64,000 nucleotides of DNA, taken from sequence record MN794232.1; one strand, given 5' to 3'. The position numbers and the translations under genes are program-made. How positions within the stretch are numbered: position 1 is the stretch's first letter; the number at the start of each line of letters is the position of its first letter. Positions 1 through 64,000 of this stretch are shown here, one piece after another. A model generated the notes under the pieces. It saw nothing but the letters and a program-made list of their open reading frames with translations, did not search any database and had not been told where the DNA came from.

Positions 1-40
1 ATATTTAGACACACGATATACACATATAGGAAACGGTAAC

Positions 41-973
41 ATGAGTTTAGAGGGTTTCTTCAAACGAAAGACAAAATCGTTTGACGGCTTGCCAGCGGGG
101 GTTAATCTCGTTGACTTCAGTCAGATTGTTTTGAGTACAATCATGGCGACATACAAGCCAACTGACTTGCTTACAGTCGATTTGATTCGGCATATCGTTT
201 TGAACACGCTACGAAGTAACGTGCTTAAAAACAAGATTAAATATCCACGCATCATCTTGTGTATTGATAACGGCAAAGGCGGTTATTGGCGCAAGAAAGA
301 AGCATGGTATTACAAATTCAAGCGTAGTGAACAGCGTGACGAATCTGGTTGGGATTTTGAGACTATTTTCGATGCCATGGCACAAATCAAAGACGAAATA
401 AAGCAGAATATGCCGTATTACGTCATGGACATTGAAGGCGTTGAAGCCGATGACCATATTGGTGTGCTGACTAATTACTACGTGAGCAAAAACGTACCAG
501 TTTTGATTACTTCTTCTGACGGTGACTTTACTCAGTTGCATACAAGCAAACTTGTAAGTCAATGGTCGCCTATTCAGAAGAAGTGGGTCAAGCCAAAACA
601 TGGTTCGCCAGAAATGGACATCATGTATAAGTGCATCAAAGGCGATAAGAAAGACGGAATAGCTCCGTTGAAAGCGCCGAGCGATCACTACACGCATGGC
701 GATGGTCGACGAGCGCCTTCGGTTCGCAAAGAAGAGCTTCGCACGCTCATGACATCAACGCCAGAAGAGCTTAAAAAGCTTTTAACCGACGAGCAGTACG
801 CTCGTTATGAAGAAAACAGAAAATTGTTAGATTTTGCGTTTATCCCTGAACATATCAGTGATAGTATTATCGAACAGTTTGAAACGCAAAAGCCTGCTCC
901 TCGCAGTAAAATCATGATGTATTTCGCTTCTAAGAAGTTAGATAAGCTGATTGAGAGCATGAGCGAATTTTAA
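41..973 (+). CDS. rnh: RNase H / 5'-3' flap exonuclease
   Basis: T4 RNase H motifs: VEADDHIG, SSDGDFTQL, KGDKKDGIA. Confidence 0.95.
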   Translation: MSLEGFFKRKTKSFDGLPAGVNLVDFSQIVLSTIMATYKPTDLLTVDLIRHIVLNTLRSNVLKNKIKYPRIILCIDNGKGGYWRKKEAWYYKFKRSEQRDESGWDFETIFDAMAQIKDEIKQNMPYYVMDIEGVEADDHIGVLTNYYVSKNVPVLITSSDGDFTQLHTSKLVSQWSPIQKKWVKPKHGSPEMDIMYKCIKGDKKDGIAPLKAPSDHYTHGDGRRAPSVRKEELRTLMTSTPEELKKLLTDEQYARYEENRKLLDFAFIPEHISDSIIEQFETQKPAPRSKIMMYFASKKLDKLIESMSEF

Positions 974-980
974 AAAAAAG

Positions 981-1010
981 TGTTTAGAACGAAACGTGCT
1001 GCTGTATAAT
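981..1010 (+). promoter_or_regulatory. Class II sigma70-type promoter (TGTTTAGA ... TATAAT) for dsbA-33-59-32
   Basis: TTTAGA 983-988, 16-nt spacer, TATAAT 1005-1010; the -10 lies in the loop of a 9-bp inverted repeat (995-1003/1012-1020). Confidence 0.75.
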
Positions 1011-1056
1011 GAGCAGCACGAAACAACGACATTGAACAAAACATATTGAGGTAACG

Positions 1057-1329
1057 ATGGACATTCTTGAATACGAAACAATTTCAACTCCGCAAGACAA
1101 GCAAGAAGTAGTTAACATGGTTAAGGAAGCTTCTGCATCTTTGTTGCGTATTGATTCTGAGCGCGATCTTATCAAAGACATTGCAAACCGCGCAAAAGAA
1201 GAATTTGAGATCAAGCCTGCTGATTTCAATAAAGTTGTGAAAATGTATCACAAGCAAAACCGCCAAGAAGAACAGGCGAAGTACGAGAAGATCGACAATC
1301 TATACGAGAAGCTATTTGATGAAGAGTGA
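1057..1329 (+). CDS. dsbA: dsDNA-binding protein DsbA
   Basis: 90 aa, IKDIANRAKEEFEIKPADFNKVVKMYHKQ; T4 synteny rnh-dsbA-33-59-32; RBS GAGGT. Confidence 0.85.
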   Translation: MDILEYETISTPQDKQEVVNMVKEASASLLRIDSERDLIKDIANRAKEEFEIKPADFNKVVKMYHKQNRQEEQAKYEKIDNLYEKLFDEE

Positions 1330-1612
1330 AGACTACGTTCTTAAAGAAGAGCTTGGTGATTTAGTGCCACCTATTAAAGGTAGCCTTAGACAGCAAATCT
1401 CTCTAGAAATTGAAGAGATTTACAATAGCTGTCCCGCCATGACCTATCTTGAAGCGTGTTTATTCTTTATTGAGCAATACGATTACGACATTAGTCGCTT
1501 CCCGTATCTGATTAATCAGACGTTGCGAGACAAAATTGAGACTGAGGCGATAAATGAAAAGACTATTAGAAGTCGATTTGGTTCTGCCTCGGACTTGGGT
1601 CAATGGGTATAG
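1319..1612 (+). CDS. 33: Late transcription co-activator gp33
   Basis: Synteny; TYLEACLFFIEQ...LRDKIETEAINEKTIR resembles the gp33 core. Confidence 0.8.
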   Translation: MKSEDYVLKEELGDLVPPIKGSLRQQISLEIEEIYNSCPAMTYLEACLFFIEQYDYDISRFPYLINQTLRDKIETEAINEKTIRSRFGSASDLGQWV

Positions 1613-2204
1613 CGTATTTCGCGTCTATTGCGCTGTCAAAGCGCATATGGGTGGTAAGTACGACATCTCCAAGTACAAACTCGGGATGAAAACACCTAGA
1701 TCTGCGTTCGAGAAGCGTTCAGATAAGGTGTTTTTTGAACGGCTAGCCAAACGGCTAACATTGAACGATTGCTATCAGTTGCTTGTTAGCAACTTAGCAG
1801 CTAACCCGAACGCTATCTCATACGAGATAGCGGGTGCTGACGCTCATGAATTCTGGCTGAAACATACAGGATTTATGGAAATTTACAGTCAACACTACAA
1901 AAACGAGTTACTTTCGATTTTTACTCTTATAAATAAAGAGAATAAAAAATTCAAAGATTTGTTTAGAGGCGAAGGGCATCCAGTTATAATGCAACTCGTA
2001 TTACGAAACACTATCTCGATTGAGACGTTCGTAATTCTGAATAGACTTTTGAACTTCGTCCCTGTAATCGACAAGACATACAGTGATGACATTTTCTGGC
2101 ACGAGTTCAAGACGCGAGCTTTAGCATACGATAAGTTGCTGAAAATCGACGAAGAACTTGCGAAAGAATTGTTTATTCAAGTAAAAAATCAAAGTAAAAT
2201 ATAA
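1554..2204 (+). CDS. 59: Helicase loader gp59
   Basis: KAHMGGKYDISKY, FEKRSDKVFF, ISIETFVIL match T4 gp59. Confidence 0.92.
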   Translation: MKRLLEVDLVLPRTWVNGYSVFRVYCAVKAHMGGKYDISKYKLGMKTPRSAFEKRSDKVFFERLAKRLTLNDCYQLLVSNLAANPNAISYEIAGADAHEFWLKHTGFMEIYSQHYKNELLSIFTLINKENKKFKDLFRGEGHPVIMQLVLRNTISIETFVILNRLLNFVPVIDKTYSDDIFWHEFKTRALAYDKLLKIDEELAKELFIQVKNQSKI

Positions 2205-2205
2205 A

Positions 2206-2259
2206 ACACAATACGATACAATATCATACTATACTATACAATACAAGGTAATATACAAT
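2206..2259 (+). repeat. Tandem pentamer array in the gene 32 leader (candidate translational operator)
   Basis: ATACG ATACA ATATC ATACT ATACT ATACA ATACA at 2211-2245; nearly G-free, directly before RBS AAGGT and the ATG at 2260. Confidence 0.7.
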
Positions 2260-3171
2260 ATGTCTATGTTCAAACGCAAATCTCCAGCACAACTTCAAGA
2301 AAAACTAGAAAAAATGTCAAGCAAAAAGTCATTTGACAACGCTGACGAGTGGAAACTAACCACTGATAAACTAGGTAACGGTTCTGCGGTGATTCGCTTC
2401 CTTCCTGCAAAAGGCGAAGACGACCTACCATTCGTAAAAATCTTCACTCACGGTTTCAAAGAAAACGGCAACTGGTTCATCGAAAACTGTCCATCGACTA
2501 TCGATCTTCCTTGTCCATGTTGTGCAGCTAACGGCGAGCTTTGGAAAACTGAGAACGAAGACAATCAAAACATTGCGCGTAAACGCAAGCGTACTCTTTC
2601 ATACTGGGCTAATATCGTTGTAATCAAAGATGACGCAGCGCCAGAAAATGAAGGCAAAGTTTTCAAATACCGCTTCGGTAAGAAAATTCTTGACAAGATC
2701 ACTCAAGCTGCTCAAGCAGACGAAGATCTAGGTGTACCGGGCATGGACGTGACTTGTGTATTCGACGGTGCTAACTTCAGCTTGAAAGCTAAGAAAGTAT
2801 CTGGTTTCCCTAACTACGACGACTCTAAATTCGGCCCAAGCACTGAGCTATACGGCGGTGACGAAGCTAAACTTAAAGAAGTTTGGGATGCAATGCACGA
2901 TCTGAACGCAATCATTGCGCCTTCAGCTTTCAAATCAGAAGCTGAACTACAGAAACGCTTCTTGCAAGTGACTGGTGCGGCTCAGCCAAAAGCATCGGCT
3001 GCTCAGAATCTTGAAGCGCAACTGAACACTTCTGCACCTGCTCAAGCAAATGCTCCAAAAGCGGCTGCTAAGCCAGCGGCATCAGTAGACGTTGATCCAG
3101 AGCCAGTAACTGACTCTGTTGACGACGAGCTAGACGCACTGCTTGCTGACCTAGAGCTAGGCGACGATTAA
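2260..3171 (+). CDS. 32: ssDNA-binding protein gp32
   Basis: AVIRFLPA, HGFKENGNWFIENCPST, zinc ligands, YRFGKKI, acidic tail DDELDALLADL. Confidence 0.97.
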   Translation: MSMFKRKSPAQLQEKLEKMSSKKSFDNADEWKLTTDKLGNGSAVIRFLPAKGEDDLPFVKIFTHGFKENGNWFIENCPSTIDLPCPCCAANGELWKTENEDNQNIARKRKRTLSYWANIVVIKDDAAPENEGKVFKYRFGKKILDKITQAAQADEDLGVPGMDVTCVFDGANFSLKAKKVSGFPNYDDSKFGPSTELYGGDEAKLKEVWDAMHDLNAIIAPSAFKSEAELQKRFLQVTGAAQPKASAAQNLEAQLNTSAPAQANAPKAAAKPAASVDVDPEPVTDSVDDELDALLADLELGDD

Positions 3172-3178
3172 TGAATGG

Positions 3179-3200
3179 AAAGGGGCTTAACAGCCCCTTT
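3179..3200 (+). terminator. Intrinsic terminator after gene 32
   Basis: AAAGGGGCT-TAAC-AGCCCCTTT. Confidence 0.8.
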
Positions 3201-3221
3201 GTTCTCTCTATAGGAGATTAA

Positions 3222-3767
3222 ATGAAAGTTCAAATCGTTTTTGCACATGCTATGAGCAAATCACCACATGCCCCTTTTGGCAATCAAAACGCACTCCCTT
3301 GGAAACACAATAAAGAAGACTTAGTACGATTTAAAGCCGCGACAATGAATAGCGTGCTTGTAATGGGTTCTAAGACGTTTGAATCACTACCGGGTAAGTT
3401 GCCCCATCGTCCTCACATTGTGCTTAGTAGCAGCGATACAGCGACGGCTAGAAATGGTCAGCGTGCCGATGTTTACTGTTCGTGTGACGACTTCGGAGCG
3501 TTAATTAAGAACATCGAAAATGTTTATCTTATCGAAGGCTTTGATAAAATAAGTGTTATCGGTGGCCCTAGTGTTATCGAGTCTGCATTACCTTTTGCAG
3601 ACTGCATATATAAAACTACAATCGTTGAAGAAATTGAATCGTACGACGTTACAATTGATTTGACTAAAATATTCTGGCATTTCCCTCACAGAGTGGAATC
3701 AGAGGTCGTTGAATGTCAAAATGGCTCAACGATTTTCATTGAAAAGTTAACAAAGGGTGACTTATGA
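3222..3767 (+). CDS. frd: Dihydrofolate reductase
   Basis: FGNQNALPW, VLVMGSKTFESLP, VIGGPSV. Confidence 0.92.
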   Translation: MKVQIVFAHAMSKSPHAPFGNQNALPWKHNKEDLVRFKAATMNSVLVMGSKTFESLPGKLPHRPHIVLSSSDTATARNGQRADVYCSCDDFGALIKNIENVYLIEGFDKISVIGGPSVIESALPFADCIYKTTIVEEIESYDVTIDLTKIFWHFPHRVESEVVECQNGSTIFIEKLTKGDL

Positions 3768-4483
3768 TTTTTAAGAACAACATTGGATGGTATGCAGGGG
3801 CAGGTTCTGTACGTCATGATTTCTACATCAACGGCCCGATTGAAGAGCCAAGCGATTATGAAGAAATGCTTCAGATTCTACATACCGCGTCTGAAACGGA
3901 CTTGGTGTACTTGCACTTGAACACACCTGGCGGTAACTTTGCTGCTGCTTGTCAAATCTGTGATGCAATCATGCAATCTAAAGCGGGCGCGGTTATTGCG
4001 TGCGCTGAAGGCGAAGTATGTAGCGCAGGTACTATGATTTTCCTTGCTTGTAACGGCTGGCACGTATCGCCATTTGCAACGTTTATGTTCCACACATCTA
4101 GCGGTGGTCAAATCGGTAAAATGCCTGACACGTTGAAACAAGCTAAGGCACATGAAGAGCATCTTAACCGCGTTTGTGGTTTGCTTTACGAGCCGTTCTT
4201 CGATGCTGACGAAATCGACGAGATCATCAACCATAACCAAGACTTGTGGTTGACGCCAGACGAAGTTACTGAGCGTCTACAGCTTATGTCTAAGAAATTT
4301 GAATCAGACATGAAAGAAGCTGAAGAGAAAATTGCTGGTGACATCGAAGCTCAATTAGAAGAGCAAATTGCCGAGCGTGTTGCTGAAGAGCTTCGCAAGC
4401 TGAAAGAAGATCCTGACGACGAAGAAGTTGAAGAGATTGAAGAAAAGCCGAAGCGCAAACGCAAAACTGCGAAAAAAGCCTAG
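3764..4483 (+). CDS. ClpP/crotonase-fold serine protease-like protein
   Basis: LHLNTPGG, EGEVCSAGTMIF (catalytic Ser), FMFH (His), DLWLTPDE; acidic then basic C-tail. Confidence 0.75.
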   Translation: MIFKNNIGWYAGAGSVRHDFYINGPIEEPSDYEEMLQILHTASETDLVYLHLNTPGGNFAAACQICDAIMQSKAGAVIACAEGEVCSAGTMIFLACNGWHVSPFATFMFHTSSGGQIGKMPDTLKQAKAHEEHLNRVCGLLYEPFFDADEIDEIINHNQDLWLTPDEVTERLQLMSKKFESDMKEAEEKIAGDIEAQLEEQIAERVAEELRKLKEDPDDEEVEEIEEKPKRKRKTAKKA

Positions 4484-4503
4484 TTTAGTTTCTGTTGTAA
4501 TTT

Positions 4504-4530
4504 AAGGGGTGGCAATTTGCTGCTCCTTTC
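4504..4530 (+). terminator. Weak terminator-like hairpin before uvsX
   Basis: AAGGGGTGGCA-ATT-TGCTGCTCCTT with several G-U pairs and a short T run. Confidence 0.45.
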
Positions 4531-4549
4531 TTAGTTAAAAGGTAAAATA

Positions 4550-5650
4550 ATGTCAGATTTAATGAAATCACTGAAAAAGTCGAGCACTTCTGGTTACGCG
4601 CAAGTTCTTTCTGAAAGCCAGTTTATGTTTGACAAAGACCACACTCGTACGTATGTACCTGCGATTAACATTGCATTCAGTGGTGAAGTAGATGGTGGCT
4701 TGACTTCAGGGTTAACTGTTCTAGCGGGTCCATCTAAGCACTTTAAATCAAACTTAGGTCTAGTCGGCGTCGCTGCTTATCTGAAGAAGTACCCAGACGC
4801 AGTTTGTGTGTTCATTGATACAGAATTCGGTATTACACCGTCATATTTGCGTTCTCAAGGGGTTGACCCAGACCGTGTTCTTCATATACAATGTGAGAGC
4901 GTTGAGCGTATGAAGTTTGAAATGGCTAATCAGCTTAAAGATCTTGCAGAGCGTAAGCGTGCGAAGAAAGCGGGTGAAGAGCCAGACCGCGTTATCTTCT
5001 TCATTGACTCGGTTGGTAACGTAGCATCAGCAAAAGAAATCGACGACGCTCAAAACGAGAAGTCGGTTGCTGATATGTCACGTGCGAAGCAGTTGAAATC
5101 ATTGTTTCGTATCATCACGCCGTATTTCACAATGCTAGACATTCCTTGTATTGCGATCAACCACACGTATCAGACACAAGAAATCTACTCAAAAACTGTC
5201 ATGTCTGGTGGTACGGGTATCATGTATTCTGCTGATACGGTAATCATTCTTGGTAAGCAACAAGAAAAAGACGGCAAAGACATCATCGGTTATCACTTCA
5301 TCATGAACATCGAGAAATCGCGTTTCGTGAAAGAGAAAATGAAAGTTCCGTTGACTGTTACATACGAAAACGGTATCGACCCGTTCTCTGGTCTTCTTGA
5401 CATTGCTCTTCAGACTGGTCACGTTGTTAAGCCGTCTAACGGATGGTATCAGCGTGCGACTGTTGACGAAGAAACTGGTGAAATGATCGTCGAAGAAAAG
5501 AAATATCGCGCAAAAGAAACGCAGACTATTTCTTTCTGGAAAGACATCATCAATTCGCCTACGTTCAAAGAAGGCGTCAAGCGCATTTACTGCCTCGGTC
5601 AATTAGACGAATCTGAACTATTCGGCGAAGTTGACAGCCTATTCGACTAA
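4550..5650 (+). CDS. uvsX: RecA-like recombinase UvsX
   Basis: LAGPSKHFKS P-loop, FIDTEFG, INHTYQTQEIYSK, MSGGTGIMYSAD. Confidence 0.97.
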   Translation: MSDLMKSLKKSSTSGYAQVLSESQFMFDKDHTRTYVPAINIAFSGEVDGGLTSGLTVLAGPSKHFKSNLGLVGVAAYLKKYPDAVCVFIDTEFGITPSYLRSQGVDPDRVLHIQCESVERMKFEMANQLKDLAERKRAKKAGEEPDRVIFFIDSVGNVASAKEIDDAQNEKSVADMSRAKQLKSLFRIITPYFTMLDIPCIAINHTYQTQEIYSKTVMSGGTGIMYSADTVIILGKQQEKDGKDIIGYHFIMNIEKSRFVKEKMKVPLTVTYENGIDPFSGLLDIALQTGHVVKPSNGWYQRATVDEETGEMIVEEKKYRAKETQTISFWKDIINSPTFKEGVKRIYCLGQLDESELFGEVDSLFD

Positions 5651-5658
5651 TACCCACG

Positions 5659-5687
5659 AGACCCGTTGATTTGTCAGCGGGTCTTTT
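5659..5687 (+). terminator. Intrinsic terminator after uvsX
   Basis: AGACCCGTTGA-TTTG-TCAGCGGGTCT-TTT. Confidence 0.75.
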
Positions 5688-5709
5688 AGCCATTTGAGGA
5701 CGCCAAATT

Positions 5710-6012
5710 ATGTCACCGACTCAAGCTAGTGAAATACTGACTGAACTACAAGAACGAGTGAAATTTAGTATCATGATTGATGATATTGAAGTTTATATCA
5801 CTGATATTATAGTAGATAATAGCGGGAGACTCAAAATTGAATTTGTTACTCAACATCCAGACAAAGAAGATCAAATTCGTCCGCATGTTGAGGCATGTAT
5901 TATGAAACTTATTAGTGAAGAACAAAAACGTAACGGGGTAGAAGAACAATGCAAATCGAGAAGTCGATTTTCTCAAATCTTATCGAAAATCAAGAGTACT
6001 TTGCTACCGTAA
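5710..6012 (+). CDS. 40: Head vertex assembly chaperone gp40
   Basis: Synteny uvsX-40-41; IRPHVEACI resembles T4 gp40 LAPHVEKCI. Confidence 0.65.
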   Translation: MSPTQASEILTELQERVKFSIMIDDIEVYITDIIVDNSGRLKIEFVTQHPDKEDQIRPHVEACIMKLISEEQKRNGVEEQCKSRSRFSQILSKIKSTLLP

Positions 6013-7349
6013 TCCCGCACTTAAAGAAAGAGTATTTTCAGTCAACTGCTCATCAGCACATTTTCATGATGATTAAGAATCACGCGGATGAGTATAAACG
6101 TCGTGCAACGCCTGAAGTGCTTAAAGTATGTCTTGAATCTCTCACGGGGATTAGTGAATACGACTATGCGGAAATTCAGCAAACTATTAATGAATTAGAT
6201 CCACATCCGAGCCATGATTTGCGTTGGCTCATTGACATGACTGAACAGTTTTGTATTGAACAAAGTGTTTTCAACGCCCTGAGTGAATCATTAGCGATTC
6301 AAGAAAACGCAGCAAAGCCACTTGATCAACAAAACAAGCGTATTAAGCCGCTAGGCGCGATTCCCGAATTAATGCGTGACGCGCTCAACGTGTGTTTTGA
6401 TACGTCAGTAGGTCATGATTATTTTGAAGACTGGGAACCTCGATACAAATCATATATCGAGAAAGCAGCAAAAATCCCGTTCAAAATGAACATTCTTAAC
6501 AAGATCACTCAAGGTGGTGTTGAAAGAAGTACTCTGAATCTTCTTCTAGCGGGTTCTAACGTAGGTAAATCACTTGCATTATGTCACTTAGCGACTGAGT
6601 ATCTTCTGCAAGGCTACAACGTTCTATACATCAGTATGGAAATGAGTGAAGCGGCAGTATCGAAGCGTATTGATGCCAACTTAATGGACATCAGTATGGA
6701 CGATTTCGATACTATTACTGAAAAAACATACGGCAACAAGATTCAGAATCTTGAGAAGAAAACTCAAGGTAAGTTATTCATCAAACAGTTCCCAACTGCT
6801 GGTGCTAACGTAACTCACTTCAACACGCTCATGAACGAGCTTCGTACGAAGAAGAACGTTATTCCAGACATCGTGATTGTCGATTACTTGGGTATCTGTG
6901 CGAGTTCTCGTGTAAGCAGTTCTGAAAACACATACGTACACGTTAAAGCAATCGCTGAAGAGATTCGTGGTTTTGCTGTTGAACACAACGTAGCTGTTTG
7001 GTCGGCTGCTCAGACCACACGTAACGCATGGGATGCAAGCGACATGGGAATGGGTGACATTGCTGAATCGGCTGGTCTTGCACATACTGCTGACTTGATT
7101 CTAGGTATAATGGAAACTGAAGAAACAGTTGCACTTGGACAACAACGAGTCAAGCAGATTAAGTCGCGTTATGCCGACCGAAATCAAGATCAGACATTTA
7201 TGATTGCTGTTAATAAAGGCAAACAACGATGGGGTGATATTGATGGTACAGCGAATTATTCAGCGCCTGCTCAGTCTCAAGCGAAATCGGCGTCTCCTTT
7301 CGCGCAGAAGAAAGAATCGTCGGCAAAAGCAGAGGCGGTAAATTGGTAG
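5949..7349 (+). CDS. 41: Replicative helicase gp41
   Basis: LLLAGSNVGKSL Walker A, ISMEMSE, IVDYLGIC, SAAQTTR, DIAESAGL. Confidence 0.97.
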   Translation: MQIEKSIFSNLIENQEYFATVIPHLKKEYFQSTAHQHIFMMIKNHADEYKRRATPEVLKVCLESLTGISEYDYAEIQQTINELDPHPSHDLRWLIDMTEQFCIEQSVFNALSESLAIQENAAKPLDQQNKRIKPLGAIPELMRDALNVCFDTSVGHDYFEDWEPRYKSYIEKAAKIPFKMNILNKITQGGVERSTLNLLLAGSNVGKSLALCHLATEYLLQGYNVLYISMEMSEAAVSKRIDANLMDISMDDFDTITEKTYGNKIQNLEKKTQGKLFIKQFPTAGANVTHFNTLMNELRTKKNVIPDIVIVDYLGICASSRVSSSENTYVHVKAIAEEIRGFAVEHNVAVWSAAQTTRNAWDASDMGMGDIAESAGLAHTADLILGIMETEETVALGQQRVKQIKSRYADRNQDQTFMIAVNKGKQRWGDIDGTANYSAPAQSQAKSASPFAQKKESSAKAEAVNW

Positions 7350-7588
7350 AGATCATCGGGTCTAAGTATTGTCTGGCGTGTCGCAAATTATGTGAGACGC
7401 TAGACAAGAGAGACATTAAATACACATTTTATGACGCATTTGTTCCAAATGAACGCTATGTGATTCTTCAGAAAATTGCTGAAGACGAAGGTTATATTGC
7501 CCACCCGATAGCGTTCTACAACGGCGAATGCCTTGGCGAGGGTGTGAGCGTCTTATCTCGCATCGACAAACGGTTAGAAGAGGAATGA
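7343..7588 (+). CDS. Glutaredoxin/NrdH-like redoxin
   Basis: CLAC motif near the N-terminus, HPIAFYNGECLG; TTG start with RBS GAGG; directly before nrdD. Confidence 0.6.
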   Translation: MVEIIGSKYCLACRKLCETLDKRDIKYTFYDAFVPNERYVILQKIAEDEGYIAHPIAFYNGECLGEGVSVLSRIDKRLEEE

Positions 7589-9424
7589 ATGAAAGACGAC
7601 ATTTTAGACATTGTTAGCGGTTCGGGTAATATTAAAGAAAATGCCAATAAAGACTCGAAAGTGATCCCTACAATGCGTGACTTGGTAGCTGGTACAGTGT
7701 CGAAACAATATGCACTGGAAGAATATCTACCGAAGCACATTGCAGACGCTCATATCGACGGCGATATTCATTTTCACGACCTTGATTACAGCCCACTATT
7801 CCCACAATTCAACTGTATGCTTATCGACATCAAGGGGATGTTCGAAGGTGGGTTCAAAATGGGTAACGCTGAAATTGAAGAGCCAAATAGCATTGCGACT
7901 GCTGCTACTATCGTAACTCAGATCATTCAGCAAGTAAGCAGCCACATCTATGGCGGCAACACAATCAATCGCATCGACGAAGTGCTTGCTCCTTATGTTC
8001 GCAAGTCGTACTACAAATGGTTAGAAATCGGTCGAGAAGAACATCCAGATTCAGATTCAAAAGCCGCGATCTTTGCTCGTAAACGTGTTGAGAAAGAAAC
8101 GTATGATGCGTTTCAGACTTTTGAATACCAAGTCAATACAATGCAGACTTCAAATGGTCAGACACCATTCACGACAATCAACTTCGGTTTAGGCACGTCG
8201 TGGGAAGAGAAACTGATTCAGAAAAGCATTCTGCAAAATCGTATTGCTGGTCTAGGCAAGACTAAGAAAACTGCTATCTTCCCGAAACTTGTTTTCACGT
8301 TGAAAGACGGTGTTAACTTGAAAGAAGGTGATCCGTGCTACGGTATCAAGAAGCTTGCTCTTGAATGTGCAAGTAAACGCATGTACCCAGACATCTTGAA
8401 CTATGAAAAGCTAGTTGAAACAACTGGTGGATTTAAGTCGCCGATGGGATGTCGTTCATTCTTGGGTGATTGGAAAAATGAAGACGGTGAGACTGTATTC
8501 GACGGTCGTAATAACTTAGGTGTTGTTTCTATCAACATCCCGCGTATTGCCATCGAAGCATCGGGAGACACTGAACGTTTCTTCGAGATCTTGCACGAAC
8601 GTTGTACACTAGCTTACGAAGCGTTGATGCTGCGTATCAAGCGTTTTGACGATGTTACTGCATCAGTTGCACCGATTCTATATTGTGAAGGCGCAATGGG
8701 CGTACGCTTGAAGCCAACTGATAAAGTCAGTGAAGTGTTCAAGAACGGTCGCGCAAGTATTTCACTCGGTTACATCGGTCTGCATGAAGCTGTAACGCTG
8801 CTTTCGCCTGACAAAGACATGCATACATTCGAGTCGCAGCACAAGCAATTCCTTGCTGAAAAGATTGTTGAGACGCTTAGAGCGTACACAGACGCATGGA
8901 AAGAACTGACTGGCTATGGCTTCAGTCTATACAGCACACCAAGCGAATCGCTGTGTGACCGTTTCTGTCGTCTCGACCAAGAGAAATACGGTATCATTAC
9001 TGGTATCAACGACAAAGACTATTACACGAACTCGTTCCACTTAGATGTGTTCAAGAAAGTGAACCCGTTTGAGAAGATTGATTTCGAAGCAGCATACCCT
9101 ATGTACGCGAATGGTGGTTTCATCTGCTATGCTGAATTCCCGAACATGCGAGACAACATCAAAGGTCTAGAGCGCGTATGGGATTACGCATACACGAAAG
9201 TTGCGTACTTCGGCACAAACACGCCTATTGACCAGTGTACTTGTGGTTGGTCTGGTGAAGCACATACAGATTCGGATGGTTATTCATGTCCTGTATGTGG
9301 CGAACGCGACCCTGAAAAATTACACGTGACACGTCGTGTCTGTGGCTATCTCGGTAACCCGGGTGCTCGTGGATGGAATCACGGCAAGACTGTCGAAATG
9401 CAAAATCGAGTTAAACACTGTTAA
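7589..9424 (+). CDS. nrdD: Anaerobic ribonucleotide reductase large subunit
   Basis: HIDGDIHFHDLDY, SPMGCRSFL, YTNSFH, C-terminal CxC/CxxC and glycyl-radical motif RRVCGYLG; no intron. Confidence 0.97.
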   Translation: MKDDILDIVSGSGNIKENANKDSKVIPTMRDLVAGTVSKQYALEEYLPKHIADAHIDGDIHFHDLDYSPLFPQFNCMLIDIKGMFEGGFKMGNAEIEEPNSIATAATIVTQIIQQVSSHIYGGNTINRIDEVLAPYVRKSYYKWLEIGREEHPDSDSKAAIFARKRVEKETYDAFQTFEYQVNTMQTSNGQTPFTTINFGLGTSWEEKLIQKSILQNRIAGLGKTKKTAIFPKLVFTLKDGVNLKEGDPCYGIKKLALECASKRMYPDILNYEKLVETTGGFKSPMGCRSFLGDWKNEDGETVFDGRNNLGVVSINIPRIAIEASGDTERFFEILHERCTLAYEALMLRIKRFDDVTASVAPILYCEGAMGVRLKPTDKVSEVFKNGRASISLGYIGLHEAVTLLSPDKDMHTFESQHKQFLAEKIVETLRAYTDAWKELTGYGFSLYSTPSESLCDRFCRLDQEKYGIITGINDKDYYTNSFHLDVFKKVNPFEKIDFEAAYPMYANGGFICYAEFPNMRDNIKGLERVWDYAYTKVAYFGTNTPIDQCTCGWSGEAHTDSDGYSCPVCGERDPEKLHVTRRVCGYLGNPGARGWNHGKTVEMQNRVKHC

Positions 9425-9425
9425 G

Positions 9426-9449
9426 AAAGCGCCTTCGGGCGCTTTTTTT
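9426..9449 (+). terminator. Intrinsic terminator with cUUCGg loop
   Basis: AAAGCGCC-TTCG-GGCGCTTT plus T run. Confidence 0.9.
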
Positions 9450-9469
9450 GTTTTTGTCGAAGAAAAAGG

Positions 9470-9498
9470 TTGCAACGCGAATCAGAAGTGCGTAATAT
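9470..9498 (+). promoter_or_regulatory. Class I early promoter
   Basis: AAAAAGG-TTGCAA-17nt-TAATAT, then shared leader ...CATCGA...GAGAGAAACATTATG. Confidence 0.8.
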
Positions 9499-9541
9499 TA
9501 ACTTCATCGAGAAGACATCGACTAACAGAGAGAGAAACATT

Positions 9542-9961
9542 ATGCTATACATCAACTTGACTACTTGCATCGTTATCGACGAACATTCAGTAGCTGAACA
9601 GTGCCGCATTCGAGAGGGTCACAATGTTGAATCTCGATGGGATTGGGATTCACTTGAGCGAGTTACTGAAGTCTGTAATATGCTTGACCAAGATCTATAC
9701 ATGGTTACAGACGAAGGTTCTGGCTGCTCACCGCGCTTTGACATTATCAAAAAACCACGTGTAGGTGATTCAGTTAGCTATTGTTTCAATGGTGACAGTC
9801 GTCCCGACGGTGAAATCACTAAGATTTCAAAAACAATGAAAATGATCACGACATCAACTGGCAGCAAATACTATCGCCGTAAGTTGACTGGTCGATGGGT
9901 TCGGGGCGGCTGTTGGACGTTAGTACACGGTCATGTGTCTAAAATGAATGAGGAATTTTAA
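9542..9961 (+). CDS. Hypothetical early protein (start corrected to ATG 9542)
   Basis: The track's TTG start at 9470 is the promoter -35 box; ATG 9542 follows the conserved GAGAGA leader. Confidence 0.8.
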   Translation: MLYINLTTCIVIDEHSVAEQCRIREGHNVESRWDWDSLERVTEVCNMLDQDLYMVTDEGSGCSPRFDIIKKPRVGDSVSYCFNGDSRPDGEITKISKTMKMITTSTGSKYYRRKLTGRWVRGGCWTLVHGHVSKMNEEF

Positions 9962-10530
9962 TGTATTTCCCACGAGAGCGACGAGTTCCTGTCATGCAGC
10001 CAACGCCTTTAGCTGTTGGCAGTATGGTTCGAGTATACGTTGATCAAAAACAATATCTCGGTGCTAAATTTGTGTATCAAGGCGAGTGTGAAGAGTACAT
10101 TCTGTATGATTACATGAACACTGAGACTTTCATTGTCGAGAATGGTCTAATACGCTCAAACACAAGCGGATTATTGATCTCGCGCATCGAAGAGCAAGAA
10201 ACATGTCAAGAACTGTTTATGCACGACGGTGTCCTGTCATACAATACAGAAACATTTGAAACGAAGATGGAATATGTTCGTATCAAAGCGGGCGACAAGA
10301 TCAAAGTCTATATGAACTGTCAGTTCTCACCTAGACAAGAAGAAGCAACGGTTGTGTTCTGTAATGACGACTTTCTAACCGTTGTTTGCGACGGTATACC
10401 GTTTACATTTTCTCGTCGTGAAGTTATGTGCAAAAATATTGTTCATGTGTCTAACGACGGTATCAGAGAATCTTGCCGCATAAACGAAGACGTTTTTGTA
10501 GGTATCCCTAGTGAAGTATCAAAAAATTAA
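9961..10530 (+). CDS. Hypothetical protein
   Basis: 189 aa, TAATG coupling, RBS GAGG. Confidence 0.7.
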   Translation: MYFPRERRVPVMQPTPLAVGSMVRVYVDQKQYLGAKFVYQGECEEYILYDYMNTETFIVENGLIRSNTSGLLISRIEEQETCQELFMHDGVLSYNTETFETKMEYVRIKAGDKIKVYMNCQFSPRQEEATVVFCNDDFLTVVCDGIPFTFSRREVMCKNIVHVSNDGIRESCRINEDVFVGIPSEVSKN

Positions 10531-10987
10531 CGAATTTGATTTTGCAAACGGCGAAGGTGTTCGATTGAGCATCTTCGTTTCTGGTTGTGAGCATCGCTGT
10601 GCGGGCTGCTACAACGAATCGACGTGGGACTCGAACGATGGTATTGATTTTACCGAAGAAACGCTTAGAGACGTTCTGACGAGCTTAGAAAAGCACGATG
10701 GTTTGAGTCTCACGGGCGGGGATCCGTTATATCCGAGTAATCGCGAAGCGATTTTGCGTATTTGCAAAGCAGTGAAAGAACGCTATCCCGACAAAGACAT
10801 TTGGATGTGGAGCGGGTACAAGTTGTCTCATGTTTATCATTTAGAGATAATGAATTACATTGATGTTTTCATTGATGGACGCTACAAGAGACATCAACCA
10901 ACGCAGAAAGCGTGGCGCGGTTCTGACAATCAAATATTGTACGTTCGGGTAAATGATGAATTAGTTATTGACGAAGAGAGAAATTAA
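10511..10987 (+). CDS. nrdG: Anaerobic RNR activase (radical SAM)
   Basis: NGEGVRLSIFVSGCEHRCAGCYN, LSLTGGDPL, WRGSDNQ. Confidence 0.95.
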   Translation: MKYQKINEFDFANGEGVRLSIFVSGCEHRCAGCYNESTWDSNDGIDFTEETLRDVLTSLEKHDGLSLTGGDPLYPSNREAILRICKAVKERYPDKDIWMWSGYKLSHVYHLEIMNYIDVFIDGRYKRHQPTQKAWRGSDNQILYVRVNDELVIDEERN

Positions 10988-11511
10988 TGAGTTGTGTTTG
11001 GATTACAAGTGACTTGCATTTAGGTCACAGAAATATTGGTAAGTTTCGCGACGGGATTGAAGACACTCAAGCGAACACCGACTGGATTGTTGACTTCTGG
11101 CTGAAGAACGTTCGCAAGCGTGACACTGTGATCATGCTTGGCGATACTGCATTCACTGAAGAAGCTATTGGCATTCTTGCGGGTCTACCGGGTCGTAAAG
11201 TACAATATGGCGGAAATCACGACGACCTGCCTGTTTCAAGCTACATGCGTGCATTTGACGTAATCCGTGGTTGTGAGAAGTTCAAGAAGCTTGGATGGTT
11301 GAGTCATTTCCCTCTACACCCTGCTGAATTACGTGGTCATTTCAGCATTCATGGTCACGTGCATTACGAAACAATTGACGACTATCGTTATGTTAACGTT
11401 TGCTGTGACAATTTGCAACGTCACATTGGTCAACCGATGATCCGTCTTACCGATTTGCGGCAACTTCTTGACAAACGACGCGAGTCTAAAGAGGTCAGTT
11501 ACGACTTCTAG
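10987..11511 (+). CDS. Calcineurin-like metallophosphoesterase
   Basis: SDLHLGH, LGD, GNHD, SHFP, HGHVH. Confidence 0.85.
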   Translation: MSCVWITSDLHLGHRNIGKFRDGIEDTQANTDWIVDFWLKNVRKRDTVIMLGDTAFTEEAIGILAGLPGRKVQYGGNHDDLPVSSYMRAFDVIRGCEKFKKLGWLSHFPLHPAELRGHFSIHGHVHYETIDDYRYVNVCCDNLQRHIGQPMIRLTDLRQLLDKRRESKEVSYDF

Positions 11512-11534
11512 AACGTAGTCTATCTGCATGAACA

Positions 11535-11542
11535 TCTAAATA
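11535..11542 (+). promoter_or_regulatory. Late promoter candidate TCTAAATA inside an RBS-occluding hairpin
   Basis: Variant of the T4 late box TATAAATA; flanked by perfect 10-bp inverted repeat 11525-11534/11564-11573. Confidence 0.7.
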
Positions 11543-11575
11543 CTGGTATGGTATTAAAGATGGTGTTCATGCACT

Positions 11576-12421
11576 ATGATAGATGTTTTGTTAAGATATG
11601 ACGCAAGGATCATCAATAGCAGAAAGATAGTCATCTATACAGATGAAAATCGTCTCAGTCTTATTGTGAAACTCGCGAAAGAGCTTAACGGGACGTACAA
11701 GAAGTGCGATCCCGGTAGTTCAATTGGTTGTATACAGATGGAAAAATGCAGAGTATACGTCAAACCAACATCTAATCCTGGCATCGAGAATGAACGCAAT
11801 TTCTATACTATTGTAAAGCAACACATTGATTCTGGCTGTACGCGGATTAAAATTGGTGGGCGTCTTATAAAAGGTGTTCAGTCAATCGAAATGACTGGTC
11901 ACGACACGAAAAACAATAAGAAAGCCGATATGGTCTTGAAAACAGACAAAGGCGACTTTCCGATTTCAATCAAAAAATCAAATGCAGAACGTTGGGCGAG
12001 TACTGACGTTATTCACGGCACAGAAGCATGTAAGCTGTTAAATCGCATGGTAGACAAGAAAATCGTCACACTAACCGATTTCTCAGATGACGGAAAAGTA
12101 AAACGACTGAGCCAGCCCATTGCTAGACGACTTAGAGACGATGAGATTAATCACGTTGTATTCGGGTCTGATATTCTCGGGAAGGGTCTTGTTGTCGTCA
12201 ATAGCTTTACTCTAGATGATTTTGTATTCAAGCGCGGTACTTTACATATTAGCGGTGAAGTGCTTTTAGATTCGAGTGATGTAAAAGACACAATTTACCA
12301 CCCATATATGATGATTAGAAATGATGCATGTCGCCGCTCGAAGGCATTGCCTTATGGTGTACGTGTTGAAGTTGTATTCGAGTCAAGAATTACTAAAAAT
12401 ACGATTGTTTACGAGGAGTAG
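11576..12421 (+). CDS. Putative PD-(D/E)xK-fold endonuclease
   Basis: GIENE ... KKADMVL ... FPISIKK pattern (E, D, S-x-K). Confidence 0.5.
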   Translation: MIDVLLRYDARIINSRKIVIYTDENRLSLIVKLAKELNGTYKKCDPGSSIGCIQMEKCRVYVKPTSNPGIENERNFYTIVKQHIDSGCTRIKIGGRLIKGVQSIEMTGHDTKNNKKADMVLKTDKGDFPISIKKSNAERWASTDVIHGTEACKLLNRMVDKKIVTLTDFSDDGKVKRLSQPIARRLRDDEINHVVFGSDILGKGLVVVNSFTLDDFVFKRGTLHISGEVLLDSSDVKDTIYHPYMMIRNDACRRSKALPYGVRVEVVFESRITKNTIVYEE

Positions 12422-12424
12422 CTA

Positions 12425-13249
12425 ATGGCTATCAAAGATAAATTGGAAGAACTTATTGCGTCGGTTCACCAATGTACTACAAAAGACGGCGTAGTTGAAA
12501 TTGAAAAACTATATACGCAAAAGAAAAAAGAACTCGGTGCCAACATCACCCCGATGATGGATATTCGCGTTCGTGACGCAATTCGTGGTAAAATCACGAT
12601 GTTCGATAAAGAAAATGCTGCTGCTAAAGAAGAAGCTAGACGCAAAAAACAACAAGAAGAAGCTGAAGCAATTGCGGCTAAACTCGATGAGGGTCTTTTT
12701 GTTGTTTCAGAGAAAGAGTTCTTTGATCACGAAACCGTTGTGAATGAATGTGCGATTGATGCTGCGTGTATTATGGACGTAGACTCAAGCATCCCTTCTG
12801 TTGGTCATAAAGAACTGACTAAAACGCTTTCCGAGGCATGTGAGCATGTTGGTGCAGTAGGTAAAATATTTGTACCTGAGTCACAGAACAAAGTATTGTC
12901 GCTGCAAGAGCGCGTTGAACTATTTGAATCATTCTCAGACGTTGATGTTGCACCCAAAGGTGTGATGTTTGCTGAGGTTGAGAACATGATTCAGAAAGGC
13001 ATTACTCGTGTGTTTGCATTCGTAGAAGCGAATAAAGTCGCGGAGTACCGTCGTCTCGGTCGCCATTTCTTGCGTGTTGGTGGCACTCGCCTTGAGATTG
13101 TTGAAGTCAAGAACAAAGTACCATCTAGCACGATTGAAAATCTGATTCGTGAGGATAATCTCATTGAGTTTATGCGTAGTGTACCGATGCCATTAAACGA
13201 AGCCGAGAAGATCTTTGATCGTCAGCTTGAACAACTACTGGGGGCGTAA
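12425..13249 (+). CDS. Degenerate cytidyltransferase/nucleotidyltransferase-like protein
   Basis: C-terminal IPSVGHKEL and SSTIENLIREDNLIEFMRSVP resemble T4-like phage cytidyltransferase-family motifs, but eroded. Confidence 0.4.
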   Translation: MAIKDKLEELIASVHQCTTKDGVVEIEKLYTQKKKELGANITPMMDIRVRDAIRGKITMFDKENAAAKEEARRKKQQEEAEAIAAKLDEGLFVVSEKEFFDHETVVNECAIDAACIMDVDSSIPSVGHKELTKTLSEACEHVGAVGKIFVPESQNKVLSLQERVELFESFSDVDVAPKGVMFAEVENMIQKGITRVFAFVEANKVAEYRRLGRHFLRVGGTRLEIVEVKNKVPSSTIENLIREDNLIEFMRSVPMPLNEAEKIFDRQLEQLLGA

Positions 13250-13725
13250 TGAGTGTAGCTAAACGTGGCGCAGATGGGTTTTATGCTCTTCGCTTATCTC
13301 GTTTGCTTCATCTTCGTTTTGATCGTTGGGAAGCATATCGAATGGGGATCATCGACGCAGATGGTAAAAAACTGCGTGACCCTGTAACTGCTCAAGAAAA
13401 GAGTAACTGGACGTTATTTCACGTAACTGTGCGCAATATCAAGCGAATGGTTGGCGCATTGCCGGGTGGTAAGACAGCACTTGATTACGGCGCGTCATAT
13501 CTGTTGCTAATTGAACTTGCAAAAGAGTACGGTTTATCTGATCAATTTGCAGATGAGTGTATTCGAGTGGAAGAATCCGTTGTTGCGGGTGATTCGGGTG
13601 GTGATGTAGGCGCTATTGCTTCTGGTGAAACTACTGGTGCAGTTACAAGCGCAGGGCCCGAGACTCTTGGTGACAAGAAGAAAAAGAAAAAGAAGAAGCT
13701 GAAAAAGTTCAGACACTTCGACTAA
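13249..13725 (+). CDS. Conserved T4-like hypothetical (61.1-like position) with poly-Lys tail
   Basis: AYRMGIIDADGK...EKSNWTLFH motif; directly upstream of primase. Confidence 0.65.
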   Translation: MSVAKRGADGFYALRLSRLLHLRFDRWEAYRMGIIDADGKKLRDPVTAQEKSNWTLFHVTVRNIKRMVGALPGGKTALDYGASYLLLIELAKEYGLSDQFADECIRVEESVVAGDSGGDVGAIASGETTGAVTSAGPETLGDKKKKKKKKLKKFRHFD

Positions 13726-13732
13726 TTAAAAT

Positions 13733-13755
13733 GCCTCGTTTTCGGGGCTTTTTTT
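13733..13755 (+). terminator. Intrinsic terminator
   Basis: GCCTCG-TTTT-CGGGGC plus T7. Confidence 0.75.
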
Positions 13756-13756
13756 A

Positions 13757-13787
13757 TGTTTATCGTATCGTGATGCCGTGTAATAAT
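13757..13787 (+). promoter_or_regulatory. Class II promoter candidate for primase
   Basis: TGTTTATC then imperfect -10 (AATAAT 13782-13787) in the loop of CCGTGT/ACACGG. Confidence 0.5.
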
Positions 13788-13806
13788 AAGACACGGAGGT
13801 TATATT

Positions 13807-14865
13807 ATGCAGATTTTGATTGATATACAATATGCCAAAATGCTTCAGCATCGTTTGTTATTGCCAAAAGTGCATAGCAATCGACCATTCAAAATAAATG
13901 CTCGTTGCCCGATCTGCGGCGACTCAAAAAAGAACAAGTACAAAACTCGTTTCTGGATTAATGAAGTCAAGACGAAAAGCGGTGAACTTCACTTGCGCTG
14001 CTCTTGTTGGAACTGTGACTACAACGAATCGCTGTACACTTTTTTGAAAGATCACGAGCCCGCTCTATTTTCTCAATATCGAGTTGATCTTTTCAAAGAA
14101 CGCAACTCACGCGAACGCAAAGAACGCGAGCCTGAACCAGTCGTTGAAAAGAAAGAAGCGACGGTTATCGAGAAAGAACAAGAAGAACAGCTTTTTTACA
14201 ACATCACTGCACTGAAAGAAGGTCATGTGATGCACAAGTATCTTGAATCTCGTAAAATACCGAAAGACAAGTGGCATTTGCTTGGGTTTACTCGCGGTTG
14301 GACTACAATGGCGAAGACATTACGCCCCGACTTGTACGAAGGTGAGATCAAGAATGACCACCCGCGCCTTGTAATTCCGATTTACAACAAAGACGGTCTG
14401 GTTGCAGTTCAAGGTCGTGCGTTGACGAACAAACATGCTCAACGTTATATGACGATTAAAATCGACGATGATTTTGACAAAATCTATGGTACTGAGCGCA
14501 TCAACGAAGAAGATCCTGTAATTTTCGTTGAGGGCCCGATTGATAGTTTATTCCTATACAATTGCTGTGCTATAGTAGGCGGACAAGTCAGCCCAAACAA
14601 CGCACCATATGCTGGTAATCGCATATGGGCGCTTGATAACGAGTGTAGGCACCCTGACGTTATAAAGCGTATGCAGACTCTGATTAGAGCGGGTGAACGT
14701 GTTGTTATTTGGGATAAGCTCCCACCGCAAATCATTGGTAAGAAAGACATCAATGATTTCATCAAAGCTGGCGTATCTGCTGAGTTCATTCAGCAATACA
14801 TTTATGAAAATGCCGTTAGTGGTCTAATGGCTACAAATCGACTTAACAGATGGAAGAAAATTTAA
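13807..14865 (+). CDS. 61: DNA primase gp61
   Basis: RCPICGDS and CSCWNC zinc finger, RLVIPI, QGRAL, VEGPIDSLF, KDIND. Confidence 0.96.
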   Translation: MQILIDIQYAKMLQHRLLLPKVHSNRPFKINARCPICGDSKKNKYKTRFWINEVKTKSGELHLRCSCWNCDYNESLYTFLKDHEPALFSQYRVDLFKERNSRERKEREPEPVVEKKEATVIEKEQEEQLFYNITALKEGHVMHKYLESRKIPKDKWHLLGFTRGWTTMAKTLRPDLYEGEIKNDHPRLVIPIYNKDGLVAVQGRALTNKHAQRYMTIKIDDDFDKIYGTERINEEDPVIFVEGPIDSLFLYNCCAIVGGQVSPNNAPYAGNRIWALDNECRHPDVIKRMQTLIRAGERVVIWDKLPPQIIGKKDINDFIKAGVSAEFIQQYIYENAVSGLMATNRLNRWKKI

Positions 14866-15362
14866 TGAAGATTATTTACCTGGCGCACTACAAAGAAAAC
14901 AAAGAACTTGGTCTGGACGCAATTGAGCCAATCGGTGTTAAAGACCCAGATGACGCGGGTATTGATCTGCGTGCTGCAATTGAAGAATCAATCGAGTTAC
15001 AACCGGGTGATTCAGTCGTTATCCCGTCTGGTGTCAAGATTCACATTGGGTCGCACCCGCTTCACCAACAATACACTGATTTGGGTGTATACGGTGCAAT
15101 TGCACCGCGCAGTGGTCTTGGGTTCAAGCACTTCTTGCGTCTAGCAAACACAATCGGGATTATCGACGCTAATTATCAAGGCGAAATCATGATCAAAATT
15201 CGCAACGAAGGCGACGACGTACTGCATATTGAGCGCGGTGATCGTATCTGTCAATTGATTTTCCACACTTACGTGAAGAACGTTCAGTTTGAAGAAGTTG
15301 ATACTTTTGACGAAGAAACTGACCGTGGTGCTCGTGGGTTTGGTGGTAGCGGGGTGAAATAA
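14865..15362 (+). CDS. dut: Trimeric dUTPase
   Basis: AGIDLRA, APRSGLG, GIIDANYQGEI, RICQLI, RGARGFGGSG. Confidence 0.96.
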   Translation: MKIIYLAHYKENKELGLDAIEPIGVKDPDDAGIDLRAAIEESIELQPGDSVVIPSGVKIHIGSHPLHQQYTDLGVYGAIAPRSGLGFKHFLRLANTIGIIDANYQGEIMIKIRNEGDDVLHIERGDRICQLIFHTYVKNVQFEEVDTFDEETDRGARGFGGSGVK

Positions 15363-15598
15363 TGCATACACCTATTTCTAGAACTGGTGAGATTCTAGGG
15401 TCAATGCGTTCTGTGCTCATGGATGAGCGCATTGAAGCTGCTCTTCGCATGGATATTGCACGCGATCAAGAGCAAAAGGAAAAGATGTTGAATTCGAATC
15501 GAACGATGATTTCGGATATTGACAAGCAACAACGCAGAATCGAATCTAAGCTCGATTTACTACATACATTACTTGACGTGAAGAAGGAATTATCATGA
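15362..15598 (+). CDS. Hypothetical coiled-coil protein
   Basis: 78 aa, TAATG coupling. Confidence 0.65.
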   Translation: MHTPISRTGEILGSMRSVLMDERIEAALRMDIARDQEQKEKMLNSNRTMISDIDKQQRRIESKLDLLHTLLDVKKELS

Positions 15599-16287
15599 GT
15601 GATAAACCCGTCTATGACATTCTAATCGACTATGAGGGATTCGACGTGACTCCCGACGCAGCGGTTATCGAACTAGGTGCAGTTGAATTCGAGCACGATT
15701 TTACTAAAGTTCCCGATTATCAAGAGCTTGTGAAGAACTCGTTTCGCTGTAAGTTTGAGATTAAATCTCAAAAAGGCAAACGCAGCATCAATAAAGCGAC
15801 TGTGCAATGGTGGTCTGAGCAGTCGCAAGAAGCGAAAGAAATTCTAATCCCAAGCGCAGAAGACGTGACGGTTGAAGAAGGTCATAAGCTTTTTATCGAG
15901 TGGATTGAACAAAACACTCGTTACGACGGTCGTTCTCATTTCTACTGCCGTGGCAACAACTACGATATTCCGCTAATGGCTGACTGTTTCCGTTACAGCG
16001 GTTTGCGTCATGCGATCATCGAGCGATTCTGGAAATTTCGTGACGTTCGTACTCGTATTGAAGCATTGATGCTGCAACGCGACATGTGTAAAGTGCCGAT
16101 TCGACGTGATGCAATGCCAGGGTTTATTCACCACAACGGCGTTCACGACTGTGCTAAAGATGCAATGATGCTTATCATGGCAGCGCGTTACGCACTTGAC
16201 TTAGAAGATCTGCCCGAAAAAATGGAATGCCATGAAGTATCGGTTGACTTCACTGACGAAGAGAAAGAGGAACTTGGGCTACTATGA
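15595..16287 (+). CDS. dexA: Exonuclease A (DEDD)
   Basis: ILIDYE, ATVQWWSEQS, YCRGNNYDIP, RDVRTRIE, HNGVHDCAKD. Confidence 0.9.
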   Translation: MSDKPVYDILIDYEGFDVTPDAAVIELGAVEFEHDFTKVPDYQELVKNSFRCKFEIKSQKGKRSINKATVQWWSEQSQEAKEILIPSAEDVTVEEGHKLFIEWIEQNTRYDGRSHFYCRGNNYDIPLMADCFRYSGLRHAIIERFWKFRDVRTRIEALMLQRDMCKVPIRRDAMPGFIHHNGVHDCAKDAMMLIMAARYALDLEDLPEKMECHEVSVDFTDEEKEELGLL

Positions 16288-16445
16288 TGATTGCTGTACA
16301 TCTACTATCACAAGCCAAGCCAGTTGTTCATGAGCACGTAAAGAACGCTTACACCAAAGACGGTCTTTACTGCTTGATGATGAAAGACGGTATGGTTTAC
16401 AAATACCCACTGATCAATATTTTCCGAATTACAGAAAATATGTAA
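16284..16445 (+). CDS. Small hypothetical protein, 53 aa (missing from ORF track)
   Basis: Hand translation MMIAVHLLSQAKPVVHEHVKNAYTKDGLYCLMMKDGMVYKYPLINIFRITENM; ATGA overlap with dexA stop; fills the gap exactly. Confidence 0.65.
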   Translation: MMIAVHLLSQAKPVVHEHVKNAYTKDGLYCLMMKDGMVYKYPLINIFRITENM

Positions 16446-16452
16446 AAAGTGG

Positions 16453-16481
16453 TTGCGTTGTCGATGTGACTTGTGTAATAT
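16453..16481 (+). promoter_or_regulatory. Class I early promoter within a perfect 14-bp palindrome
   Basis: TTGCGT-17nt-TAATAT; arms 16456-16469/16484-16497. Confidence 0.8.
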
Positions 16482-16513
16482 ACTCACATCGACAACGAAA
16501 AGAGAATATTATT

Positions 16514-16651
16514 ATGACAACGAATCGCCTAGATTGGACAATTGAAAAGAAAGCTCAGTTCATCGCGACATACAAAGACGGGACTGTTTTAGTTGCTCGT
16601 ACTCGCGAAGAACTCAATTCGCAAATCAATGAATTTGAAAAGACGCTATGA
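16514..16651 (+). CDS. Small hypothetical protein (45 aa)
   Basis: ATG after AGAGAATATTATT leader. Confidence 0.65.
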   Translation: MTTNRLDWTIEKKAQFIATYKDGTVLVARTREELNSQINEFEKTL

Positions 16652-17046
16652 ACTTTCAATCGTTTATGTACAAATGGAAGAGATTTTCATTTGACTTTAA
16701 TAATTATGCGATTGAGAAGCAGCGTGGCTTAGTCGGGACTGTTGACTTTGTAATGAAGAAACACTTCACGCATCGAGTTTATGATAGATTCTGTGCTGCT
16801 GAATTTTCAACTCTGCGTAGAATGTTGTATCACACTGTGAACAAACACTTAGGTGAAGTTCTGTTTTGGTACTACAGCACCGATAAGCGTGAGCTGGCTA
16901 TCAAGCGTGATGATATTTTCATCATCATGCAACGTGGTATCACGGGTTGTATTTTGATCACTACTGTATATCGTAATGAACATAAGCAAAACTCTGATAA
17001 GTTCTTTTTGATTGACATAAGCAGAAAGCAAAATGAAGCAGATTAG
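16648..17046 (+). CDS. Hypothetical protein
   Basis: 132 aa, ATGA coupling. Confidence 0.7.
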   Translation: MNFQSFMYKWKRFSFDFNNYAIEKQRGLVGTVDFVMKKHFTHRVYDRFCAAEFSTLRRMLYHTVNKHLGEVLFWYYSTDKRELAIKRDDIFIIMQRGITGCILITTVYRNEHKQNSDKFFLIDISRKQNEAD

Positions 17047-17278
17047 ACTTGGTGACTTCATCGAGGTCACTGAAAGGCTTGACCAAGAGAGTTTTTTTGG
17101 TCAATTAATTGATATTGCACCGTGTATATGGGCACGTGGTGATTTTCTACGACTTGTCGATGACGCAGGTAATGAAGTTCAAGTGAACACTGTGAACATT
17201 GACATGATTAATGGCACTGTTGTGGGCGAAATCATTCGCAACGCCCATGGCTTTATGTATTGTGAGGAAAAGATTTGA
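17033..17278 (+). CDS. Hypothetical protein
   Basis: 81 aa, tiled in operon. Confidence 0.65.
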   Translation: MKQIRLGDFIEVTERLDQESFFGQLIDIAPCIWARGDFLRLVDDAGNEVQVNTVNIDMINGTVVGEIIRNAHGFMYCEEKI

Positions 17279-17721
17279 GCAAAGCATATATTTTTGTGAA
17301 TCGCTACTGTAAAGGGATTCAAGCTGGGATTCAAGGCGCACATGCGCTGCTACGACTTGCGCGTAAAGCAGAAAAGCCTATCTTTGACAAGTGGTTAAAC
17401 GAAGACGAAACAATTGTGATTCTGTCAGCGTCGGGTCACGATCATCTTGAAGAAATCGAAAAGACGATTCGTGAAATGAATGTTGTGGAAGACATCACGT
17501 TTTTTCAAGAAGAAGGTTTACATCACTCTCTAACGGGTGTAGCATTCATTGGTGACGACACGCTAATGAAAGTTCAAGGCGAAATGAAAGAATGGCGCGA
17601 ACTTCGTAAAATTGGCGAAGGTCCGAAGCGTCGAGACTTCGACTCAGATATGTTCTACAAGTACGGTCGAACATATGAACTTGCAAAATACTTAGAGGGG
17701 TTTCATTCTCATCATGGATAA
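17275..17721 (+). CDS. Putative peptidyl-tRNA hydrolase 2 (PTH2)-like protein
   Basis: AYIFVN..KGIQAGIQGAHA, ETIVIL, FQEEG..HSLTGVAFI resemble the PTH2 fold layout. Confidence 0.45.
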   Translation: MSKAYIFVNRYCKGIQAGIQGAHALLRLARKAEKPIFDKWLNEDETIVILSASGHDHLEEIEKTIREMNVVEDITFFQEEGLHHSLTGVAFIGDDTLMKVQGEMKEWRELRKIGEGPKRRDFDSDMFYKYGRTYELAKYLEGFHSHHG

Positions 17722-17944
17722 CTTAAATCTTAAATTGACTACTGCTTCTCGTTTTGAAGAATTGATGACGCGCCCTGGCGTCATCGTCAAGAACAGCTCT
17801 TCGGGTCCTGAATACATCACGACTGTTTACGATAAAGGCGAGTTAATTGCCGAACGTGTGCTGTACGTATCGCAAGCAGAGCATTTCGAGCTACAGCTTC
17901 CTGAAGCAGTAAAATCAGTTCGAAAGCCTAGTAAACTGCCGTAA
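17714..17944 (+). CDS. Hypothetical protein
   Basis: 76 aa, tiled in operon. Confidence 0.65.
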   Translation: MDNLNLKLTTASRFEELMTRPGVIVKNSSSGPEYITTVYDKGELIAERVLYVSQAEHFELQLPEAVKSVRKPSKLP

Positions 17945-17948
17945 AAAC

Positions 17949-17979
17949 TGTTTAACAACTAACTTTGTGAGTGTAATAT
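17949..17979 (+). promoter_or_regulatory. Class II promoter candidate (would serve td)
   Basis: TGTTTAAC, TTTAAC-17nt-TAATAT; the -10 abuts ATG 17981. Confidence 0.5.
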
Positions 17980-17980
17980 T

Positions 17981-18181
17981 ATGAAATCTAAAGGTTTTAC
18001 TCTGATCGAATTGATAGTCGTGATTGTGATTTTAGGTGTTTTAGCGTCAATCGGCGCAGGTGCATTGGGTTTAGGTCAAACTGCATCGTACACGACTCAA
18101 CCGCAATCAGTGACATATGAAATTGACGGTCAGTTGATGCAATGTACTCCTGTGCAATCTGCATGGGACGATGATTTTTAA
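17981..18181 (+). CDS. Type IV prepilin-like mini protein (N-terminal cleavage/methylation motif)
   Basis: MKSKG|FTLIELIVVIVILGVLASIG: basic leader, G|F cleavage site, E+5, hydrophobic helix. Confidence 0.85.
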   Translation: MKSKGFTLIELIVVIVILGVLASIGAGALGLGQTASYTTQPQSVTYEIDGQLMQCTPVQSAWDDDF

Positions 18182-18190
18182 AGGTAATTG

Positions 18191-19090
18191 ATGAAAAACT
18201 ACTTGCAACTATGTACTGAAATTCTCAACGAAGGTGATTTTCTTGAGAATCGAACAGGCACAAACACTGTTAGCGTGATTTCGCGTGAGCTTCGCTGGGA
18301 TTTATCGAAAGGTTTCCCGTTACTGACGACTAAGAAAATGGCAACTAAAGCCATCTTCGGTGAACTTCTATGGTTCTTGAGTGGTTCGGGACTGATCAGC
18401 GACTTGCGCAAATACACTGAGCTTTCAGACGAAGATTTCTGCATTTGGCAGCAAAATCTAGACGAGCTAAACGAGCGTGCAAAGAAAGCAGGTATTGTTC
18501 GAAATGAAGACGATCTCGGTTATGTTTACGGTAAAGTATGGCGTAAGCGTCTATCTGTGACTGCTGACAAAGAAGTGACTGAGTTCGACCAAATTCATCA
18601 ATTGCTGTGCGATATTGCAGCGGTTAAAGAAGACCCGACGCAAAGTGCGCAGCGTCGCATGATAGTTGAAGCATGGGACCCGTACTTCCACACTGAAAGC
18701 AACTCGGTTGACGTAGCTCTACCGCCGTGTCACTATGGCTTTCAAGTGTTCGTGCGTAATGGTAAGATCAGTCTGAAGTGGAATCAGCGTTCAGTTGACA
18801 CATTCTTGGGTCTGCCGTTCAATATCGCATCGTATGCACTATTGGTTCACATTCTAGCACAGCTAACTGGCTTGAAAGTAGGTGAACTGATTTTCTCTGG
18901 TGGTGATGTTCACATTTATGAAGATCACATTGTGCAGGTACTGAAACAATTGCGACGTACTCCGCGTGAGCTACCGCAAATTCAACTGCCTGAATTTGAT
19001 ACGTTGTCACAATTGTTGACTAAACGTGCAAGCGACTTTGTTGTGTACGATTATGATCCGTACCCAGCACTAAAAGGTAAAATGTCATGA
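18191..19090 (+). CDS. td: Thymidylate synthase
   Basis: NRTGTNT, FPLLTTKK, ELLWFLSG, ALPPCH, QRSVDTFLGLPFNIASY, GDVHIYEDH; no intron. Confidence 0.97.
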   Translation: MKNYLQLCTEILNEGDFLENRTGTNTVSVISRELRWDLSKGFPLLTTKKMATKAIFGELLWFLSGSGLISDLRKYTELSDEDFCIWQQNLDELNERAKKAGIVRNEDDLGYVYGKVWRKRLSVTADKEVTEFDQIHQLLCDIAAVKEDPTQSAQRRMIVEAWDPYFHTESNSVDVALPPCHYGFQVFVRNGKISLKWNQRSVDTFLGLPFNIASYALLVHILAQLTGLKVGELIFSGGDVHIYEDHIVQVLKQLRRTPRELPQIQLPEFDTLSQLLTKRASDFVVYDYDPYPALKGKMS

Positions 19091-19281
19091 TCAGCAAAAC
19101 CGATTATTTTGAACTGAAAACAGGTACGCCAATCATCGTGATTGAGCGTATTGGCACAATCGACGGTGAGCTTCTAAAGCTCCCGTTCAGTAAAGTTGTT
19201 GCCGCAGATGATCCGAATATCAGCGAATCGTTAGCTGACGGTAAAATTCACTATCTTTTTGACTTCGAAATAGGTGAGTAA
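19087..19281 (+). CDS. Hypothetical protein
   Basis: 64 aa, ATGA coupling. Confidence 0.6.
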   Translation: MISKTDYFELKTGTPIIVIERIGTIDGELLKLPFSKVVAADDPNISESLADGKIHYLFDFEIGE

Positions 19282-19283
19282 AC

Positions 19284-19490
19284 ATGAACGTCGGTGAGTT
19301 CGTAGAAGGGTTGTTGACATTAATGGTATATGGTATCATTGCAGTTTGTCTTATTCTCGTACTGTCAGTTGGCGGGCTTATCTTCGGAACGTGGCTCATC
19401 ATTTCGGGTCATACAATCGCTGGGTGGGTTGTTTCTGTTGTCTCAGCGATTATTTTTGCTTTCATATGCGCATTAATGAGGAATTTGTAA
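19284..19490 (+). CDS. Small membrane protein
   Basis: Two long hydrophobic segments; RBS GGTGAG. Confidence 0.7.
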   Translation: MNVGEFVEGLLTLMVYGIIAVCLILVLSVGGLIFGTWLIISGHTIAGWVVSVVSAIIFAFICALMRNL

Positions 19491-19780
19491 TGTCTTTACA
19501 CATTTACGTAGAAGTTGACACCAACGACGGGGATTACGTTGGTGGCTTGACCGCAGCATCAAGTGAAGAAATCGAAAGATTTGAAACACTTGTTCATCTT
19601 TCGGGTGATAGTCTGGCGAGTTGGACAGAAGGCGAATGCCAAGACCGCCCGAATTCAGAAGTATACCCACAGTTTAGCGAAAATGACATCGAGTTCATTT
19701 CTGATAAAATGCCTTACTGTGAATATGGCTTTCACACTGTTGAACAAATTAAAATCGTGGATGTGTTGAATACGCTATGA
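19490..19780 (+). CDS. Acidic hypothetical protein (start corrected to 19490)
   Basis: TAATG coupling, RBS GAGG. Confidence 0.7.
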   Translation: MSLHIYVEVDTNDGDYVGGLTAASSEEIERFETLVHLSGDSLASWTEGECQDRPNSEVYPQFSENDIEFISDKMPYCEYGFHTVEQIKIVDVLNTL

Positions 19781-20097
19781 TCAATGAAATTCTAGCTTCA
19801 AGCAAGCGAATCGACAACGGTCGAACGGTTAAAGACGTTCATATGAGCGTTGTTGAAGAAGTAGGCGAACTAGCAACTGAAGTTCGCGTCAAGTACGGCA
19901 CGTCGTACAAAAACGCTGACGTTGACGGCATTCTAGGTGAAGCGGTAGACGGAATTTTGTGTCTCGTTGATCTGATTTACGTTGATAACCCGAACATCAC
20001 TGAAGCTGAAATCATGAACGTTGTTCGTAACAAGCTCGCCAAATGGGAGCGCAAAGAAAACGAACACAAAACAAAATCTGAACAAATGGTGAAATAA
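19777..20097 (+). CDS. MazG-like NTP pyrophosphohydrolase
   Basis: VVEEVGELATE ... LGEAVDGI, an EExGE...ExxD pattern. Confidence 0.7.
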   Translation: MINEILASSKRIDNGRTVKDVHMSVVEEVGELATEVRVKYGTSYKNADVDGILGEAVDGILCLVDLIYVDNPNITEAEIMNVVRNKLAKWERKENEHKTKSEQMVK

Positions 20098-20394
20098 ATG
20101 ACAAATCGTTATACATTCGAAGAAATTCTTGGTGAAGACTACGACGACAAAGACTATCTTGACTTTCTGCTATATGGCGATGGGGACTTCTCGGGCGTAA
20201 ACTTCATTGAACAAGATGGTGGTGGCGAAGGTGGGTCTGAATACTGCTATACGATTCTTGAAAAAGACGGTCGTTACTTCAAGACTGAATACAGTTACTA
20301 CAGCTACCACGGTTACGACAACTACGGTGATTCGTTCGTTGAAGTTTACCCAAAGCAAGTTACGATCACTCAATACGTGAGCACTCCTCAGTAA
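20098..20394 (+). CDS. Acidic hypothetical protein
   Basis: 98 aa; EQDGGGEGGSEYCY motif. Confidence 0.7.
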   Translation: MTNRYTFEEILGEDYDDKDYLDFLLYGDGDFSGVNFIEQDGGGEGGSEYCYTILEKDGRYFKTEYSYYSYHGYDNYGDSFVEVYPKQVTITQYVSTPQ

Positions 20395-21155
20395 TGCGTA
20401 TTGTTGTCGGGTCAACTGCGTTGCATCATAATGGTATTCGACTGCGTAAGATCATTAAAGATCTAGATGTATTCGTAGACTCGCCCGAGTCGGCTAACGA
20501 CGGGGATGATTTTATTGTCATGCCCGTCGAGATATTGCAGATGTTCGATGGTGATATAGCAACTGCTGACGAAATCTACACGATTAAGTGCAGTCATCTT
20601 GGTTGGGATGAGCATAAAGTCGGATATAGTCAGTTTGGTGGTTCGACATTGTGGGACAAGCATAAGCGTGATGTTATTGCGCTATCTCGATTCTGCAAAA
20701 TCAAGCCTGAGCTATACGCAGCGTTGACAAATCATTGGCGAAAGGAGCTTGGCAATAAAGAGTATCTGTGCTTGAACAAAGACGCAGACGACTTCTTTAA
20801 TGACAAAGTGAGATACATATATGACCATGATGAGCTTCATCGAATGGTTGCAGCACCAAATCGCCCGTTGTATGAGAAAATTCTCAAAGACGACTGTGAT
20901 GTTTTAGTCAGTAAAGAGAAGTTCGATCAATTGTCATTCGAAGACAAGATTAATTTGTTTCACGAAGAAATTTCAGTGATTGCTATTGAACGATATATTG
21001 TTCATGGTATGATGCCGCTGAATGCGTGGAATCATGCGTTGAAGAAGACAATTACACGGCTGACCAAGAATTGGGCATGTGATTTCATTTGTGCAAACAT
21101 GAGTCATTACATGAAGCCGAAATATAATTTGAATATTCTTGAAGAAAAGGGTTGA
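20394..21155 (+). CDS. Hypothetical protein with nucleotidyltransferase-like N-terminus
   Basis: IVVGSTA...KDLDVF (GS plus DxD). Confidence 0.45.
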   Translation: MRIVVGSTALHHNGIRLRKIIKDLDVFVDSPESANDGDDFIVMPVEILQMFDGDIATADEIYTIKCSHLGWDEHKVGYSQFGGSTLWDKHKRDVIALSRFCKIKPELYAALTNHWRKELGNKEYLCLNKDADDFFNDKVRYIYDHDELHRMVAAPNRPLYEKILKDDCDVLVSKEKFDQLSFEDKINLFHEEISVIAIERYIVHGMMPLNAWNHALKKTITRLTKNWACDFICANMSHYMKPKYNLNILEEKG

Positions 21156-21181
21156 CTTCGGTCAACCCTTTCGCGTATTAT
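21145..21181 (+). promoter_or_regulatory. Fused terminator/early-promoter cassette
   Basis: AAAAGGGTTGAC-TTCG-GTCAACCCTTT; -35 TTGACT is the left arm; TATTAT at 21176. Confidence 0.85.
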
Positions 21182-21224
21182 AGCTTCATCAACACGACGT
21201 TGACCAAAACAAAGAGAGAACATT

Positions 21225-21554
21225 ATGACTGACCTAACTAAATTCGACATCAAATTTGCTGAAATCAAAGTCGTTTATTCTATGCGTGCAGAACACCAAA
21301 AAGTAGCAATGCGCCTTGAAGACGGTACAATCATGCTGCATGAAGTGCTTTTCATGGATGCGAAAGGTTCATATTGTGAAAGTCGCAAACTGTGGAGCAC
21401 TACAGTTGAAAAAGCATGTGCATGGCCAGGTTATGAGTCAGCACAGCTTATTGACAAAATCAAAGCAGCGGGTAAAGTGTCACTTCGTCACTGGCGTGCT
21501 GCATCTGAAGCAGATTACGAACTATTTCGTTTAACAGAAGCATTCGAGGGTTAA
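21225..21554 (+). CDS. Hypothetical early protein
   Basis: Follows the conserved GAGAGAACATTATG leader. Confidence 0.8.
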   Translation: MTDLTKFDIKFAEIKVVYSMRAEHQKVAMRLEDGTIMLHEVLFMDAKGSYCESRKLWSTTVEKACAWPGYESAQLIDKIKAAGKVSLRHWRAASEADYELFRLTEAFEG

Positions 21555-21556
21555 TC

Positions 21557-21958
21557 ATGTCAGAAGTTTACCAAATGTGGGAAAAGAAAATCGAACGTCT
21601 TGAAGAAATGCACAAGAAAATCTACGACATGGGTCAACTTGCTGCTGGTGATGAAGGCAAGTATATTTTCAAAACTGAAATGAAGCGTGAACATCTATCA
21701 CGCGAGATTTCACATGAAATTGACCATAAAGGTCTAGATCTACACCATCTTATGTACAAAGGTTTGCATGAGACAGCACGTGAATATCAAAGTGCAATCA
21801 TGATTTTCTGCAAAGAAATGCCTCTTGAACAGCGTCGAGAACTGTTTGACAAGATTCGCGCTGTGTTCAATATTGATGCTTACACCGACGAAGCATGGGA
21901 CGGCGTTCTTAAACGTTTTAAAGATTCACTGTTAAGCCAAGGTATGATTGAGGAGTAA
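21557..21958 (+). CDS. Hypothetical protein
   Basis: 133 aa, RBS GAGGG. Confidence 0.75.
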   Translation: MSEVYQMWEKKIERLEEMHKKIYDMGQLAAGDEGKYIFKTEMKREHLSREISHEIDHKGLDLHHLMYKGLHETAREYQSAIMIFCKEMPLEQRRELFDKIRAVFNIDAYTDEAWDGVLKRFKDSLLSQGMIEE

Positions 21959-21961
21959 ATT

Positions 21962-22669
21962 ATGAGCAGCTACAATGTCAAGAAAGCAGAGTGTGAAAAG
22001 CGCGGCATTGCATTCAACTTCACAGAAGAACAATGGAAAACATTACAAAATATGAAGAACGGTGGTCGTTGTGCGTACACCAACCACCCGTTTAATCCAA
22101 GCAGCAAGAAAATGCGTGCTACAGTCGAGCGAATTGATGAGTCGATGCCGTATGAACCAAAGAACTGTGTTCTTGTGACTCAGCTTGCTAACAACGTAAA
22201 GTGTAACTACATCGAGCAGAATCAGCCCGTGAGTAAAGCAAATGCTGAAGAAGTTCATACATTGAAGCAGATTCAACGTGTTCTTGCTGATGATAAGAAA
22301 GTCAAAAGCATCATTCAGACATATATTGAACGCTACAAAGGTGAAGTTATTGAAACTCCGATGACTGATCTTGAGATCACCAAGCTATACGTGAAGTACG
22401 CAACTGAAGCACAGCGCAAAGGTAAGCACTTTGAAATCACGATAGGCGACTTCAAACGAACTGTATCGCGTAAACGCTGTCAGGTTAGTAAAGTATTACT
22501 GCCGAACATGAAACAGCGCGTAGTGCGCGTCATAGACGATTCTAAGCCTATTACGTGCGACAACATTCAAGTAACTTCGCGTCAAATCGACGAAATCATG
22601 ACTGCCATTGAAGAAATGGACATGACACTCGCGCAAAAACGAGCAATGATGAAATCAATTGGAGCATAA
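21962..22669 (+). CDS. srd: Srd-like protein with two tandem degenerate His-Me-finger-like domains
   Basis: KRGIAFNFT...CAYTNHPF...TVERID..PY..KN resembles T4 Srd N-terminus as I recall it; pattern repeated in the C-terminal half. Confidence 0.6.
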   Translation: MSSYNVKKAECEKRGIAFNFTEEQWKTLQNMKNGGRCAYTNHPFNPSSKKMRATVERIDESMPYEPKNCVLVTQLANNVKCNYIEQNQPVSKANAEEVHTLKQIQRVLADDKKVKSIIQTYIERYKGEVIETPMTDLEITKLYVKYATEAQRKGKHFEITIGDFKRTVSRKRCQVSKVLLPNMKQRVVRVIDDSKPITCDNIQVTSRQIDEIMTAIEEMDMTLAQKRAMMKSIGA

Positions 22670-22670
22670 C

Positions 22671-22931
22671 ATGAGCTATTTGTTATCAATGAACAAAGGT
22701 TGTTCAACTGTAGTAATGGTTAGTGGTGTACCGTTAGTTGTTGATCACGAGATTGAGTACGTGACGGTTGATAAAAATGGTTACGTGACGGGGTGGACTG
22801 ACCGCCCTTATTTCGACGAAGACGATAAAACGTGGTCGTGTTACGAGCTATATGGTGAACAATGGCATCTTGCAACGATTGCAAATCCAACACTAGAAGC
22901 AATTGAAACATTAATTGAGGTATATCCATGA
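22671..22931 (+). CDS. Hypothetical protein
   Basis: ATG after RBS GGAG. Confidence 0.7.
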   Translation: MSYLLSMNKGCSTVVMVSGVPLVVDHEIEYVTVDKNGYVTGWTDRPYFDEDDKTWSCYELYGEQWHLATIANPTLEAIETLIEVYP

Positions 22932-23296
22932 AAAACGTAATGCAACAACTTGCAGATGAGTATCGTAACTCAGACAAAAATGATCCAGAGTTACACTGTG
23001 ACATTTTTCTTTTACCCATTAATGAAGACGGCGGGATTGATTCAGAGTACATCAAAGAGACACTTTCTGCGGTGTATGCTGAAATTCGTCGATTTACGGG
23101 AATGACTCTCACTGAAGCAAGAGAATGGTTCTCGAAACAACAATGTGAAACGTGGTTTGGTGAATCAAAAATTGTAAACGAAAAAGTTTATAAGTCGTTC
23201 TACGTGCGATACGATATTCCTGAAGACTTATTGAAACCCGTATTCACGTCAGATTGGACACAGGGTCCGTCTGCAACATTTGAGGAAGCAATTTGA
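22928..23296 (+). CDS. Hypothetical protein
   Basis: 122 aa, ATGA coupling. Confidence 0.7.
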   Translation: MKNVMQQLADEYRNSDKNDPELHCDIFLLPINEDGGIDSEYIKETLSAVYAEIRRFTGMTLTEAREWFSKQQCETWFGESKIVNEKVYKSFYVRYDIPEDLLKPVFTSDWTQGPSATFEEAI

Positions 23297-24033
23297 GAAT
23301 TTTTATTTTTAGTGGTGCTGGACTTGACGCCGAATCAGGTATCAGCACGTTTCGAGACGCAAATGGTTTGTGGGAAAATCATGATATTATGCAAGTTTGC
23401 AATATCAATACATTCCTCAACAACTACGAGTTGACTCACAAGTTTTACAACCAACGTCGCGTGCAATTGGCAGATGTTCACCCGAACGCAGCACATTACA
23501 AAATTGCTGAACTATGCGAAAAATACGACGTTGACAATTACACTGCGAACGTTTCTGATCTATTAGAGCGTGCGGGGTGTAAAGATGTGAAGCACATTCA
23601 CGGTGAATTGACCAAGATTGTGCAAGATTACACATCAAAAGACAGTACGGTCATTGACATTGGTTACAATGAATATGAACTACGCACTGGTCGACGCGAT
23701 AAACCGGGCGTTGTATTCTTCAATGAAGGCGCGCCGATGTACACGCAGTTCTGGGGTGATATTGACACTCTATTGCCAAGCGACATTGCTATCGTTGTTG
23801 GTTCAACTCTCGAAATCAACCCAATCCATTGGGATTTGGCAAAAACGGGTTGTAAATTCATTTTAATTAATCCGACTGGCATTGATACAGAGAAACACAC
23901 TGAATTGAATGAAGCTATCCGAATGTGTGATATTTTCATCAACAAGCCAGCCACTGAGGCATTTGATGAAATTGACAAGCATATTGAAGAACATGTTTCT
24001 ATTCACTTTCCACATGGCATCCCTTCTGTTTGA
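23293..24033 (+). CDS. Sir2/CobB NAD-dependent deacylase
   Basis: FSGAGLDAESGISTFRD, PNAAH, TANVSDLLERAG, HIHGE, KPGVVFFNE, VGSTL; TTG start with RBS GAGG. Confidence 0.92.
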   Translation: MRIFIFSGAGLDAESGISTFRDANGLWENHDIMQVCNINTFLNNYELTHKFYNQRRVQLADVHPNAAHYKIAELCEKYDVDNYTANVSDLLERAGCKDVKHIHGELTKIVQDYTSKDSTVIDIGYNEYELRTGRRDKPGVVFFNEGAPMYTQFWGDIDTLLPSDIAIVVGSTLEINPIHWDLAKTGCKFILINPTGIDTEKHTELNEAIRMCDIFINKPATEAFDEIDKHIEEHVSIHFPHGIPSV

Positions 24034-24196
24034 AGCAATCGGGATTATCATTAGTGCGAGTGGTGCTGCTGTTTCTTTCATATCAGCGTTTTTACTCATT
24101 CTAGATAAGTTGTATATTTTAGCAGTATGTGCGTCTATACTAGGCGCACTGTTAACGTACTGCTATGTGAAATTGAGTGAGGAACATGATGTCTAA
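24014..24196 (+). CDS. Small membrane protein
   Basis: Two hydrophobic segments; start uncertain. Confidence 0.55.
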   Translation: MASLLFEAIGIIISASGAAVSFISAFLLILDKLYILAVCASILGALLTYCYVKLSEEHDV

Positions 24197-25982
24197 GCAA
24201 GACAATTTTCAAATTTTATCAGACAAACAACACGTGCTTAAACGCCCGGGCATGTACATCGGGTCAGTTGATAGAGAAGCACATGAACGTTTTGTTCTAG
24301 GCGAATACAAGCAAATCGAATATGTACCGGGTCTTGTGAAAATCATCAACGAAGTGATTGACAACTCTCTTGATGAAGCGATTCGTACGAAATTCAAATT
24401 TGCAAACGTCATCGAAGTCAAGGTTGAAGGCAATCGAATTACTATTGCAGATAACGGTCGTGGTATTCCGCAAGACAAAGTTATCGACCCGCATGGGAAT
24501 GAACTTCTTCGACCAGAAGCTGCGTGGACTCGCACAAAGGCAGGTAGCAACTTTGAAGACGACCGAACAACTGTTGGTATGAACGGGGTGGGTGCTGCAT
24601 TAACCAACTACTTCAGTCATCAATTCATCGGTAAGACGTGTGACGGTAAGAACACAGTTACCGTAAGCTGTTCGAACAACGCAGAGCGTATTTTCGTTAG
24701 AACTTCGAAAGGTGGTACACAAGGTACGTCGGTTGAATTCATCCCTGATTTCAATCGTTTTGGCGTCTTCGGTATTTCACCACAAGACGAAGAAATCATC
24801 AAAGATCGATTAGCTGCGTTATCAGTAGCATTCCCTGAAATCACGTTCAAGTACAATGGTAAGAAGCACGCACCTACGCTGAAGCAATACGCGAAGATGT
24901 TCGGGACTGATGTTTCATTTGAGTTTGATAACGTCGCGTTGTTTATTGCAGCGTCTGATGAATTTAGACATAATAGTTTCATCAATGGTGTGCATACTAT
25001 TAATGGGGGTACGCACGTTGATTATTTCTCGAATAAATTAGCCGATGAGCTAATCCCGATGATTAAGCGTAAGCACAAAATCAACGTACCGAAGCCACAA
25101 TTGAAGAACGGATTGACAATTGGTCTGTTTATCAGAAACTTTGTTGACCCGAAATTCGATAGCCAGACAAAAGAGCGTCTAACGAGTTCTCAAGGTGATG
25201 TATCGCCATACTTGAAAGACATTTCTTACGACAAAATTGCCAAGAAGATTTTAGCTGATGATGACATCATCATGCCAATCATCGAAGCATTGCTTGCAAA
25301 GCAACATGCAGCGGAAGCACGCGAGTTAGCACGCAAGCAGAAAAAAGCACAGAACGCAAAAGTCGCAGATCACATCAAAGCAACTATGCCTGGTGGTACG
25401 TTGTTCTTGACTGAGGGTAAGTCAGCGATTGGTTATTTGATCAAAGTTCGTGACAGTAAGAAACACGGTGGTATTCCGCTGCGTGGTAAAGTACTGAGCA
25501 CATGGGGTAAACGCCCTGCTAAGATCATGGAAAACAAAGAACTGTGCGATATTATGTCAGTTCTGAACATTCAGCTTGGCAACGACGACATTCGAGACAT
25601 GTATTACCACGACATCGGAATCTTAGTGGACGCTGACGTTGATGGTAAAGGTTCGATTTTCCCGTTATTGCTTGCGTTTTTCTATAACTGGCCAGAGTTA
25701 TACAAACAGAAGCGAATCAAATTCGTTCGTACGCCAGTAGTGATTGCGACTAACAAGAAAGAAACTAAATGGTTCTATTCTATTGATGAGTATCGCAAGG
25801 CTAAGCTGTCTAAAACGTGGAAGATTCGTTACATCAAGGGTTTGGGTTCATTGACTGAAAAAGAATACAAGAAAGTTATTAACGAGCCAGTTTTTGACGA
25901 GATTGTAATTGATGACCCATCTTGTTTTGAACTACTATTCGGTGACGACACTGATAAACGTAAGGATTGGATGACCCAATGA
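24189..25982 (+). CDS. 39: Type II topoisomerase large subunit (gp39+gp60 fused)
   Basis: RPGMYIGS, EVIDNS, DNGRGIP, GMNGVG, FLTEGKSA, PLRGK, DADVDG, YIKGLGS in one ORF. Confidence 0.96.
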   Translation: MSKQDNFQILSDKQHVLKRPGMYIGSVDREAHERFVLGEYKQIEYVPGLVKIINEVIDNSLDEAIRTKFKFANVIEVKVEGNRITIADNGRGIPQDKVIDPHGNELLRPEAAWTRTKAGSNFEDDRTTVGMNGVGAALTNYFSHQFIGKTCDGKNTVTVSCSNNAERIFVRTSKGGTQGTSVEFIPDFNRFGVFGISPQDEEIIKDRLAALSVAFPEITFKYNGKKHAPTLKQYAKMFGTDVSFEFDNVALFIAASDEFRHNSFINGVHTINGGTHVDYFSNKLADELIPMIKRKHKINVPKPQLKNGLTIGLFIRNFVDPKFDSQTKERLTSSQGDVSPYLKDISYDKIAKKILADDDIIMPIIEALLAKQHAAEARELARKQKKAQNAKVADHIKATMPGGTLFLTEGKSAIGYLIKVRDSKKHGGIPLRGKVLSTWGKRPAKIMENKELCDIMSVLNIQLGNDDIRDMYYHDIGILVDADVDGKGSIFPLLLAFFYNWPELYKQKRIKFVRTPVVIATNKKETKWFYSIDEYRKAKLSKTWKIRYIKGLGSLTEKEYKKVINEPVFDEIVIDDPSCFELLFGDDTDKRKDWMTQ

Positions 25983-26209
25983 TTACAGCAAAAGAAGCAC
26001 GAGCACGCAGGAAGAAACTTCCTGCTGCTGTTGAAAAATCGCTTGAGGAACTGGATTTTGCGGTGCAATGCGCCGCTCAGTCGAAGAACCGTGTCGATTT
26101 TCGCACTGACAAACTGACCGAAAGTGAACGCGATCAACTACGGGCTATACTGATTAGCCTCGGTTATGAAGCGTTTATTGCCGGTGAAAAACTTGAGGTA
26201 ATGTGGTAA
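25979..26209 (+). CDS. Hypothetical protein, paralog family A
   Basis: MITAKEARAR...LGYEAFIAGEKLEVMW. Confidence 0.7.
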   Translation: MITAKEARARRKKLPAAVEKSLEELDFAVQCAAQSKNRVDFRTDKLTESERDQLRAILISLGYEAFIAGEKLEVMW

Positions 26210-26424
26210 TGAGCAATTTTCTTCGAATTCTAGAAGACATGTGTCGCGACTTTCGCGGCGAACTGAACGAAGCAGCGACTGCCGAGGTTGATTACTACCT
26301 CATTCAGATATATGTCGCGTTGCTTTCACTAGGCTTCGGCGTGCAGATTGCGATTTTCGTTGCATTTTATGCAATTTTTTACATCCCGATGAGTATGATC
26401 GGTCGAGTGGTAGGTATTAAATAA
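26209..26424 (+). CDS. Small membrane protein
   Basis: C-terminal hydrophobic segments; TAATG coupling. Confidence 0.65.
   Translation: MSNFLRILEDMCRDFRGELNEAATAEVDYYLIQIYVALLSLGFGVQIAIFVAFYAIFYIPMSMIGRVVGIK
26416..26423 (+). promoter_or_regulatory. Late promoter candidate ATTAAATA
   Basis: 18 nt upstream of ATG 26442, followed by strong RBS GGAGGT. Confidence 0.5.
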
Positions 26425-26441
26425 GAGACGGAGGTGGCACT

Positions 26442-26708
26442 ATGCTAAAGTCTTTTATTGAAATATCACTGAACGAAATGACATACCAAGAGTTGCGTGA
26501 TCTCACGATCAATGAGATTCACGCGCTCGTTAAGAAGCTGAAGAAACAGCTTCCGAAGAAGTACAAAGACATTATCGACGAACTAGAACCAGACATGTAT
26601 GAAGATCTGATTGCAGAAATCGCATATGATGGTGGGTTAAAAGGTAAGAAATTTGTCAACTTAAAAATCCCGAAGCGAATCTTAGATAGGTACGCTGACT
26701 ACTTCTGA
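26442..26708 (+). CDS. Hypothetical protein with internal-head-protein-like N-terminus
   Basis: MLKSFIEISLNE (L-x-E); late-box candidate upstream. Confidence 0.7.
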   Translation: MLKSFIEISLNEMTYQELRDLTINEIHALVKKLKKQLPKKYKDIIDELEPDMYEDLIAEIAYDGGLKGKKFVNLKIPKRILDRYADYF

Positions 26709-26718
26709 GAGAAATATT

Positions 26719-27111
26719 ATGTTTGATGCTGCTAGTATGCGGGCCCGTTATAAGCCGAAACAACCGTCCGACCTTCAGATGCAGAAAATCGAAGAATTTC
26801 AAGATTTTTTGTATAACACACTGCAATCCATTGATAAAATAGCTGATACAGAACTTGAGATAAAAGTCGGTATAAAAGCTGAATTTTATGAATCAGCGGT
26901 TGTGGAATTCGAGAAATTAGGTTACAATATCAGAGCAGTGAAGAAGACATTCGATATTGAAAATCGAATCAATCCTCACGAGCCGCCAGAAATCGGTTAC
27001 TTAAAGTACGAAACTCACAGTTTAGCACTTGCTTATGTGAATCGTATGTTGAGAGAACGCGGTTCTGAACACATGATATTGACGATAATTGATTGGAGAT
27101 GTAAGGCATGA
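26719..27111 (+). CDS. Hypothetical protein, distant paralog family A
   Basis: MFDAASMRAR...LGYNIRA...IIDW. Confidence 0.7.
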   Translation: MFDAASMRARYKPKQPSDLQMQKIEEFQDFLYNTLQSIDKIADTELEIKVGIKAEFYESAVVEFEKLGYNIRAVKKTFDIENRINPHEPPEIGYLKYETHSLALAYVNRMLRERGSEHMILTIIDWRCKA

Positions 27112-27371
27112 TTATGAAAGCCGAAGAAGCACGAGCACGCAGCATCAAAGTAATGGAAGAGAAATTTCCAGTTGACGATCTAGAACATCTAGATGAGCGC
27201 ATTGCACAAGCAACCGACGAAATGCGTTTTGGTATCAATATTCGAATTCGCGACGAAATGCCAGGTATCAATAGCCACAGTCTGAAACGACTATTGATTG
27301 AATATCTGCGTTTGCACAATTACAACGCATTTTATGTTGATGACATCTTGGAGATTCGATGGCAAATTTAA
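27108..27371 (+). CDS. Hypothetical protein, paralog family A
   Basis: MKAEEARAR...HNYNAFYVDDILEIRW; shares 19 identical nt with ORF 25979. Confidence 0.7.
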   Translation: MIMKAEEARARSIKVMEEKFPVDDLEHLDERIAQATDEMRFGINIRIRDEMPGINSHSLKRLLIEYLRLHNYNAFYVDDILEIRWQI

Positions 27372-28087
27372 AGGTTTATTACTGTAGTGACATTCATAAT
27401 GATTATCACGACGAAAACGCGCTAGAACGCATCACGGGCGACAAAGACGCTGTATTGGTAGTAGCGGGTGACATTAACAGCAAAGGGCGAACAGTGCGCG
27501 ACTTAGAAGCTGTCGCAGACCGTTGGCGTGCTGTTATCGCAGTGCCGGGAAATCACGATTGGTGGGGTCTTGCGATTCACGAGCGACACAAATTTGAAAC
27601 TTCGGTTGACAATGTTCACGTATTGCTTGAAGATACAGTTCAGATTGACGACGTGACATTCTGCGGGACTACGCTGTGGCACGAAGTCAATGACTGGTTT
27701 GAAGGTCAACGCTGGAAAGAAAACATGAACGACCGTCGTAAGATTCGCGGTCCTCAATGGCGACCTTTGTATGGTGAAGATGTTCACGCGCTTCATTGCC
27801 AATCAGTAAAATTTATCGAGAAATGTCGCGAGATTGAAGGTAAGAAAGTGTTAATAACACATCACGCCCCGTCTCTGAAGAGCATTTCATCTTACTATGC
27901 GTACTCAAGTACGAATAGTTTTTATTGCACTGACCTTGAGCATTTGCTTGAAGGGTTCAACTTTGCAATTCACGGTCATGTTCATCAAGAATTTGACTAT
28001 CACGTAAACGGCTGTAATGTACTGTGTAACCCACGTGCATACGGCTCAGAAAACCCGGATTACGGGCTTAGGATTTTCGACATATGA
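27359..28087 (+). CDS. Calcineurin-like metallophosphoesterase
   Basis: SDIHND, AGDI, PGNHD, THHAPS, HGHVH, CNPRAY. Confidence 0.88.
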   Translation: MANLKVYYCSDIHNDYHDENALERITGDKDAVLVVAGDINSKGRTVRDLEAVADRWRAVIAVPGNHDWWGLAIHERHKFETSVDNVHVLLEDTVQIDDVTFCGTTLWHEVNDWFEGQRWKENMNDRRKIRGPQWRPLYGEDVHALHCQSVKFIEKCREIEGKKVLITHHAPSLKSISSYYAYSSTNSFYCTDLEHLLEGFNFAIHGHVHQEFDYHVNGCNVLCNPRAYGSENPDYGLRIFDI

Positions 28088-28272
28088 CTTTTTTTCTTGG
28101 TTACTTACTAATCGGTGCTTTGCTTACTATTGCTATCAACCCTCAATTGAGTAAGCACTTTAAGCAAATGGGTGGCGAAAGCATCATTCTTATGAATGTA
28201 GCATCGGTAGTACTATCGCCGTTATTCGTAGTTATCCTGCTGATTAAAAAGCTGTTTGGTAAACTAAAATAA
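28084..28272 (+). CDS. Small membrane protein
   Basis: Two hydrophobic segments. Confidence 0.6.
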   Translation: MTFFLGYLLIGALLTIAINPQLSKHFKQMGGESIILMNVASVVLSPLFVVILLIKKLFGKLK

Positions 28273-28275
28273 CGT

Positions 28276-28283
28276 ATTAAATA
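28276..28283 (+). promoter_or_regulatory. Late promoter candidate ATTAAATA
   Basis: Intergenic, 34 nt upstream of ATG 28318. Confidence 0.45.
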
Positions 28284-28317
28284 CGTGCGTCTAATAATAA
28301 CGTAAAAGGTAATACAA

Positions 28318-28563
28318 ATGACGCACGATTTGAATATGCTTCTTGAGCAGTACAACCTCGCGAATTACGATTGCGACGGTGATTTTGAAGACTATTACTG
28401 GTCGGTGGCAGAATGGATTGGTCAGACTGTCTTTAGTCACGGTACAATTCGTAAACACGATATTCTTGAACTGCTTTGCGATTTACTTGAAATATCTGAA
28501 GACCAAATCAACGTAGATGACGTTGACGATTTTCTAACCGAAGTTTATGAGGTGATTGAATAA
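28318..28563 (+). CDS. Acidic hypothetical protein
   Basis: 81 aa, RBS AAGGT. Confidence 0.7.
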   Translation: MTHDLNMLLEQYNLANYDCDGDFEDYYWSVAEWIGQTVFSHGTIRKHDILELLCDLLEISEDQINVDDVDDFLTEVYEVIE

Positions 28564-28598
28564 TGAAGAAAATTCATCGTAAGGAGCTGTTTCACTGA
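28563..28598 (+). CDS. 11-aa mini-ORF MKKIHRKELFH (candidate coupling peptide)
   Basis: TAATG overlap with upstream stop; runs through the left arm of hairpin 28586-28621. Confidence 0.35.
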   Translation: MKKIHRKELFH

Positions 28599-28623
28599 GT
28601 AATTTAACTCGGAGAAACAGCAA

Positions 28624-29136
28624 ATGACTGAAGTCAAAAAATACAAAGGCGTAAAAGAAAACGAACTACCAATCTACAACTCTCGTGAAATGCGCTACAG
28701 GTACATTTACAAGGTAGATGAAGGTTCATGGGTTCCAGAGTGGGCTAGAACATATGTTCGTTACGAACGTTTCTGGACGATGCGTCTAGAAGTCGGGTTT
28801 TACATTGCCGACGAAGCAAGTCGCAAGCTAGATCTGATTCGCAAAGCCGAACGTCTGGCATCATACAAAGGTAACTACGTTTTCCGTTACACGCCAGTGC
28901 CACATACAGGTGGCTACAAGAACTGGGTATCAACCATTCGAGGGAAGGGGTTGATGTCTGAGATCCATCACAATAAGATTTGCAAAGACGAAATTGAGCC
29001 AGAATACGGTAATGTCGTACGCAAAAAGCGTGATAAACTAGTGCGCTGTCTTAGAGATTGGGATGGTCTAGAGTCGTATCATTCACAACAACGCGGTTGG
29101 AAACGTTCTAAGAAGCGTAAGCAGTGGATGAAATAA
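28624..29136 (+). CDS. Basic hypothetical protein
   Basis: 170 aa; YTPVPHTG and RGWKRSKKRKQW motifs. Confidence 0.75.
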   Translation: MTEVKKYKGVKENELPIYNSREMRYRYIYKVDEGSWVPEWARTYVRYERFWTMRLEVGFYIADEASRKLDLIRKAERLASYKGNYVFRYTPVPHTGGYKNWVSTIRGKGLMSEIHHNKICKDEIEPEYGNVVRKKRDKLVRCLRDWDGLESYHSQQRGWKRSKKRKQWMK

Positions 29137-29141
29137 TGAAG

Positions 29142-29177
29142 AAAAGGGTTGCAATTCGCAGCCCTTTTTAGTATCAT
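29142..29177 (+). promoter_or_regulatory. Fused terminator/early-promoter cassette
   Basis: AAAAGGGTTGC-AATTC-GCAGCCCTTTTT; TTGCAA-17nt-TATCAT. Confidence 0.8.
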
Positions 29178-29205
29178 ACAGTAGATTCACATTGAGAGAT
29201 ATATT

Positions 29206-29802
29206 ATGACTGATAAGAAACAAAAACCAACTCTAATTTTTGACGTAGATGGTGTTCTAATTGATTGGGCAAGCCAGCTACCGTTATTCTGCAAACGCTG
29301 CGGAATCGACCCTGTTCGTGCGCTGAAGCATTTCACAGCGAAAGAACACGTTGACGTACGCGACCTATTCGGCGTTGAACAACGCTCAATTGCATTCGAT
29401 TTGCTTGAGAAATACAATCTCGAACATGGCAAATACATGACTGCTTTCCCAGATGCGGTCGAGCACGTACACAAAATCGCCAAAGAGTACAATCTAGTCG
29501 CATTGACTAAATTCGGTGACACTACAGATCACTGGCTAGTTCGCAAGTTCAATCTTGAGACGTTCTTCCCTGGGTGTTTCAGTGAGTTGATCACAATTCG
29601 CGGTGATGAGAGTAAAGTCGGGTATGTTGCTGCATTACAAGCAGATCATAATGTAGTTGGTTTTATCGACGACCAGCTTGAGAATATTCAAGCAATCGGT
29701 CGAGCAACGAATCTCAAAACGATTCACCTAAACCGCTACGATGAACGCGCTGATGTTCATCACATGTCGAAGCTATTAGACTTTCTTCACGAAAAAGTTT
29801 AA
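29206..29802 (+). CDS. 30.2: HAD-family phosphatase (T4 30.2-like)
   Basis: LIFDVDGVLIDWASQLP, GFIDDQLEN. Confidence 0.75.
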   Translation: MTDKKQKPTLIFDVDGVLIDWASQLPLFCKRCGIDPVRALKHFTAKEHVDVRDLFGVEQRSIAFDLLEKYNLEHGKYMTAFPDAVEHVHKIAKEYNLVALTKFGDTTDHWLVRKFNLETFFPGCFSELITIRGDESKVGYVAALQADHNVVGFIDDQLENIQAIGRATNLKTIHLNRYDERADVHHMSKLLDFLHEKV

Positions 29803-29826
29803 TACAGCAATAACTCATCGTATAAT
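29797..29826 (+). promoter_or_regulatory. Class II promoter for the ligase operon
   Basis: GTTTAAT, TTTAAT-17nt-TATAAT. Confidence 0.75.
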
Positions 29827-29848
29827 AAAGCTCCGTTTGGGGCTTTTT
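29827..29848 (+). terminator. Terminator overlapping the predicted transcription start
   Basis: AAAGCTCC-GTTT-GGGGCTTT-TTT. Confidence 0.6.
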
Positions 29849-29859
29849 TGGATTCGAAG

Positions 29860-30159
29860 ATGATTAAACGAGCTTATATTATTCACGCAGATAGCGCACT
29901 TGCAAAACGCGCAGTCGCGCTTGACAAACGAGAAGCAAAAGGTAAACCGTTCTTCACTAGTAAAGAAGAGTGGGAAGCTGAACTGCAAACGGATTGGCAA
30001 GAATGGAACAAGGAAGCATGTGATTACATCGTTCACATATACGGCGATCATATCGCTGGAAAAACATTCTTAGTTACAATTCAAGACGGCAACGTATATT
30101 TTGAGGAAAATGATGTTTGCTATACTAATGAAAAGCAACCAAGAAGTGGCGATTATTGA
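29860..30159 (+). CDS. Hypothetical protein
   Basis: 99 aa from ATG 29860. Confidence 0.65.
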   Translation: MIKRAYIIHADSALAKRAVALDKREAKGKPFFTSKEEWEAELQTDWQEWNKEACDYIVHIYGDHIAGKTFLVTIQDGNVYFEENDVCYTNEKQPRSGDY

Positions 30160-30331
30160 TCTCGGTGATGTTACAATGCCTGCATTGTACATGAAAGAAG
30201 ATGACGCGCTTCGAGTGTTGTACAAAAATGATTTACACGACCGTTGCTTTGTTGCACGTGTTCGTCCTGAAATTTATATAGAGGGTCCAGATGATTCTAC
30301 CGATTCTAAACAAACTAGCAGCAACGACTAA
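30128..30331 (+). CDS. Hypothetical protein
   Basis: 67 aa from ATG 30128, RBS GAGG nearby. Confidence 0.55.
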   Translation: MKSNQEVAIIDLGDVTMPALYMKEDDALRVLYKNDLHDRCFVARVRPEIYIEGPDDSTDSKQTSSND

Positions 30332-31634
30332 ACGTACTGAAAAAGAGAAGATCTTGAAGTCTGAAGCAAGCAACGAATTGCTGAAGCGAGTCTTCCAACT
30401 TGCGTACACGCCAACATATCAGTACAACATGAAAAAACTGCCTGAAGTTTGTCATGAAACTGCTGCTCTACACGTCGATTGCTATCTTCCACTTGAAGAA
30501 GCACTTGAGCACGTGTTTGATGCGCTAGTGACTAAACAAACTCGCGGTCAAGCTGCTCAGACTGTTGTCTCTAACATCTTGAAGCAAGTAACTGCTGATG
30601 ATGCTGAGGTGATTCGTCGTGTGATTCTACGAGATTTGCGCACTGGTTGTACTGGCAGCACTGCCAACAAAGTGTGGAAGAAACTGATTCCTGAGCAGCC
30701 ACAAATGCTTGCAAGTGCGCATAACGAAAAGCTAATCGACGCGATTCTGACTAAAATCGCATACGCTGAACTAAAAGCAGACGGCGCACGCTGTTTTGCT
30801 CACGTTGACCTTGACGGTAATATTACGCTGACATCGAGAAACGGCAAACCGTATCTTGGCTTACAGAAAGTCGAGAAAGCATTGACTGCAATGGGCGTGA
30901 ATGGCTTTGTAATTGACGGTGAGCTTGTCTATGCACCGAATGGTCTCCACGCAGTTGAAGACCGTTCAACTGGTAACGGCATCGTTAACAAAGCAAGCAA
31001 AGGCACGATTTCTCTAAAAGAGCAAGCTGACATCATCTTCCAAGTATGGGACATCATCCCAGAAGATGTGTACTTCGGCAAGTCAAACGAACTCAACATG
31101 GCGTACAGCAAGCGTAAGCGTGTTTTAGCAGATGTTGCGCTTAAAGCAAAGGGTGTCATTGAGCCGATTCCGTGGCAAACAGTTTCGACTAAAGAACAAG
31201 CGTCTGAAATCTACAATCAGTACGTTGCTCAGGGTCTAGAAGGCATCATCTTGAAAGATCCAGATGCGCTTTGGGAAAACAAGCGAAGCAAATCACTTGT
31301 GAAGTACAAAGAAGTGCATGACGGTGATCTTGAGATCATTGAAGTCATCGAAGGCGACAAGAAGAACAAAGGCAAGATGGGTGCTCTTCTATTGCGTTCA
31401 GCTTGCGGTAAGTTGATTACTAAAGTTGGTAGCGGATTCACTGACAAAGATCGCGAAGAAATCTGGGAACGTCGTGATGAAGTTATCGGCATGATTGTCG
31501 AAATCAACTACAACGCGATTACTCGCGCACGAAACAAAGACACATGGTCGTGTTTCTTGCCAATTTTCGTGCAATTCCGCGACGACAAAGACGTTGCGAA
31601 CACGCTTGAAGAAATGAGCGGGTTCAAGGGTTAA
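30291..31634 (+). CDS. 30: ATP-dependent DNA ligase gp30
   Basis: ELKADGAR (KxDG), IDGEL, EGIILKD, WENKRS, KVGSGF, CFLPIF. Confidence 0.96.
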   Translation: MILPILNKLAATTKRTEKEKILKSEASNELLKRVFQLAYTPTYQYNMKKLPEVCHETAALHVDCYLPLEEALEHVFDALVTKQTRGQAAQTVVSNILKQVTADDAEVIRRVILRDLRTGCTGSTANKVWKKLIPEQPQMLASAHNEKLIDAILTKIAYAELKADGARCFAHVDLDGNITLTSRNGKPYLGLQKVEKALTAMGVNGFVIDGELVYAPNGLHAVEDRSTGNGIVNKASKGTISLKEQADIIFQVWDIIPEDVYFGKSNELNMAYSKRKRVLADVALKAKGVIEPIPWQTVSTKEQASEIYNQYVAQGLEGIILKDPDALWENKRSKSLVKYKEVHDGDLEIIEVIEGDKKNKGKMGALLLRSACGKLITKVGSGFTDKDREEIWERRDEVIGMIVEINYNAITRARNKDTWSCFLPIFVQFRDDKDVANTLEEMSGFKG

Positions 31635-31635
31635 T

Positions 31636-31659
31636 AAAAGGGGCTTTCGCCCCTTTTTT
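31636..31659 (+). terminator. Intrinsic terminator
   Basis: AAAAGGGGC-TTTC-GCCCCTTTT-TT. Confidence 0.85.
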
Positions 31660-31661
31660 CG

Positions 31662-31669
31662 TATAAATA
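31662..31669 (+). promoter_or_regulatory. Late promoter TATAAATA
   Basis: Exact T4 late consensus directly after a terminator, 21 nt before ATG 31691. Confidence 0.85.
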
Positions 31670-31690
31670 CTTTCATTTAGAGAGAAAGCT

Positions 31691-32572
31691 ATGATTATAT
31701 TCGAAGACATTAATCCGCTTTGTGAAGCATTTGACCGCCCAGCACCTTATAAATGGGATTCTATGTACAACGAAGCTCGATTTACGGTTGGGAACGTGCA
31801 GTATGTCGCGTTTATCAAAGATAATGACACAGCAAGAGGTTTAAGTCTGTATGTGGCATTCCAGCGTCGTGATAACGCAACTGGTCAATGGACTCACTCA
31901 CTTGCTAAAGGCTCGCCGAAAGACGCAATGACGGTATTGAGCACAATACTGGCAGCAACATTTGACAAGGCATCAAAAGTTGAACCGAATGAAATTACAT
32001 TCAGTGCATTTCGTGACGCAGATGACGAAGACGCAAATAAGCGTTTTAGACTGTACAAGCGTATGGCTGAGCGATACGCAAAGCAAATGAATTACACAGT
32101 TCATATCACTGGTAATAGCTTCACACTAACAAACAACAATCCACCTAAGATCAGACGACTCCACAATGACGGCATTCACAAAGAAGATGGACTTACATAC
32201 GTAAATTTCCCTGCTTGTAATGCCTTTACATGGGCGAAGATTTTCTGGCTGGACAATGACGGCGATTACATCAAACTTACATTACCGCACGGTCGTATTC
32301 ACATTGTGAAAAAATCAAGTGACGTAATTGAAATCGAAGCAATTACACCGAAAGGTCGTTTTGACAATCTAGATTCAGATGAGATTTGGATGTCGATGTT
32401 ATCTGATATTAAAGTGAAAGCTAGAGGCGGAAGCACATTTACTATATCAGAGAAAGGCGCGATTTTAGATGCGGGTGATATGATTTTGTGTGAGCAAGGT
32501 ACGTTTTATTACCTAAGTTCTGAAGATGATTTCAAAGAAATCTGGGGATATGAAATCGACTCAATTGAATAA
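31691..32572 (+). CDS. Late hypothetical protein; N-domain shared with ORF 58271
   Basis: MIIFEDINPLCE start; ARF..G...F...A..V.S.(I/V)L...P.E..FSA...R..LY pattern. Confidence 0.8.
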   Translation: MIIFEDINPLCEAFDRPAPYKWDSMYNEARFTVGNVQYVAFIKDNDTARGLSLYVAFQRRDNATGQWTHSLAKGSPKDAMTVLSTILAATFDKASKVEPNEITFSAFRDADDEDANKRFRLYKRMAERYAKQMNYTVHITGNSFTLTNNNPPKIRRLHNDGIHKEDGLTYVNFPACNAFTWAKIFWLDNDGDYIKLTLPHGRIHIVKKSSDVIEIEAITPKGRFDNLDSDEIWMSMLSDIKVKARGGSTFTISEKGAILDAGDMILCEQGTFYYLSSEDDFKEIWGYEIDSIE

Positions 32573-32600
32573 AAAAAGGGAGCAAATTGCTCCCTTTTTT
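32571..32600. terminator. Bidirectional terminator between convergent genes
   Basis: A7-GGGAGC-AAATT-GCTCCC-T6. Confidence 0.9.
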
Positions 32601-32602
32601 GA

Positions 32603-34267
32603 TCATGGTGTCAGAGGACTACGTTCTTTCACTTTGCGGTCTTCGTCGATTTCAATATCAACAACTCGCATGAAGTTAGCGACTTCGGTTAGCTCATGTA
32701 AACGGTCTTGCTTTTTGTAAGCAGACAGAACACCGATTTTCGCTGAATTGTCTTTGACTTTCAAGCGAATCACCGCATCGAACTCGGACAATTGAACCAC
32801 GTCGGCTTCGAACATCGTATTACGGTTGATGATGAAATCACAATCGCCTTTCTTCCCGTATTTGCCTGGTGCTAGAACAGGTAACCCGTCAGACTCAATA
32901 ACAAACACAACGTTCAGTTTTCTGTCAGATTCGAGCATATCACGCATAATTGATTTGCTATTCTTGCTCGTCGCGTTGACGATTGTTTTCGCGCTAGATT
33001 CAACAAAGTCACATGCAACAAATGGATCAGTTGATGATGTGATGAACGCAGTTGAAACGAACGCGCCAGATTCAAGAATCGAGCCGACACGTTTGCTAGA
33101 CATTTCACAACCACGATATAGCGTAACGCCATTCGACACCTTACCAGCTTCATAGAAAGCTCGGTCTAAGCGAGAAATTGCATCCCTAACCTTTTCATCA
33201 CCGGTGCCGTGAACTAACTCTTCATTGACCTTCCACGAATAACGAGACGCAGAATAGCGAGAAATTGCAGCTTGAGTAAGAGAAGATAGACCAGCATATG
33301 AATCTTCTTGCATCATTTGCAACGATAATTGGTCATATTGCTTCTCAAACGCACGTGAGCGGGCTTTTAACAGTGCGCCGCATACTTCGCTAATCAAGTG
33401 AGCTTTAACGCCCTCAGAGCGTGCTGAAGCGATATATGGGTTCATTCGTTCTGCTACATCAACAAGGTCTATGTTCATATCAACAATTGCTTGAGCAGCG
33501 TTAGCCAATTTCGTTAGACCGTCAGTTGCTGCCGCTTCTGTTAATTGCTGCTTGATAGATGCACTGACCCGCGCTTCCATTTGTGGCATTTGCAGAATTT
33601 GATTCGGGACGCGAACGGCAGGGTTTTCTTCTACCCATTGACCTAGAACATCATCTTCATAATCATCATAGCCAACATCGGCAGTCACGATGATTGTTTT
33701 CTTGCTTGAAATGTCAGTCTCTTTCGCCATTTTAGCAGCAAGAATATTGATTGTTTCTTCGGTTGCTTCGACCAGTTTATCAGCGTCATAGCCAGGTTTC
33801 GTGATCACGAAGAAGCTGAAATCTTCAGCCATTTCATTATCACCGACGTTCATGATTTTAGTCGTTTCGCAGCCGTATCGAAGTTTCTTGAACAGCGTTT
33901 TAACACGCATGTCGAACATTTTACCGCTGCCGATCTTTTGAATACGCATAGACACAGCGTTGGCGCGTGTTTTCAACATGAAACTTTGGATCAATTTAAC
34001 CAATGTTTCTTGAAACTTTTCTTGGTCTCCCATGTCACGAATGGTTAATCCGCCTTTTTTGCCTCGCATTGCTGAGACAGTACAGAACCACGAACGTTTT
34101 CCGCGATTTCCGATGTTTGATTTTGTTTTAGTTGTGAACGAAACTACAACGTCACGAGCTTCTCCTTTCATATCGATCACAAAGAATTTGTTTTCTTTGG
34201 TCGAGCGAGCCGGATAGTAGTCGTACGTTGCGCTCATGTTTTCAGTTAATTGTTGAAATCCAATCAT
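32603..34267 (-). CDS. alt: Alt-like ADP-ribosyltransferase (internal head protein)
   Basis: AISRYSASRY..VNEEL, ISRLDRAFYEAG, VTLYRG, AFITSST, VLAPG...DCDFIINRN mirror the T4 Alt ART domain; N-terminal L-T-E; opposite strand as in T4. Confidence 0.8.
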   Translation of the reverse strand: MIGFQQLTENMSATYDYYPARSTKENKFFVIDMKGEARDVVVSFTTKTKSNIGNRGKRSWFCTVSAMRGKKGGLTIRDMGDQEKFQETLVKLIQSFMLKTRANAVSMRIQKIGSGKMFDMRVKTLFKKLRYGCETTKIMNVGDNEMAEDFSFFVITKPGYDADKLVEATEETINILAAKMAKETDISSKKTIIVTADVGYDDYEDDVLGQWVEENPAVRVPNQILQMPQMEARVSASIKQQLTEAAATDGLTKLANAAQAIVDMNIDLVDVAERMNPYIASARSEGVKAHLISEVCGALLKARSRAFEKQYDQLSLQMMQEDSYAGLSSLTQAAISRYSASRYSWKVNEELVHGTGDEKVRDAISRLDRAFYEAGKVSNGVTLYRGCEMSSKRVGSILESGAFVSTAFITSSTDPFVACDFVESSAKTIVNATSKNSKSIMRDMLESDRKLNVVFVIESDGLPVLAPGKYGKKGDCDFIINRNTMFEADVVQLSEFDAVIRLKVKDNSAKIGVLSAYKKQDRLHELTEVANFMRVVDIEIDEDRKVKERSPLTP

Positions 34268-34299
34268 TTTATAGACTCACCCTTTAGAAAATATATGAG

Positions 34300-34307
34300 T
34301 ATTTATG
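34300..34307 (-). promoter_or_regulatory. Late promoter candidate CATAAATA for alt
   Basis: About 33 nt upstream of the minus-strand ATG; RBS GGGTGAG. Confidence 0.65.
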
Positions 34308-34357
34308 ATGCACATAACACCCGTTGAAAATATTTTAAACTTTTTCGCAAAAAAAGG

Positions 34358-34387
34358 TTGCACAACGATAATGTTATCTCCTATGAT
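34358..34387 (+). promoter_or_regulatory. Class I early promoter
   Basis: AAAAAGG-TTGCAC-18nt-TATGAT, then CATCAAAACGA...GAGAGAACAATTATG. Confidence 0.8.
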
Positions 34388-34427
34388 TACTTCATCAAAA
34401 CGAATTAACAAAAAAGAGAGAACAATT

Positions 34428-34931
34428 ATGAATGCACAATCAATGACTAACGCTCAAATCGCTGAACTATTCGACATGACAGTTGACGCAAACGGTTTTC
34501 AAGCAGTTGATGCGAAAGGTCGTCGTCATTACCTGACCGACTTACGTCAAAAAGCAATGAAAGCTGCTAAGACGAAGAAAGCACGTAAAGTACGCGCTGA
34601 AGCACAACCTAAAGCAACTGCCGAAGAACTACTTGCAGAACTACAAAGCGAGTCGTCAGATTTCTGGGAAATTCGCGAATCTCAGCCAGGGATGGACTCT
34701 GAAGAACACGGTCTGAACGTGTACGTGACTGCTGGTCTGCCTGATCGTCACCGCGTAATGATTCGCTCAAGTGTTTTAACAAACAAAGAGCTGGATCGTG
34801 AACTCGGCTACCTGAATCCATCAAAGCAGAAAGAAGAACAGCGTCGCAAAAAATCGACAATTATTTTCTCAAACCGTTCAGCGAAAGAAATCGTTGAAAT
34901 CATTGAAAAAGTGAAGTCAATTAGTGAATAA
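34428..34931 (+). CDS. Hypothetical early protein (start corrected to 34428)
   Basis: ATG after conserved leader. Confidence 0.8.
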   Translation: MNAQSMTNAQIAELFDMTVDANGFQAVDAKGRRHYLTDLRQKAMKAAKTKKARKVRAEAQPKATAEELLAELQSESSDFWEIRESQPGMDSEEHGLNVYVTAGLPDRHRVMIRSSVLTNKELDRELGYLNPSKQKEEQRRKKSTIIFSNRSAKEIVEIIEKVKSISE

Positions 34932-34959
34932 TGTGAAATAAATCACGAAAAAGTAGTTT

Positions 34960-34995
34960 TCGGGTATTGACAATAACACATCAATACCCGATAAT
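34960..34995 (+). promoter_or_regulatory. Class I early promoter with 11-bp palindrome over the -35/spacer
   Basis: TCGGGTATTGA-10nt-TCAATACCCGA; TTGACA-17nt-GATAAT; conserved leader. Confidence 0.7.
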
Positions 34996-35039
34996 AAACA
35001 CATCAAGACGAGATACGAACTACTTAAAGAGAGAACATT

Positions 35040-35876
35040 ATGACAATCACTAAAGCAGAAATGAAAGCAATCGCACTTGATCTAATGAGCGGTAACAATC
35101 TAATGCAACGCGATTTGATTGCTGAAGGTTGGTCTTTCGAATTCTCAACTCGCAAAGCTGCACTTGGTGACTGTAACTACCGTACTAAAGTACTACGTCT
35201 TTCTGAAGTGTACTTGAATGCTCGTACTAAAGAAGAGCAAATCAACACAATCACTCACGAAATGGCTCACGCAATCGCGTACACTGATTTCAACGAACGT
35301 GGTCACGGTGCTATCTGGAAGCGTGTGCATCGTCAACTAGGAGGTACTGCTGAACGTTGTTCAACTGTTTCAAACCCTGAAGCCGTAGACAGCAAGTACG
35401 TTGTTTTCTTCGAAAACGCTCAGGGTGAACTAGAAGTAGTTCAAAAAATGGATCGCATGACTAAGCGTTTTCAACCAGTACACATCAAGTCTCTATACTT
35501 GAAAGGTCGCAAAGCTGAAACTGAAGGTCAACTTCGTTGTGTTTCTTCAGCGACGTTCAAAGCTATCAAAGCTGATTTAGAAGCTAAGAAAGCTGATAAC
35601 GCTGAAGCAGCAAAGACAGTTGAGCCAGTAGCTGTACCAGCACCTAAAGCTGAAAAGAAAGCTGAAGCGCCTAAGCCAGCTAAGAAAGTTTCAGCACGTG
35701 GTCAAGCTGCTCGTGACGCAATCGCAGAAATCGTGATGACTACTACTCACAAAGGTTGTAAGTCAGTATCTTTCGAACAGCGTGGTAAATACAAAGACTG
35801 GTACATCATGATTGAACTAGAAGCTCACACAATCGAACAGCGTCTAGATACTTTCAAAAAGAAACACAGTTTGTAA
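35040..35876 (+). CDS. SprT-like zinc metalloprotease
   Basis: KAALGDC, TITHEMAHA, HGAIWK...GG. Confidence 0.85.
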   Translation: MTITKAEMKAIALDLMSGNNLMQRDLIAEGWSFEFSTRKAALGDCNYRTKVLRLSEVYLNARTKEEQINTITHEMAHAIAYTDFNERGHGAIWKRVHRQLGGTAERCSTVSNPEAVDSKYVVFFENAQGELEVVQKMDRMTKRFQPVHIKSLYLKGRKAETEGQLRCVSSATFKAIKADLEAKKADNAEAAKTVEPVAVPAPKAEKKAEAPKPAKKVSARGQAARDAIAEIVMTTTHKGCKSVSFEQRGKYKDWYIMIELEAHTIEQRLDTFKKKHSL

Positions 35877-35886
35877 TATCTCAATT

Positions 35887-35907
35887 AGCCCCGAAAGGGG
35901 CTTTTTT
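35887..35907 (+). terminator. Intrinsic terminator with GAAA loop
   Basis: AGCCCC-GAAA-GGGGCT-T5. Confidence 0.9.
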
Positions 35908-35937
35908 AGGTTTGAGGCGGAAAAATTCCGTCTCATC

Positions 35938-35982
35938 TTAGTAGAATTAGTAGTTTTAGTGATATTAGAAGTATTAGTAAGA
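35938..35982 (+). repeat. Five TTAG-headed 9-nt repeats (iteron-like)
   Basis: TTAGTAGAA TTAGTAGTT TTAGTGATA TTAGAAGTA TTAGTAAGA; no C on the + strand. Confidence 0.75.
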
Positions 35983-35984
35983 TT

Positions 35985-36015
35985 TGTTTAACAAACACCT
36001 TGACAGCCGTATAAT
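35985..36015 (+). promoter_or_regulatory. Class II promoter for glutaredoxin-24-55
   Basis: TGTTTAAC, TTTAAC-17nt-TATAAT. Confidence 0.75.
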
Positions 36016-36033
36016 ACACGTCGAGGTGATGAA

Positions 36034-36273
36034 ATGATAACGATATACACAATTCCTAACTGTGACGGCTGTCGTCACGCTATCGCCCTCTGTAAGTTCA
36101 AACACGTTCCGTATACTGTAATCGAGTTACAGTCACAGACTGACATCGACCAATTACATCAAAAGCTTGGTGATAATCGCAATATTCGCGTTCCTCTTGC
36201 TATGCATGGTGACACATACATCGGTCACCTGCCTGAATTGAAGAAATGGGTTGATGAACAGACGTATAAATAA
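36034..36273 (+). CDS. Glutaredoxin
   Basis: YTIPNCDGC, RVP...TYIG. Confidence 0.85.
   Translation: MITIYTIPNCDGCRHAIALCKFKHVPYTVIELQSQTDIDQLHQKLGDNRNIRVPLAMHGDTYIGHLPELKKWVDEQTYK
36265..36272 (+). promoter_or_regulatory. Late promoter TATAAATA
   Basis: Exact consensus upstream of the gp24-like gene. Confidence 0.8.
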
Positions 36274-36331
36274 AAGAAATTACGTACATTCTCTCCGCTG
36301 AAATGCGGCAATAAATTAAAGGAATCAAACA

Positions 36332-37228
36332 ATGACTGTATCTAATAGTAACGGTTTACCAGACATTGTTACTGTTCAAAAACGACTATATCCGCTGATC
36401 TTCACGGAAATCGTTTCTGAACAGCCAACAAAGCAACCCGTTGCAACTGCTTACGGCTTTAAAGCTGTACCTGAAGCTGATGACGGCAGCGGCTGGACAC
36501 AATTTGGGTTTAGACTTGATCGTTGGTATGCTCAAGTTGAATCTTCAAAAATGAAGACTGAAATCTCTCTTGAAACGCTGCAAGATATGCAAGCACTTGG
36601 TGTTAGTAATTCAGTGATCGTAGACTCACTAGCTGACCAAATTGCTGATGAAATCAATACGTCGATTATCGGTGCGTTGAATAGCATTTCAACTGTTGGT
36701 ACTGCACTAACCCTGACGGGTAATACTGATTTTGAAAAAGGTCAAGATCTTTATACGAAAGTACACCTAGCAGCGTCTGAAATTGAAAAAACAACTGGTT
36801 GTAAAGGCACATATGTCGTTGCGGGCGGTAAATGTTTCGGTTATTTGACTGGTTGTGGTGTTGTACAGCGAGTTGGCGAATCTGACGTTTACAAAGCATG
36901 GTCTGGTTTATACATCGTACACGACAAATACGCAACAAGCGATTACGTGACTGTAGGTGTTAAGAAAGACATGGGTGATTATGAAATCTCAAGTCTAGTA
37001 TTCAGCCCGTATCAATTCGACCAAGCGAATGACGGCGCGATTGCTTATCAATACAAGGGCACTGACCCGAAATCATTCCACCCTGTGTATGGTGTTATTG
37101 CTCGTTACGCACTAACTGTTCCGCCACTAGAAGACAATCAGACTGGTGCAGTTGAGATTGATTGGTCGAACTTAGGCGCGCTTGCTAATAGCTCAAAGCT
37201 TTCATACACATACGCAGTAACAGTATAA
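36332..37228 (+). CDS. 24: gp23/gp24-family capsid vertex-like protein
   Basis: EQPTKQP...AYG, SLETLQD, DEINTSII, LVFSPY, DPKSFHPVYGVIARYAL are HK97-fold gp23/24 motifs; only 298 aa. Confidence 0.7.
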   Translation: MTVSNSNGLPDIVTVQKRLYPLIFTEIVSEQPTKQPVATAYGFKAVPEADDGSGWTQFGFRLDRWYAQVESSKMKTEISLETLQDMQALGVSNSVIVDSLADQIADEINTSIIGALNSISTVGTALTLTGNTDFEKGQDLYTKVHLAASEIEKTTGCKGTYVVAGGKCFGYLTGCGVVQRVGESDVYKAWSGLYIVHDKYATSDYVTVGVKKDMGDYEISSLVFSPYQFDQANDGAIAYQYKGTDPKSFHPVYGVIARYALTVPPLEDNQTGAVEIDWSNLGALANSSKLSYTYAVTV

Positions 37229-37236
37229 GGTGTGAC

Positions 37237-37749
37237 ATGAAAAATCATTATGTAGATAATAAAGCTCTATACGCATCACTATGCGAATGGAAAGACGAAA
37301 TGAATAAGAATCCTGATGCGACAATCCCAGTACCTGATGTGGTCGCGATTAGCATCATGAAGATTAGCGAGAACCTGTCTCGCCGTTACAACTTTAGTGG
37401 TTACACTGCTACGTGGAAAGAAGAAATGATTGGTGACGCAATCGAACATTGCTTGCGTTACATCAAAAATTTCGATACTGATAAGTACAACAATCCACAC
37501 GCTTACATCACTCGTATCTGTTTCAATGCGTTCGTGCAACGCATTAAGAAAGAAAGAAAAGATACAGCGATTAAATATAAAGTATTCTTATGTGATTCGT
37601 CTAACTACACAGTTGAAGGCGAAGAGACTGATTTCGAGTTTCTTCAGCAAATGTTAGAGCGTGTCAATTCTTACGAGTCTGGCAAAACGGCTAAAGCTCA
37701 ACCAGATGAACAGAAAGAACCACTTAACTTACAGAAATTTTACGATTAA
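37237..37749 (+). CDS. 55: Late sigma factor gp55
   Basis: HYVDNK, NFSGYTATWKEEMIGDAIE, NPHAYITRICFNAFVQRIKKE. Confidence 0.96.
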   Translation: MKNHYVDNKALYASLCEWKDEMNKNPDATIPVPDVVAISIMKISENLSRRYNFSGYTATWKEEMIGDAIEHCLRYIKNFDTDKYNNPHAYITRICFNAFVQRIKKERKDTAIKYKVFLCDSSNYTVEGEETDFEFLQQMLERVNSYESGKTAKAQPDEQKEPLNLQKFYD

Positions 37750-37758
37750 GGAATTAAC

Positions 37759-39204
37759 ATGTTAGGTAACTTTGACTCATTTCTGAGTGAAAATCGCCGT
37801 CAAACTCAGGGTGGAAAAATCTACCCTAAGTTTGGTCAAGTTATTGTTGAGCTAGGCACTGCATCTACTGAGTTCAGCAAAGGCAAAGGCGTTGAAACAA
37901 CTATCGACATGATGGAGAAGGCAAATGAGCTTAAATCTATCATGAACACTAAACTGGCTGAAGATAAAAACGTCGATGAGAAACATTTCGACATCAATCT
38001 GAGCGAGAACGTAAGCACGGTTAACCTGCTTATGGAAAACGAATTCTTGGCGCTGCCAGCTCATGAGCTACAGCAAGTCAAATCAATGATCATGTGTACT
38101 GAAGCACGTCTTCCTAGCATCGTGATTAAAGGTGGTTCATTGGATCAAGTTGTTGCTGAAGCAACGAAACTAGGCTACAAGAAAAGTGACATTCACGTTG
38201 TTTTCCCGATGCGTGAAATGAAAATCAATCTTGCTGACTCTGACAAGCTTGTTATTGAATCTCTATCAATTGACGACAATTCAGCGTCTGAGATTCTTTC
38301 AATGGCTGAAAACATCGAGCTTGGTGACGTTTATGTGACTGTAGAATCGGTTGATTCTAAGGCTGAACTGTCTGAAATCACCGAACTGAAGATCAAATCG
38401 GGTAAAAATGCGCTGACACTAGCTGCACTTAACCGCAAGATCATGGATCAGTTTATCGTGAAAGAAGCGAAAGAAGTTTCATATGCACGTGAGCGCAAAG
38501 AAGACACTGGTCTCCCAATGCTTGAAGGTTTCAAGGCATACGATCTGAAACAGAACATCACCATGATTGAACATGCTCAGAACGCATTCACAAAAGAGAT
38601 TACAGTAGCTCCGCTATCTTCGACTGCGTGGCAAAATCTTGTTGATGTTAAAGAAGCTTACTTCGATAACGGTTGGAAACTGAAGCACAACAATACAAGC
38701 ATCGTTCTAACAAACGCTGAACACGCAATGCGTGCTGGTCGTGTTTGTGAAGAATATCGAGTCGAGCTATCTGAAGCAGGTTATCCTCTTCTTGATATGA
38801 TCGCAATGATGGAAAGCAAGGGCATGACTCGCTTTGATTGTAAATCATTTGCTGAAGCAATGATGAAATTCGACGGCTGTGTTACGCCAGAGCGCCAGAC
38901 TGTGACTGCATTTGTTACTGAATCGGCTAGTAATCGCGTATTCCATCCGAACATTATGTCAAGCCTACGTCCTGTGACTGAAATGGTTGATGATGTTGAC
39001 GGTCTAATTCGTGCGCTTGCTAATGATCAGTTCAGCACGTTCAAAATCGGACAATCATTCTCTGAATCAATGCTTGACCAAGAAACGCTATACTCTATGA
39101 TGGAAAGCATTGTTTCTGATGGTGTTGATGTATCAGTGGACGGGACTTTGATTGAATTCAAAGTGAATGCAACCAATTACCTAATCAATATCGACATCAA
39201 ATAA
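37759..39204 (+). CDS. Hypothetical protein with eroded P-loop-kinase-like N-domain and many L/I-x-E sites
   Basis: MLGNFDSFLSE start; GGKIYPKFGQVIV and LGYKKSDIHVVF resemble a T4-like kinase family but GKS/T is absent. Confidence 0.75.
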   Translation: MLGNFDSFLSENRRQTQGGKIYPKFGQVIVELGTASTEFSKGKGVETTIDMMEKANELKSIMNTKLAEDKNVDEKHFDINLSENVSTVNLLMENEFLALPAHELQQVKSMIMCTEARLPSIVIKGGSLDQVVAEATKLGYKKSDIHVVFPMREMKINLADSDKLVIESLSIDDNSASEILSMAENIELGDVYVTVESVDSKAELSEITELKIKSGKNALTLAALNRKIMDQFIVKEAKEVSYARERKEDTGLPMLEGFKAYDLKQNITMIEHAQNAFTKEITVAPLSSTAWQNLVDVKEAYFDNGWKLKHNNTSIVLTNAEHAMRAGRVCEEYRVELSEAGYPLLDMIAMMESKGMTRFDCKSFAEAMMKFDGCVTPERQTVTAFVTESASNRVFHPNIMSSLRPVTEMVDDVDGLIRALANDQFSTFKIGQSFSESMLDQETLYSMMESIVSDGVDVSVDGTLIEFKVNATNYLINIDIK

Positions 39205-39212
39205 GGTGAAAC

Positions 39213-39860
39213 ATGAAACAATTTTGTAATTTTTTAGCTGAAGTTCAGAAATACAGTTCAGCGGCTACGTCGATTCGCGGTAAAGAAGTTGCTGCATTGG
39301 TTAAATTGTTCAAGTCAGGCATGTTCGTGCCTGGCGGAACAGCACTTGACTACGGCGCGGGCAAATACGGTCGTAATGCTGAATTTCTTCGCAGTGAAGG
39401 CATTCGCACTTACGCATACGACAAATTCAATGGGACATCGGCTGATGGTTGGGGCGCAGTTAGCTTAACTATCCCGAATGGTGAGACATTCGATACTGGC
39501 TTCACGTCATACGTATTGAACGTTGTTCCTGAAGAAATCGAAGCAGAAATCATCCGTGATGTTGAGTCTCGTACACGCGGTAAAGTGTTCCATATTACAC
39601 GCGGTACTGACATCACTCAGACTGTATTCAACGTAATCAGCGGTAAGAGCAAGAATGACGTAATGATGCAATTCATTGCTCAAGAATATCCAGAGATTTA
39701 CGGTCAGATTGTCGCGAACGGTGGGACTAAAGAATTGGCTAAAGAGATTGCAACTCGTGGAGTTGTAACAGCTAAAGACAGTTTCCAACGTATTCCAGAC
39801 CTATCGAAATACGGTTACAAGAAATCTGGTTCAGGCGCTTCAGTCGTTTGGACAAAATAA
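39213..39860 (+). CDS. Class I SAM-dependent methyltransferase with CTS-like N-terminus
   Basis: ALDYGAGKYGRN (motif I), YAYD, SYVLNVV; starts MKQFCNFLAE. Confidence 0.8.
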   Translation: MKQFCNFLAEVQKYSSAATSIRGKEVAALVKLFKSGMFVPGGTALDYGAGKYGRNAEFLRSEGIRTYAYDKFNGTSADGWGAVSLTIPNGETFDTGFTSYVLNVVPEEIEAEIIRDVESRTRGKVFHITRGTDITQTVFNVISGKSKNDVMMQFIAQEYPEIYGQIVANGGTKELAKEIATRGVVTAKDSFQRIPDLSKYGYKKSGSGASVVWTK

Positions 39861-39877
39861 TTTGAAATTATTTGAAT

Positions 39878-39913
39878 AAAAGGGTTGCTTCGGCAACCCT
39901 TTTTGCGTATTAT
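39878..39913 (+). promoter_or_regulatory. Fused terminator/early-promoter cassette
   Basis: AAAAGGGTTGC-TTCG-GCAACCCTTTTT; TTGCTT-17nt-TATTAT. Confidence 0.88.
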
Positions 39914-39948
39914 AGCTACATCGAAACGAGATACAAAGAGAGAACGTT

Positions 39949-40209
39949 ATGATGATTACTGAATACCTACGCAATAATACAGTTCGCGAAATGCTAGATT
40001 GCCCTGCTACTTCGCTTGCATTCTGGTCACAAGAATTCATGATCATCCCTGATGAAGATCTAACTTTTGTTGAAAACGATGAAAACGTTCTAATCAAGAT
40101 GAACGAAATCGAAGTTGTTGTGCCGTACAATATGACGCTTGAAGTTCTTGAGCAAATGTTCGGTGACGCACTAAGTGAACATGTTAGAAAGATTAAAGAA
40201 CGTGTTTAA
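39949..40209 (+). CDS. Hypothetical early protein
   Basis: Follows conserved leader. Confidence 0.75.
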   Translation: MMITEYLRNNTVREMLDCPATSLAFWSQEFMIIPDEDLTFVENDENVLIKMNEIEVVVPYNMTLEVLEQMFGDALSEHVRKIKERV

Positions 40210-40233
40210 CATCGGGTTATCTCATACTATAAT
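40203..40233 (+). promoter_or_regulatory. Class II promoter for the operon leading to 47-46
   Basis: TGTTTAAC, TTTAAC-17nt-TATAAT. Confidence 0.78.
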
Positions 40234-40256
40234 ACTCAAACATTGAAGGAAATATT

Positions 40257-40715
40257 ATGATCTACATTGAAACAAGCAACATCCTTTCTGATGACACTCT
40301 CGGCTTTGCAATGGCTGGCGCGCCTCAAGTTGATAAACTTGAGAAAAAAGAGCGTGACAATGTGCTTAACAAAGCTGTTGAAGTCAAGCTCTACGAACGT
40401 CTTCCATCGACTGCTGTACTTGATTTTCTCTTGAATCAAAAAATTCCCTTCATCGCCGTACTGAGCAAAGTAGAAGTTATTGCTGAACAGCAACGTGCGT
40501 GGTTTGATGCAATTGGCAAGCACTTGAATATTGATGTGATGTACACAGATTTTCAAGAAGTCGAGCACAATCTCGATACGCTGTTGATTGCTGAAGATCG
40601 ACATGAACTGAAACGTCACGCTCAAAATAACGGTAGAATTTTACCATTCACAACTGAAACACAATTTCAATTCATTATCGACCATCTATCTTCGGTCGAC
40701 AATAAGGAGCAGTAA
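40257..40715 (+). CDS. Hypothetical protein
   Basis: 152 aa, RBS GAAGGA. Confidence 0.75.
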   Translation: MIYIETSNILSDDTLGFAMAGAPQVDKLEKKERDNVLNKAVEVKLYERLPSTAVLDFLLNQKIPFIAVLSKVEVIAEQQRAWFDAIGKHLNIDVMYTDFQEVEHNLDTLLIAEDRHELKRHAQNNGRILPFTTETQFQFIIDHLSSVDNKEQ

Positions 40716-41065
40716 TGCAAGAGAAGCCAGATTTACTCAAAGACGACGAAATTGTTGATGTAGTCGAAGATCAAGAAGTTCTTGACTATCTTGATGAACT
40801 GCAAGCTCAACGTCGTGCGCTTGTTGAGAAAGAAGCACATCGTCGTATCAAGAAAAACTCGCGTGAGATTAAACGTCTGCATAAACACGCTGAAAAGTGT
40901 CTAATCGAAGGTAACAAAGCGGGTTACGTCTATGCAATCGGCAAACTTCGTTCTATTACTGGTCAGACAGTTGGTGACGATGTACTTGAAACGCTATGGA
41001 AAACTAGCCGTGAGCAAGTACTAACAATCGCACGTTCATTTGCAGAAGCGAAAGCAGGTCAATAA
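40715..41065 (+). CDS. a-gt.4: T4 a-gt.4-like protein
   Basis: KKNSREIKRLHKHAE...YVYAIGKLR. Confidence 0.75.
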   Translation: MQEKPDLLKDDEIVDVVEDQEVLDYLDELQAQRRALVEKEAHRRIKKNSREIKRLHKHAEKCLIEGNKAGYVYAIGKLRSITGQTVGDDVLETLWKTSREQVLTIARSFAEAKAGQ

Positions 41066-41529
41066 TGGACATTAAATCAGGCGCTGGTTATCCAGCCAGT
41101 GCGCTGTCAAACTTCGCGCCTCATGCATTCGTTGTGCGTGGTGTTGAGTGTGCTTCTATGGAAGGGTTTCTTCAGTCATTGAAGTTCAAAAACCCAGAAA
41201 TGCAACGTGAAGTCTGCAAACTTGTGGGTAAAGTTGCTAAAGCACGCGGTGCGAAGAAAAACTGGCAACGCACTCAGACACTTTATTGGCAAGGTGAGCC
41301 GATTCAGCGTGCTTCGGTTGGGTATCAAACGTTGCTCGATGATGCATACGCTGCATTAGCTCAGAACGTGAAATTTCAAAAGGCACTGCTTGCTACTGGT
41401 AAAGCTACCCTTACACATTCAATCGGGCGTAAGAAGCAGGCAGAGACGGTTTTAACTGTACAAGAATTCTGTAGCCGATTGACAGTGATTCGGGAACATT
41501 TGCAGAATGAAGCTGATGAATGTAGTTAA
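41065..41529 (+). CDS. 30.3: NADAR-family ADP-ribosylhydrolase (T4 30.3-like)
   Basis: ALSNFA, EGFLQSLK, TLYWQG, LTHS, TVLTVQEF. Confidence 0.82.
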   Translation: MDIKSGAGYPASALSNFAPHAFVVRGVECASMEGFLQSLKFKNPEMQREVCKLVGKVAKARGAKKNWQRTQTLYWQGEPIQRASVGYQTLLDDAYAALAQNVKFQKALLATGKATLTHSIGRKKQAETVLTVQEFCSRLTVIREHLQNEADECS

Positions 41530-42019
41530 ATTAATGATTCGTGCGATTGCTCGTGCGAAGAAAACAGACAAGCCTATCGTATACATTGACATGGACAACG
41601 TGCTGGTTGACTTTCAGAGTGGAATAGATGCTCTTTCTATCTGGGAAAAGAATCAGTATGAGGGTCGATATGACGAATGTCCGGGTATTTTCGCTCATAT
41701 GAAGCCGATGAAAGGTGCGATTGCTGCATTTGAAGTGTTGAACAAACACTTTGATTGCTATATACTGTCTACCGCCCCGTGGGATAATCCCGGGTCATGG
41801 CAAGATAAGCGTCTGTGGGTTGAACGTTACTTGGGCAAAGGTGCTTACAAGCGACTGATCTTGTCACATCACAAGCAGTTAAACTTCGGTCATTATCTCA
41901 TCGACGACCGCACGAAAAACGGTGCAGGTGAGTTCATGGGCGAACACATTCACTTTGGCACAGACGAATTCCCTGACTGGTTTTCGGTTGTGACTTATCT
42001 TACGAGTGAGAACAAATGA
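41507..42019 (+). CDS. 5'(3')-deoxyribonucleotidase (HAD)
   Basis: VYIDMDNVLVDF, ILSTAPW, DKRLW, LIDDR. Confidence 0.88.
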   Translation: MKLMNVVKLMIRAIARAKKTDKPIVYIDMDNVLVDFQSGIDALSIWEKNQYEGRYDECPGIFAHMKPMKGAIAAFEVLNKHFDCYILSTAPWDNPGSWQDKRLWVERYLGKGAYKRLILSHHKQLNFGHYLIDDRTKNGAGEFMGEHIHFGTDEFPDWFSVVTYLTSENK

Positions 42020-43056
42020 AAGTAGCATTGCTAGGTGACTTGCATATCGGCATCAAAGATGACGACATGTGGGTACAAAATTACCAGCGCAAGTTCTTCG
42101 ACTTTATGTTCGCAGAACTAGAAGAGCGCGGTGTAAAAGAAATAATTCAACTCGGTGACTGGTTTGACGTACGTCGAGGCGCAACGCAAGAAACACTGAT
42201 GTTTCAACGAACGTATCTGAATGGCATGTTGAAAGGTCACAATACACACGTTCTAGTGGGTAACCATGACATGCACTTGCGTGAATGCATTGTACCGAAT
42301 ACTCCGTATGAAGTATTGAGCGTTGTACCAGACGTTACAATCTACGAGCACCCGACGACTGTTGAGTTTGATGGTGTTAAAATTGACATCATCCCGTGGA
42401 TTTGTAAAGAAAATGCAGTCGAAATCGACGAATTCATTAAAAATTCAACGTCTGAATACTGTGTCGGTCACTTTGAGTTGAACGGGTTTGAATTTCATAA
42501 AGGTCAAAAAGCAACTGGCTGTCTTGATGCTGGTTTCTTGAAGAAATACAAACAAGTTTGGTCTGGACACTTTCATACTCAGTCTGAAGCGGGCAATATC
42601 AAGTATCTCGGTACGCCGTATACATTGACTCTTGCAGATGCTGATGATAAACGTGGTTTTTGGTTGTTTGATACTGAAACACACGAAATGGAGTTCATTG
42701 AGAACCCCGATTGTTGGCACACCAAGCTGTATTTTGACGCTGAAACGTTTGACGCGAAAACAATCCCGTCATATGAAAATCGCAACGTCAAGATTATCGT
42801 TGAACGTCGTTCAAGTGACAAGCGTGAAATCTCTTTTGATGTGGTCGAAGATCGCATTGCGCAAATTGCACATGCGTGTCAGACTCTCGATGAGCTAGAC
42901 ATCAAAAAAGACGTAGCAGATGACATCAAATCTATTAAAGATATTGATGATTATGTTGCTGAATATGCAGATACTCTAGACGAATCGACTGAAGTCAAGT
43001 CAAAAGTCAAAGCAATCTTCTCGGCGCTTCGTGCTGAAGCTCAGGAGAATGCGTGA
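42016..43056 (+). CDS. 47: Recombination endonuclease subunit gp47 (Mre11-like)
   Basis: LGDLHIG, QLGDWFD, VGNHD, VGHFEL, WSGHFH, YLGTPY. Confidence 0.96.
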   Translation: MKVALLGDLHIGIKDDDMWVQNYQRKFFDFMFAELEERGVKEIIQLGDWFDVRRGATQETLMFQRTYLNGMLKGHNTHVLVGNHDMHLRECIVPNTPYEVLSVVPDVTIYEHPTTVEFDGVKIDIIPWICKENAVEIDEFIKNSTSEYCVGHFELNGFEFHKGQKATGCLDAGFLKKYKQVWSGHFHTQSEAGNIKYLGTPYTLTLADADDKRGFWLFDTETHEMEFIENPDCWHTKLYFDAETFDAKTIPSYENRNVKIIVERRSSDKREISFDVVEDRIAQIAHACQTLDELDIKKDVADDIKSIKDIDDYVAEYADTLDESTEVKSKVKAIFSALRAEAQENA

Positions 43057-43280
43057 TGGAACGTGATTTGGTTAGTCCTTGTAAAATATGCGGTAAACTC
43101 CCGTTCATTCATAAGTCGCCAGTAATGGCGAATGGTTGTTCATTCACAGCTTGGATTGTTGAGTGTGACAATGACGACGATGATCAGCGCACTCCGCCTT
43201 TTGTTGAACATAGTCTAGTAGTCTATGGTGCTACAAAAGAAGAAGCAATTGACCGATGGGATGAAATAGCGAATGATTAA
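43056..43280 (+). CDS. Lar (restriction alleviation)-like small zinc-ribbon protein
   Basis: SPCKICG...WIVEC...TKEEAIDRW. Confidence 0.45.
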   Translation: MERDLVSPCKICGKLPFIHKSPVMANGCSFTAWIVECDNDDDDQRTPPFVEHSLVVYGATKEEAIDRWDEIAND

Positions 43281-45510
43281 GTTCAAAGAAGTGACGTATA
43301 GCAATATCATGTCGGTTGGTAATACGCCGATTACGATTAAGCTAGACGAATTTAACAAAACGTTGATTACTGGCACGAATGGTGCTGGTAAATCAACGTA
43401 CATCGAGGCAATCTGTTTCGCACTGTATGGAAAACCATTCCGTAACATCAAGAAAACACAGATTGTCAATGCTGTGAACAAGAAAAAGCTATTGGTTGAA
43501 ATTACGTTTCAAGACAATAAGCACGTGTACAAGATTGTTCGCGGTATCAAACCAAACAAGTTCGAGATTTACAAAGACGATGAACTGATTCCGCAAGAAG
43601 CTGCGGTTGCTGATTACCAAGACATGCTTGAAAAGAACATCTTGAAGATGAATCTGAGCACGTTTAAGCAAATCGCTGTTCTCGGTACTGCGGGTTACAC
43701 GCCGTTTATGTTGCTTCCGGCTGCGAAACGTCGTGAAATCGTCGAAGACTTGCTTGATATTGGTATTTTCAGTGACATGGCAGCGTTAAACAAAGTCGCA
43801 CTGAAGCAACTCAATGAGCAGATCAAAGACACCGAAGCGGATATCGAACGTCGAATGGGCGAATTGAAGTTGCACATTCAGTTCCAAAAAGAACAGCAAG
43901 ATAATCGCGACGGCGATTTGGCACAGCTTGAAGCACGTAAATCAGAAGCTGAAGCTGAACTCGCACCACTTTCATTCGAAATTTCTCAACTTGAATCGCA
44001 GATCAGCGAAGATAGCAAGAAATTGCGTGACTTGAAAGAAAAATTGGCATTCGAGTTGTCTGCGGCTGAAGAAGAGCAAGCAACTGAACTGATTGCACTT
44101 GATGCTGAACATCAAGCAAACATTGAAAAGATTGAAGCTGAACAAAAAGCTGAAATCGACGCGCTAAAAGCCAAGCAAACGAGTGAGCAGAACGTCATTG
44201 ATGAACTCAATGAACAGGCTGTGTTAGATCTCGATAAAGATCATTCACAGGCTCTAATTGATTTTGACGCTGAGACTAAACTGAACACGCCGGAAGCACC
44301 GGATGCTGATGAAATTGCTGCTGACACCTCTACGGTTTTGAGCAACAAGAAAGAAATCACGAAACTCAAAGAGAATAAAGAATTCTTTGAGAAGAATGGT
44401 GACTGCGAGTGTTCGACGTGTAAGCAAACAATCTCGTCTGATTTTGCGCAAAGTGTCATTGATATGGCAGACGCACAGATCGCAACTCTGACTGAAGAGA
44501 CGAAAGTCCTGGCTGAGAAGATACGTGCAGCGCAAGCGCAATCTAAAGCACGTAGTGAGTATCTTAGCACTCGCGCTAGTGAACGTTCAGCTTTAGACGA
44601 AAAACAGCGTGCAGAGCGTTCTACGCTCATTAAAACGCAATCAACTGAACGTATGCGAGTCGTAGATGCGCAGCGTGAAGCAATGTCGAGCTTAACAAGC
44701 ACATTCAATGAGGCTCTTTCTCTATTGCGCAATACGCAATCGAAAGCTCGTTCTGAAATTGTATCGCAACATGCGACGATTAATGCTGAGTTGACGAAGA
44801 AAGGTGCGAGTGAGCGTGAAACGCTGACTGAAAACATTGGCAAATATCAAGCTGATCTAGCGAAGATTTTGGCTGATGAAAAGAACCTGACGTCCAAGAT
44901 CGCGACGATTGAATCAGATATTGCTGATGTTAAAGCAAAAGCGGCAACTGAAGACCGTACGGACTTAATCAAGAAATTGACGGCTGAAGTGCGTGATGTT
45001 AAGAAAGGCTTACAAACTGACATGCAAACTAAGCACTGTCGTACCATTGTTGGCACGTTGTTGAAAGATGACGGTGTGAAATCAATGATTGTTCGCCAAT
45101 ACATTCCGATGATCAACAAGTACATCAATGATTACTTGAAGACCATGAATGCGAACTACAACTTCGTGCTTGATGAAGAATTCAACGAGACTATCAAATC
45201 TCGTGGTCGTGATGACTTTAGTTACACGTCATTCTCTCAGGGTGAGCGTTGTCGTATCGACTTGGCATTGTTGTTTGCTTTCCGTGATTTGGTTAGCGCA
45301 CGTACTGGCTCGATGACTAACTTGTTGGTTCTTGATGAGGTATTTGATTCAGCGGCTGACTCTGACGGTGTTGATTCTATCAACCAGATTCTAAGCAGCA
45401 TTAAAGACAACGTGTTTATTATCTCACACAGCGAGAAGCACGAACAAAGCATGTTTGATAAGCATATCAAGTTTGCGAAAAAAGGCAACTTCACAAGAGA
45501 GGTCAAATGA
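43273..45510 (+). CDS. 46: Recombination ATPase gp46 (Rad50-like) with long coiled coil
   Basis: GTNGAGKS, zinc hook CSTC, FSQGE signature, LVLDEVFD, ISH. Confidence 0.96.
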   Translation: MIKFKEVTYSNIMSVGNTPITIKLDEFNKTLITGTNGAGKSTYIEAICFALYGKPFRNIKKTQIVNAVNKKKLLVEITFQDNKHVYKIVRGIKPNKFEIYKDDELIPQEAAVADYQDMLEKNILKMNLSTFKQIAVLGTAGYTPFMLLPAAKRREIVEDLLDIGIFSDMAALNKVALKQLNEQIKDTEADIERRMGELKLHIQFQKEQQDNRDGDLAQLEARKSEAEAELAPLSFEISQLESQISEDSKKLRDLKEKLAFELSAAEEEQATELIALDAEHQANIEKIEAEQKAEIDALKAKQTSEQNVIDELNEQAVLDLDKDHSQALIDFDAETKLNTPEAPDADEIAADTSTVLSNKKEITKLKENKEFFEKNGDCECSTCKQTISSDFAQSVIDMADAQIATLTEETKVLAEKIRAAQAQSKARSEYLSTRASERSALDEKQRAERSTLIKTQSTERMRVVDAQREAMSSLTSTFNEALSLLRNTQSKARSEIVSQHATINAELTKKGASERETLTENIGKYQADLAKILADEKNLTSKIATIESDIADVKAKAATEDRTDLIKKLTAEVRDVKKGLQTDMQTKHCRTIVGTLLKDDGVKSMIVRQYIPMINKYINDYLKTMNANYNFVLDEEFNETIKSRGRDDFSYTSFSQGERCRIDLALLFAFRDLVSARTGSMTNLLVLDEVFDSAADSDGVDSINQILSSIKDNVFIISHSEKHEQSMFDKHIKFAKKGNFTREVK

Positions 45511-45971
45511 AACTCGTACCGATGACGGTCGATTACAGTGAGGATATTTACACTATGTGTAAGTATCTTCTACTTAACGACACACACCCAGACTGTCCAG
45601 AAACGAAGATCGGGCGCTTTATGCTCGGTCGTGCGACTGGTCACACAACTTCGATGGTAAAGGCGGCTGAACGTCTACGTCGTGAAGACTTCAACGTTCT
45701 TGAAGTCTATTACAACGAAGCGAATCGAACGATGAATCGTCGTGGTTGGAATCATGACATGGCAACGACTTATGACAAGATCGTGCGTGACGGATTCTAT
45801 CACAACGCATTCGTAGGTCGTGGCAACGCAAACATGCCAGACATCATCTTGTTTGACACATATTCGTTTGCTGAACAACGCATTCGCGGTGTATCTACGA
45901 AAGTAGATGAATTGATGCATATTTTGCATCGTGAGTTTAAAAAGAAAACTGCGTTTTTCTTCATTCAATAG
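45507..45971 (+). CDS. Hypothetical protein, possible eroded P-loop
   Basis: GRATGHTT and DIILFD echo Walker A/B spacing. Confidence 0.65.
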   Translation: MKLVPMTVDYSEDIYTMCKYLLLNDTHPDCPETKIGRFMLGRATGHTTSMVKAAERLRREDFNVLEVYYNEANRTMNRRGWNHDMATTYDKIVRDGFYHNAFVGRGNANMPDIILFDTYSFAEQRIRGVSTKVDELMHILHREFKKKTAFFFIQ

Positions 45972-46002
45972 TGTTTAGACCGGCAAATAGCTGTGCTAAT
46001 AT
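45972..46002 (+). promoter_or_regulatory. Class II promoter for 45.2-45-44-62-regA
   Basis: TGTTTAGA, TTTAGA-17nt-TAATAT with extended TGn; -10 in loop of 12-bp stem 45986-45997/46004-46015. Confidence 0.8.
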
Positions 46003-46027
46003 GAGCGCAGCTATTGAGGAAATACAC

Positions 46028-46237
46028 ATGAACTTAGACAATCACTTATCAATGCCAGAGATAAAGCACTGGGTCATCATTGACAGCTTCACTGGCCAAG
46101 AAAAAATTCTCCCTGAGGCGCAACTGCTTGAAGCGTTTGGTCAAGAACGTTGGCAGAAAATCACTTCTGGGATTGACGACTACTTTACAGCTTACGAGTA
46201 TAACTTTGAATATACTGAACGTGGCTTTAAACTGTAA
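46028..46237 (+). CDS. Small hypothetical protein (45.2 position; start corrected)
   Basis: ATG after RBS GAGGA; the track's GTG start overlaps the promoter. Confidence 0.7.
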   Translation: MNLDNHLSMPEIKHWVIIDSFTGQEKILPEAQLLEAFGQERWQKITSGIDDYFTAYEYNFEYTERGFKL

Positions 46238-46271
46238 TTGAATACTATATCATAATTTTGAAGGTAAAAGA

Positions 46272-46937
46272 ATGAAACTTAACAAATCTACAATCGAAGT
46301 ACTGAAGAACTTTGCAGGCATCAACAACGGTATGGTTATTCATGCTGGTTCACGTATTCGAACTCAAGACAACTTGAACAAGCAAATCGCTTATGCTGAC
46401 ATCGAAGATTCGTTCCCTGTAGAATTCGCAGTGTACGATCTGGGTGAGTTTCTAAGCGCATTGAATCTACTTGACAACGCTGAACTTGATTTCCAAGAAA
46501 AATTCGTTGTTGTTACTGGCGACGGTGGCACTAAGCTGACTTTCCAATACGCAAACGCTGAGTTCGTGACTGAAGCTCCTGAAAAAGTGAACTTCCCAAC
46601 TGAATTAGACGGTGGTGCTGAATTCGACCTTAAAGGTGAAGATCTACAGCGCGTTAAGAAAGCGTCTGCGACTCTTGGTCTGTCTGACATTTGTGTACGC
46701 ACTGAAGCGGGTAGTACTGCAATCACGCTGTCAGCTACTGACGCACAAGGTTCAAGCAAGCACACGTTCGAAATCAACGTTGGCGAAGCTGATGTTGACA
46801 CTGAATTCAAATTCTTCTTCAAATCAGAGCGTTTGAACATCGTCGACCAAGACTACAAGGTTTCAATTCACCCAGCGGGTATTTCTCGATTCCTTGGTCT
46901 TTCACTTGAGTACTTCATTGCAACTGAAGCACTGTAA
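46272..46937 (+). CDS. 45: Sliding clamp gp45
   Basis: MKLNKSTIEVLKNFAGIN, AVYDLGEFL, YFIATEA. Confidence 0.96.
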   Translation: MKLNKSTIEVLKNFAGINNGMVIHAGSRIRTQDNLNKQIAYADIEDSFPVEFAVYDLGEFLSALNLLDNAELDFQEKFVVVTGDGGTKLTFQYANAEFVTEAPEKVNFPTELDGGAEFDLKGEDLQRVKKASATLGLSDICVRTEAGSTAITLSATDAQGSSKHTFEINVGEADVDTEFKFFFKSERLNIVDQDYKVSIHPAGISRFLGLSLEYFIATEAL

Positions 46938-46959
46938 GAGCTAGATTTTTGTAAGTTAC

Positions 46960-46983
46960 GGGGCGTAACAGCCCCTTTTTTTT
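46960..46983 (+). terminator. Intrinsic terminator after 45
   Basis: GGGGC-GTAACA-GCCCC plus T8. Confidence 0.8.
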
Positions 46984-47010
46984 GATTATTTTATTATGGG
47001 AAACGACTAA

Positions 47011-47967
47011 ATGGCAATTCAATCAGTAGCAAATGAACTTCTTTGGGAACAAAAGTACCGCCCGCAATCAATCAAAGATTGTGTACTACCGGAACGTGTT
47101 CGTAAACTGTTTCAGAAAATGGTAGACGACAATCAAATCCCAAACATGCTGCTATGTAGCTCTTCACCAGGTACTGGCAAGACGACTGTTGCTCGTGCAG
47201 TGCTTGCAGACATGGGTTACGAAGTTCTATTTGTTAACGCATCATCAAGCCGTGGTATTGGTCTTGTTCAAAACGACTTACCGGCATTCTGCTCAACTGT
47301 TTCATTCTCTGGTAATCCAAAAGCGGTTATTCTCGATGAGGCAGACAACTTAACTCCAGACGCTCAAAAAGCTCTACGTGGTTTGATTGAACAGTACAGC
47401 AAAAACGTTCGCTTCGTTCTGACGTGTAACTACGCTCAGAAAATCTTGACACCGATTCGCTCACGTCTGCAAGAATTTGAATTCGTGTACAACAAAGAAG
47501 AACAGCTATCTTGCGTTAAGCAAATGATTGTTCGCTCTATGCAAATCTGTAAACAAGAAGGTGTATCGGTTACTAACGCTGCTGTTCTCAAAGAGCTTGT
47601 GAAGCGTAATTACCCAGACAATCGCAAAACCATCGTTTCACTGCAAAACTACGCACGAAACGGCGTGATTGACGAGGGTATTCTGTCTGAAATCACTGCT
47701 AACGACGATATTTCTGAAATGCTAGACGCATTGAAATCGAAAGACTTCAAAACTGTGCGTAGTTTGATTCCGAAATACTCTGGTGACATTGCATCGTTTC
47801 TGCATAATCTTTACAAAGCAGCATACACGCATTTGGACGGTAATAGCATCCCTGTCTTCATTCAAATTGTCGGTGAAGCGAACAACAACGCGACCACATG
47901 TGTCGATACTGAAATTCTACTAGCGTACACATTGGTTCAGATTATGCTTGAATGTACTTTCGCATAA
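47011..47967 (+). CDS. 44: Clamp loader large subunit gp44
   Basis: WEQKYRP, SPGTGKTT, ILDEAD, LTCN, IRSR. Confidence 0.96.
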   Translation: MAIQSVANELLWEQKYRPQSIKDCVLPERVRKLFQKMVDDNQIPNMLLCSSSPGTGKTTVARAVLADMGYEVLFVNASSSRGIGLVQNDLPAFCSTVSFSGNPKAVILDEADNLTPDAQKALRGLIEQYSKNVRFVLTCNYAQKILTPIRSRLQEFEFVYNKEEQLSCVKQMIVRSMQICKQEGVSVTNAAVLKELVKRNYPDNRKTIVSLQNYARNGVIDEGILSEITANDDISEMLDALKSKDFKTVRSLIPKYSGDIASFLHNLYKAAYTHLDGNSIPVFIQIVGEANNNATTCVDTEILLAYTLVQIMLECTFA

Positions 47968-47977
47968 GGGGGGGTTG

Positions 47978-48466
47978 ATGGACATTTTTGAACTACTCGC
48001 GAAAGGTGAAGAAGCTGAGAAAGCAGCGCAGAACGAACAGGCTGAGTTCGAAGCTGAAATGAAGGCGGCGAAAGTCAAAAAACTCTCGCCATTTGACTTT
48101 CTCAATAGCTTGTACATGAAAGACTACATCATGAACGATGATGTGAAGAGTCAATATCAAGCATTCATGGTGAATCGCGGTATGTCGAATGGCATCGACA
48201 CAGTGGTTCATGCGTACATCATGGATCAAGTCGGTAGTAAACTGCCACCTGATATGCAATATGATTACTATTATCATGCAGTTCGAAAAGGTAAGCGATA
48301 CAACTCGTGGGCGAAAGAAACGAAATACGAAGCAGTTGATATGATCATGGAAATCTATCAAATCAACAAGCAAAAAGCTATTGATGTGCTTCATCGTCTG
48401 ACCGCTGATGAGCTTGAGCAGTTGACTACATGGTTTGAATCCCGAACAGGGGGCTTAACACGCTAA
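47978..48466 (+). CDS. 62: Clamp loader small subunit gp62
   Basis: SPFDFL, FMVNRGMS, QYDYYYHAVRKGKRY..WAK; synteny. Confidence 0.9.
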   Translation: MDIFELLAKGEEAEKAAQNEQAEFEAEMKAAKVKKLSPFDFLNSLYMKDYIMNDDVKSQYQAFMVNRGMSNGIDTVVHAYIMDQVGSKLPPDMQYDYYYHAVRKGKRYNSWAKETKYEAVDMIMEIYQINKQKAIDVLHRLTADELEQLTTWFESRTGGLTR

Positions 48467-48472
48467 TAAATA
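48465..48472 (+). promoter_or_regulatory. Late promoter candidate AATAAATA before regA
   Basis: One mismatch to consensus, 28 nt upstream of ATG 48501. Confidence 0.4.
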
Positions 48473-48500
48473 TGTTTTTATTATGCTGTTGAGATTAATC

Positions 48501-48881
48501 ATGGACATTATTAACAAACTTGAAATTCAATTACCAGATGACGATGCCTTTCTAAAGATTCGCGAGACTCTAACGCGAATTGGCATCGCCAATAACAAAA
48601 CAAACACTCTGTACCAGTCATGTCATATTCTTCAGAAGCGTGGCGTTTACTTTCTGGTACACTTCAAAGAGCTTTTAGCACTTGACGGTCGTTGTGTGGA
48701 AATCACTGCTGAAGACATTGAACGACGCAACAACATCGCCAAGTTACTCGAAGATTGGAACTTGTGTAAGATTGCTCACCCTGAGTCACACGAATTCACA
48801 GGTGACAATAAGTTCCGCGTGATTTCGTTCCGCGATTCTAAAAACTGGAATCTAAGGTACAAATACAAAATCGGTGGCTAA
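48501..48881 (+). CDS. regA: Translational repressor RegA
   Basis: FLKIRETLTRIGIA, LYQSCHILQKRG, HFKELLALDG, WNLRYKYKIG. Confidence 0.96.
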   Translation: MDIINKLEIQLPDDDAFLKIRETLTRIGIANNKTNTLYQSCHILQKRGVYFLVHFKELLALDGRCVEITAEDIERRNNIAKLLEDWNLCKIAHPESHEFTGDNKFRVISFRDSKNWNLRYKYKIGG

Positions 48882-48914
48882 TATGCGCAGAGAAGAAGAC
48901 TGGTTTTAATGAAT

Positions 48915-48934
48915 AAGGGGCGTTAGCCCCTTTT
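48915..48934 (+). terminator. Intrinsic terminator after regA
   Basis: AAGGGGC-GTTA-GCCCCTT-TT. Confidence 0.8.
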
Positions 48935-48950
48935 ATTTGAGGAATACACT

Positions 48951-49469
48951 ATGAACAACGAACGTTTTCAAGAACTACTACAATTCGGCGGCGAATTCGA
49001 AGCTGCTGTTGTGCCGAAGATAGCAAGAGTGTTCTGTCACGCTGACCCAGACGCAATGCTAATCAATACGGCAACATCCAAAACAGACCAGAAACATAAG
49101 CGCGGTCAACGCCTCATGTACTGTCAAGACACATCCGCAAGCTTTATGCTACCTGACGTGTTTGTTTTCACAAAAGGCAAACAATTCTGCGTAGAAATCA
49201 AATGCAAGAAACGCTTTTACCGACACACTGATGGTAAATTATATGGCGTAATCGACACCTACAAAGTTCAAGAGTATCGCGACGCAGTTCGCCACATGGG
49301 ATTTGATGGTATTTTCTATGTGTTCGGTGATGAAGAAACACGCTCGGTTTATTTCGCAAAAGACGACCCGATTGACATCAAAATCCCTGCGTTTCGCGAA
49401 TACAAAAACAAAAAAGGCGAGTTTAAAGCCTGGCTAATCGACGATTTGCACTTTTTAGGGAAATGGTAG
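48951..49469 (+). CDS. Putative PD-(D/E)xK endonuclease
   Basis: GGEFE ... LPDVFV ... VEIKCK. Confidence 0.7.
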   Translation: MNNERFQELLQFGGEFEAAVVPKIARVFCHADPDAMLINTATSKTDQKHKRGQRLMYCQDTSASFMLPDVFVFTKGKQFCVEIKCKKRFYRHTDGKLYGVIDTYKVQEYRDAVRHMGFDGIFYVFGDEETRSVYFAKDDPIDIKIPAFREYKNKKGEFKAWLIDDLHFLGKW

Positions 49470-49498
49470 TTTAGAACTGCATTTTTCTCTGATAGCAT
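49469..49498 (+). promoter_or_regulatory. Class II promoter for gene 43
   Basis: GTTTAGA, TTTAGA-17nt-TAGCAT. Confidence 0.65.
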
Positions 49499-49529
49499 AA
49501 CAGCACGTAACAACTTGTGAAGGAATAAC

Positions 49530-52082
49530 ATGACAATCTATACATCAATTGAACGAATCGGCTCTAATCTTTGCGAACGCTACATCGACGACGACGGTTT
49601 TGAGCATATGCGCAAAGTGAAATACGAACCGACGTTGTTCATTCACTGCAATGAAGAAACTGGATACAAAGACATTTACGGTCGCAACTGTCGCCCTAAG
49701 ATGTTTGACACAATGAGCGAAGCGAGTAAGTACATCAAAGACACGAAGCAGTTCAACGAAGTGCTTGGTATGGATGATTTCATCGTTACGTATATCTCAG
49801 ATGTGTATAAGCAGCGTGAATTCGATATGTCTCGCATTCGCATTGCTAACATAGATATTGAAACTCCGTCTGTGGAGTTCCCTGAAGCAGCACATGCGCC
49901 AGTGCCAATCACGTCAATTGGTCACTATGACAACATCGACGATAAATTCTACGTTTACGGTATCCCGTCAAACACTGAGTGGAAACGCGAAAGCAGCATC
50001 GTTAAGCCAGAGCTTCTAGAAAAGACTGTTTACATTCGATGTGCTACAGAAAAAGAGCTACTTGTTAAGTATCTTCAATTCTGGCGTGAGAAAACACCAG
50101 CAATCGTAACGGGTTGGAACATTGAATCGTTCGATATGCCGTACATCGTCAACCGATACAAGAATCTGTTTGGCGAGAAAGTGATGAACAGCTTGTCACC
50201 ATGGGGTAAAGTTCAAGTATCAACTACCGTCAACGACTACGGTCAAGAAATCTGTAAAGTGAATATTCTCGGCGTATCTGAACTCGATTATCTTCAACTT
50301 TACAAGAAATTCACGTATGTGACACGACCATCATATCGTCTAGATTACATCGGTGAAGTTGAGCTTGATGAGAAAAAGGTCGAGTTCGAGCAAGCTAACT
50401 ACCTTGAGTTCTATGAGCAAGATTATCAGAACTTCATTGACTACCAGATTCAAGACGTTAACTTGGTTAAGCGCCTAGATGAGAAGCTTCAGCTAATGCT
50501 TTTGACTATCTCTCTAGCGTACTATGCTGGTATCAACTATCAAACGGTATTAGGCACAATCAAGCCGTGGGATGCAATCATCTTTAACAGCTTGAAAGCT
50601 GAGAAGAAGGTTGTTCCGATGATGCGTTCTCACGAAGGTGGGCGATTCATGGGTGCGTTTGTTAAAGCGCCTCAAGTGGGTTACCATCGTGGCATTGGCT
50701 CTTTCGACTTGACATCACTATACCCGTCGATTATTCGCGAATGTAACATTTCACCAGAAACAATCGTTGGTCAGCTTGACTACGAAGGGTCTCTTGAAGA
50801 TCGTATCGACAAGATTGTTGAAGGGTTGATCACGTTCCCTGCTGATGAGTTATCAAACAGCGCGAACGGTATGCAGTATCGCAAAGACGTACGCGGTGTG
50901 ATTCCAGTTGAAATTGAGAAAGTTTTCTTCCAGCGTAAAGCGAATAAGAAGAAAGCATTCGAATACGAGCAACAAGCAATCGACATCAAGAAACAGATGG
51001 ATGAACAAGGTGAAACGCCTGAACTGCGTGCAGCGTATGAAGAAGCGAAACATCAAGCGAAGATCTACGACGTACAGCAAATGGCTCGTAAGATTCTTAT
51101 CAACTCACTCTATGGTGCGTTAGGTAACGAATACTTCCGATTCTACGACTTGCGTAACGCTGAAGCAGTAACAGCTTACGGTCAGCTTGCAATCAAGTGG
51201 GTAGCGCGTGACGTGAACATTTGGTTGAACAAAGTTTGTAAGACAACTGACAAAGACTACGTGATTTACGGTGATACCGACTCAATCTACGTTAACTTCG
51301 ATCCGTTGCTTGAACTGACAGGCATCAACAAGCTTGAGGGTGACGACTACACAGACAAATTCGCTAAAGTATGTGAGACTGTTGAAACGAAAGTTATCAA
51401 CCCGTCATACGAAGCACTTCACAAGTACATGAACACGTACGAGCGTCAAATGTTCATGGATCGTGAGGTACTGGCACGTACTGGCTTCTTTATCGCGAAA
51501 AAGCGTTATGCACTTGACGTACAAGATAACGAAGGCATTCGTAAACCGAAGCTGAAAATCATGGGTATTGAGACTCAACGTAGTTCAACACCACCACTTT
51601 GCCAAAAAGGTCTTAAAGAAGCAATTCGATTGATTCTGCAAGAAGGCGAAGCGAAGCTTCAAGAATTTGTAAAGGGGTATGAGAAAGAGTTCAAGGCAGC
51701 TCCGTATCAAGAAGTGTCATTTGTATCTAGTGCAAACAACATGAACAAATACTCTGATGATAAAGGTAATCCTGGTAAGGGATGTCCGGGTCACGTGAAA
51801 GGCGCGCTGTACTACAACAAGCTTGCTGAAGAGCACGGGTTCGACAAGATCAACGAGGGTGACAAAATCGCTGTTGTGTTCTTGACTCGAAACAAGCACG
51901 GTATTGACCGTATTGCTTACCCGTCTGGTGGCAAACTGCCTGAAGCAATCTCATACTTGATTGAACACGTTGATTACAATCGTCTGTATGAAGATAAGTT
52001 CATCAAACCGTTGAGCGCGATTTCTGAAGCAATTCAGTTCGACTACAAGAAAACAATCACATTGGAGAGTTTCTTTGGCTAA
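49530..52082 (+). CDS. 43: Family B DNA polymerase gp43
   Basis: DIET (ExoI), [40 protein letters not shown]; single uninterrupted ORF. Confidence 0.98.
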
Positions 52083-52383
52083 TGTAGATAAATTTGCAAT
52101 CGGGGGCGCAGAAATGCGCCCTGAGATTGGCGACGTGTGTCGTGACCACTTTCCGACTTCGAGAAATTGGCATGAGGATTGGAACACGACTGCGATTAAT
52201 TACGTGAAATACGAGCGTGATATTCACCTCGACATTTCATCTTGGTACGTAGATGCAGAGAACAATGTTCTATCAATCACGTTGGAAAATGAAGAGCCGT
52301 CGATTCACGGGATGATTGTTCCACCTCGTGTTTGCCTTGACCTGACTAAGGTCAGAGAAATAATCACAGAAATCTTGAAATAA
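52075..52383 (+). CDS. Hypothetical protein
   Basis: 102 aa, TTG start with RBS GGAGAG. Confidence 0.6.
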
Positions 52384-52387
52384 GACG

Positions 52388-52416
52388 TTGACAGTGTGCA
52401 TGAACTAGTGTACACT
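52388..52416 (+). promoter_or_regulatory. sigma70 promoter for rnlA embedded in an inverted repeat
   Basis: TTGACA-17nt-TACACT; arms 52391-52400/52409-52418. Confidence 0.8.
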
Positions 52417-52446
52417 GTTAAAAGACTATTTTGAGAGGAAAAGACA

Positions 52447-53592
52447 ATGACTACACAAGAACTATACAATCATTTGATGACACTGACCGACGACGCTGAA
52501 GGCAAGTTCTTCTTTGCTGATCACATTTCACCGCTCGGTGAGAAACTTCGTGTGTTTAGCTATCACATTGCGTCGTACTCTGACTGGCTGCTGCCGGGTG
52601 CTCTTGAAGCGCGTGGTATCATGTTCCAGCTTGACGAACAAGATAAGATGGTTCGTATCGTGTCTCGCCCGATGGAGAAATTCTTCAATCTGAACGAGAA
52701 TCCCTTTACGATGGATCTTGACTTGACGACTACTGTTCAGCTAATGGACAAAGCTGATGGTTCTTTAATCAGTACGTATCTGACTGGTGAGAACTTCGCG
52801 CTGAAGTCAAAAACAAGCATCTTCTCTGAGCAAGCCGTTGCAGCGAATCGCTACATCAAATTGCCAGAGAATCGCGACTTGTGGGAATTCTGTGACGACT
52901 TAACTCAAGCTGGTTGTACAGTCAACATGGAATGGTGCGCGCCAAATAACCGTATTGTTCTTGAGTATCCAGAAGCGAAGCTGGTCATCTTGAATATTCG
53001 TGACAACGAAACAGGTGATTACGTGAGCTTTGACGACATCCCGCTACCTGCGTTGATGCGTGTCAAGAAGTGGTTAGTTGATGAGTATGACCCTGAAACT
53101 GCACACGCAGACGATTTCGTTGAGAAATTGCGTGCGACTAAAGGCATCGAAGGCATGATCTTGCGCCTAGCAAACGGTCAATCGGTGAAAATCAAGACTC
53201 AGTGGTATGTCGATTTGCACTCGCAAAAAGACTCTGTGAACGTTCCGAAGAAGTTGGTGACAACTATCTTGAACAACAATCACGATGATCTGTATGCGCT
53301 GTTTGCCGACGACAAGCCGACAATCGACCGCATTCGTGAGTTCGATTCTCACGTATCGAAGACTGTATCTGCATCGTTCCACGCTGTAAGTCAGTTTTAC
53401 GTGAAAAATCGACATATGTCGCGCAAAGATTATGCAATCGCAGGTCAGAAAACACTTAAACCGTGGGAATTTGGCGTAGCAATGATCGCGTATCAGAATC
53501 AAACCGTCGAAGGCGTGTACGAAGCTTTAGTCGGTGCGTATCTGAAGCGACCAGAACTACTCATTCCTGAGAAGTATCTGAATGAGGCATAA
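52447..53592 (+). CDS. rnlA: RNA ligase 1
   Basis: EARGIMF, SRPMEKFFNLNE, KADGSL, NMEW..PNNRIV, EGMI, KIKTQWY. Confidence 0.96.
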   Translation: MTTQELYNHLMTLTDDAEGKFFFADHISPLGEKLRVFSYHIASYSDWLLPGALEARGIMFQLDEQDKMVRIVSRPMEKFFNLNENPFTMDLDLTTTVQLMDKADGSLISTYLTGENFALKSKTSIFSEQAVAANRYIKLPENRDLWEFCDDLTQAGCTVNMEWCAPNNRIVLEYPEAKLVILNIRDNETGDYVSFDDIPLPALMRVKKWLVDEYDPETAHADDFVEKLRATKGIEGMILRLANGQSVKIKTQWYVDLHSQKDSVNVPKKLVTTILNNNHDDLYALFADDKPTIDRIREFDSHVSKTVSASFHAVSQFYVKNRHMSRKDYAIAGQKTLKPWEFGVAMIAYQNQTVEGVYEALVGAYLKRPELLIPEKYLNEA

Positions 53593-53865
53593 ATGCACCA
53601 CTTTGTATTTCAAAACGGGGAGCCGATGCGAGTCGGCAACCCACAAGAGTTCATAGAAAAATTCAACAAATATTTCCTACCAGAGCTGCAAAAACGATTA
53701 GATGACGACCCGAAAACTCGCGGTGGTCGAATCGTGTATGCGGGCCCTTCTAAAACAGACACTATTCAAGGCATTGATGTTCAAATCATGGACAAAGATG
53801 GTATCGTGTCTACGTTTTACGTGAATGTCTTCACACAGACGTTCAGTCCTGTCTTCTACCAGTGA
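53593..53865 (+). CDS. Hypothetical protein
   Basis: 90 aa, RBS GAGG. Confidence 0.7.
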   Translation: MHHFVFQNGEPMRVGNPQEFIEKFNKYFLPELQKRLDDDPKTRGGRIVYAGPSKTDTIQGIDVQIMDKDGIVSTFYVNVFTQTFSPVFYQ

Positions 53866-53871
53866 TAAATA
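53864..53871 (+). promoter_or_regulatory. Late promoter candidate GATAAATA at the base of an RBS-occluding hairpin
   Basis: One mismatch to consensus; stem 53870-53880/53886-53896 contains RBS GGGAG. Confidence 0.72.
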
Positions 53872-53901
53872 CTCCCGTATGAATAATATGGGAGTAATAT
53901 C

Positions 53902-54285
53902 ATGTTCGCACAATACAAAATCTATGTGCTATTGGCTATTGCTGCTGTGTTCATTGGGTCTATTGGTTATCTGAAGTATGAGAATGTTAGTCTTGAGAAA
54001 GAACTAGTCACTCAAATTGCTGAAGTCGAACGACTGACTGGTGATAATGAACGCTTGCACGCGACTGTTGAAAGCAAAGACCGCACAATCGAGAACTGGC
54101 GTTCAGTTTACAACGAGCAAGAGCAGTATCGAAGCAAACTTCAGAAAGATCTAGACGAACTAACCGCAACTATAGACACGTATAAGTCACGTCAAGACAT
54201 CGTGTTTAAAAAGCCAGGTCTAGTTCAGATTAAAGAGCAGAAAGCTCTTGATAAGTTCTTTGATGAGGTGCGCAATGGTCAATAA
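53902..54285 (+). CDS. Inner-membrane spanin (Rz-like, pseT.3 position)
   Basis: N-terminal TM plus coiled coil; KKPGLV motif; synteny rnlA-spanins-pseT. Confidence 0.85.
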   Translation: MFAQYKIYVLLAIAAVFIGSIGYLKYENVSLEKELVTQIAEVERLTGDNERLHATVESKDRTIENWRSVYNEQEQYRSKLQKDLDELTATIDTYKSRQDIVFKKPGLVQIKEQKALDKFFDEVRNGQ

Positions 54286-54604
54286 AATCATAGCTATTGC
54301 TCTATGCTTAACGCTGGTCGGGTGTATCGGTACACCAAAAGAGCCAGTACCCGAGCCACCAAAGAATGAAATCGTTCATCCGAACATGCCAACACCACCA
54401 CCAAATCCCGGTGTCAAAATATTGGTCATTACGACGGACACTATCAAAGCTAATACAGCTTACGTGGGGTTTGAGTACGACGAGTGGCTAGATTTCGCGA
54501 AATGGATGCACTCGTACAAGTCATATAACCAAGATTTGCTTGAAGTTATTCGACTGTATAAAGAGCAAGATCCGAACATTCAGAAAAAAGTTGAAAATAA
54601 TTAA
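54275..54604 (+). CDS. Outer-membrane spanin lipoprotein (Rz1-like, pseT.2 position)
   Basis: Lipobox LVG|C, Pro-rich segment; ATG 54275 with RBS GAGGTG. Confidence 0.85.
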   Translation: MVNKIIAIALCLTLVGCIGTPKEPVPEPPKNEIVHPNMPTPPPNPGVKILVITTDTIKANTAYVGFEYDEWLDFAKWMHSYKSYNQDLLEVIRLYKEQDPNIQKKVENN

Positions 54605-54606
54605 AG

Positions 54607-54642
54607 AAAAGGGTTGCTTCGGCAGCCCTTTTTGCGTATTAT
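54607..54642 (+). promoter_or_regulatory. Fused terminator/early-promoter cassette
   Basis: AAAAGGGTTGC-TTCG-GCAGCCCTTTTT; TTGCTT-17nt-TATTAT; near-identical to the 39878 copy. Confidence 0.88.
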
Positions 54643-54683
54643 AGCTCTATCGAAACGACATCGACTAACAAAGAGAGCATATT

Positions 54684-54983
54684 ATGATTCAATTCAAACG
54701 CAGAAATCTTGTACCTGACAATCAATCTCCACTATGGGCATATGATTCAGTTGACGCGCTTAAAAGCGACGACTTGAATGAGCGTAACTTTTACAACAAC
54801 GTAACAGGTGAAACTCATAACAAGCTGCGTATCACTCGCAGTCGATTCGACAAGAAATGGGTTCTTCGTGCTACGTCTAAAGACAACGACTTCAAATTGT
54901 TAGTTGTCGCTGATGACTTCAAAACGAAGAAAGAAGCAATTGAATACGTAAATGACGTTTACTTAAACACAAAAGGGCTGTAA
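54684..54983 (+). CDS. Hypothetical early protein
   Basis: Follows conserved leader. Confidence 0.78.
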   Translation: MIQFKRRNLVPDNQSPLWAYDSVDALKSDDLNERNFYNNVTGETHNKLRITRSRFDKKWVLRATSKDNDFKLLVVADDFKTKKEAIEYVNDVYLNTKGL

Positions 54984-54984
54984 G

Positions 54985-55218
54985 ATGAACGAACTTATTG
55001 ATGCAACAAACGAAGCGCGTACGCAATACGAACAGTATGGTGCATGTAGTGCTTTTCAAATTGAAAGTCTACTCGCTGAACTCGAAAAGCACGCTTCTGA
55101 CAACGCTGCTGTGAAGTCTGCACGCACTGAGTTCGACGATTACGAGAATTTGACTGGTACACGTATTGATCAACTACTGACAGTCGCTGAAGTCACCATC
55201 TTTAAAACAAACAAGTGA
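54985..55218 (+). CDS. Hypothetical protein
   Basis: 77 aa, tiled. Confidence 0.7.
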   Translation: MNELIDATNEARTQYEQYGACSAFQIESLLAELEKHASDNAAVKSARTEFDDYENLTGTRIDQLLTVAEVTIFKTNK

Positions 55219-55228
55219 GAAAAACTTA

Positions 55229-56146
55229 ATGAAACTGATTGTAACCGTCGGTGTGCCTGCGTCCGGCAAAACTACGTGGGCTGAGAAATTCTGTGCAAAC
55301 GGAAAAGCAGTAAATGTCAATCGCGACGACACTCGTCAAGAACTGTTCGGTCCCTTCAAGTGGGGCGAATACAGCTTCAAGAAACAGAACGAAGAACTTG
55401 TGACGAAAGTCAACAAAGACAAAGCTATGCTTGCCCTACGTTCTGGTAAAGACGTTGTAATCTCTGATACTAACCTTGTGCCAGAGCGTCGTGAAGAGTG
55501 GCGTAATATCGCTAAACAGCTTGGTGCTGAATACGAAGAGAAGTTGTTTCATATCTCTTTCGATGAAGCATTTGCACGCGATAAAGCTCGTGAAATGTCA
55601 GTTGGTGGTAAAGTTCTAACAACTATGTTCCAGAACTACCACAAAAACAACCGCGATTTGATTATCGCGCACTTCAAATCACTGCTTGAGCCTCTTTGGG
55701 AAGCAGGTACTGAGTTGTGTGTATTGTCTGACATCGACGGCACAGTTGCTGAAATGCACAAAGGTGTTAAAGGTCGTCGTAGCCCATTTGAATGGCTACG
55801 TGTTGAAGAAGATTCTCCACGTGACACTGTAATCGAAATGCTAGATCTTCTAAGCGCCCACTATCCAATCATTTTCATGAGCGGTCGTGATGGTGTTTGT
55901 GAAGAGCATACACGCCGTTGGCTATTGAAGCATATGCCATTCGCGTATTCAAGTGGGTTTGACTTGGTCATGCGTGGTAAAGGCGATTCACGCCCAGACT
56001 GGGTAATCAAACTAGAATTGCTACTAGAATTAGCAAAACGTGGTTATCGTCGTCCTATCGTGATGTTCGATGACCGTGATCAAGTAGTCAATACTCTACG
56101 TGAAGTAGGTGTTGAAGTGTTCCAAGTACAACCGGGTAACTTTTAA
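55229..56146 (+). CDS. pseT: Polynucleotide 5'-kinase/3'-phosphatase
   Basis: GVPASGKTTW, NRDD, SDTN, DIDGTV, SGRD, FDDRDQV. Confidence 0.96.
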   Translation: MKLIVTVGVPASGKTTWAEKFCANGKAVNVNRDDTRQELFGPFKWGEYSFKKQNEELVTKVNKDKAMLALRSGKDVVISDTNLVPERREEWRNIAKQLGAEYEEKLFHISFDEAFARDKAREMSVGGKVLTTMFQNYHKNNRDLIIAHFKSLLEPLWEAGTELCVLSDIDGTVAEMHKGVKGRRSPFEWLRVEEDSPRDTVIEMLDLLSAHYPIIFMSGRDGVCEEHTRRWLLKHMPFAYSSGFDLVMRGKGDSRPDWVIKLELLLELAKRGYRRPIVMFDDRDQVVNTLREVGVEVFQVQPGNF

Positions 56147-56155
56147 GGCAAAATT

Positions 56156-56710
56156 ATGACTGAAGTATTAATCACAATCGCTGCAATCGCATTTGTAGCA
56201 CTCGTAGTAACACTGATCGTACGTGCTCGTACCAAGCAAAAAGAAGAAGCTGCGAATGCATTGTCAATGCGTGAAGCTGCGGCTAATCGCACACGTGAAC
56301 AACTCGAATCAATCAGCGCAATGAGTAACGGTGCTTCTCGTATGAAGCCTAAAGCTCCATCGCGACCTGCGAGTTCTTCTCGACATAGCGCACCATCACG
56401 TTCTCACGTGTCTCGTACGCGACGTGACGACGATGACATCATCACTAACCCGTTGCACCCGTTAAATCCGATTACTGACCCGGTCGGTCTGTATGAACGC
56501 GACGAACCGGTACGTGAAACACGCTCAGAACCAAGCTACTCTGCACCTGAGCCGAGTTACAGTGAGCCAGAACGTAGTTCTAGCGTATCAAGCCCAGGCA
56601 GCTACTCATTCGGTGGTAGTTCTGATAGCGGCTCAAGCTACTCAAGCTCAAGTGACAGTGGTTCAAGTTACTCAAGCAGCGATAGTAGTTCAGGTGGGAG
56701 CTTCGACTAA
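56156..56710 (+). CDS. Membrane-anchored protein with Ser-rich repetitive tail
   Basis: N-terminal TM; C-terminal (SSSDSGSSY)-like repeats. Confidence 0.75.
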   Translation: MTEVLITIAAIAFVALVVTLIVRARTKQKEEAANALSMREAAANRTREQLESISAMSNGASRMKPKAPSRPASSSRHSAPSRSHVSRTRRDDDDIITNPLHPLNPITDPVGLYERDEPVRETRSEPSYSAPEPSYSEPERSSSVSSPGSYSFGGSSDSGSSYSSSSDSGSSYSSSDSSSGGSFD

Positions 56711-57222
56711 TGATTGTATCTGAAATTCGTGGCGACTTGGTCGCCACCCTTGCTCAAGCAATTGAAAATCCGAATCATCAACGTACGTTTATCATGGGGC
56801 AAGGTTGTAACTGCTTTATCAGACAAGGTTCTGGCATTGCAGGTCAGCTACGCCGTTTCCCTGAAGTATATCAAGCTGATATTGACTACGGTCGTGAAGG
56901 CGATCCGTTGAAACTTGGTGAATTCTCTGTTGCATTGTTCGACAAACACGGAACTGTTCCACAAGCTGCTGTGTTCAACCTGTACACGCAGTTCAGTATG
57001 GGGACTCGTGAGCGTCATGCTGAATATTCAGCAATCAAAGAAGCAATTCGCGCTATGATTCGATACCTTGAAGACAATGACGACAAGATCTACTTGCCAT
57101 TAATCGGTGCTGGCTTAGCTGGCGGCGATTGGGAAATCATTCGCCATATCATCGACAAAGCAAGTGGAAATAAAGAAATTGTCATTGTACATTTTGAAGA
57201 AGGCACACTAATCGACTGGTGA
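56710..57222 (+). CDS. Macrodomain protein (T4 tk.4-like)
   Basis: GDL, QGCNC...GSGIA, NLYTQ, LPLIGAGLAGGDW. Confidence 0.9.
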   Translation: MIVSEIRGDLVATLAQAIENPNHQRTFIMGQGCNCFIRQGSGIAGQLRRFPEVYQADIDYGREGDPLKLGEFSVALFDKHGTVPQAAVFNLYTQFSMGTRERHAEYSAIKEAIRAMIRYLEDNDDKIYLPLIGAGLAGGDWEIIRHIIDKASGNKEIVIVHFEEGTLIDW

Positions 57223-57225
57223 TTT

Positions 57226-57396
57226 ATGTTTACCTCAGCATTTGTGTATAACGCACTGATTTTTCTCGCTATTCTATCTGTTGGTGCTATTTTTGCATAT
57301 TTTATTGCGAAAATGCTTGACAAGAGTGAGGAGAAACGTGTTAAACTACGTCACAAGCTCATAAGACAACGAGCGAGAAAGAGACTACCGAAATGA
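57226..57396 (+). CDS. Small membrane protein, 56 aa (missing from ORF track)
   Basis: Hand translation MFTSAFVYNALIFLAILSVGAIFAYFIAKMLDKSEEKRVKLRHKLIRQRARKRLPK; ATGA overlap with next ORF. Confidence 0.7.
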   Translation: MFTSAFVYNALIFLAILSVGAIFAYFIAKMLDKSEEKRVKLRHKLIRQRARKRLPK

Positions 57397-57623
57397 GTTT
57401 TGAAACAAACAAAAAGCTTGCCGAAGCATTTGACTCATGGCGTGTAGTGCCTAGAATTTTAGTTGCACTGTACTGTTACTTACTGTATACTACAGCAATA
57501 TGGTTCATGGCACTGCCTGATCCGTCAGCAACTCAATCAGCATTCGTATCGACAATTGTCGGTGCGGGTGCTGCAATCTTCGGCTTATACACTAATTCTG
57601 GAAAAGGAAAGACTAATGGCTAA
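57393..57623 (+). CDS. Two-TM membrane protein (holin-like size and topology)
   Basis: DSWRVVPR, two hydrophobic segments, basic C-end. Confidence 0.7.
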   Translation: MSFETNKKLAEAFDSWRVVPRILVALYCYLLYTTAIWFMALPDPSATQSAFVSTIVGAGAAIFGLYTNSGKGKTNG

Positions 57624-57807
57624 ACGACTATACCCACATGAAGTTGATCACGAACTACAGCGTCGCGACGTTTGGTTGAAAGCGTGGTGTCATACTGCTA
57701 ACGCTAATGACTGTAAAGAAACATCAACTGCAACAAACTATGCTGATGCGTGTCTGGCTGCATTTGACCGTCGTTTTGAAGCTATCGAGGTAATTAAACA
57801 TGACTGA
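57616..57807 (+). CDS. Hypothetical protein (start corrected)
   Basis: ATG 57616 with RBS AAGGA. Confidence 0.65.
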   Translation: MAKRLYPHEVDHELQRRDVWLKAWCHTANANDCKETSTATNYADACLAAFDRRFEAIEVIKHD

Positions 57808-58198
57808 TTTTGATATTGCACTACTTAATCCGACTATCATCAAGTCAACTGAAATCGCAGGTCATAACTTCGGTAACAAAGTTATCGAGATTGTGAGTGA
57901 TCACATTGACGGCGATGACATGGATAACTTCATTGAATTCATCGTTGAAGCTGAAGCACGAGAGCGTGAGCACCCGTATGTAGGTCATTTCTACGGTGAT
58001 TTGTTAGTCATGAGCTTGTCTGAAGACCGTCATCACTTCGAAGCACGTATGTCTGACGAAGACATTGCGAATCTGACAATCACGATTGATGATGCATTCA
58101 TTCAATACACAAATGAGTTTATTGAATGGTACAAGCAGAAAGCGCGAGAGTTCTTCGATGATGATGAATTGGAATTCATCATTGAAAACGAAATCTAA
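57800..58198 (+). CDS. Acidic hypothetical protein
   Basis: 132 aa, RBS GAGGT. Confidence 0.75.
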   Translation: MTDFDIALLNPTIIKSTEIAGHNFGNKVIEIVSDHIDGDDMDNFIEFIVEAEAREREHPYVGHFYGDLLVMSLSEDRHHFEARMSDEDIANLTITIDDAFIQYTNEFIEWYKQKAREFFDDDELEFIIENEI

Positions 58199-58200
58199 CA

Positions 58201-58227
58201 AAATCCCGTCTTAATGGCGGGATTTTT
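58201..58227 (+). terminator. Intrinsic terminator
   Basis: AAATCCCGTC-TTAAT-GGCGGGATTT-TT. Confidence 0.85.
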
Positions 58228-58235
58228 AGTTTTCA

Positions 58236-58243
58236 TCTAAATA
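58236..58243 (+). promoter_or_regulatory. Late promoter candidate TCTAAATA
   Basis: Directly after a terminator, 27 nt before ATG 58271. Confidence 0.7.
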
Positions 58244-58270
58244 GAAGAAACAACACAAAAAGGTATCATA

Positions 58271-59725
58271 ATGAAACTGTTTACTGAATTTTATCAAGAA
58301 GTTCGACTTGACGAAATCTCAGATCGTGCGAATATCGACATTGATTGGGATTGGGGTCATGAGAACGGTACGGGAGAAACTTCGGCGAGATTTGACGCAG
58401 CCGGTGAGAAATTCCAAGTTAGCGTTGACGAGAGCAACCCGGGTTATTTCACGATCACATTCCAGAACTCTAGTGGTTATTCTCAGACTGGTAGAGCGGG
58501 ACACTCTGCGGCTGCTGTATTCTCTGGCGTGTTGACGACTTTACGTGAATTCACCGAAACGTACGAAGAAGAAATGGGCATGAAGCCATATGAATATGAC
58601 TTCAGCGCAGCGTACGAACTACCGCGAAATCACGACTATTACTCATTGGTTAACAATCGTCGCGAGGCAACTCGTTTAGATGAAGAAAGCAAGAAAAAGC
58701 TATTGAAAGACTTGATTTCTCGACCTATGCTTTACTACGCACTATCGTTGACGTTTGGTAAAGAATACGGCTATTCAACTGAAATTAGCGACCGTTGGCT
58801 TGCTCGTCTTGCAGGGGGCGCGAATGATTTCCGTTCCGTTCGTAAGAACGTGACTCGAAGCATTCTGTCGATGAATGACAACGACGTTAACCAAGCGTTG
58901 ATGAACATGAGCGGTTCTGTTTCGTTCACTCTTACCAACGAAAACGAACGTCCTAGCAGCTACGACACAGCATTCGGTGGTGGTCCGTCTCTTGAAGACT
59001 ACGTTGATGAAGCAGACCAATACCAAATCGAAGCGTGGATCAATGATGGTCGTGAAGATGAAATCATCGAACATGCTGATTGGCAAACTCTAGTTCGCAT
59101 TGCGGAATGGGGTCTGATGCACGATGAACTGATTTTCCATGATGATGAAGACGTTCGAAACGCGGTAATTCGCACAGACTACGAAATGGGCGAGAAACTA
59201 GCCGAATCGCCTGAGTGGGAACATCGTAAACAAGCTGCTGAAAATGGTTTTGGCATTTGGGATCTTGTACTTGACTCTGACGAAGACGTGCGCGAAGCTG
59301 CATGGGACTGGTCGTTTGAAAATGACGATGCTGATACTCGAATCACATACGCGAAACGCTACGAAGGCAACTTCGGTCGCGCAATGGCTGAAGACGTGTG
59401 GGATCGCATGATCGACGATTCAGATGACTATGAAGAGCGTCAATACGTAGCTGAACAAGGTTATCGTCTTGAAGAACTTCTAGCAGACCATGACGAAGAC
59501 GTGCGTTCTTCTGCAATCAATGCTGTATTCACGGTAATGGGTCTGGATGGTCGAGAAGCGGCTGAGTTCTTGATGGAAAACTCTGAACCTTACCAAGAAG
59601 AAGTGTTTGAATACGCGATTAACGGTAACTTCGGTCCATCTTTCGATGAAGCACTAATCGAAATTGCTGAAGAAAACGGCGTTGATGTTTCTGAGTACAA
59701 AGACGAAGAAGACGAAGACGAATAA
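58271..59725 (+). CDS. Very acidic late protein: shared N-domain plus HEAT/LRV-like repeats
   Basis: MKLFTEFYQE start; three DEDVR repeats; D/E-rich tail. Confidence 0.8.
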   Translation: MKLFTEFYQEVRLDEISDRANIDIDWDWGHENGTGETSARFDAAGEKFQVSVDESNPGYFTITFQNSSGYSQTGRAGHSAAAVFSGVLTTLREFTETYEEEMGMKPYEYDFSAAYELPRNHDYYSLVNNRREATRLDEESKKKLLKDLISRPMLYYALSLTFGKEYGYSTEISDRWLARLAGGANDFRSVRKNVTRSILSMNDNDVNQALMNMSGSVSFTLTNENERPSSYDTAFGGGPSLEDYVDEADQYQIEAWINDGREDEIIEHADWQTLVRIAEWGLMHDELIFHDDEDVRNAVIRTDYEMGEKLAESPEWEHRKQAAENGFGIWDLVLDSDEDVREAAWDWSFENDDADTRITYAKRYEGNFGRAMAEDVWDRMIDDSDDYEERQYVAEQGYRLEELLADHDEDVRSSAINAVFTVMGLDGREAAEFLMENSEPYQEEVFEYAINGNFGPSFDEALIEIAEENGVDVSEYKDEEDEDE

Positions 59726-59727
59726 TG

Positions 59728-59766
59728 AAAAAAGGGTTGACAGATGTCAGCCCTTTCGTGTATTCT
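59728..59766 (+). promoter_or_regulatory. Fused terminator/early-promoter cassette
   Basis: AAAGGGTTGAC-AGAT-GTCAGCCCTTT; TTGACA-18nt-TATTCT. Confidence 0.78.
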
Positions 59767-59793
59767 ACGTATAAGAAATCAACGGAGAGTAAT

Positions 59794-60057
59794 ATGAACA
59801 TCCAAGACTTAACTGAAATCTTTATCAATTTTCATGACGAAAATTATGAAGTTGATGCAACACTTGACCGAATTGAAGACGTAATCGACCGAGAAGACGT
59901 ACATGGCGTAATGCTGCCATTTTCTCAAGGCGTGAGCATCTTTATTGAAAAGGTCGACAATACCGACCTTACCATTGCTGAATATGAAGCATTCGTTGTT
60001 GAAAAACTTGAAGAAGAGTTCAACGACGAAATTGGCGAAATCGAATTCATTTACTAA
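59794..60057 (+). CDS. Acidic hypothetical protein (start corrected)
   Basis: ATG after RBS GGAGAG. Confidence 0.75.
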   Translation: MNIQDLTEIFINFHDENYEVDATLDRIEDVIDREDVHGVMLPFSQGVSIFIEKVDNTDLTIAEYEAFVVEKLEEEFNDEIGEIEFIY

Positions 60058-60067
60058 GAGAGAAAAC

Positions 60068-60691
60068 ATGCTTCTAGCTGACTACATCAAACACGCAATG
60101 CAAGAATATCACACGATTTTCCCGACGCGATTTTCTGTGCTTGAACACCTTTTCGCTACGAACGGGAATGGAATCACGCTCAAAAACGGTTATATTTATG
60201 ATCGCGAGACTCGTGACGTAAAGGCAAAGCCCTTGCTATCGCGTGAAGACATCATTCTAGAAGTGAAAGACGCTTCTGAGCATTCTCTAGGTATGTGGGC
60301 TCGGTTTGTCAAAGAACTCGGTGATGAACACCCAGAGTTAGTCGAAAAATTCAAGAAGAAGATCGACGCACAGCTTGAAGAAGATGAACGCACGGTCGAA
60401 AGACTATGTAATATCGACGAAGCATACAAAATTCATCCAGATTTAACCAATCTGCATGTATATGCATGGGGCGGGGATCGTCGATACATTCCAATGTATG
60501 ACTTCGAAAACTCGAAGTACGATGACACAATCGAGCAACTTGAGTACTTCAGAGATTGCATTGCCAACGCAACTGTACGTGAAGTCACAGAAGACGACTC
60601 ACAAACCGATCAGTTCTACGCTCGTGGACTCGTATCGTGGAAAGAAAACATCGGTGAAATCGACAAAATCATCGAGAAGCTTCGTAAGTAA
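60068..60691 (+). CDS. Hypothetical protein (start corrected)
   Basis: ATG after GAGAGAAAAC leader. Confidence 0.75.
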   Translation: MLLADYIKHAMQEYHTIFPTRFSVLEHLFATNGNGITLKNGYIYDRETRDVKAKPLLSREDIILEVKDASEHSLGMWARFVKELGDEHPELVEKFKKKIDAQLEEDERTVERLCNIDEAYKIHPDLTNLHVYAWGGDRRYIPMYDFENSKYDDTIEQLEYFRDCIANATVREVTEDDSQTDQFYARGLVSWKENIGEIDKIIEKLRK

Positions 60692-60722
60692 TGTTTAATC
60701 TCTCTTGTTTATTGATTATAAT
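60692..60722 (+). promoter_or_regulatory. Class II promoter with -10 in the loop of an RBS hairpin
   Basis: TGTTTAAT, TTTAAT-17nt-TATAAT; arms 60700-60709/60731-60740. Confidence 0.78.
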
Positions 60723-60748
60723 TTAAGCATAACAAGAGAGGTGAACAA

Positions 60749-60964
60749 ATGGGACATTACGATTGCAAAGAATGCGGCACTTTTGGTTGTTTCGGTGAGT
60801 GTCAAGAGCCAGCAAACGTCGAGCGAGAAAAGCAACGTGTAGAGCGTCAAGCACGTGCTGACAAATACGCTGCGATTCTTGAAGCTGAAGAGAGACGAGT
60901 ACGCGACTTAGAAAAAGCACGCGCATTCTTCTTGGTGCACGATAGAAAAGGGAATCCGATTTAA
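60749..60964 (+). CDS. Small Cys-rich (zinc-binding?) protein
   Basis: CKECGTFGCFGEC followed by a charged helix. Confidence 0.7.
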   Translation: MGHYDCKECGTFGCFGECQEPANVEREKQRVERQARADKYAAILEAEERRVRDLEKARAFFLVHDRKGNPI

Positions 60965-61341
60965 TGCTGCACAAGTATTCAACAAATCGTTTCATGAACA
61001 TGGTTAATTACATGAGTTCTCAGTTCGTACAAGGTACGATTTTCTTGGGATTCATGCCGATTACAGCGCCTGACGATTCTTGGGGAATGACCGTACCTGA
61101 GAGTGACCATCGTTGGTGCGCTGTCCATTTATTCGATTCTGAGCAACAAGCTACACGCTCAGATGAAGAAGAACGCGAACAGAAGCGAATCAATAAAGGT
61201 TATGAGTGGTTGGTCGTGCTTTATGGAACTGACAACACATCGTACATGAAACGCTTTAAACGTCGCGAAGACGCAATCGCGTGGTTCTTCAATGAAGAAT
61301 CGGTAAAAACACTAGATGGGCTATTTTTCTACAATAGTTGA
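60964..61341 (+). CDS. Hypothetical protein
   Basis: TAATG coupling; start uncertain. Confidence 0.65.
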   Translation: MLHKYSTNRFMNMVNYMSSQFVQGTIFLGFMPITAPDDSWGMTVPESDHRWCAVHLFDSEQQATRSDEEEREQKRINKGYEWLVVLYGTDNTSYMKRFKRREDAIAWFFNEESVKTLDGLFFYNS

Positions 61342-61343
61342 AT

Positions 61344-61380
61344 AAAAAGGGTTGCACAGTGCAGCCCTTTTCTATATCAT
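61344..61380 (+). promoter_or_regulatory. Fused terminator/early-promoter cassette
   Basis: AAAAGGGTTGCA-CAG-TGCAGCCCTTTT; TTGCAC-17nt-TATCAT. Confidence 0.82.
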
Positions 61381-61409
61381 GAGCACATCAAAACGAAAGA
61401 GAGACGATT

Positions 61410-62030
61410 ATGAACGTTGAACAAACACTACGTGAATTGAATATCACCAACAACCAAGTTTACACTCGCATCGTAAATGAAGTAATGAAACCGAACATTC
61501 TTTCAATTTATGAACACATGAGATTGAAAATCGGATATAATCAAGAAATTTGGTATGGTGATGCTGATGTGTATGTATCAATCGAGCCTGCATTCGAGAA
61601 ATACAGAGAACAGCATGACGTTTTGATCATCAACAACGTTGTATCGTGCTTTGATCGAGCAATTGTCATTGCAATTATCAACAAAGAGACTGGCGACATA
61701 CCATTGTGTAAATGTGTCGAGGGTCAAGGTGTGAAACACGAGGGTTGGAATTTCGGCGATCATCGTGATTGGAAGATTGAAGGTCTCGATACGCTTCGCG
61801 AACACAAGTGGAAATTTGGTTACGAGGATTTGCGCGACGACTCGCTTGTATTTCAGCTAGATTCGATTTGGGCTGATATTCGACCAGATAAGCCGTATAA
61901 CGGTTGGCATCGTTCGTCTTATGGTTGTGGGTTTCATGTTGAGAATCTACTGTACGCAGAACGCGAAATCAGATGGGCATTCAGTTCTGTTGTTGAAGAA
62001 GAAGCATATACAATTTGCGGAAAAGAATAA
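61410..62030 (+). CDS. Hypothetical early protein
   Basis: Follows conserved leader. Confidence 0.78.
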   Translation: MNVEQTLRELNITNNQVYTRIVNEVMKPNILSIYEHMRLKIGYNQEIWYGDADVYVSIEPAFEKYREQHDVLIINNVVSCFDRAIVIAIINKETGDIPLCKCVEGQGVKHEGWNFGDHRDWKIEGLDTLREHKWKFGYEDLRDDSLVFQLDSIWADIRPDKPYNGWHRSSYGCGFHVENLLYAEREIRWAFSSVVEEEAYTICGKE

Positions 62031-62033
62031 AAG

Positions 62034-62054
62034 AGGGGCATTCGCCCCTTTTTT
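62034..62054. terminator. Terminator between convergent genes
   Basis: AGGGGC-ATTC-GCCCCT plus T run; A-rich on the other side. Confidence 0.8.
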
Positions 62055-63108
62055 ATGGTCTGTAGATCATGTGATTTGAACCCATTCGTTCCCATGTACC
62101 TAGATTCATGCGATTTTTCATTTCAGCGAAGAATGCGGGGTTTGCTCTAATGTCATCAAGTGGCAGTGCAACAACACCTTCAGTTTTATGCGCCAATAGC
62201 TCTAGTTTATCAAGCAAATCAGATGTTGTACGACCGTCATATTTGAATTGACTGAACCAATAACCAATCTTACTGAATTTCGTATCTCTTGTGTATTTCA
62301 CATCAAAGCCTTTCAGAGCATACGCTAAGTTACTTTCTTTACCGTGAAACGGCTTGCGATATGCGCTATGTTCAGCACCAGCACGAGCAAGCAATCTCTT
62401 CTTAGCTGCGTCTGGTAGATTGAACCACCCATCAAAGTTCTTCTTGAAGTTCAACATCCATGCTTCTGGTGTAGCTGGTGAGCCTTTGAAGTATGCTTTC
62501 GTATCAGCAATGGCTTGTGCATAGCGTGCGTTAATCTCATGAGAATAGTTCTGATATTCGTCGTGAGACGCTTCGTGACCGCTTTTAGCGTGACGGATGA
62601 ACTCTTTATCAATGTATCCGCGTTTACGCCCTGAGTGTTGATACACGCCCTCTGCGTCGCTTGTCTCGAAGTCTTCAATGTCACCAGAACGATAGTTGTC
62701 GTAAGCGTGTTGCAGTTCATGTAATGCCGTGCTATACAACTGTGGTTTCTGCAATCTGAATTTCGCCATGATTTGACTAACTGCTGTTACTCCAGTTATA
62801 TCCACAACAAGCTTGAGATACCCTGCTTCTGGGATCGAGTCGTCATGTAATTTGCCATTCCAAACACCGAGTTCGGTTGGGTTATTATTGTCTAACTTTA
62901 GATATGCTAGAATACCTTCAGCTAGTAATGCATCAAATTCACGTTCACCTGTTCTGATATTGAGAGTTTTGGTGTTTACAGATAATTTGCTAGGATCCCA
63001 TGGTGCTTTACTTAGAGCGCCTTCTAACTGGCGTTCCAATGTATCGACGATGGTTTTTGACGCTTGTTCTAATGCGCGTTGTGATTGTACGTTTTCAAAA
63101 ATAATCAT
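62053..63108 (-). CDS. Late HExxH zinc metallopeptidase-like protein
   Basis: ALHELQHAYD plus downstream HEINARYAQ; starts MIIFE like ORF 31691. Confidence 0.78.
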   Translation of the reverse strand: MIIFENVQSQRALEQASKTIVDTLERQLEGALSKAPWDPSKLSVNTKTLNIRTGEREFDALLAEGILAYLKLDNNNPTELGVWNGKLHDDSIPEAGYLKLVVDITGVTAVSQIMAKFRLQKPQLYSTALHELQHAYDNYRSGDIEDFETSDAEGVYQHSGRKRGYIDKEFIRHAKSGHEASHDEYQNYSHEINARYAQAIADTKAYFKGSPATPEAWMLNFKKNFDGWFNLPDAAKKRLLARAGAEHSAYRKPFHGKESNLAYALKGFDVKYTRDTKFSKIGYWFSQFKYDGRTTSDLLDKLELLAHKTEGVVALPLDDIRANPAFFAEMKNRMNLGTWERMGSNHMIYRP

Positions 63109-63126
63109 CTTTTTTCTCGAATTCGG

Positions 63127-63155
63127 TTGACTGTATTACTTATTTAGGTTAATAT
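63127..63155 (+). promoter_or_regulatory. Class I early promoter
   Basis: TTGACT-17nt-TAATAT, then CATCGAAACGAAAGAGAGAACATTATG. Confidence 0.85.
63141..63148 (-). promoter_or_regulatory. Late promoter candidate CCTAAATA
   Basis: About 33 nt upstream of minus-strand ATG 63108; lies inside the spacer of the divergent early promoter. Confidence 0.6.
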
Positions 63156-63185
63156 CTCTCTCATCGAAACGAAAGAGAGAACATT

Positions 63186-63881
63186 ATGACTAATGCAGCA
63201 CGCAAATTTGTATACGACATCTTCCACGATGAGCTTCAAAAGCCGGTTGTGAATCTAGACGTATTTAAAATCAAGGGTTCAGATGGTAAGCCGGTGATTA
63301 ACTATCTATCGAACCCGCACATACGCAAACAACGCTTTATTATGTTCGTGAATAAACGACATAACATCAAGTATGGACGTTCTTTTTGGACGCATGATAT
63401 TCGTGATGATTGTGACAAAATCGAAGGTACTTGGTCGAGCGTGGCTAAGGAAATCATCAAACGCAAAGCCGAATACGCAAATTACGTGACTAAGACGTAT
63501 CTTGATTACGACTATGGTGTTGAAGAGCCGACCCTTGCAATTATCGACAAGATGCTGAACAAGCCGAAGCGTTTTCACGTTGCAAAGTACATCAATAATG
63601 AACTGTGTGTCACATCGACGAACAATTCAATTGTGCTAATTGATCGTGATACTGGTGTGAAATTCGTTGCGAAGATGCAAGATTATCGCCATACTAGTGA
63701 TATAATGCGACTTGCAACACCTGAAAAAGTGTTTACCCCTAACGAAGAGAAAGCACTTTGCAGTGCAATTACAAATCTTGTAAATTCTCGCATCAACGAT
63801 ATTCGTGCTAAGAAACGTGCGAAAGAAGAGAAACGCCGCCAAGCAAAACGTCAACAACTAATCGAAGCATACGGGGCATAA
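63186..63881 (+). CDS. Hypothetical early protein
   Basis: 231 aa after conserved leader. Confidence 0.8.
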   Translation: MTNAARKFVYDIFHDELQKPVVNLDVFKIKGSDGKPVINYLSNPHIRKQRFIMFVNKRHNIKYGRSFWTHDIRDDCDKIEGTWSSVAKEIIKRKAEYANYVTKTYLDYDYGVEEPTLAIIDKMLNKPKRFHVAKYINNELCVTSTNNSIVLIDRDTGVKFVAKMQDYRHTSDIMRLATPEKVFTPNEEKALCSAITNLVNSRINDIRAKKRAKEEKRRQAKRQQLIEAYGA

Positions 63882-63883
63882 TC

Positions 63884-64000
63884 ATGGCATACGAAGTAAT
63901 CAACGGCAAATTGCGTAAAGTAAAGAAAAACAAGCCACGCGACTATGATAAAGAATGGTCAAAGATGCACGAAACTGCCAAGAAGCAAGTTGAAATCATG
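63884..64000 (+). CDS. Hypothetical protein, 5' part (runs off window)
   Basis: MAYEVINGKLRKVKKNKPRDYDKEWSK..., open to window end. Confidence 0.5.
   Translation, partial: MAYEVINGKLRKVKKNKPRDYDKEWSKMHETAKKQVEIM

Follow-up and report, generated by a model that had tools for sequence, protein, structure and literature searches.

The stretch of DNA analysed here (the window) comprises bases 1-64000 of Vibrio phage VH1_2019 (MN794232.1; genome 246 kb) and contains the start of the replication and early-gene region, from rnh to beyond gene 43. Its bases 1-6000 were 100% identical to positions 1-6000 of MN794232.1 and 99.3% identical to KVP40. The first ~60 kb of nt-1/KVP40 have been named a hyperplastic region by Comeau et al. 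2014 (PMC4122927). Rfam returned zero family matches within the 64-kb window, and a literature search found no paper on a KVP40 transcriptome.

An IMG/VR search with DsbA yielded only two close relatives, so the comparison set was instead built from eight whole genomes of the phage collection, namely KVP40, VS1, ValKK3, nt-1, 6E35.1a, 1.081.O, F86, and D479 (73-99% identity). Identity to VH1 was ~90% for VS1, 88% for ValKK3, 85% for nt-1, and 80% for 6E35.1a; around dsbA, the phages 1.081.O, F86, and D479 were all ~74-76% identical. Orthologous cassettes were anchored on the downstream protein, and the 85-130 nt upstream of it were compared.

Hairpins around the -10 boxes of predicted early promoters

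Upstream of dsbA lies a predicted early promoter on the plus strand (983-1010) with -35 TTTAGA at 983-988 and -10 TATAAT at 1005-1010, which is preceded by an A-tract and matches the consensus at 10 of 12 positions. Both boxes are invariant across the eight related phages, and the spacer outside the hairpin arms is variable. The -10 box sits in the 8-nt loop of a perfect 9-bp palindrome (hairpin S1, 995-1020, plus strand; -16.9 kcal/mol, z = -5.5) whose right arm contains the predicted transcription start at ~1017. A 7-pair core of S1 is invariant or paired in the eight phages, with one compensatory change from G-C to A-U, and KVP40 carries a disrupting G-to-T change. S1, the lead site of the sequence-only reading of the window, is the least informative site in the comparison. 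A pattern scan also gave a minus-strand terminator at 995-1020, which was rejected because its partial T-run is not conserved in the relatives.

That reading had reported further palindromes at 13776-13796, 16456-16497, 45986-46015, 52391-52418, and 60700-60740, and all of them were found where it had placed them, with the arm lengths it had given. The first, upstream of gene 61 (primase; 13776-13796, plus strand), is weak with 6 bp. Its right arm extends into the Shine-Dalgarno sequence, and the hairpin is preceded by a canonical terminator at 13733-13748. The relatives retain 7-9 bp at this site, with one compensatory outer pair. The second, hairpin S2 (16456-16497, plus strand), has perfect arms of 14 bp (-23.2 kcal/mol, z = -6.2) and belongs to a predicted early promoter at 16453-16481 (plus strand; -35 TTGCGT at 16453-16458, -10 TAATAT at 16476-16481) in a cassette that is kept in five phages. 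Within S2, a C-G pair has become U-A in nt-1, a compensatory change, and KVP40 has a G-U pair.

Hairpin S4 (45986-46015, plus strand; -18.1 kcal/mol, z = -4.6) pairs over 12 bp with one G-U, adjoins a GAGG ribosome site, and surrounds the -10 box of a predicted early promoter at 45974-46002 (plus strand; -35 TTTAGA at 45974-45979, -10 TAATAT at 45997-46002). Its changes in relatives are from G-U to A-U, with a single C-A mismatch in ValKK3. The KVP40 RefSeq starts of KVP40.0025 (16464) and KVP40.0076 (45975) fall inside promoter and palindrome; better-fitting starts for the homologues of these two genes are the ATGs at 16514 and 46028 of the window, both of which have a ribosome site.

At 52391-52418 the -10 box had been described as lying in the right arm. 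This holds for the full stem of 13 bp, hairpin S5 (52388-52421, plus strand; -18.9 kcal/mol, z = -5.3), which has the -35 box TTGACA in its left arm and the -10 box TACACT (52411-52416) in its right arm, and in which 6E35.1a shows compensatory changes of the inner stem. The palindrome at 60700-60740 is perfect over 10 bp and reaches 12 bp, one G-T included, when extended to 60698-60742 (hairpin S6, plus strand; -16.1 kcal/mol, z = -5.0). Its 21-nt loop holds the -10 box of a predicted early promoter at 60694-60722 (plus strand; -35 TTTAAT at 60694-60699, -10 TATAAT at 60717-60722), and its right arm contains the ribosome site of a 71-aa ORF at 60749-60964.

Our analysis added hairpin S3, which the sequence-only reading did not contain, at the nrdH promoter. 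Here a predicted early promoter (35987-36015, plus strand; -35 TTTAAC at 35987-35992, -10 TATAAT at 36010-36015) overlaps a 9-bp stem with one G-U (35996-36028, plus strand; -12.7 kcal/mol, z = -3.9) whose right arm is the nrdH Shine-Dalgarno sequence. Most changes in the left arm of relatives lead to G-U pairs, and 6E35.1a, F86, and 1.081.O have weaker or shifted stems. Directly upstream of this promoter lies a TTAG-repeat element (window 35913-35991), of which further copies occur at genome 79495 and near 187000 and several in every relative. Three more hairpins are located in the genome outside the window, namely S7 at genome 92254-92291 (-10 at 92272), S8 at 142485-142521 (-10 at 142502), and S9 at 155050-155085 (-10 at 155063). 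A weak 7-bp site on the minus strand at genome 187081 was rejected, since it is not conserved in the relatives and is probably due to chance.

The named sites share a common geometry. An A-rich tract is followed by a -35-like hexamer (TTTAGA, TTGCGT or TTTAAT), a spacing of 16-18 nt, TATAAT or TAATAT, and then a ribosome site and ATG. The left arm lies in the spacer of the sigma-70-type early promoter (~-25 to -13), the -10 box in the loop, and the right arm at the predicted +1 (~-5 to +10), with S5 differing in having its -10 box in the right arm. As had been claimed, the predicted +1, taken as the 7th nucleotide after the -10 box, falls at every site within the right arm or immediately ahead of it. 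Leaders from these cassettes would be 12-40 nt long, with Shine-Dalgarno sequence and start codon at the 3' end of the cassette. The predicted promoters match the nt-1/KVP40 consensus TTGYVH N17 TAWWAT, or its TTTA variant, as given in PMC4122927, and both hexamers are invariant in the relatives. A scan with a generic sigma-70 consensus gave 43 matches compared with 40 in shuffles and thus no enrichment, so that the promoter calls depend on context and conservation.

The predicted RNA folds range from -12.7 to -23.2 kcal/mol with z from -3.9 to -6.2, and none of 200 dinucleotide shuffles was equally stable, with the exception of the gene 61 hairpin (z = -1.6). No plus-strand T-tract follows any of the named sites, in line with the earlier remark that the U-tract of a terminator is missing. 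A G/C-rich hairpin directly followed by a U-tract, as expected of an intrinsic terminator, was not seen at the sites spanning the -10 box, where the downstream sequence is A-rich, and classical intrinsic termination at these hairpins is therefore unlikely.

Enrichment over chance

Perfect stems of at least 8 bp with loops of 3-26 nt numbered 170 in the whole genome, compared with 101 in second-order Markov simulations. Ten of these stems had TAWWAT in the loop (1.6 simulated), and five had in addition a TTK -35 box at 16-18 nt, where 30 second-order Markov simulations gave a mean of 0.23 and a maximum of 1. A count of palindromes flanking -10 boxes against controls had been proposed as a check of the sequence-only reading, and the whole-genome excess over Markov simulations amounts to ~20-fold. 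When G-T and A-C were given equal scores, the count of hairpins anchored to a promoter and enclosing its -10 box was 12 at a score of at least 7 and five at a score of at least 9, compared with 2.4 and 0.2, respectively, in 100 simulations. Since ~2.4 hits are expected at score 7, two or three of the weakest may be chance occurrences.

Across all nine genomes, the centres of the best hairpins near promoter-like sites formed sharp peaks, with 53 between -35 and -10, 41 on the -10 hexamer, and 21 at ~48 nt upstream. A hairpin is present at 22 of the 31 promoter-like sites of VH1; it surrounds the -10 box in six cases and lies between -35 and -10 in eight.

Selection on base pairing

The second check that had been proposed, compensatory covariation in KVP40-like relatives, also came out in favour of the hairpins, as the arms covary and complementarity is kept through sequence change. 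At eight of ten sites, the top hairpin within the 85 nt preceding the gene was the one spanning the -10 box (for S5, the one across -35 and -10) in almost every orthologue, even though the arms are lineage-specific. This does not hold for gene 61, whose upstream terminator ranks first, or for nrdH, where the TTAG-repeat element does so in four relatives. D479, the most distant phage, is without most of the hairpins.

At S8, the arms of VH1, nt-1, 6E35.1a, F86, and 1.081.O are unrelated between the phages, yet within each phage the two arms, 8-14 bp long, are complementary with few or no mismatches. At S6, the arms of F86 are entirely different yet complementary, and the ribosome site is again in the right arm. 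Multiple double changes in the arms were found at S5, S6, S7, and S9. At S9, 98.5% of cells are paired (21-49% in slid controls), four of 11 pairs have changed on both sides, and none of 500 shuffles reached the covariation score. For S7 and S8 together, realignment with a covariance model showed 8 of 11 pairs altered on both sides, again with 0 of 500 shuffles reaching this; here only 68% of cells pair, because bulges shift the lineages and bring the MAFFT columns out of register, and each sequence alone folds well. In an arm-swap test, native combinations of left and right arm scored 6-13, most chimeras between lineages 2-5, and chimeras of closely related lineages 8-9.

Taken together, the alignments show that what is selected across Schizotequatrovirus-like phages is base pairing and not sequence. 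The non-Watson-Crick pairs of 48 distinct hairpins comprised 17 G-T and 9 A-C (p = 0.17), and terminator-like hairpins used as positive control gave a similarly weak bias (144 versus 118).

A leader motif and the predicted accessibility of ribosome sites

In 17 VH1 promoters the motif ATC[GA]AAACGA starts at a fixed distance of 6 nt downstream of the -10 box, with zero hits for the reversed motif as control. Five copies are located in the window (34394, 39920, 54649, 61387, and 63163) and 12 more in the rest of the genome, and the right arm of S2 (16484-16497) holds a variant copy that likewise begins 6 nt after the -10 box. D479 has six copies, the other KVP40-like genomes 13-22, and coliphage phi1 has 12 (reversed control 0-2), and in the KVP40-like genomes nearly all copies are on the predominant gene strand. 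Owing to its fixed distance from the -10 box the motif is probably the 5' end of transcripts, which supports the placement of the predicted +1. A function for it was not found in PMC3014915 or in the available parts of PMC2839356 and PMC4122927.

If transcription starts as predicted, RNA from the promoter itself would begin past the left arm and could not form the stem, and RNA arriving from an upstream promoter would carry both arms and fold the 9-14-bp hairpin. The hairpin would thus mark read-through transcripts only, as the promoter's own RNA lacks the left arm. To estimate the consequences for translation, we calculated the cost of opening the ribosome-site window from -15 to +5 in read-through RNA and in the promoter's own RNA. 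For VH1 the predicted costs were 17.3 versus 1.8 kcal/mol at S6, 11.3 versus 1.0 at nrdH, 9.3 versus 3.3 at S4, 10.1 versus 6.0 at gene 61, and 6.4 versus 1.8 at S5, so that these five window sites have a predicted difference (ddG) of 4-16 kcal/mol. The calculated ddG for individual sites was 15.5-15.8 kcal/mol at S6, 3-12 at S3 in eight phages, 6.0 at S4 in VH1 and 1.7-7.6 in its relatives, and 2.3-7.8 at gene 61 in nine phages. At S1, S2, S7, S8, and S9 there is practically no difference (ddG at most 1.5 kcal/mol); the ribosome site of S1, for example, lies unoccluded 25 nt downstream, with a ddG of 0.1-1.5 kcal/mol. The split between the two groups is mostly preserved in relatives, even where arms have been replaced as at S6 in F86. 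A related arrangement was observed outside the window at genome 81880-81950, where 17 bp pair a promoter spacer with the start-codon region of the downstream gene (predicted opening cost 16.7 versus 1.7 kcal/mol).

At the five sites with overlap, the hairpin is predicted to keep ribosomes from initiating on read-through RNA; expression of the gene would thereby be tied to its own early promoter. At the sites with a free ribosome site (995, 16456, and genome 92272, 142502, and 155063) it would most likely act instead as a transcript boundary, i.e. as an attenuator or pause site or by end protection. The sequence-only reading had suggested an RNA-level switch that is folded by read-through RNA alone. 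Arm covariation and the placement of +1 favour this suggestion, and gating of the ribosome site is predicted at about half of the sites and not at the remainder, to which the reading's own lead site at 995-1020 belongs.

Interpretation and alternatives

PeSL (promoter-early stem-loop) cassettes were defined in phi1/RB49 by Arbiol et al. 2010 (PMC2839356). They begin with an AT-rich tract, followed by a sigma-70 promoter and a stem-loop, and end with the ribosome site and start codon. We propose, with a probability of roughly 0.7, that the sites described here are PeSL-type composite cassettes of KVP40-like phages, of the little-studied positional subclass whose stem-loop bridges the -10 box, and that they comprise a group occluding the ribosome site and a boundary group. 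Geometry, enrichment, selection on pairing, and the link with gene swaps are shown here; we further infer that the hairpins act in RNA rather than in DNA. Among the observations that sit uneasily with this proposal, half of the sites, including 995-1020, have no predicted effect on the ribosome site, and KVP40 tolerates a mismatch at 995-1020.

A more far-reaching version, which we regard as rather unlikely, is that the hairpins around -10 boxes serve a genome-wide discrimination of transcript isoforms of early genes, hiding the ribosome site or, where that is free, the ATC[GA]AAACGA leader. The dosage of early genes would then be controlled individually by each promoter even though terminators are absent, and the leader would be a functional RNA element, acting for example in stability, capping or through a translation factor.

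Among the alternatives, the one that survives best, though we still consider it unlikely, is the proposal of the PeSL authors that all hairpins are terminators or attenuators of upstream transcription; the overlap with ribosome sites would then be incidental and result from packing stem-loop, promoter, and ribosome site into 60-80 bp. Sites 995, 16456, and genome 92272, 142502, and 155063 are without another terminator upstream, the canonical cassettes of the same genome have true terminator hairpins over the -35 box and spacer, and a PeSL stem-loop cut the expression of a lacZ reporter as much as rrnB T1 did, according to PMC2839356. However, none of the stems described here is followed by a U-tract, the sequence downstream being A-rich. 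Judging from the two PeSLs flanking ORF210 in phi1, the only stem-loop shown experimentally to terminate, PeSL211/210 of phi1/RB49, appears moreover to be G/C-rich, to lie between -35 and -10 and thus in a different position, and to be followed by TTATAAT. Incidental overlap is also difficult to reconcile with the wholly changed arms of S6 in F86, which still include the ribosome site, and with a gating energy that is kept in most lineages.

The hairpins could also be selected as structures in DNA, either as cruciforms or as single-strand hairpins during replication or recombination, that tune promoter opening or favour crossover between cassettes. Perfect palindromes fold alike on both strands, gene swaps and indels terminate at or within the cassettes, and a crossover in RB49 was mapped inside the loop of a PeSL stem-loop (PMC2839356). 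G-T pairs, furthermore, are not significantly more common than A-C pairs (see above). Yet we hold this alternative to be quite improbable. Cruciforms are not readily extruded from 9-14-bp arms with loops of 6-21 nt, and with such sizes the cruciform-assisted melting that had been offered by the sequence-only reading is unlikely. Homologous recombination needs identity and not intramolecular complementarity, and therefore leaves the compensatory changes unexplained. The recurrent overlap of right arm and ribosome site, finally, has meaning only in RNA.

That the palindromes are chance occurrences or neutral by-products of repeat turnover fits the ~2.4 weak hits expected per genome and the unconserved site at 187081; for the strong sites it is contradicted by their at least 20-fold enrichment, by folds far better than those of shuffles, and by pairing that is kept via compensatory changes down to 73% identity, and as a general explanation it is highly improbable. 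Least probable of all is that they serve a dimeric regulator of phage or host as operators, which a palindrome centred on the -10 box would resemble in its classical geometry and which had also been put forward earlier, because arm sequences share no consensus between sites and are not conserved between orthologues, only complementarity being retained, as at S8 where they differ in every lineage, and because arm spacing varies from 6 to 21 nt. Change of arm sequence with kept complementarity thus excludes a shared operator and, for the strong sites, chance.

Comparison with known systems

The architecture itself has already been published (PMC2839356 and PMC4122927), and the sequence-only reading, in which the PeSL cassettes were not recognised as such, is largely a rediscovery. 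PMC2839356 distinguishes five subclasses of PeSL by the position of the stem-loop, which in phi1/RB49 is most commonly found in the spacer between -35 and -10 or over the -10 box. A scan of phi1 gave the geometry with the -10 box in the loop at 3180, 41954, 38729, and 36585. PeSLs have also been described from PST/T4 and nt-1/KVP40, where the cassettes were tied to gene shuffling (PMC4122927). The sites described here agree with PeSLs in having an AT-rich tract, a sigma-70-type promoter with an overlapping stem-loop, and then a ribosome site and start codon, and in being numerous in the hyperplastic early region, where they are placed at gene swaps and indels. The cassette at 16456, for instance, is kept as far as the ribosome site, beyond which a different, unrelated gene follows in each of VH1/ValKK3, VS1, and nt-1, and the ORF at 60749-60964 is missing from ValKK3, VS1, and nt-1, with the -10 box as indel junction.

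The only nt-1/KVP40 stem consensus given in the text of PMC4122927 is terminator-like (A3-4 G3, loop, C3 T3-4), and the figure legend, which refers back to that of the PST figure, places the stem-loops just upstream of the promoter. The hairpins around -10 boxes differ from this consensus in having neither a shared arm sequence nor a U-tract. They resemble intrinsic terminators in being stable intergenic hairpins that overlap a promoter, but differ from these and from the canonical cassettes in the missing U-tract, in their larger loops, and in being centred on the -10 box and not ~18 nt upstream. Canonical KVP40-type PeSLs, with the -35 box (TTGAC or TTGC) in the left arm of a terminator hairpin, are located in the window at 21146-21171, 29142-29168, 39878-39903, 54607-54632, 59731-59756, and 61345-61371. 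Many of these share a T-G wobble at the same place, so that the right arm reads GTCAGC and not GTCAAC, which would avoid a mirror -35 box on the opposite strand.

Two other palindromes of the window may be mentioned here. An 11-bp perfect palindrome at 34960-34991, in which TTGACA straddles left arm and loop and which is followed by TAATAA and the leader-like ATCAAGACGA, is probably a further promoter/stem-loop cassette, of the class between -35 and -10. A 13-bp perfect palindrome at 32572-32600, with flanking A- and T-tracts and located between convergent genes, is likely a bidirectional terminator.

When the T4 genes e, soc, 49, and I-TevI are transcribed from upstream, the RNA forms a helix in which the Shine-Dalgarno sequence or AUG is sequestered, and a proximal promoter inside the DNA encoding the 5' strand of the helix gives rise to transcripts that are open and translated (reviewed in PMC3014915). 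Aeh1 mobE is grouped with these translation-initiation hairpins with internal promoter. By predicted folding, the five window sites with ribosome-site overlap resemble this switch. The internal promoter of T4 is however a late one (gp55-type TATAAATA) and the switch is off early and on late, whereas the promoters here are of the early sigma-70 type and no late promoter was found at the sites; in addition, only about half of the sites here touch the ribosome site. A candidate for a hairpin of the T4 kind, with a loop that may hold a late promoter, lies apart from these sites at window 11525-11573. This 12-bp hairpin has TAAATA in the loop, and 2 nt separate its right arm from the ATG of the KVP40.0017 homologue.

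Covariation and occlusion of ribosome sites are not mentioned in the available parts of PMC2839356 or PMC4122927. What the present analysis adds to the known cassettes is the selection on pairing, the placement of stems such that the promoter's own RNA would escape them, and a conserved subset predicted to hide the ribosome site. If confirmed, this would account for the independent expression of early genes that are densely packed and have few terminators, and would give a reason beyond recombination for the retention of the cassettes. The subset predicted to hide the ribosome site would then extend the gating principle of T4 late genes to early promoters.

Follow-up and report, generated by a model that had tools for sequence, protein, structure and literature searches.

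A hairpin around a putative late promoter at the start of a nuclease-like gene in a KVP40-type Vibrio phage: a probable T4-type early-off/late-on translation switch

Introduction

Several genes of the T4 family carry a documented lock of the RBS, namely e, soc, 49, I-TevI to I-TevIII, segB and Aeh1 mobE (PMC3014915, PMC2988022), and metagenomic phage endonuclease genes with the same layout have been described as well (PMC2677866). In the T4 e and soc leaders, the early read-through RNA forms a helix over the SD and the AUG, and a late promoter located in or beside the 5′ strand gives a shorter, translatable RNA (PMC3014915). T4 gene 49, which encodes endonuclease VII, a DNA-processing nuclease, is hairpin-blocked on the long early RNA and freed on the late RNA (PMC3014915). 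For I-TevI, I-TevII, I-TevIII, T4 segB and Aeh1 mobE, the nuclease gene lies in an early nucleotide-metabolism unit, its RBS is sequestered and the late promoter is placed such that the late RNA loses the inhibitory strand (PMC2988022). According to the T4 rule, the late motif occupies positions -13 to -6 (PMC1524935). The late consensus sequences given for KVP40 are T4-like, and that of Aeromonas phage Aeh1 is CTAAATA (PMC2988020, PMC1524935).

Here, an element of this layout is described at the start of a 281-aa ORF in a KVP40-type Vibrio phage. Like the e and soc leaders, it combines a predicted helix over the SD and AUG of a read-through RNA with a putative late promoter at the 5′ strand. 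It differs from them in its octamer, which is TCTAAATA and not TATAAATA, in its longer, three-tiered hairpin that reaches into codons 1-3 and in its gene, which encodes a nuclease-like protein. The C at -12 of the octamer is shared with the late motif of Aeh1 (PMC1524935). As for the I-TevI-type genes, segB and mobE, the gene appears to be part of an early nucleotide-metabolism unit, here too with nrd genes, and its RBS seems sequestered until a late RNA loses the inhibitory strand. However, those genes encode sporadic mobile GIY-YIG or HNH enzymes, whereas the present gene is fixed and syntenic and its product has a predicted restriction-enzyme-like fold. A further parallel would be gene 49, also a DNA-processing nuclease, although its product and the 281-aa protein have unrelated folds.

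Gene neighbourhood and early transcription unit

The window, i.e. the whole stretch of DNA analysed, comprises the left 64 kb of a KVP40-type Vibrio myovirus (MN794232.1), and positions are counted from its first letter. It is 100% identical to Vibrio phage VH1_2019, with the same coordinates, 99.8% identical to phi-pp2 and 99.1% identical to KVP40. The phage belongs to the KVP40 (Schizotequatrovirus) branch, which is distant from T4. The locus consists of the following features:

9423-9448 and 13733-13748, terminator-like sites found by a scan of the sequence
9470-9498, + strand, candidate sigma70-type early promoter (TTGCAA, 17-nt spacer, TAATAT), just after the terminator at 9423-9448
10987-11511, phosphoesterase gene, the upstream neighbour, with its stop codon 7 nt before the hairpin
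11576-12421, + strand, ORF of 281 aa with its ATG at 11576, homologue of KVP40.0017, nuclease-like, annotated as a hypothetical protein
12425-13249, + strand, downstream gene of 274 aa with an N-terminal UvsW.1 domain and its own SD

Between 9448 and 13733, no convincing terminator was retrieved, the only other + strand match (10390-10403) being a weak 5-bp stem within the coding sequence of ORF 9961-10530. Given the candidate early promoter at 9470-9498 and the lack of a convincing terminator before 13733, the nuclease-like ORF appears to be embedded in an nrdG-containing early unit of the sigma70 type.

In all KVP40-type loci that were compared (L014-L019), with identities as low as 48%, a UvsW.1-domain gene (~270 aa) follows the nuclease-like gene. 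In Xanthomonas phage X1 (L051), the nuclease-like homologue instead follows a RecA/UvsX-like gene. Such UvsW.1 and UvsX-like neighbours hint at a link between the nuclease-like family and recombination.

Hairpin over the start of the 281-aa ORF

The initial annotation had described two arms, 11525-11534 and 11564-11573, that pair perfectly around a late-promoter-like octamer just before the ATG. All of its coordinates and letters (arms, octamer, ATG and ORF) proved exact on rechecking, and the 10-bp pairing is confirmed. Based on minimum-energy folds, this repeat is the core of a larger, three-tiered hairpin of 67 nt (11518-11584), built from three stems:

11518-11524 with 11578-11584, + strand, outer stem of 7 bp, the 3′ strand of which takes in the G of the AUG and codons 2-3
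11525-11536 with 11562-11573, + strand, main stem of 12 bp, the 5′ arm of which is the anti-RBS strand
11539-11544 with 11550-11555, + strand, inner stem of 6 bp, which pairs part of the octamer; the apical loop lies within 11539-11555

The octamer TCTAAATA is indeed found at 11535-11542, but its description as lying in the loop has to be adjusted, as it belongs to an apical part in which the inner stem partly pairs it. Moreover, the last two bases of the main-stem 5′ arm are the first two of the octamer, the 'TC' of which contributes a U.G and a C-G pair to the main stem.

The hairpin has a predicted free energy of -24.8 kcal/mol, compared to -10.9 ± 2.5 kcal/mol in 200 dinucleotide shuffles (z -5.6), none of which is as stable (0/200). 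Perfect inverted repeats of at least 10 bp, with separate arms at most 45 nt apart, number only about five in the 64 kb. The SD candidate is weak: it consists of GGUG at 11562-11565, 10 nt from the AUG, and lies entirely in the 3′ arm of the main stem. Both this GGUG and G11578 of the AUG are paired in the fold. Opening the region from -16 to +6 costs 18.3 kcal/mol in the long RNA of the window versus 8.7 kcal/mol in its predicted late RNA, and across the loci compared, opening of the RBS takes 16-22 kcal/mol in the long RNA versus 4-10 kcal/mol in the predicted late RNA. The predicted late leader of the window can still form a weak stem of -7 kcal/mol over the SD; given this residual stem and the weak SD, late translation may be modest.

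Putative late promoter within the hairpin

Two features define the predicted start of a late RNA:

11535-11542, + strand, TCTAAATA, putative gp55-type late promoter at positions -13 to -6, constant in 10 relatives
11548, + strand, A, predicted late transcription start, 6 nt past the octamer, placed by the T4 -13 to -6 rule

A start at 11548 would leave a late leader of 28 nt that contains neither 5′ strand. When compared to the T4 consensus TATAAATA, TCTAAATA matches at seven of the eight positions and differs at -12, where it has a C. A C at this position is rare in T4, which counts against a T4-type switch at this site. Furthermore, because the octamer itself is partly base-paired, some of its conservation could be structural.

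The window was joined to the rest of the KVP40 genome, and the regions 5′ of the named late genes were compared. The common late core upstream of these genes is NNTAAATA. It is preceded by TA at gp23, gp22, gp18, wac, gp25 and uvsW, by TC at gp19, gp48, KVP40.0353 and KVP40.0377, and by AC at gp4 and KVP40.0365. With both strands considered, 35 of the 91 TAAATA sites are in non-coding DNA, which makes up 7.8% of the genome, and nearly all of these 35 lie 11-50 nt 5′ of a gene on the same strand, including gp23, gp18, gp19, wac, gp25, gp48 and gp37. A sense motif is present within 60 nt upstream of 39 genes, as against 20.5 ± 4.5 in shuffles and nine for the antisense motif. Among the octamer forms of the late motif in KVP40, TCTAAATA ranks second in frequency, with 12 sites, seven of them upstream of genes, and it precedes gp19, gp48, KVP40.0353, KVP40.0372 and KVP40.0377. 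At the nuclease-like gene, the distance of 33 nt between octamer and AUG is typical of late genes (11-50 nt). These counts support TCTAAATA as a normal late-promoter variant in KVP40-type phages, though it is not the T4 consensus. The KVP40 genome paper reportedly lists 33 late promoters. The late factors gp55 and gp33 and the gp45 clamp are annotated in the gene table of phi-pp2 (PMC3468402), which is 99.8% identical to the window.

No promoter is annotated at this locus in either GenBank or RefSeq, and the literature searched yielded nothing useful on a transcriptome or virion proteome of KVP40 or under the locus tags. A search of sequencing runs retrieved four with this DNA, all of them assembled contigs and none listed as RNA. 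A conserved promoter of the sigma70 type in the loop, TGGTATGGT at 11544-11552, was considered and rejected, as its letters vary among the relatives.

Some further sites in KVP40 deserve mention. At 215033-215040 and 220136-220143 (L013:11033-11040 and 16136-16143), TCTAAATA is found in the loop of, or directly after, terminator-like hairpins, with terminator and late promoter fused as one element upstream of KVP40.0353 and gp19. The consensus TATAAATA is found 32 nt upstream of KVP40.0146, a GIY-YIG homing endonuclease gene (KVP40 85800-85807, minus strand; L010:21800-21807), and no convincing RBS hairpin was found upstream of this gene (minimum free energy -10.5 kcal/mol). KVP40's own gene 49 homologue (KVP40.0131), located elsewhere, has no TAAATA within 90 nt upstream.

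Conservation of the hairpin in relatives

Among ten isolates with flanks down to 74% identity, the hairpin region is nearly invariant, and the changes that do occur are concentrated in the apical loop and the unpaired spacer. The inner stem is kept among relatives while its loop letters vary, and the 5′ strand of the outer stem (11518-11524) is almost constant, with a varying first base, in relatives down to 70% protein identity. In the main stem of phage 1.081.O, a compensatory change has turned one C-G pair into U-A, and an A-U pair has become G.U; the latter fits an RNA of the + strand and not a symmetric DNA site.

A stronger test is provided by metagenomic homologues at 77, 70, 56, 51 and 48% protein identity. 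In all of these loci, (T/C)CTAAATA is kept 28-33 nt before the AUG, within a hairpin of which the 3′ arm ends 0-2 nt from the AUG. At the 56, 51 and 48% loci, the stem sequences share nothing with those of the window. The homologue hairpins, folded independently, have z-scores of -5.1 to -8.1 (70, 56, 51 and 48% loci). Stem position 3, counted outward from the motif, is A-U, U-A, C-G and G-C in four lineages, and several other positions switch between standard pairs as well. The upstream neighbour varies by locus (phosphoesterase, RNase H and others) and the downstream UvsW.1-domain gene is constant. Therefore, the hairpin belongs to the start of the nuclease-like gene and not to the end of the previous gene.

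Since MAFFT combined with RNAalifold put the distant stems out of register, each sequence was folded on its own and compared to shuffles. A covariance model built from seven close relatives recovered its own clade, detected the 56% homologue weakly (E 0.21) and missed the 51 and 48% homologues, because it is dominated by primary sequence. The covariation described here thus comes from folds made independently and not from a single formal statistic on an alignment.

A further 26 loci in IMG/VR code for relatives of 28-34% identity. TAAATA is present at most 60 nt upstream of the likely start in about 10 of the 18 distinct distant loci. Significant hairpins that abut the AUG and contain TAAATA are seen at some of them, such as L026 (z -4.4) and L038 (z -4.3). 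At others, the hairpin is marginal or absent, as at L033 and L031 (both z -2.0) and at L030, L028 and L024 (not significant). There is no room for the lock design in the Stenotrophomonas and Xanthomonas phages or the cyanophage-like contigs, where the nuclease-like gene overlaps or abuts the upstream gene. Across these loci, late expression looks frequent in the nuclease-like family and the RBS lock looks lineage-specific.

The same design on other genes of the phage group

A comparable element precedes a lysis gene in the window:

53902-54285, Rz-like spanin gene (phrog_739)

The motif GATAAATA at 53864-53871 is directly followed by a hairpin at 53872-53896 (whole element 53864-53904), in which the 5′ strand CUCCC pairs with the GGGAG SD of the spanin gene. 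The predicted late start, 53877, falls within this 5′ strand. For the long form, the predicted free energy is -20.2 kcal/mol (z -5.1), compared to -3.5 kcal/mol for the late form. The stem is kept in phages nt-1, D480 and F86 with compensatory and wobble changes. This lock resembles that of T4 gene e, both being on lysis genes. In phi-ST2, the annotated TTG start of the spanin gene phiST2_0334 (L053:278) seems to be misplaced; a GTG located ~30 nt 5′ of it, aligned with the ATG of the other phages, is the homologous start.

Another example is the fibritin gene wac of KVP40 (210140-210207; L013:6140-6207), where a 12-bp stem sequesters the AAGGGA SD and has TATAAATA in its loop. Here, the long form has -18.8 kcal/mol (z -4.1) and the predicted late RNA -2.5 kcal/mol.

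Separately, three palindromes in the window (60695-60745, 16453-16500 and 34957-34994) carry -10 boxes of the sigma70 type (TATAAT, TAATAT) in their loops. The palindrome at 60695-60745 has the SD AAGAGAGGTGA of the following gene in its 3′ arm, and this element looks like an early-promoter version of the RBS lock.

The nuclease-like protein and its family

The 281-aa protein has no match in Pfam, in NCBIfam or in profiles against PDB sequences, and in PHROGs it is assigned only to the unnamed phrog_12709; no sequence profile ties the family to a known nuclease. A word-based search retrieved 15 relatives, compared to 493 cluster representatives (50% identity) in an exhaustive profile search, 215 of which score below 1e-30. 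All family members looked up are hypothetical proteins, several of them on contigs of 200-340 kb. No significant Pfam domain was found in any of the 89 family members scanned. In these 89 diverse members, E73, K116, D118, K133, F196, G197, D199, R253 and G261 show no variation and N72, S131, W140 and D144 almost none; positions 196-199 form an FG(S)D motif. The family could be defined as a new domain family.

In the AlphaFold2 model (pLDDT 88), E73 lies close to where the first long helix begins, D118 opens a strand, and the strand that follows carries S131-x-K133. This arrangement lends moderate support to E73/D118/S131-x-K133 as a PD-(D/E)xK site of canonical geometry, with Ser replacing the middle acid. 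In MspI and HinP1I, N or Q replaces the acid of the (D/E)xK motif, which is comparable to S131-x-K133. A fold search independent of Foldseek gave these monomeric type IIP enzymes, together with HhaI, as the best matches for residues 67-269, with HhaI at Z 6.4, MspI at 6.2 and HinP1I at 6.0 over 146-166 aligned residues, values of around Z 6 being in the range that the tool calls common and below its confidence level of about Z 8. I-Ssp6803I (Z 5.0) and Hjc (4.8) follow. There is no detectable sequence similarity to HhaI, MspI or HinP1I, and the phage protein has an additional N-terminal domain (residues 1-66) that resembles a small, nucleotidyltransferase-like alpha/beta unit. Foldseek returned only weak rows, and a language-model search lists a cluster with the R-HinP1I Pfam domain. 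No partner methyltransferase is found near the nuclease-like gene.

The PD-(D/E)xK-like label given by the initial annotation is therefore moderately supported by the fold matches at Z ~6 to HhaI, MspI and HinP1I and by the invariant E73, D118 and K133 with the nearly invariant S131. The nuclease assignment is probable, and the product would most likely be a DNA nuclease that depends on Mg, with a PD-(D/E)xK core like that of restriction enzymes and an active site of the form E...D...SxK.

In two cyanophage-like contigs (L020:6001-7062 and L021:1101-2228), the homologues (~30% identity) have 353-375 aa and a low-complexity C-terminal tail. They are flanked on one side by a bilin reductase gene (Fe_bilin_red), with a heme oxygenase further up in L020, and on the other side by DUF3307, followed by CsgF- and CsgG-like genes.

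Alternative explanations

The hairpin could mainly act at the transcript level for the upstream gene, by attenuation or termination, as an RNase III site or by stabilising the 3′ end, in which case TAAATA would be incidental or structural. It does begin 7 nt past the phosphoesterase stop codon and is followed by a U-rich run (11585-11592), and TAAATA is also seen in or beside terminator-like hairpins at gp19 and KVP40.0353 of KVP40 and at locus L026. However, different lineages have different upstream genes, and in each of them the 3′ arm is directly adjacent to the AUG of the nuclease-like gene. In addition, with its 25 nt the apical part exceeds what the intrinsic-terminator pattern allows, the scan called no terminator here, and the octamer is constant while all pairing around it changes. 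We consider a role at the transcript end unlikely. The palindrome might also be a protein operator, either for the gene's own product or for a translational repressor, which would replace the passive lock or lie atop it. As a precedent for autorepression, the operator bound by I-TevI and the late promoter of the same gene overlap (PMC2988022). At the present locus, only the TAAATA motif is conserved in sequence outside the close clade, and the G.U pair in 1.081.O fits RNA pairing over a symmetric DNA site. Both observations argue against an operator, although within the KVP40 clade the 67 nt, unpaired letters included, are more conserved than the flanking coding DNA. The phage also encodes RegA (48483-48881), but RegA sites are AU-rich single strands and not stems. 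We consider an operator quite unlikely.

The initial annotation had also proposed a homing nuclease among its options, next to a toxic nuclease and a packaging-stage enzyme. A free-standing homing endonuclease that is silenced early, as are the T4 seg and mob genes, would fit the layout, which is typically found on homing endonuclease genes of the T4 family and on metagenomic phage endonuclease genes (PMC2677866). It would also fit the weak match (Z 5.0) of the predicted fold to I-Ssp6803I, a homing enzyme of the PD-(D/E)xK type. Since the gene is present and syntenic in 49 of 49 related phage records, and also in five metagenomic relatives, this option is unsupported and very unlikely. Its protein identity to relatives (80-92%) tracks that of the neighbours, it remains adjacent to the UvsW.1-domain gene in loci as distant as 48% identity, and with a GC content of 0.40 it is close to the window (0.425). 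The gene is most likely a vertically inherited phage gene beside recombination genes.

Proposed switch and implications

Based on the above, the hairpin is quite probably a T4-type early-off/late-on translation switch, and the nuclease-like protein is probably made only late in infection. This reading, already proposed in the initial annotation, is backed by all of the sequence-level tests, i.e. the octamer variant, the apparent early unit, the layout retained at 56, 51 and 48% identity and the recurrence at the spanin gene and wac. We infer the late start site, the translational block and the nuclease activity. Early in infection, the host sigma70 RNA polymerase would transcribe from ~9470 through nrdG, the phosphoesterase gene and the nuclease-like gene. 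On this long RNA, the hairpin at 11518-11584 would bury the GGUG and part of the AUG, such that no ribosome starts on the 281-aa ORF, and the UvsW.1-domain gene, having its own SD, would still be translated. Late, after the onset of replication, a polymerase directed by gp55, gp33 and gp45 would initiate at TCTAAATA within the hairpin, at ~11548. The resulting RNA would lack both 5′ strands, its start site would be far more open, and the protein would be made.

If this is correct, the early-off/late-on RBS lock of T4 extends to the distant KVP40 (Schizotequatrovirus) branch, where CTAAATA-type late promoters would be in regular use. It would be a new example of a known regulation, and the general view of how such regulation works is unchanged. 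The comparative support is unusually clear, with stems that are fully rewritten around a fixed promoter motif. An uncharacterised, widespread nuclease-like family would also be flagged as deliberately late, and this timing, together with the candidate catalytic residues, offers a handle on its function. It is a tentative and rather doubtful generalisation that the family as a whole is a restriction-enzyme-like nuclease expressed specifically late in T4-related marine and jumbo phages, often behind an RBS lock. If true, it would represent a previously unrecognised late DNA-processing function that is kept off during phage genome replication, for example one that clears branches or unwanted DNA before packaging, together with recombination genes of the UvsW/UvsX type.

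Follow-up and report, generated by a model that had tools for sequence, protein, structure and literature searches.

A predicted methyltransferase with a T4-like capsid-targeting leader is probably carried in the heads of KVP40-like Vibrio phages

KVP40.0066, a protein of large Vibrio phages that has been annotated only as hypothetical, is probably a stand-alone class I SAM-dependent methyltransferase that travels as cargo of the T4-type internal-protein route. The window examined here is a 64-kb stretch of Vibrio phage VH1_2019 (MN794232.1); its identity to KVP40, a Schizotequatrovirus related to T4, is 98.7% in this region. The KVP40.0066 counterpart is an ATG-initiated ORF of 215 aa at positions 39213..39860 of the plus strand, the strand on which the other features given with coordinates below also lie. 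It belongs to PHROGs family 14016, for which no function is assigned there. Homologs from cultured phages occur in KVP40-like Vibrio phages only (49 records), and the family comprises 230 metagenomic proteins (90% clusters, E ≤ 1e-3), or 407 among 50% representatives. An initial annotation, made from the letters alone, had proposed an injected methyltransferase. The head-loading part of this proposal is supported by sequence statistics, by the anatomy of the family, by the layout of the operon, and by published proteomics on particles of a phage with a close ortholog; the Dnd link that accompanied it was not sustained.

The first ten codons of the gene (39213..39242) encode MKQFCNFLAE, a putative capsid-targeting leader that ends in L-x-E and is predicted to be cleaved after E10. 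In the T4 record, the internal proteins IPII and IPIII both start with MKTYQEFIAE, the capsid-targeting sequence (CTS), and the two peptides share five identical residues, M1, K2, and A9 among them. Mutagenesis of the T4 CTS assigns targeting mainly to residues 4 and 7, and processing to residues 8 and 10 (PMC9026906). The residues at these four functional positions in the KVP40.0066 leader are F, F, L, and E, respectively.

The likeness was scored by ungapped BLOSUM62 comparison of residues 2-10 with the T4 leader, for Met-initiated starts of at least 40 aa in all six frames. Among 2,625 such starts in the KVP40 genome, KVP40.0066 ranks first (score 21; mean -7.2, standard deviation 6.3), KVP40.0097 ranks second, and KVP40.0290 ranks fifth. 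Thus, the parallel to the T4 CTS that had been noticed by eye is borne out by genome-wide rank and by direct comparison with the T4 record. The a priori ranking replaced a regular expression that was partly tuned after the data were seen, having been loosened upon inspection of KVP40.0097. The looser expression finds KVP40.0065, KVP40.0066, KVP40.0097, and KVP40.0308 at their annotated starts, together with one internal Met. Applied as a control to 74.5 kb of T4, the expression picks out IPII and IPIII along with one internal Met of uvsW; IPI, which has a longer leader, escapes it. Propeptides of other T4 gp21 substrates have a similar look (gp24, MAKINELLRE; Alt, MELITELFDE; gp22, MLKEQLIAE), and leaders of the family also resemble the N-termini of scaffold proteins encoded beside family members.

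The spacing between Met1 and a conserved TSI anchor has a bimodal distribution in the family. Leader-bearing proteins begin with 8-12 additional residues in the pattern M-K/R-h-x-x-h-h-x-E, as in MKLSELLEE, MKLTELFEK, MRINELLEA, MKSTEFITE, and MKQFSEFLSE, and leaderless proteins begin at the catalytic core, for example with M-T-Y-Y-E-G-P-P-L-E. When the anchor lies at 20-26, [LIVMF]-x-E is present within the first 14 residues in 62 of 71 proteins, as compared with 0 of 28 in the shortest, core-start class. The leaderless branch nearest to KVP40 in core sequence starts with M-D-K-Q-K-Y-S-S-A-E-T-S-I-N. The end that predicted cleavage after E10 would create in the KVP40 protein, V-Q-K-Y-S-S-A-A-T-S-I, almost coincides with this natural start.

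Two fusion proteins, P0123 and P0089, carry MKSTEFITE and MKSIDFIPE, respectively, at the extreme N-terminus, followed by an extra domain of ~130 residues and only then by the methyltransferase. Orthologs from Vibrio phages 1.081.O and F86, which are 49% identical, retain the leader pattern although the adjacent linker has been rewritten. Because the leader is absent from the leaderless class, stays N-terminal in fusions, and is kept despite a rewritten linker, a structural role inside the fold is unlikely. The AlphaFold (AF2) model places residues 1-20, with low confidence, in a helix detached from the core. These sequence comparisons support the view that the N-terminus of KVP40.0066 would behave as a modular T4-type targeting and cleavage leader. 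Leader-bearing relatives are numerous in metagenomes. However, one leaderless copy (L023) also resides in a T4-like context, and the leader is therefore not the sole mode of use. Flanks of ±10 kb were mostly uninformative as to whether leaderless copies keep to genomes that are not T4-like.

The remainder of the protein, residues 11-215 (39243..39857), is the predicted mature class I SAM-dependent methyltransferase. The AF2 model of KVP40.0066 has a pLDDT of 90.2 and a pTM of 0.86, and a Foldseek comparison with the PDB gives 199 matches at E ≤ 1e-3. The best 50 of these 199 are all class I SAM methyltransferases except one mislabelled entry; their TM scores range from 0.33 to 0.54, and most are small-molecule enzymes or structural-genomics proteins. 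Structure matches in BFVD are also class I methyltransferases. The class I fold, which the initial annotation had deduced from the peptides LDYGAG, YD, and SYVLNVV, is thus secure, and catalysis itself is predicted. No substrate, however, can be transferred from these structures, whose TM scores are modest.

The SAM-binding glycine loop (motif I) is LDYGAG at residues 45-50 (39345..39362), YAYD lies at residues 67-70, and SYVLNVV lies at residues 99-105. In a 42-sequence alignment, motif I residues D46, G48, A49, and G50 are invariant, as is D70, the acidic residue in which strand 2 ends. The other invariant positions are T19-S20-I21, R54, N103, H127, R130, Q192, and R193. SYVLNVV is the ordinary motif formed by strand 4 and the following helix of the class I methyltransferase fold. 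Its YVLNV portion had been linked in the initial annotation to methyltransferases of phosphorothioation loci; this link is unsupported, as PADLOC yields 0 families at E ≤ 1, and on the same grounds KVP40.0066 was rejected as a Dnd-associated or other defence-locus methyltransferase.

Sequence searches of Pfam, NCBIfam, and the PDB with KVP40.0066 and with the family profile found nothing significant, and the best signal was a local similarity to motif I of TehB and flavivirus NS5 (E of 0.1-1). The Pfam model Methyltransf_23 (PF13489; gathering threshold 27 bits) does not match KVP40.0066 even at E ≤ 10; some relatives score narrowly above the threshold (28.8-32.5 bits) and one scores below it (25.3 bits). 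A regular-expression search shows that (D/N/S)PP(Y/F/W), PC(Q/K), and ENV motifs are absent from KVP40.0066, in agreement with the earlier reading that (D/N)PPY and PC motifs are lacking, and the model of this 215-aa protein leaves no space for a separate target-recognition domain. A classical N6A/N4C or C5 DNA methyltransferase was rejected as an identity for the protein, because motif IV and a target-recognition domain are lacking. The identity DpdM was likewise rejected, since DpdM is a DUF3109 protein with CxxxCxxCC metal sites, whereas KVP40.0066 contains a single Cys, located in the leader. The pI is 9.0 for KVP40.0066 and 9.1 for its predicted mature part (residues 11-215), and the family median is 8.5.

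The gene is the last in a tight 24-55-0065-0066 operon that extends from a presumed late promoter to a terminator. An exact match to the T4-type late promoter box, TATAAATA, is present at 36265..36272, ~60 nt upstream of gene 24, and is presumed from this consensus match to be a promoter. There are three exact matches to the box in the 64-kb window, of which this is the one in the interval 35.5-40.3 kb. Gene 24 (36332..37228), the first gene of the operon, encodes the short head-vertex protein of 298 aa (Pfam Gp23, 6e-47; PHROG 138; KVP40 annotation). It is followed by gene 55 (37237..37749), encoding the late sigma factor (PHROG 234, 1.6e-58; KVP40 annotation), and by a KVP40.0065-like gene (37759..39204; PHROG 14490) whose 481-aa product has a leader-like N-terminus, MLGNFDSFLSE, detected in the regular-expression scans. 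The four genes are separated by 8-9 nt, and each Shine-Dalgarno sequence is overlapped by the preceding stop codon. For KVP40.0066, the Shine-Dalgarno sequence as read is AAGGTGA (39203..39209), and its overlap with the TAA stop of the KVP40.0065-like gene suggests translational coupling. The same TAAGG-N-ATG junction is found at the 24/55 and 55/0065 boundaries.

An intrinsic-terminator-like hairpin (39878..39903), with an 11-bp stem and a UUCG loop followed by a U-run, begins 18 nt past the KVP40.0066 stop. It was overlooked by a simple terminator scanner and found by RNA folding (-16.7 kcal/mol; z = -3.85 versus shuffled sequences). An early sigma-70-like promoter is predicted upstream of nrdH, from which readthrough into KVP40.0066 is possible. 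The T4 internal proteins are synthesized both early and late.

KVP40 also encodes gp67, gp68, gp21, and gp22 (annotated KVP40.0359-0362), outside the window. In uncultured relatives, the family gene resides in T4-like genomes, and in three cases gp20/gp21/gp23 lie next to it. Across 16 family loci, no conserved neighboring gene was found that could provide a clue to a substrate or partner, and the position of the gene varies between loci, as is typical of accessory or effector genes.

Evidence from particles is available for a close relative. A 2025 study of Schizotequatrovirus subjected particles of phage 6E35.1a to tandem MS (PMC12028318), and this was the only relevant report found in a literature search for a KVP40 virion proteome or a paper on CTS-bearing methyltransferases. 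The 6E35.1a ortholog of KVP40.0066 (QZI87378.1, also MYOV011v1_p0106 and VP6E351A_0103) is a 216-aa member of PHROG 14016 with 80% identity and the leader MAKSLNDFLTE. It is present in the particles with 31 and 79 spectral counts (PMC12028318 Table S4), a signal that the supplement reports as counts and to which abundance-driven carry-over may contribute somewhat, as the particles were PEG-precipitated and not gradient-purified. Its abundance in Table S8 is 55, and it is core in 18 of 18 phages, with a dN/dS of 0.018 (PMC12028318). The authors list it as hypothetical, without discussion (PMC12028318).

In the same particles, counts were 90/145 for gp24, 122/233 for the Alt-like protein, 165/280 for the portal, and 17/28 for the prohead protease, whereas evident cytoplasmic carry-over (ssDNA-binding protein, dUTPase, ligase, and thymidylate synthase) did not exceed 25; spanins are listed too (PMC12028318). 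Per residue, the signal of VP6E351A_0103 is close to those of the portal, gp24, and the Alt-like protein. Absence from virions had been named as an observation that would speak against the initial annotation; an 80%-identical ortholog is instead found in PEG-precipitated particles.

Other leader-bearing KVP40 proteins were mapped to the 6E35.1a list by PHROG. The HEAT-repeat protein KVP40.0097 corresponds to VP6E351A_0134 (particle counts 58/109), KVP40.0290, which has a weak PARP/ART-like match, corresponds to 6E35.1a 0357 (18/4), and KVP40.0308, a Lys-rich protein of 68 aa, corresponds to 6E35.1a 0380 (14/15). The ortholog of KVP40.0065 (VP6E351A_0102) is not in the 6E35.1a virion MS list, despite a similar leader. 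Thus, four of five leader-bearing proteins have particle-detected orthologs, as compared with 94 of 442 proteins overall (p ~0.008), the five being partly post hoc picks.

Because a close relative's copy is present in particles, KVP40.0066 probably enters the host together with the DNA. We infer leader targeting, cleavage, an interior location, ejection, and activity for this protein, and the proposed sequence of events is as follows. KVP40.0066 would be made late, co-transcribed with the head-vertex gene 24. Its leader MKQFCNFLAE would act like the T4 CTS by binding the prohead scaffolding core, and a gp21-type prohead protease would then cut off the leader after L-A-E. The mildly basic mature enzyme would remain in the head with the DNA, perhaps in roughly tens of copies. 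At infection, it would exit with the DNA and use host SAM to methylate its target before any phage gene is expressed.

Alternatively, KVP40.0066 could be an ordinary cytoplasmic phage methyltransferase that is not specifically packaged, in which case its N-terminus would resemble the CTS by chance or serve as a structural helix, and carry-over of an abundant late protein would account for the MS signal. PEG precipitation as the only preparation of the particles and the listing of ssDNA-binding protein, dUTPase, thymidylate synthase, ligase, and spanins are compatible with this explanation, as are the existence of leaderless family members and the failure to detect the neighbor 0065, with its similar N-terminus, in particles. 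The early-type promoter upstream of nrdH could also drive early expression. However, the counts of 31 and 79 exceed those of every obvious contaminant (≤25) and, per length, equal those of the portal, gp24, and the Alt-like protein. Moreover, no other start in the KVP40 genome matches the T4 CTS as well, and the real matches that follow it, 0097 and 0290, likewise occur in particles; the leader behaves as a module and keeps to the N-terminus even in fusion proteins; and the gene is co-transcribed with head gene 24. We therefore consider simple cytoplasmic expression unlikely. The fact that the gene is co-expressed with gene 24, lies beside gp20/21/23 in some relatives, and is fused or adjacent to a KVP40.0371-like virion-protein domain would also fit an enzyme of head assembly, which methylates phage structural or internal proteins, or acts otherwise in the producing cell, and is present in virions as a by-product. 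Such a role seems improbable, given that no structural partner gene is conserved across loci, that gene positions vary in the manner of accessory or effector genes, that GNAT and large multidomain proteins are among the fusion partners, which is reminiscent of delivered effectors, and that many relatives have no leader.

A DNA-modifying enzyme, packaged or not, that counters restriction by methylating bases or 7-deazaguanines in the manner of P1 DarB or DpdM is an equally poor prospect. No (D/N/S)PP(Y/F/W), PCQ, or ENV motif is present, the 215-aa model has no room for a target-recognition domain, the nearest structures among the listed matches are small-molecule methyltransferases, and there is no PADLOC or restriction-modification-type match. 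These phages do carry 7-deazaguanine DNA modifications, with traces of methylated dPreQ1 (PMC10516641), and the protein is basic (pI 9). However, their dPreQ1 methyltransferase is a different, Cys-rich DUF3109 protein (PMC10516641), the DpdM considered above, so that this role is already taken, and the KVP40.0066 gene shows no linkage to the deazaguanine gene cluster. Injection of a DNA methyltransferase as such has a precedent in P1 DarB (PMC5512222).

A head-loaded methyltransferase of the kind favored here resembles several known systems in part. Like T4 IPI, IPII, and IPIII, KVP40.0066 has a ten-residue leader that ends in the (L/I)-x-E motif of the prohead protease, in a phage that encodes gp21, gp22, gp67, and gp68; the protein, here as its ortholog, is found in particles, and variable cargo stands behind a conserved leader. 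Unlike the T4 internal proteins, the cargo is a Rossmann-type SAM-fold enzyme and not a small, basic DNA-associated protein or restriction inhibitor. KVP40.0066 is furthermore a core protein under strong purifying selection and is not hypervariable, it shares a late operon with genes 24 and 55, and its cleavage and ejection are predicted.

T4 Alt offers another comparison. In the proposed model, KVP40.0066, like Alt, is a head-carried enzyme that would be delivered with the DNA and would modify a host target by using a host cofactor, and the Alt propeptide (MELITELFDE) is of the same style. These Vibrio phages also have an Alt-like protein of their own, which was detected in particles. The reactions differ, however, in that methyl transfer from SAM is predicted for KVP40.0066 whereas Alt carries out ADP-ribosylation with NAD, and KVP40.0066 is approximately one third the size of Alt. 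P1 DarB is a precedent for a head-packaged methyltransferase that acts at entry. However, DarB is a huge protein that combines an N6-adenine methyltransferase (NPPY) with an SF2 helicase, neither of which is present in KVP40.0066, and it is loaded through the Dar system and not by a CTS. Small methyltransferases of the TehB and Methyltransf_23 type share with KVP40.0066 the fold and motifs I and II (LD-x-G-x-G...GRN...L...G..V.A.D). At the sequence level, the resemblance does not extend past the SAM-binding half. TSI, HITR, and FQR motifs are invariant and peculiar to the KVP40.0066 family, in which a helical insert also separates strands 5 and 6.

The T4 capsid-targeting leader is a textbook route of head loading whose known natural cargo is small, consisting of internal proteins, one of which (IPI) inhibits restriction; Alt, a packaged enzyme whose cleaved propeptide is similar, is a case apart. 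With KVP40.0066, a methyltransferase would join the cargo of the T4 route: the route is known, and the type of cargo would be new. The logic of the leader would then reach beyond the T-even coliphages to large marine Vibrio phages and to many uncultured T4-like phages. It would also provide a simple sequence rule with which to recognize ejected effectors in T4-like genomes; in KVP40, four of the picks are also detected by independent particle proteomics. As is practised with T4, the leader could serve to fill KVP40-type heads with proteins of choice.

As to the target, we favor an anionic nucleotide-like substrate, a nucleic acid or RNA, or a host protein over DNA-base methylation, because KVP40.0066 has no DNA-methyltransferase motifs and no target-recognition domain, its nearest fold neighbors are small-molecule enzymes, and invariant Arg, His, and Gln residues cluster in the family. 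Should a host component of immunity or gene expression be the target, the enzyme would represent a new form of counter-defence in the first minute of infection. A more far-reaching possibility, which we advance tentatively, is that KVP40.0066 is a CTS-loaded effector and the first known case of a methyltransferase with a target other than DNA being delivered from a phage head, that by methylation with host SAM it disarms or reprograms a host component before phage expression begins, and that the same leader marks a wider set of ejected enzymes. Candidate targets would then be an immune signalling nucleotide, tRNA or rRNA, or a defence or transcription protein. The wider leader-marked set in marine T4-like phages would include the ART-like 0290, the HEAT-repeat protein 0097, and GNAT-methyltransferase fusions.

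The fusion partners found in the family are GNAT acetyltransferases, DUF5661, DUF5710, a multidomain protein of 1,110 aa, the N-domain of KVP40.0371, and other unrecognised domains. No KVP40 homologs of the GNAT, DUF5661, DUF5710, or unrecognised fusion domains were found. For the KVP40.0371-like N-domain, the model is mediocre (pLDDT 74), and no fold match was found in the PDB. This domain is the single recurrent fusion partner, and it also occurs two genes downstream of a leaderless family copy (L030). KVP40.0371 is itself a particle protein (11.5 counts).

When N-termini encoded by the KVP40 genome are compared with the T4 targeting leader (MKTYQEFIAE), the KVP40.0097-like protein ranks second with MKLFTEFYQE. 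This protein (window 58271-59725, + strand) is 484 aa long and strongly acidic, and it contains HEAT repeats. Its ortholog in phage 6E35.1a, VP6E351A_0134, is present in the particle MS list of that phage with 58/109 counts (PMC12028318). The KVP40.0097-like protein is likely to be a second head protein loaded by a leader.

Leader-like sequences also occur elsewhere in the window. The KVP40.0065-like gene (37759-39204, + strand; 481 aa, PHROG 14490), which lies directly upstream of the methyltransferase gene, encodes a protein that begins MLGNFDSFLSE and is labelled "Defense?" in the 6E35.1a tables (PMC12028318). Despite this leader-like start, the KVP40.0065 ortholog is absent from the 6E35.1a particle MS list (PMC12028318). 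Either degradation inside the prohead or a leader motif that is by itself insufficient for packaging may account for this. Within the annotated KVP40.0096 ORF (57800-58198, + strand), an internal Met 40 codons from the start is followed by DNFIEFIVEA and fits our leader pattern (57920-58198); it could be either an alternative start or a match by chance.

Outside the window, KVP40.0290 (KVP40 156073-157191, + strand; 372 aa) begins MKNLKSFMEE and has a weak PARP/ART-like match in Pfam. KVP40.0308 (KVP40 172169-172375, - strand; 68 aa, Lys/Ala-rich, pI 10.2, MSEKTFDKFMSE) looks like a basic internal protein of the T4 style. Orthologs of both are included in the 6E35.1a particle MS list (PMC12028318).

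The particle protein KVP40.0371 (KVP40 231409-232371, - strand), which carries the invariant motif HHKWL-x-V-x-DDY-x-GF, has an N-terminal domain of ~160 residues whose predicted fold has no match in PDB. This domain is fused to the methyltransferase family in two metagenomic proteins (P0126 and P0145), and at locus L030 of a 211-kb contig (10964-11404) it is found two genes downstream of a leaderless methyltransferase copy.

A second exact TATAAATA box in the window, a putative late promoter, precedes by 22 nt a gene for a 293-aa protein (31662-32572, + strand; PHROG 6387), whose ortholog has 16/61 counts in 6E35.1a particles (PMC12028318). Adjoining this gene is one for an Alt-like ADP-ribosyltransferase (32603-34267, - strand; PHROG 802) that begins MIGFQQLTE and whose ortholog is abundant in 6E35.1a particles, with 122/233 counts (PMC12028318). 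Gene 24 (36332-37228, + strand) is short, encoding 298 aa versus 427 in T4. Unlike the T4 arrangement, it resides directly upstream of late-sigma gene 55, distant from gene 23, with its own late promoter box.
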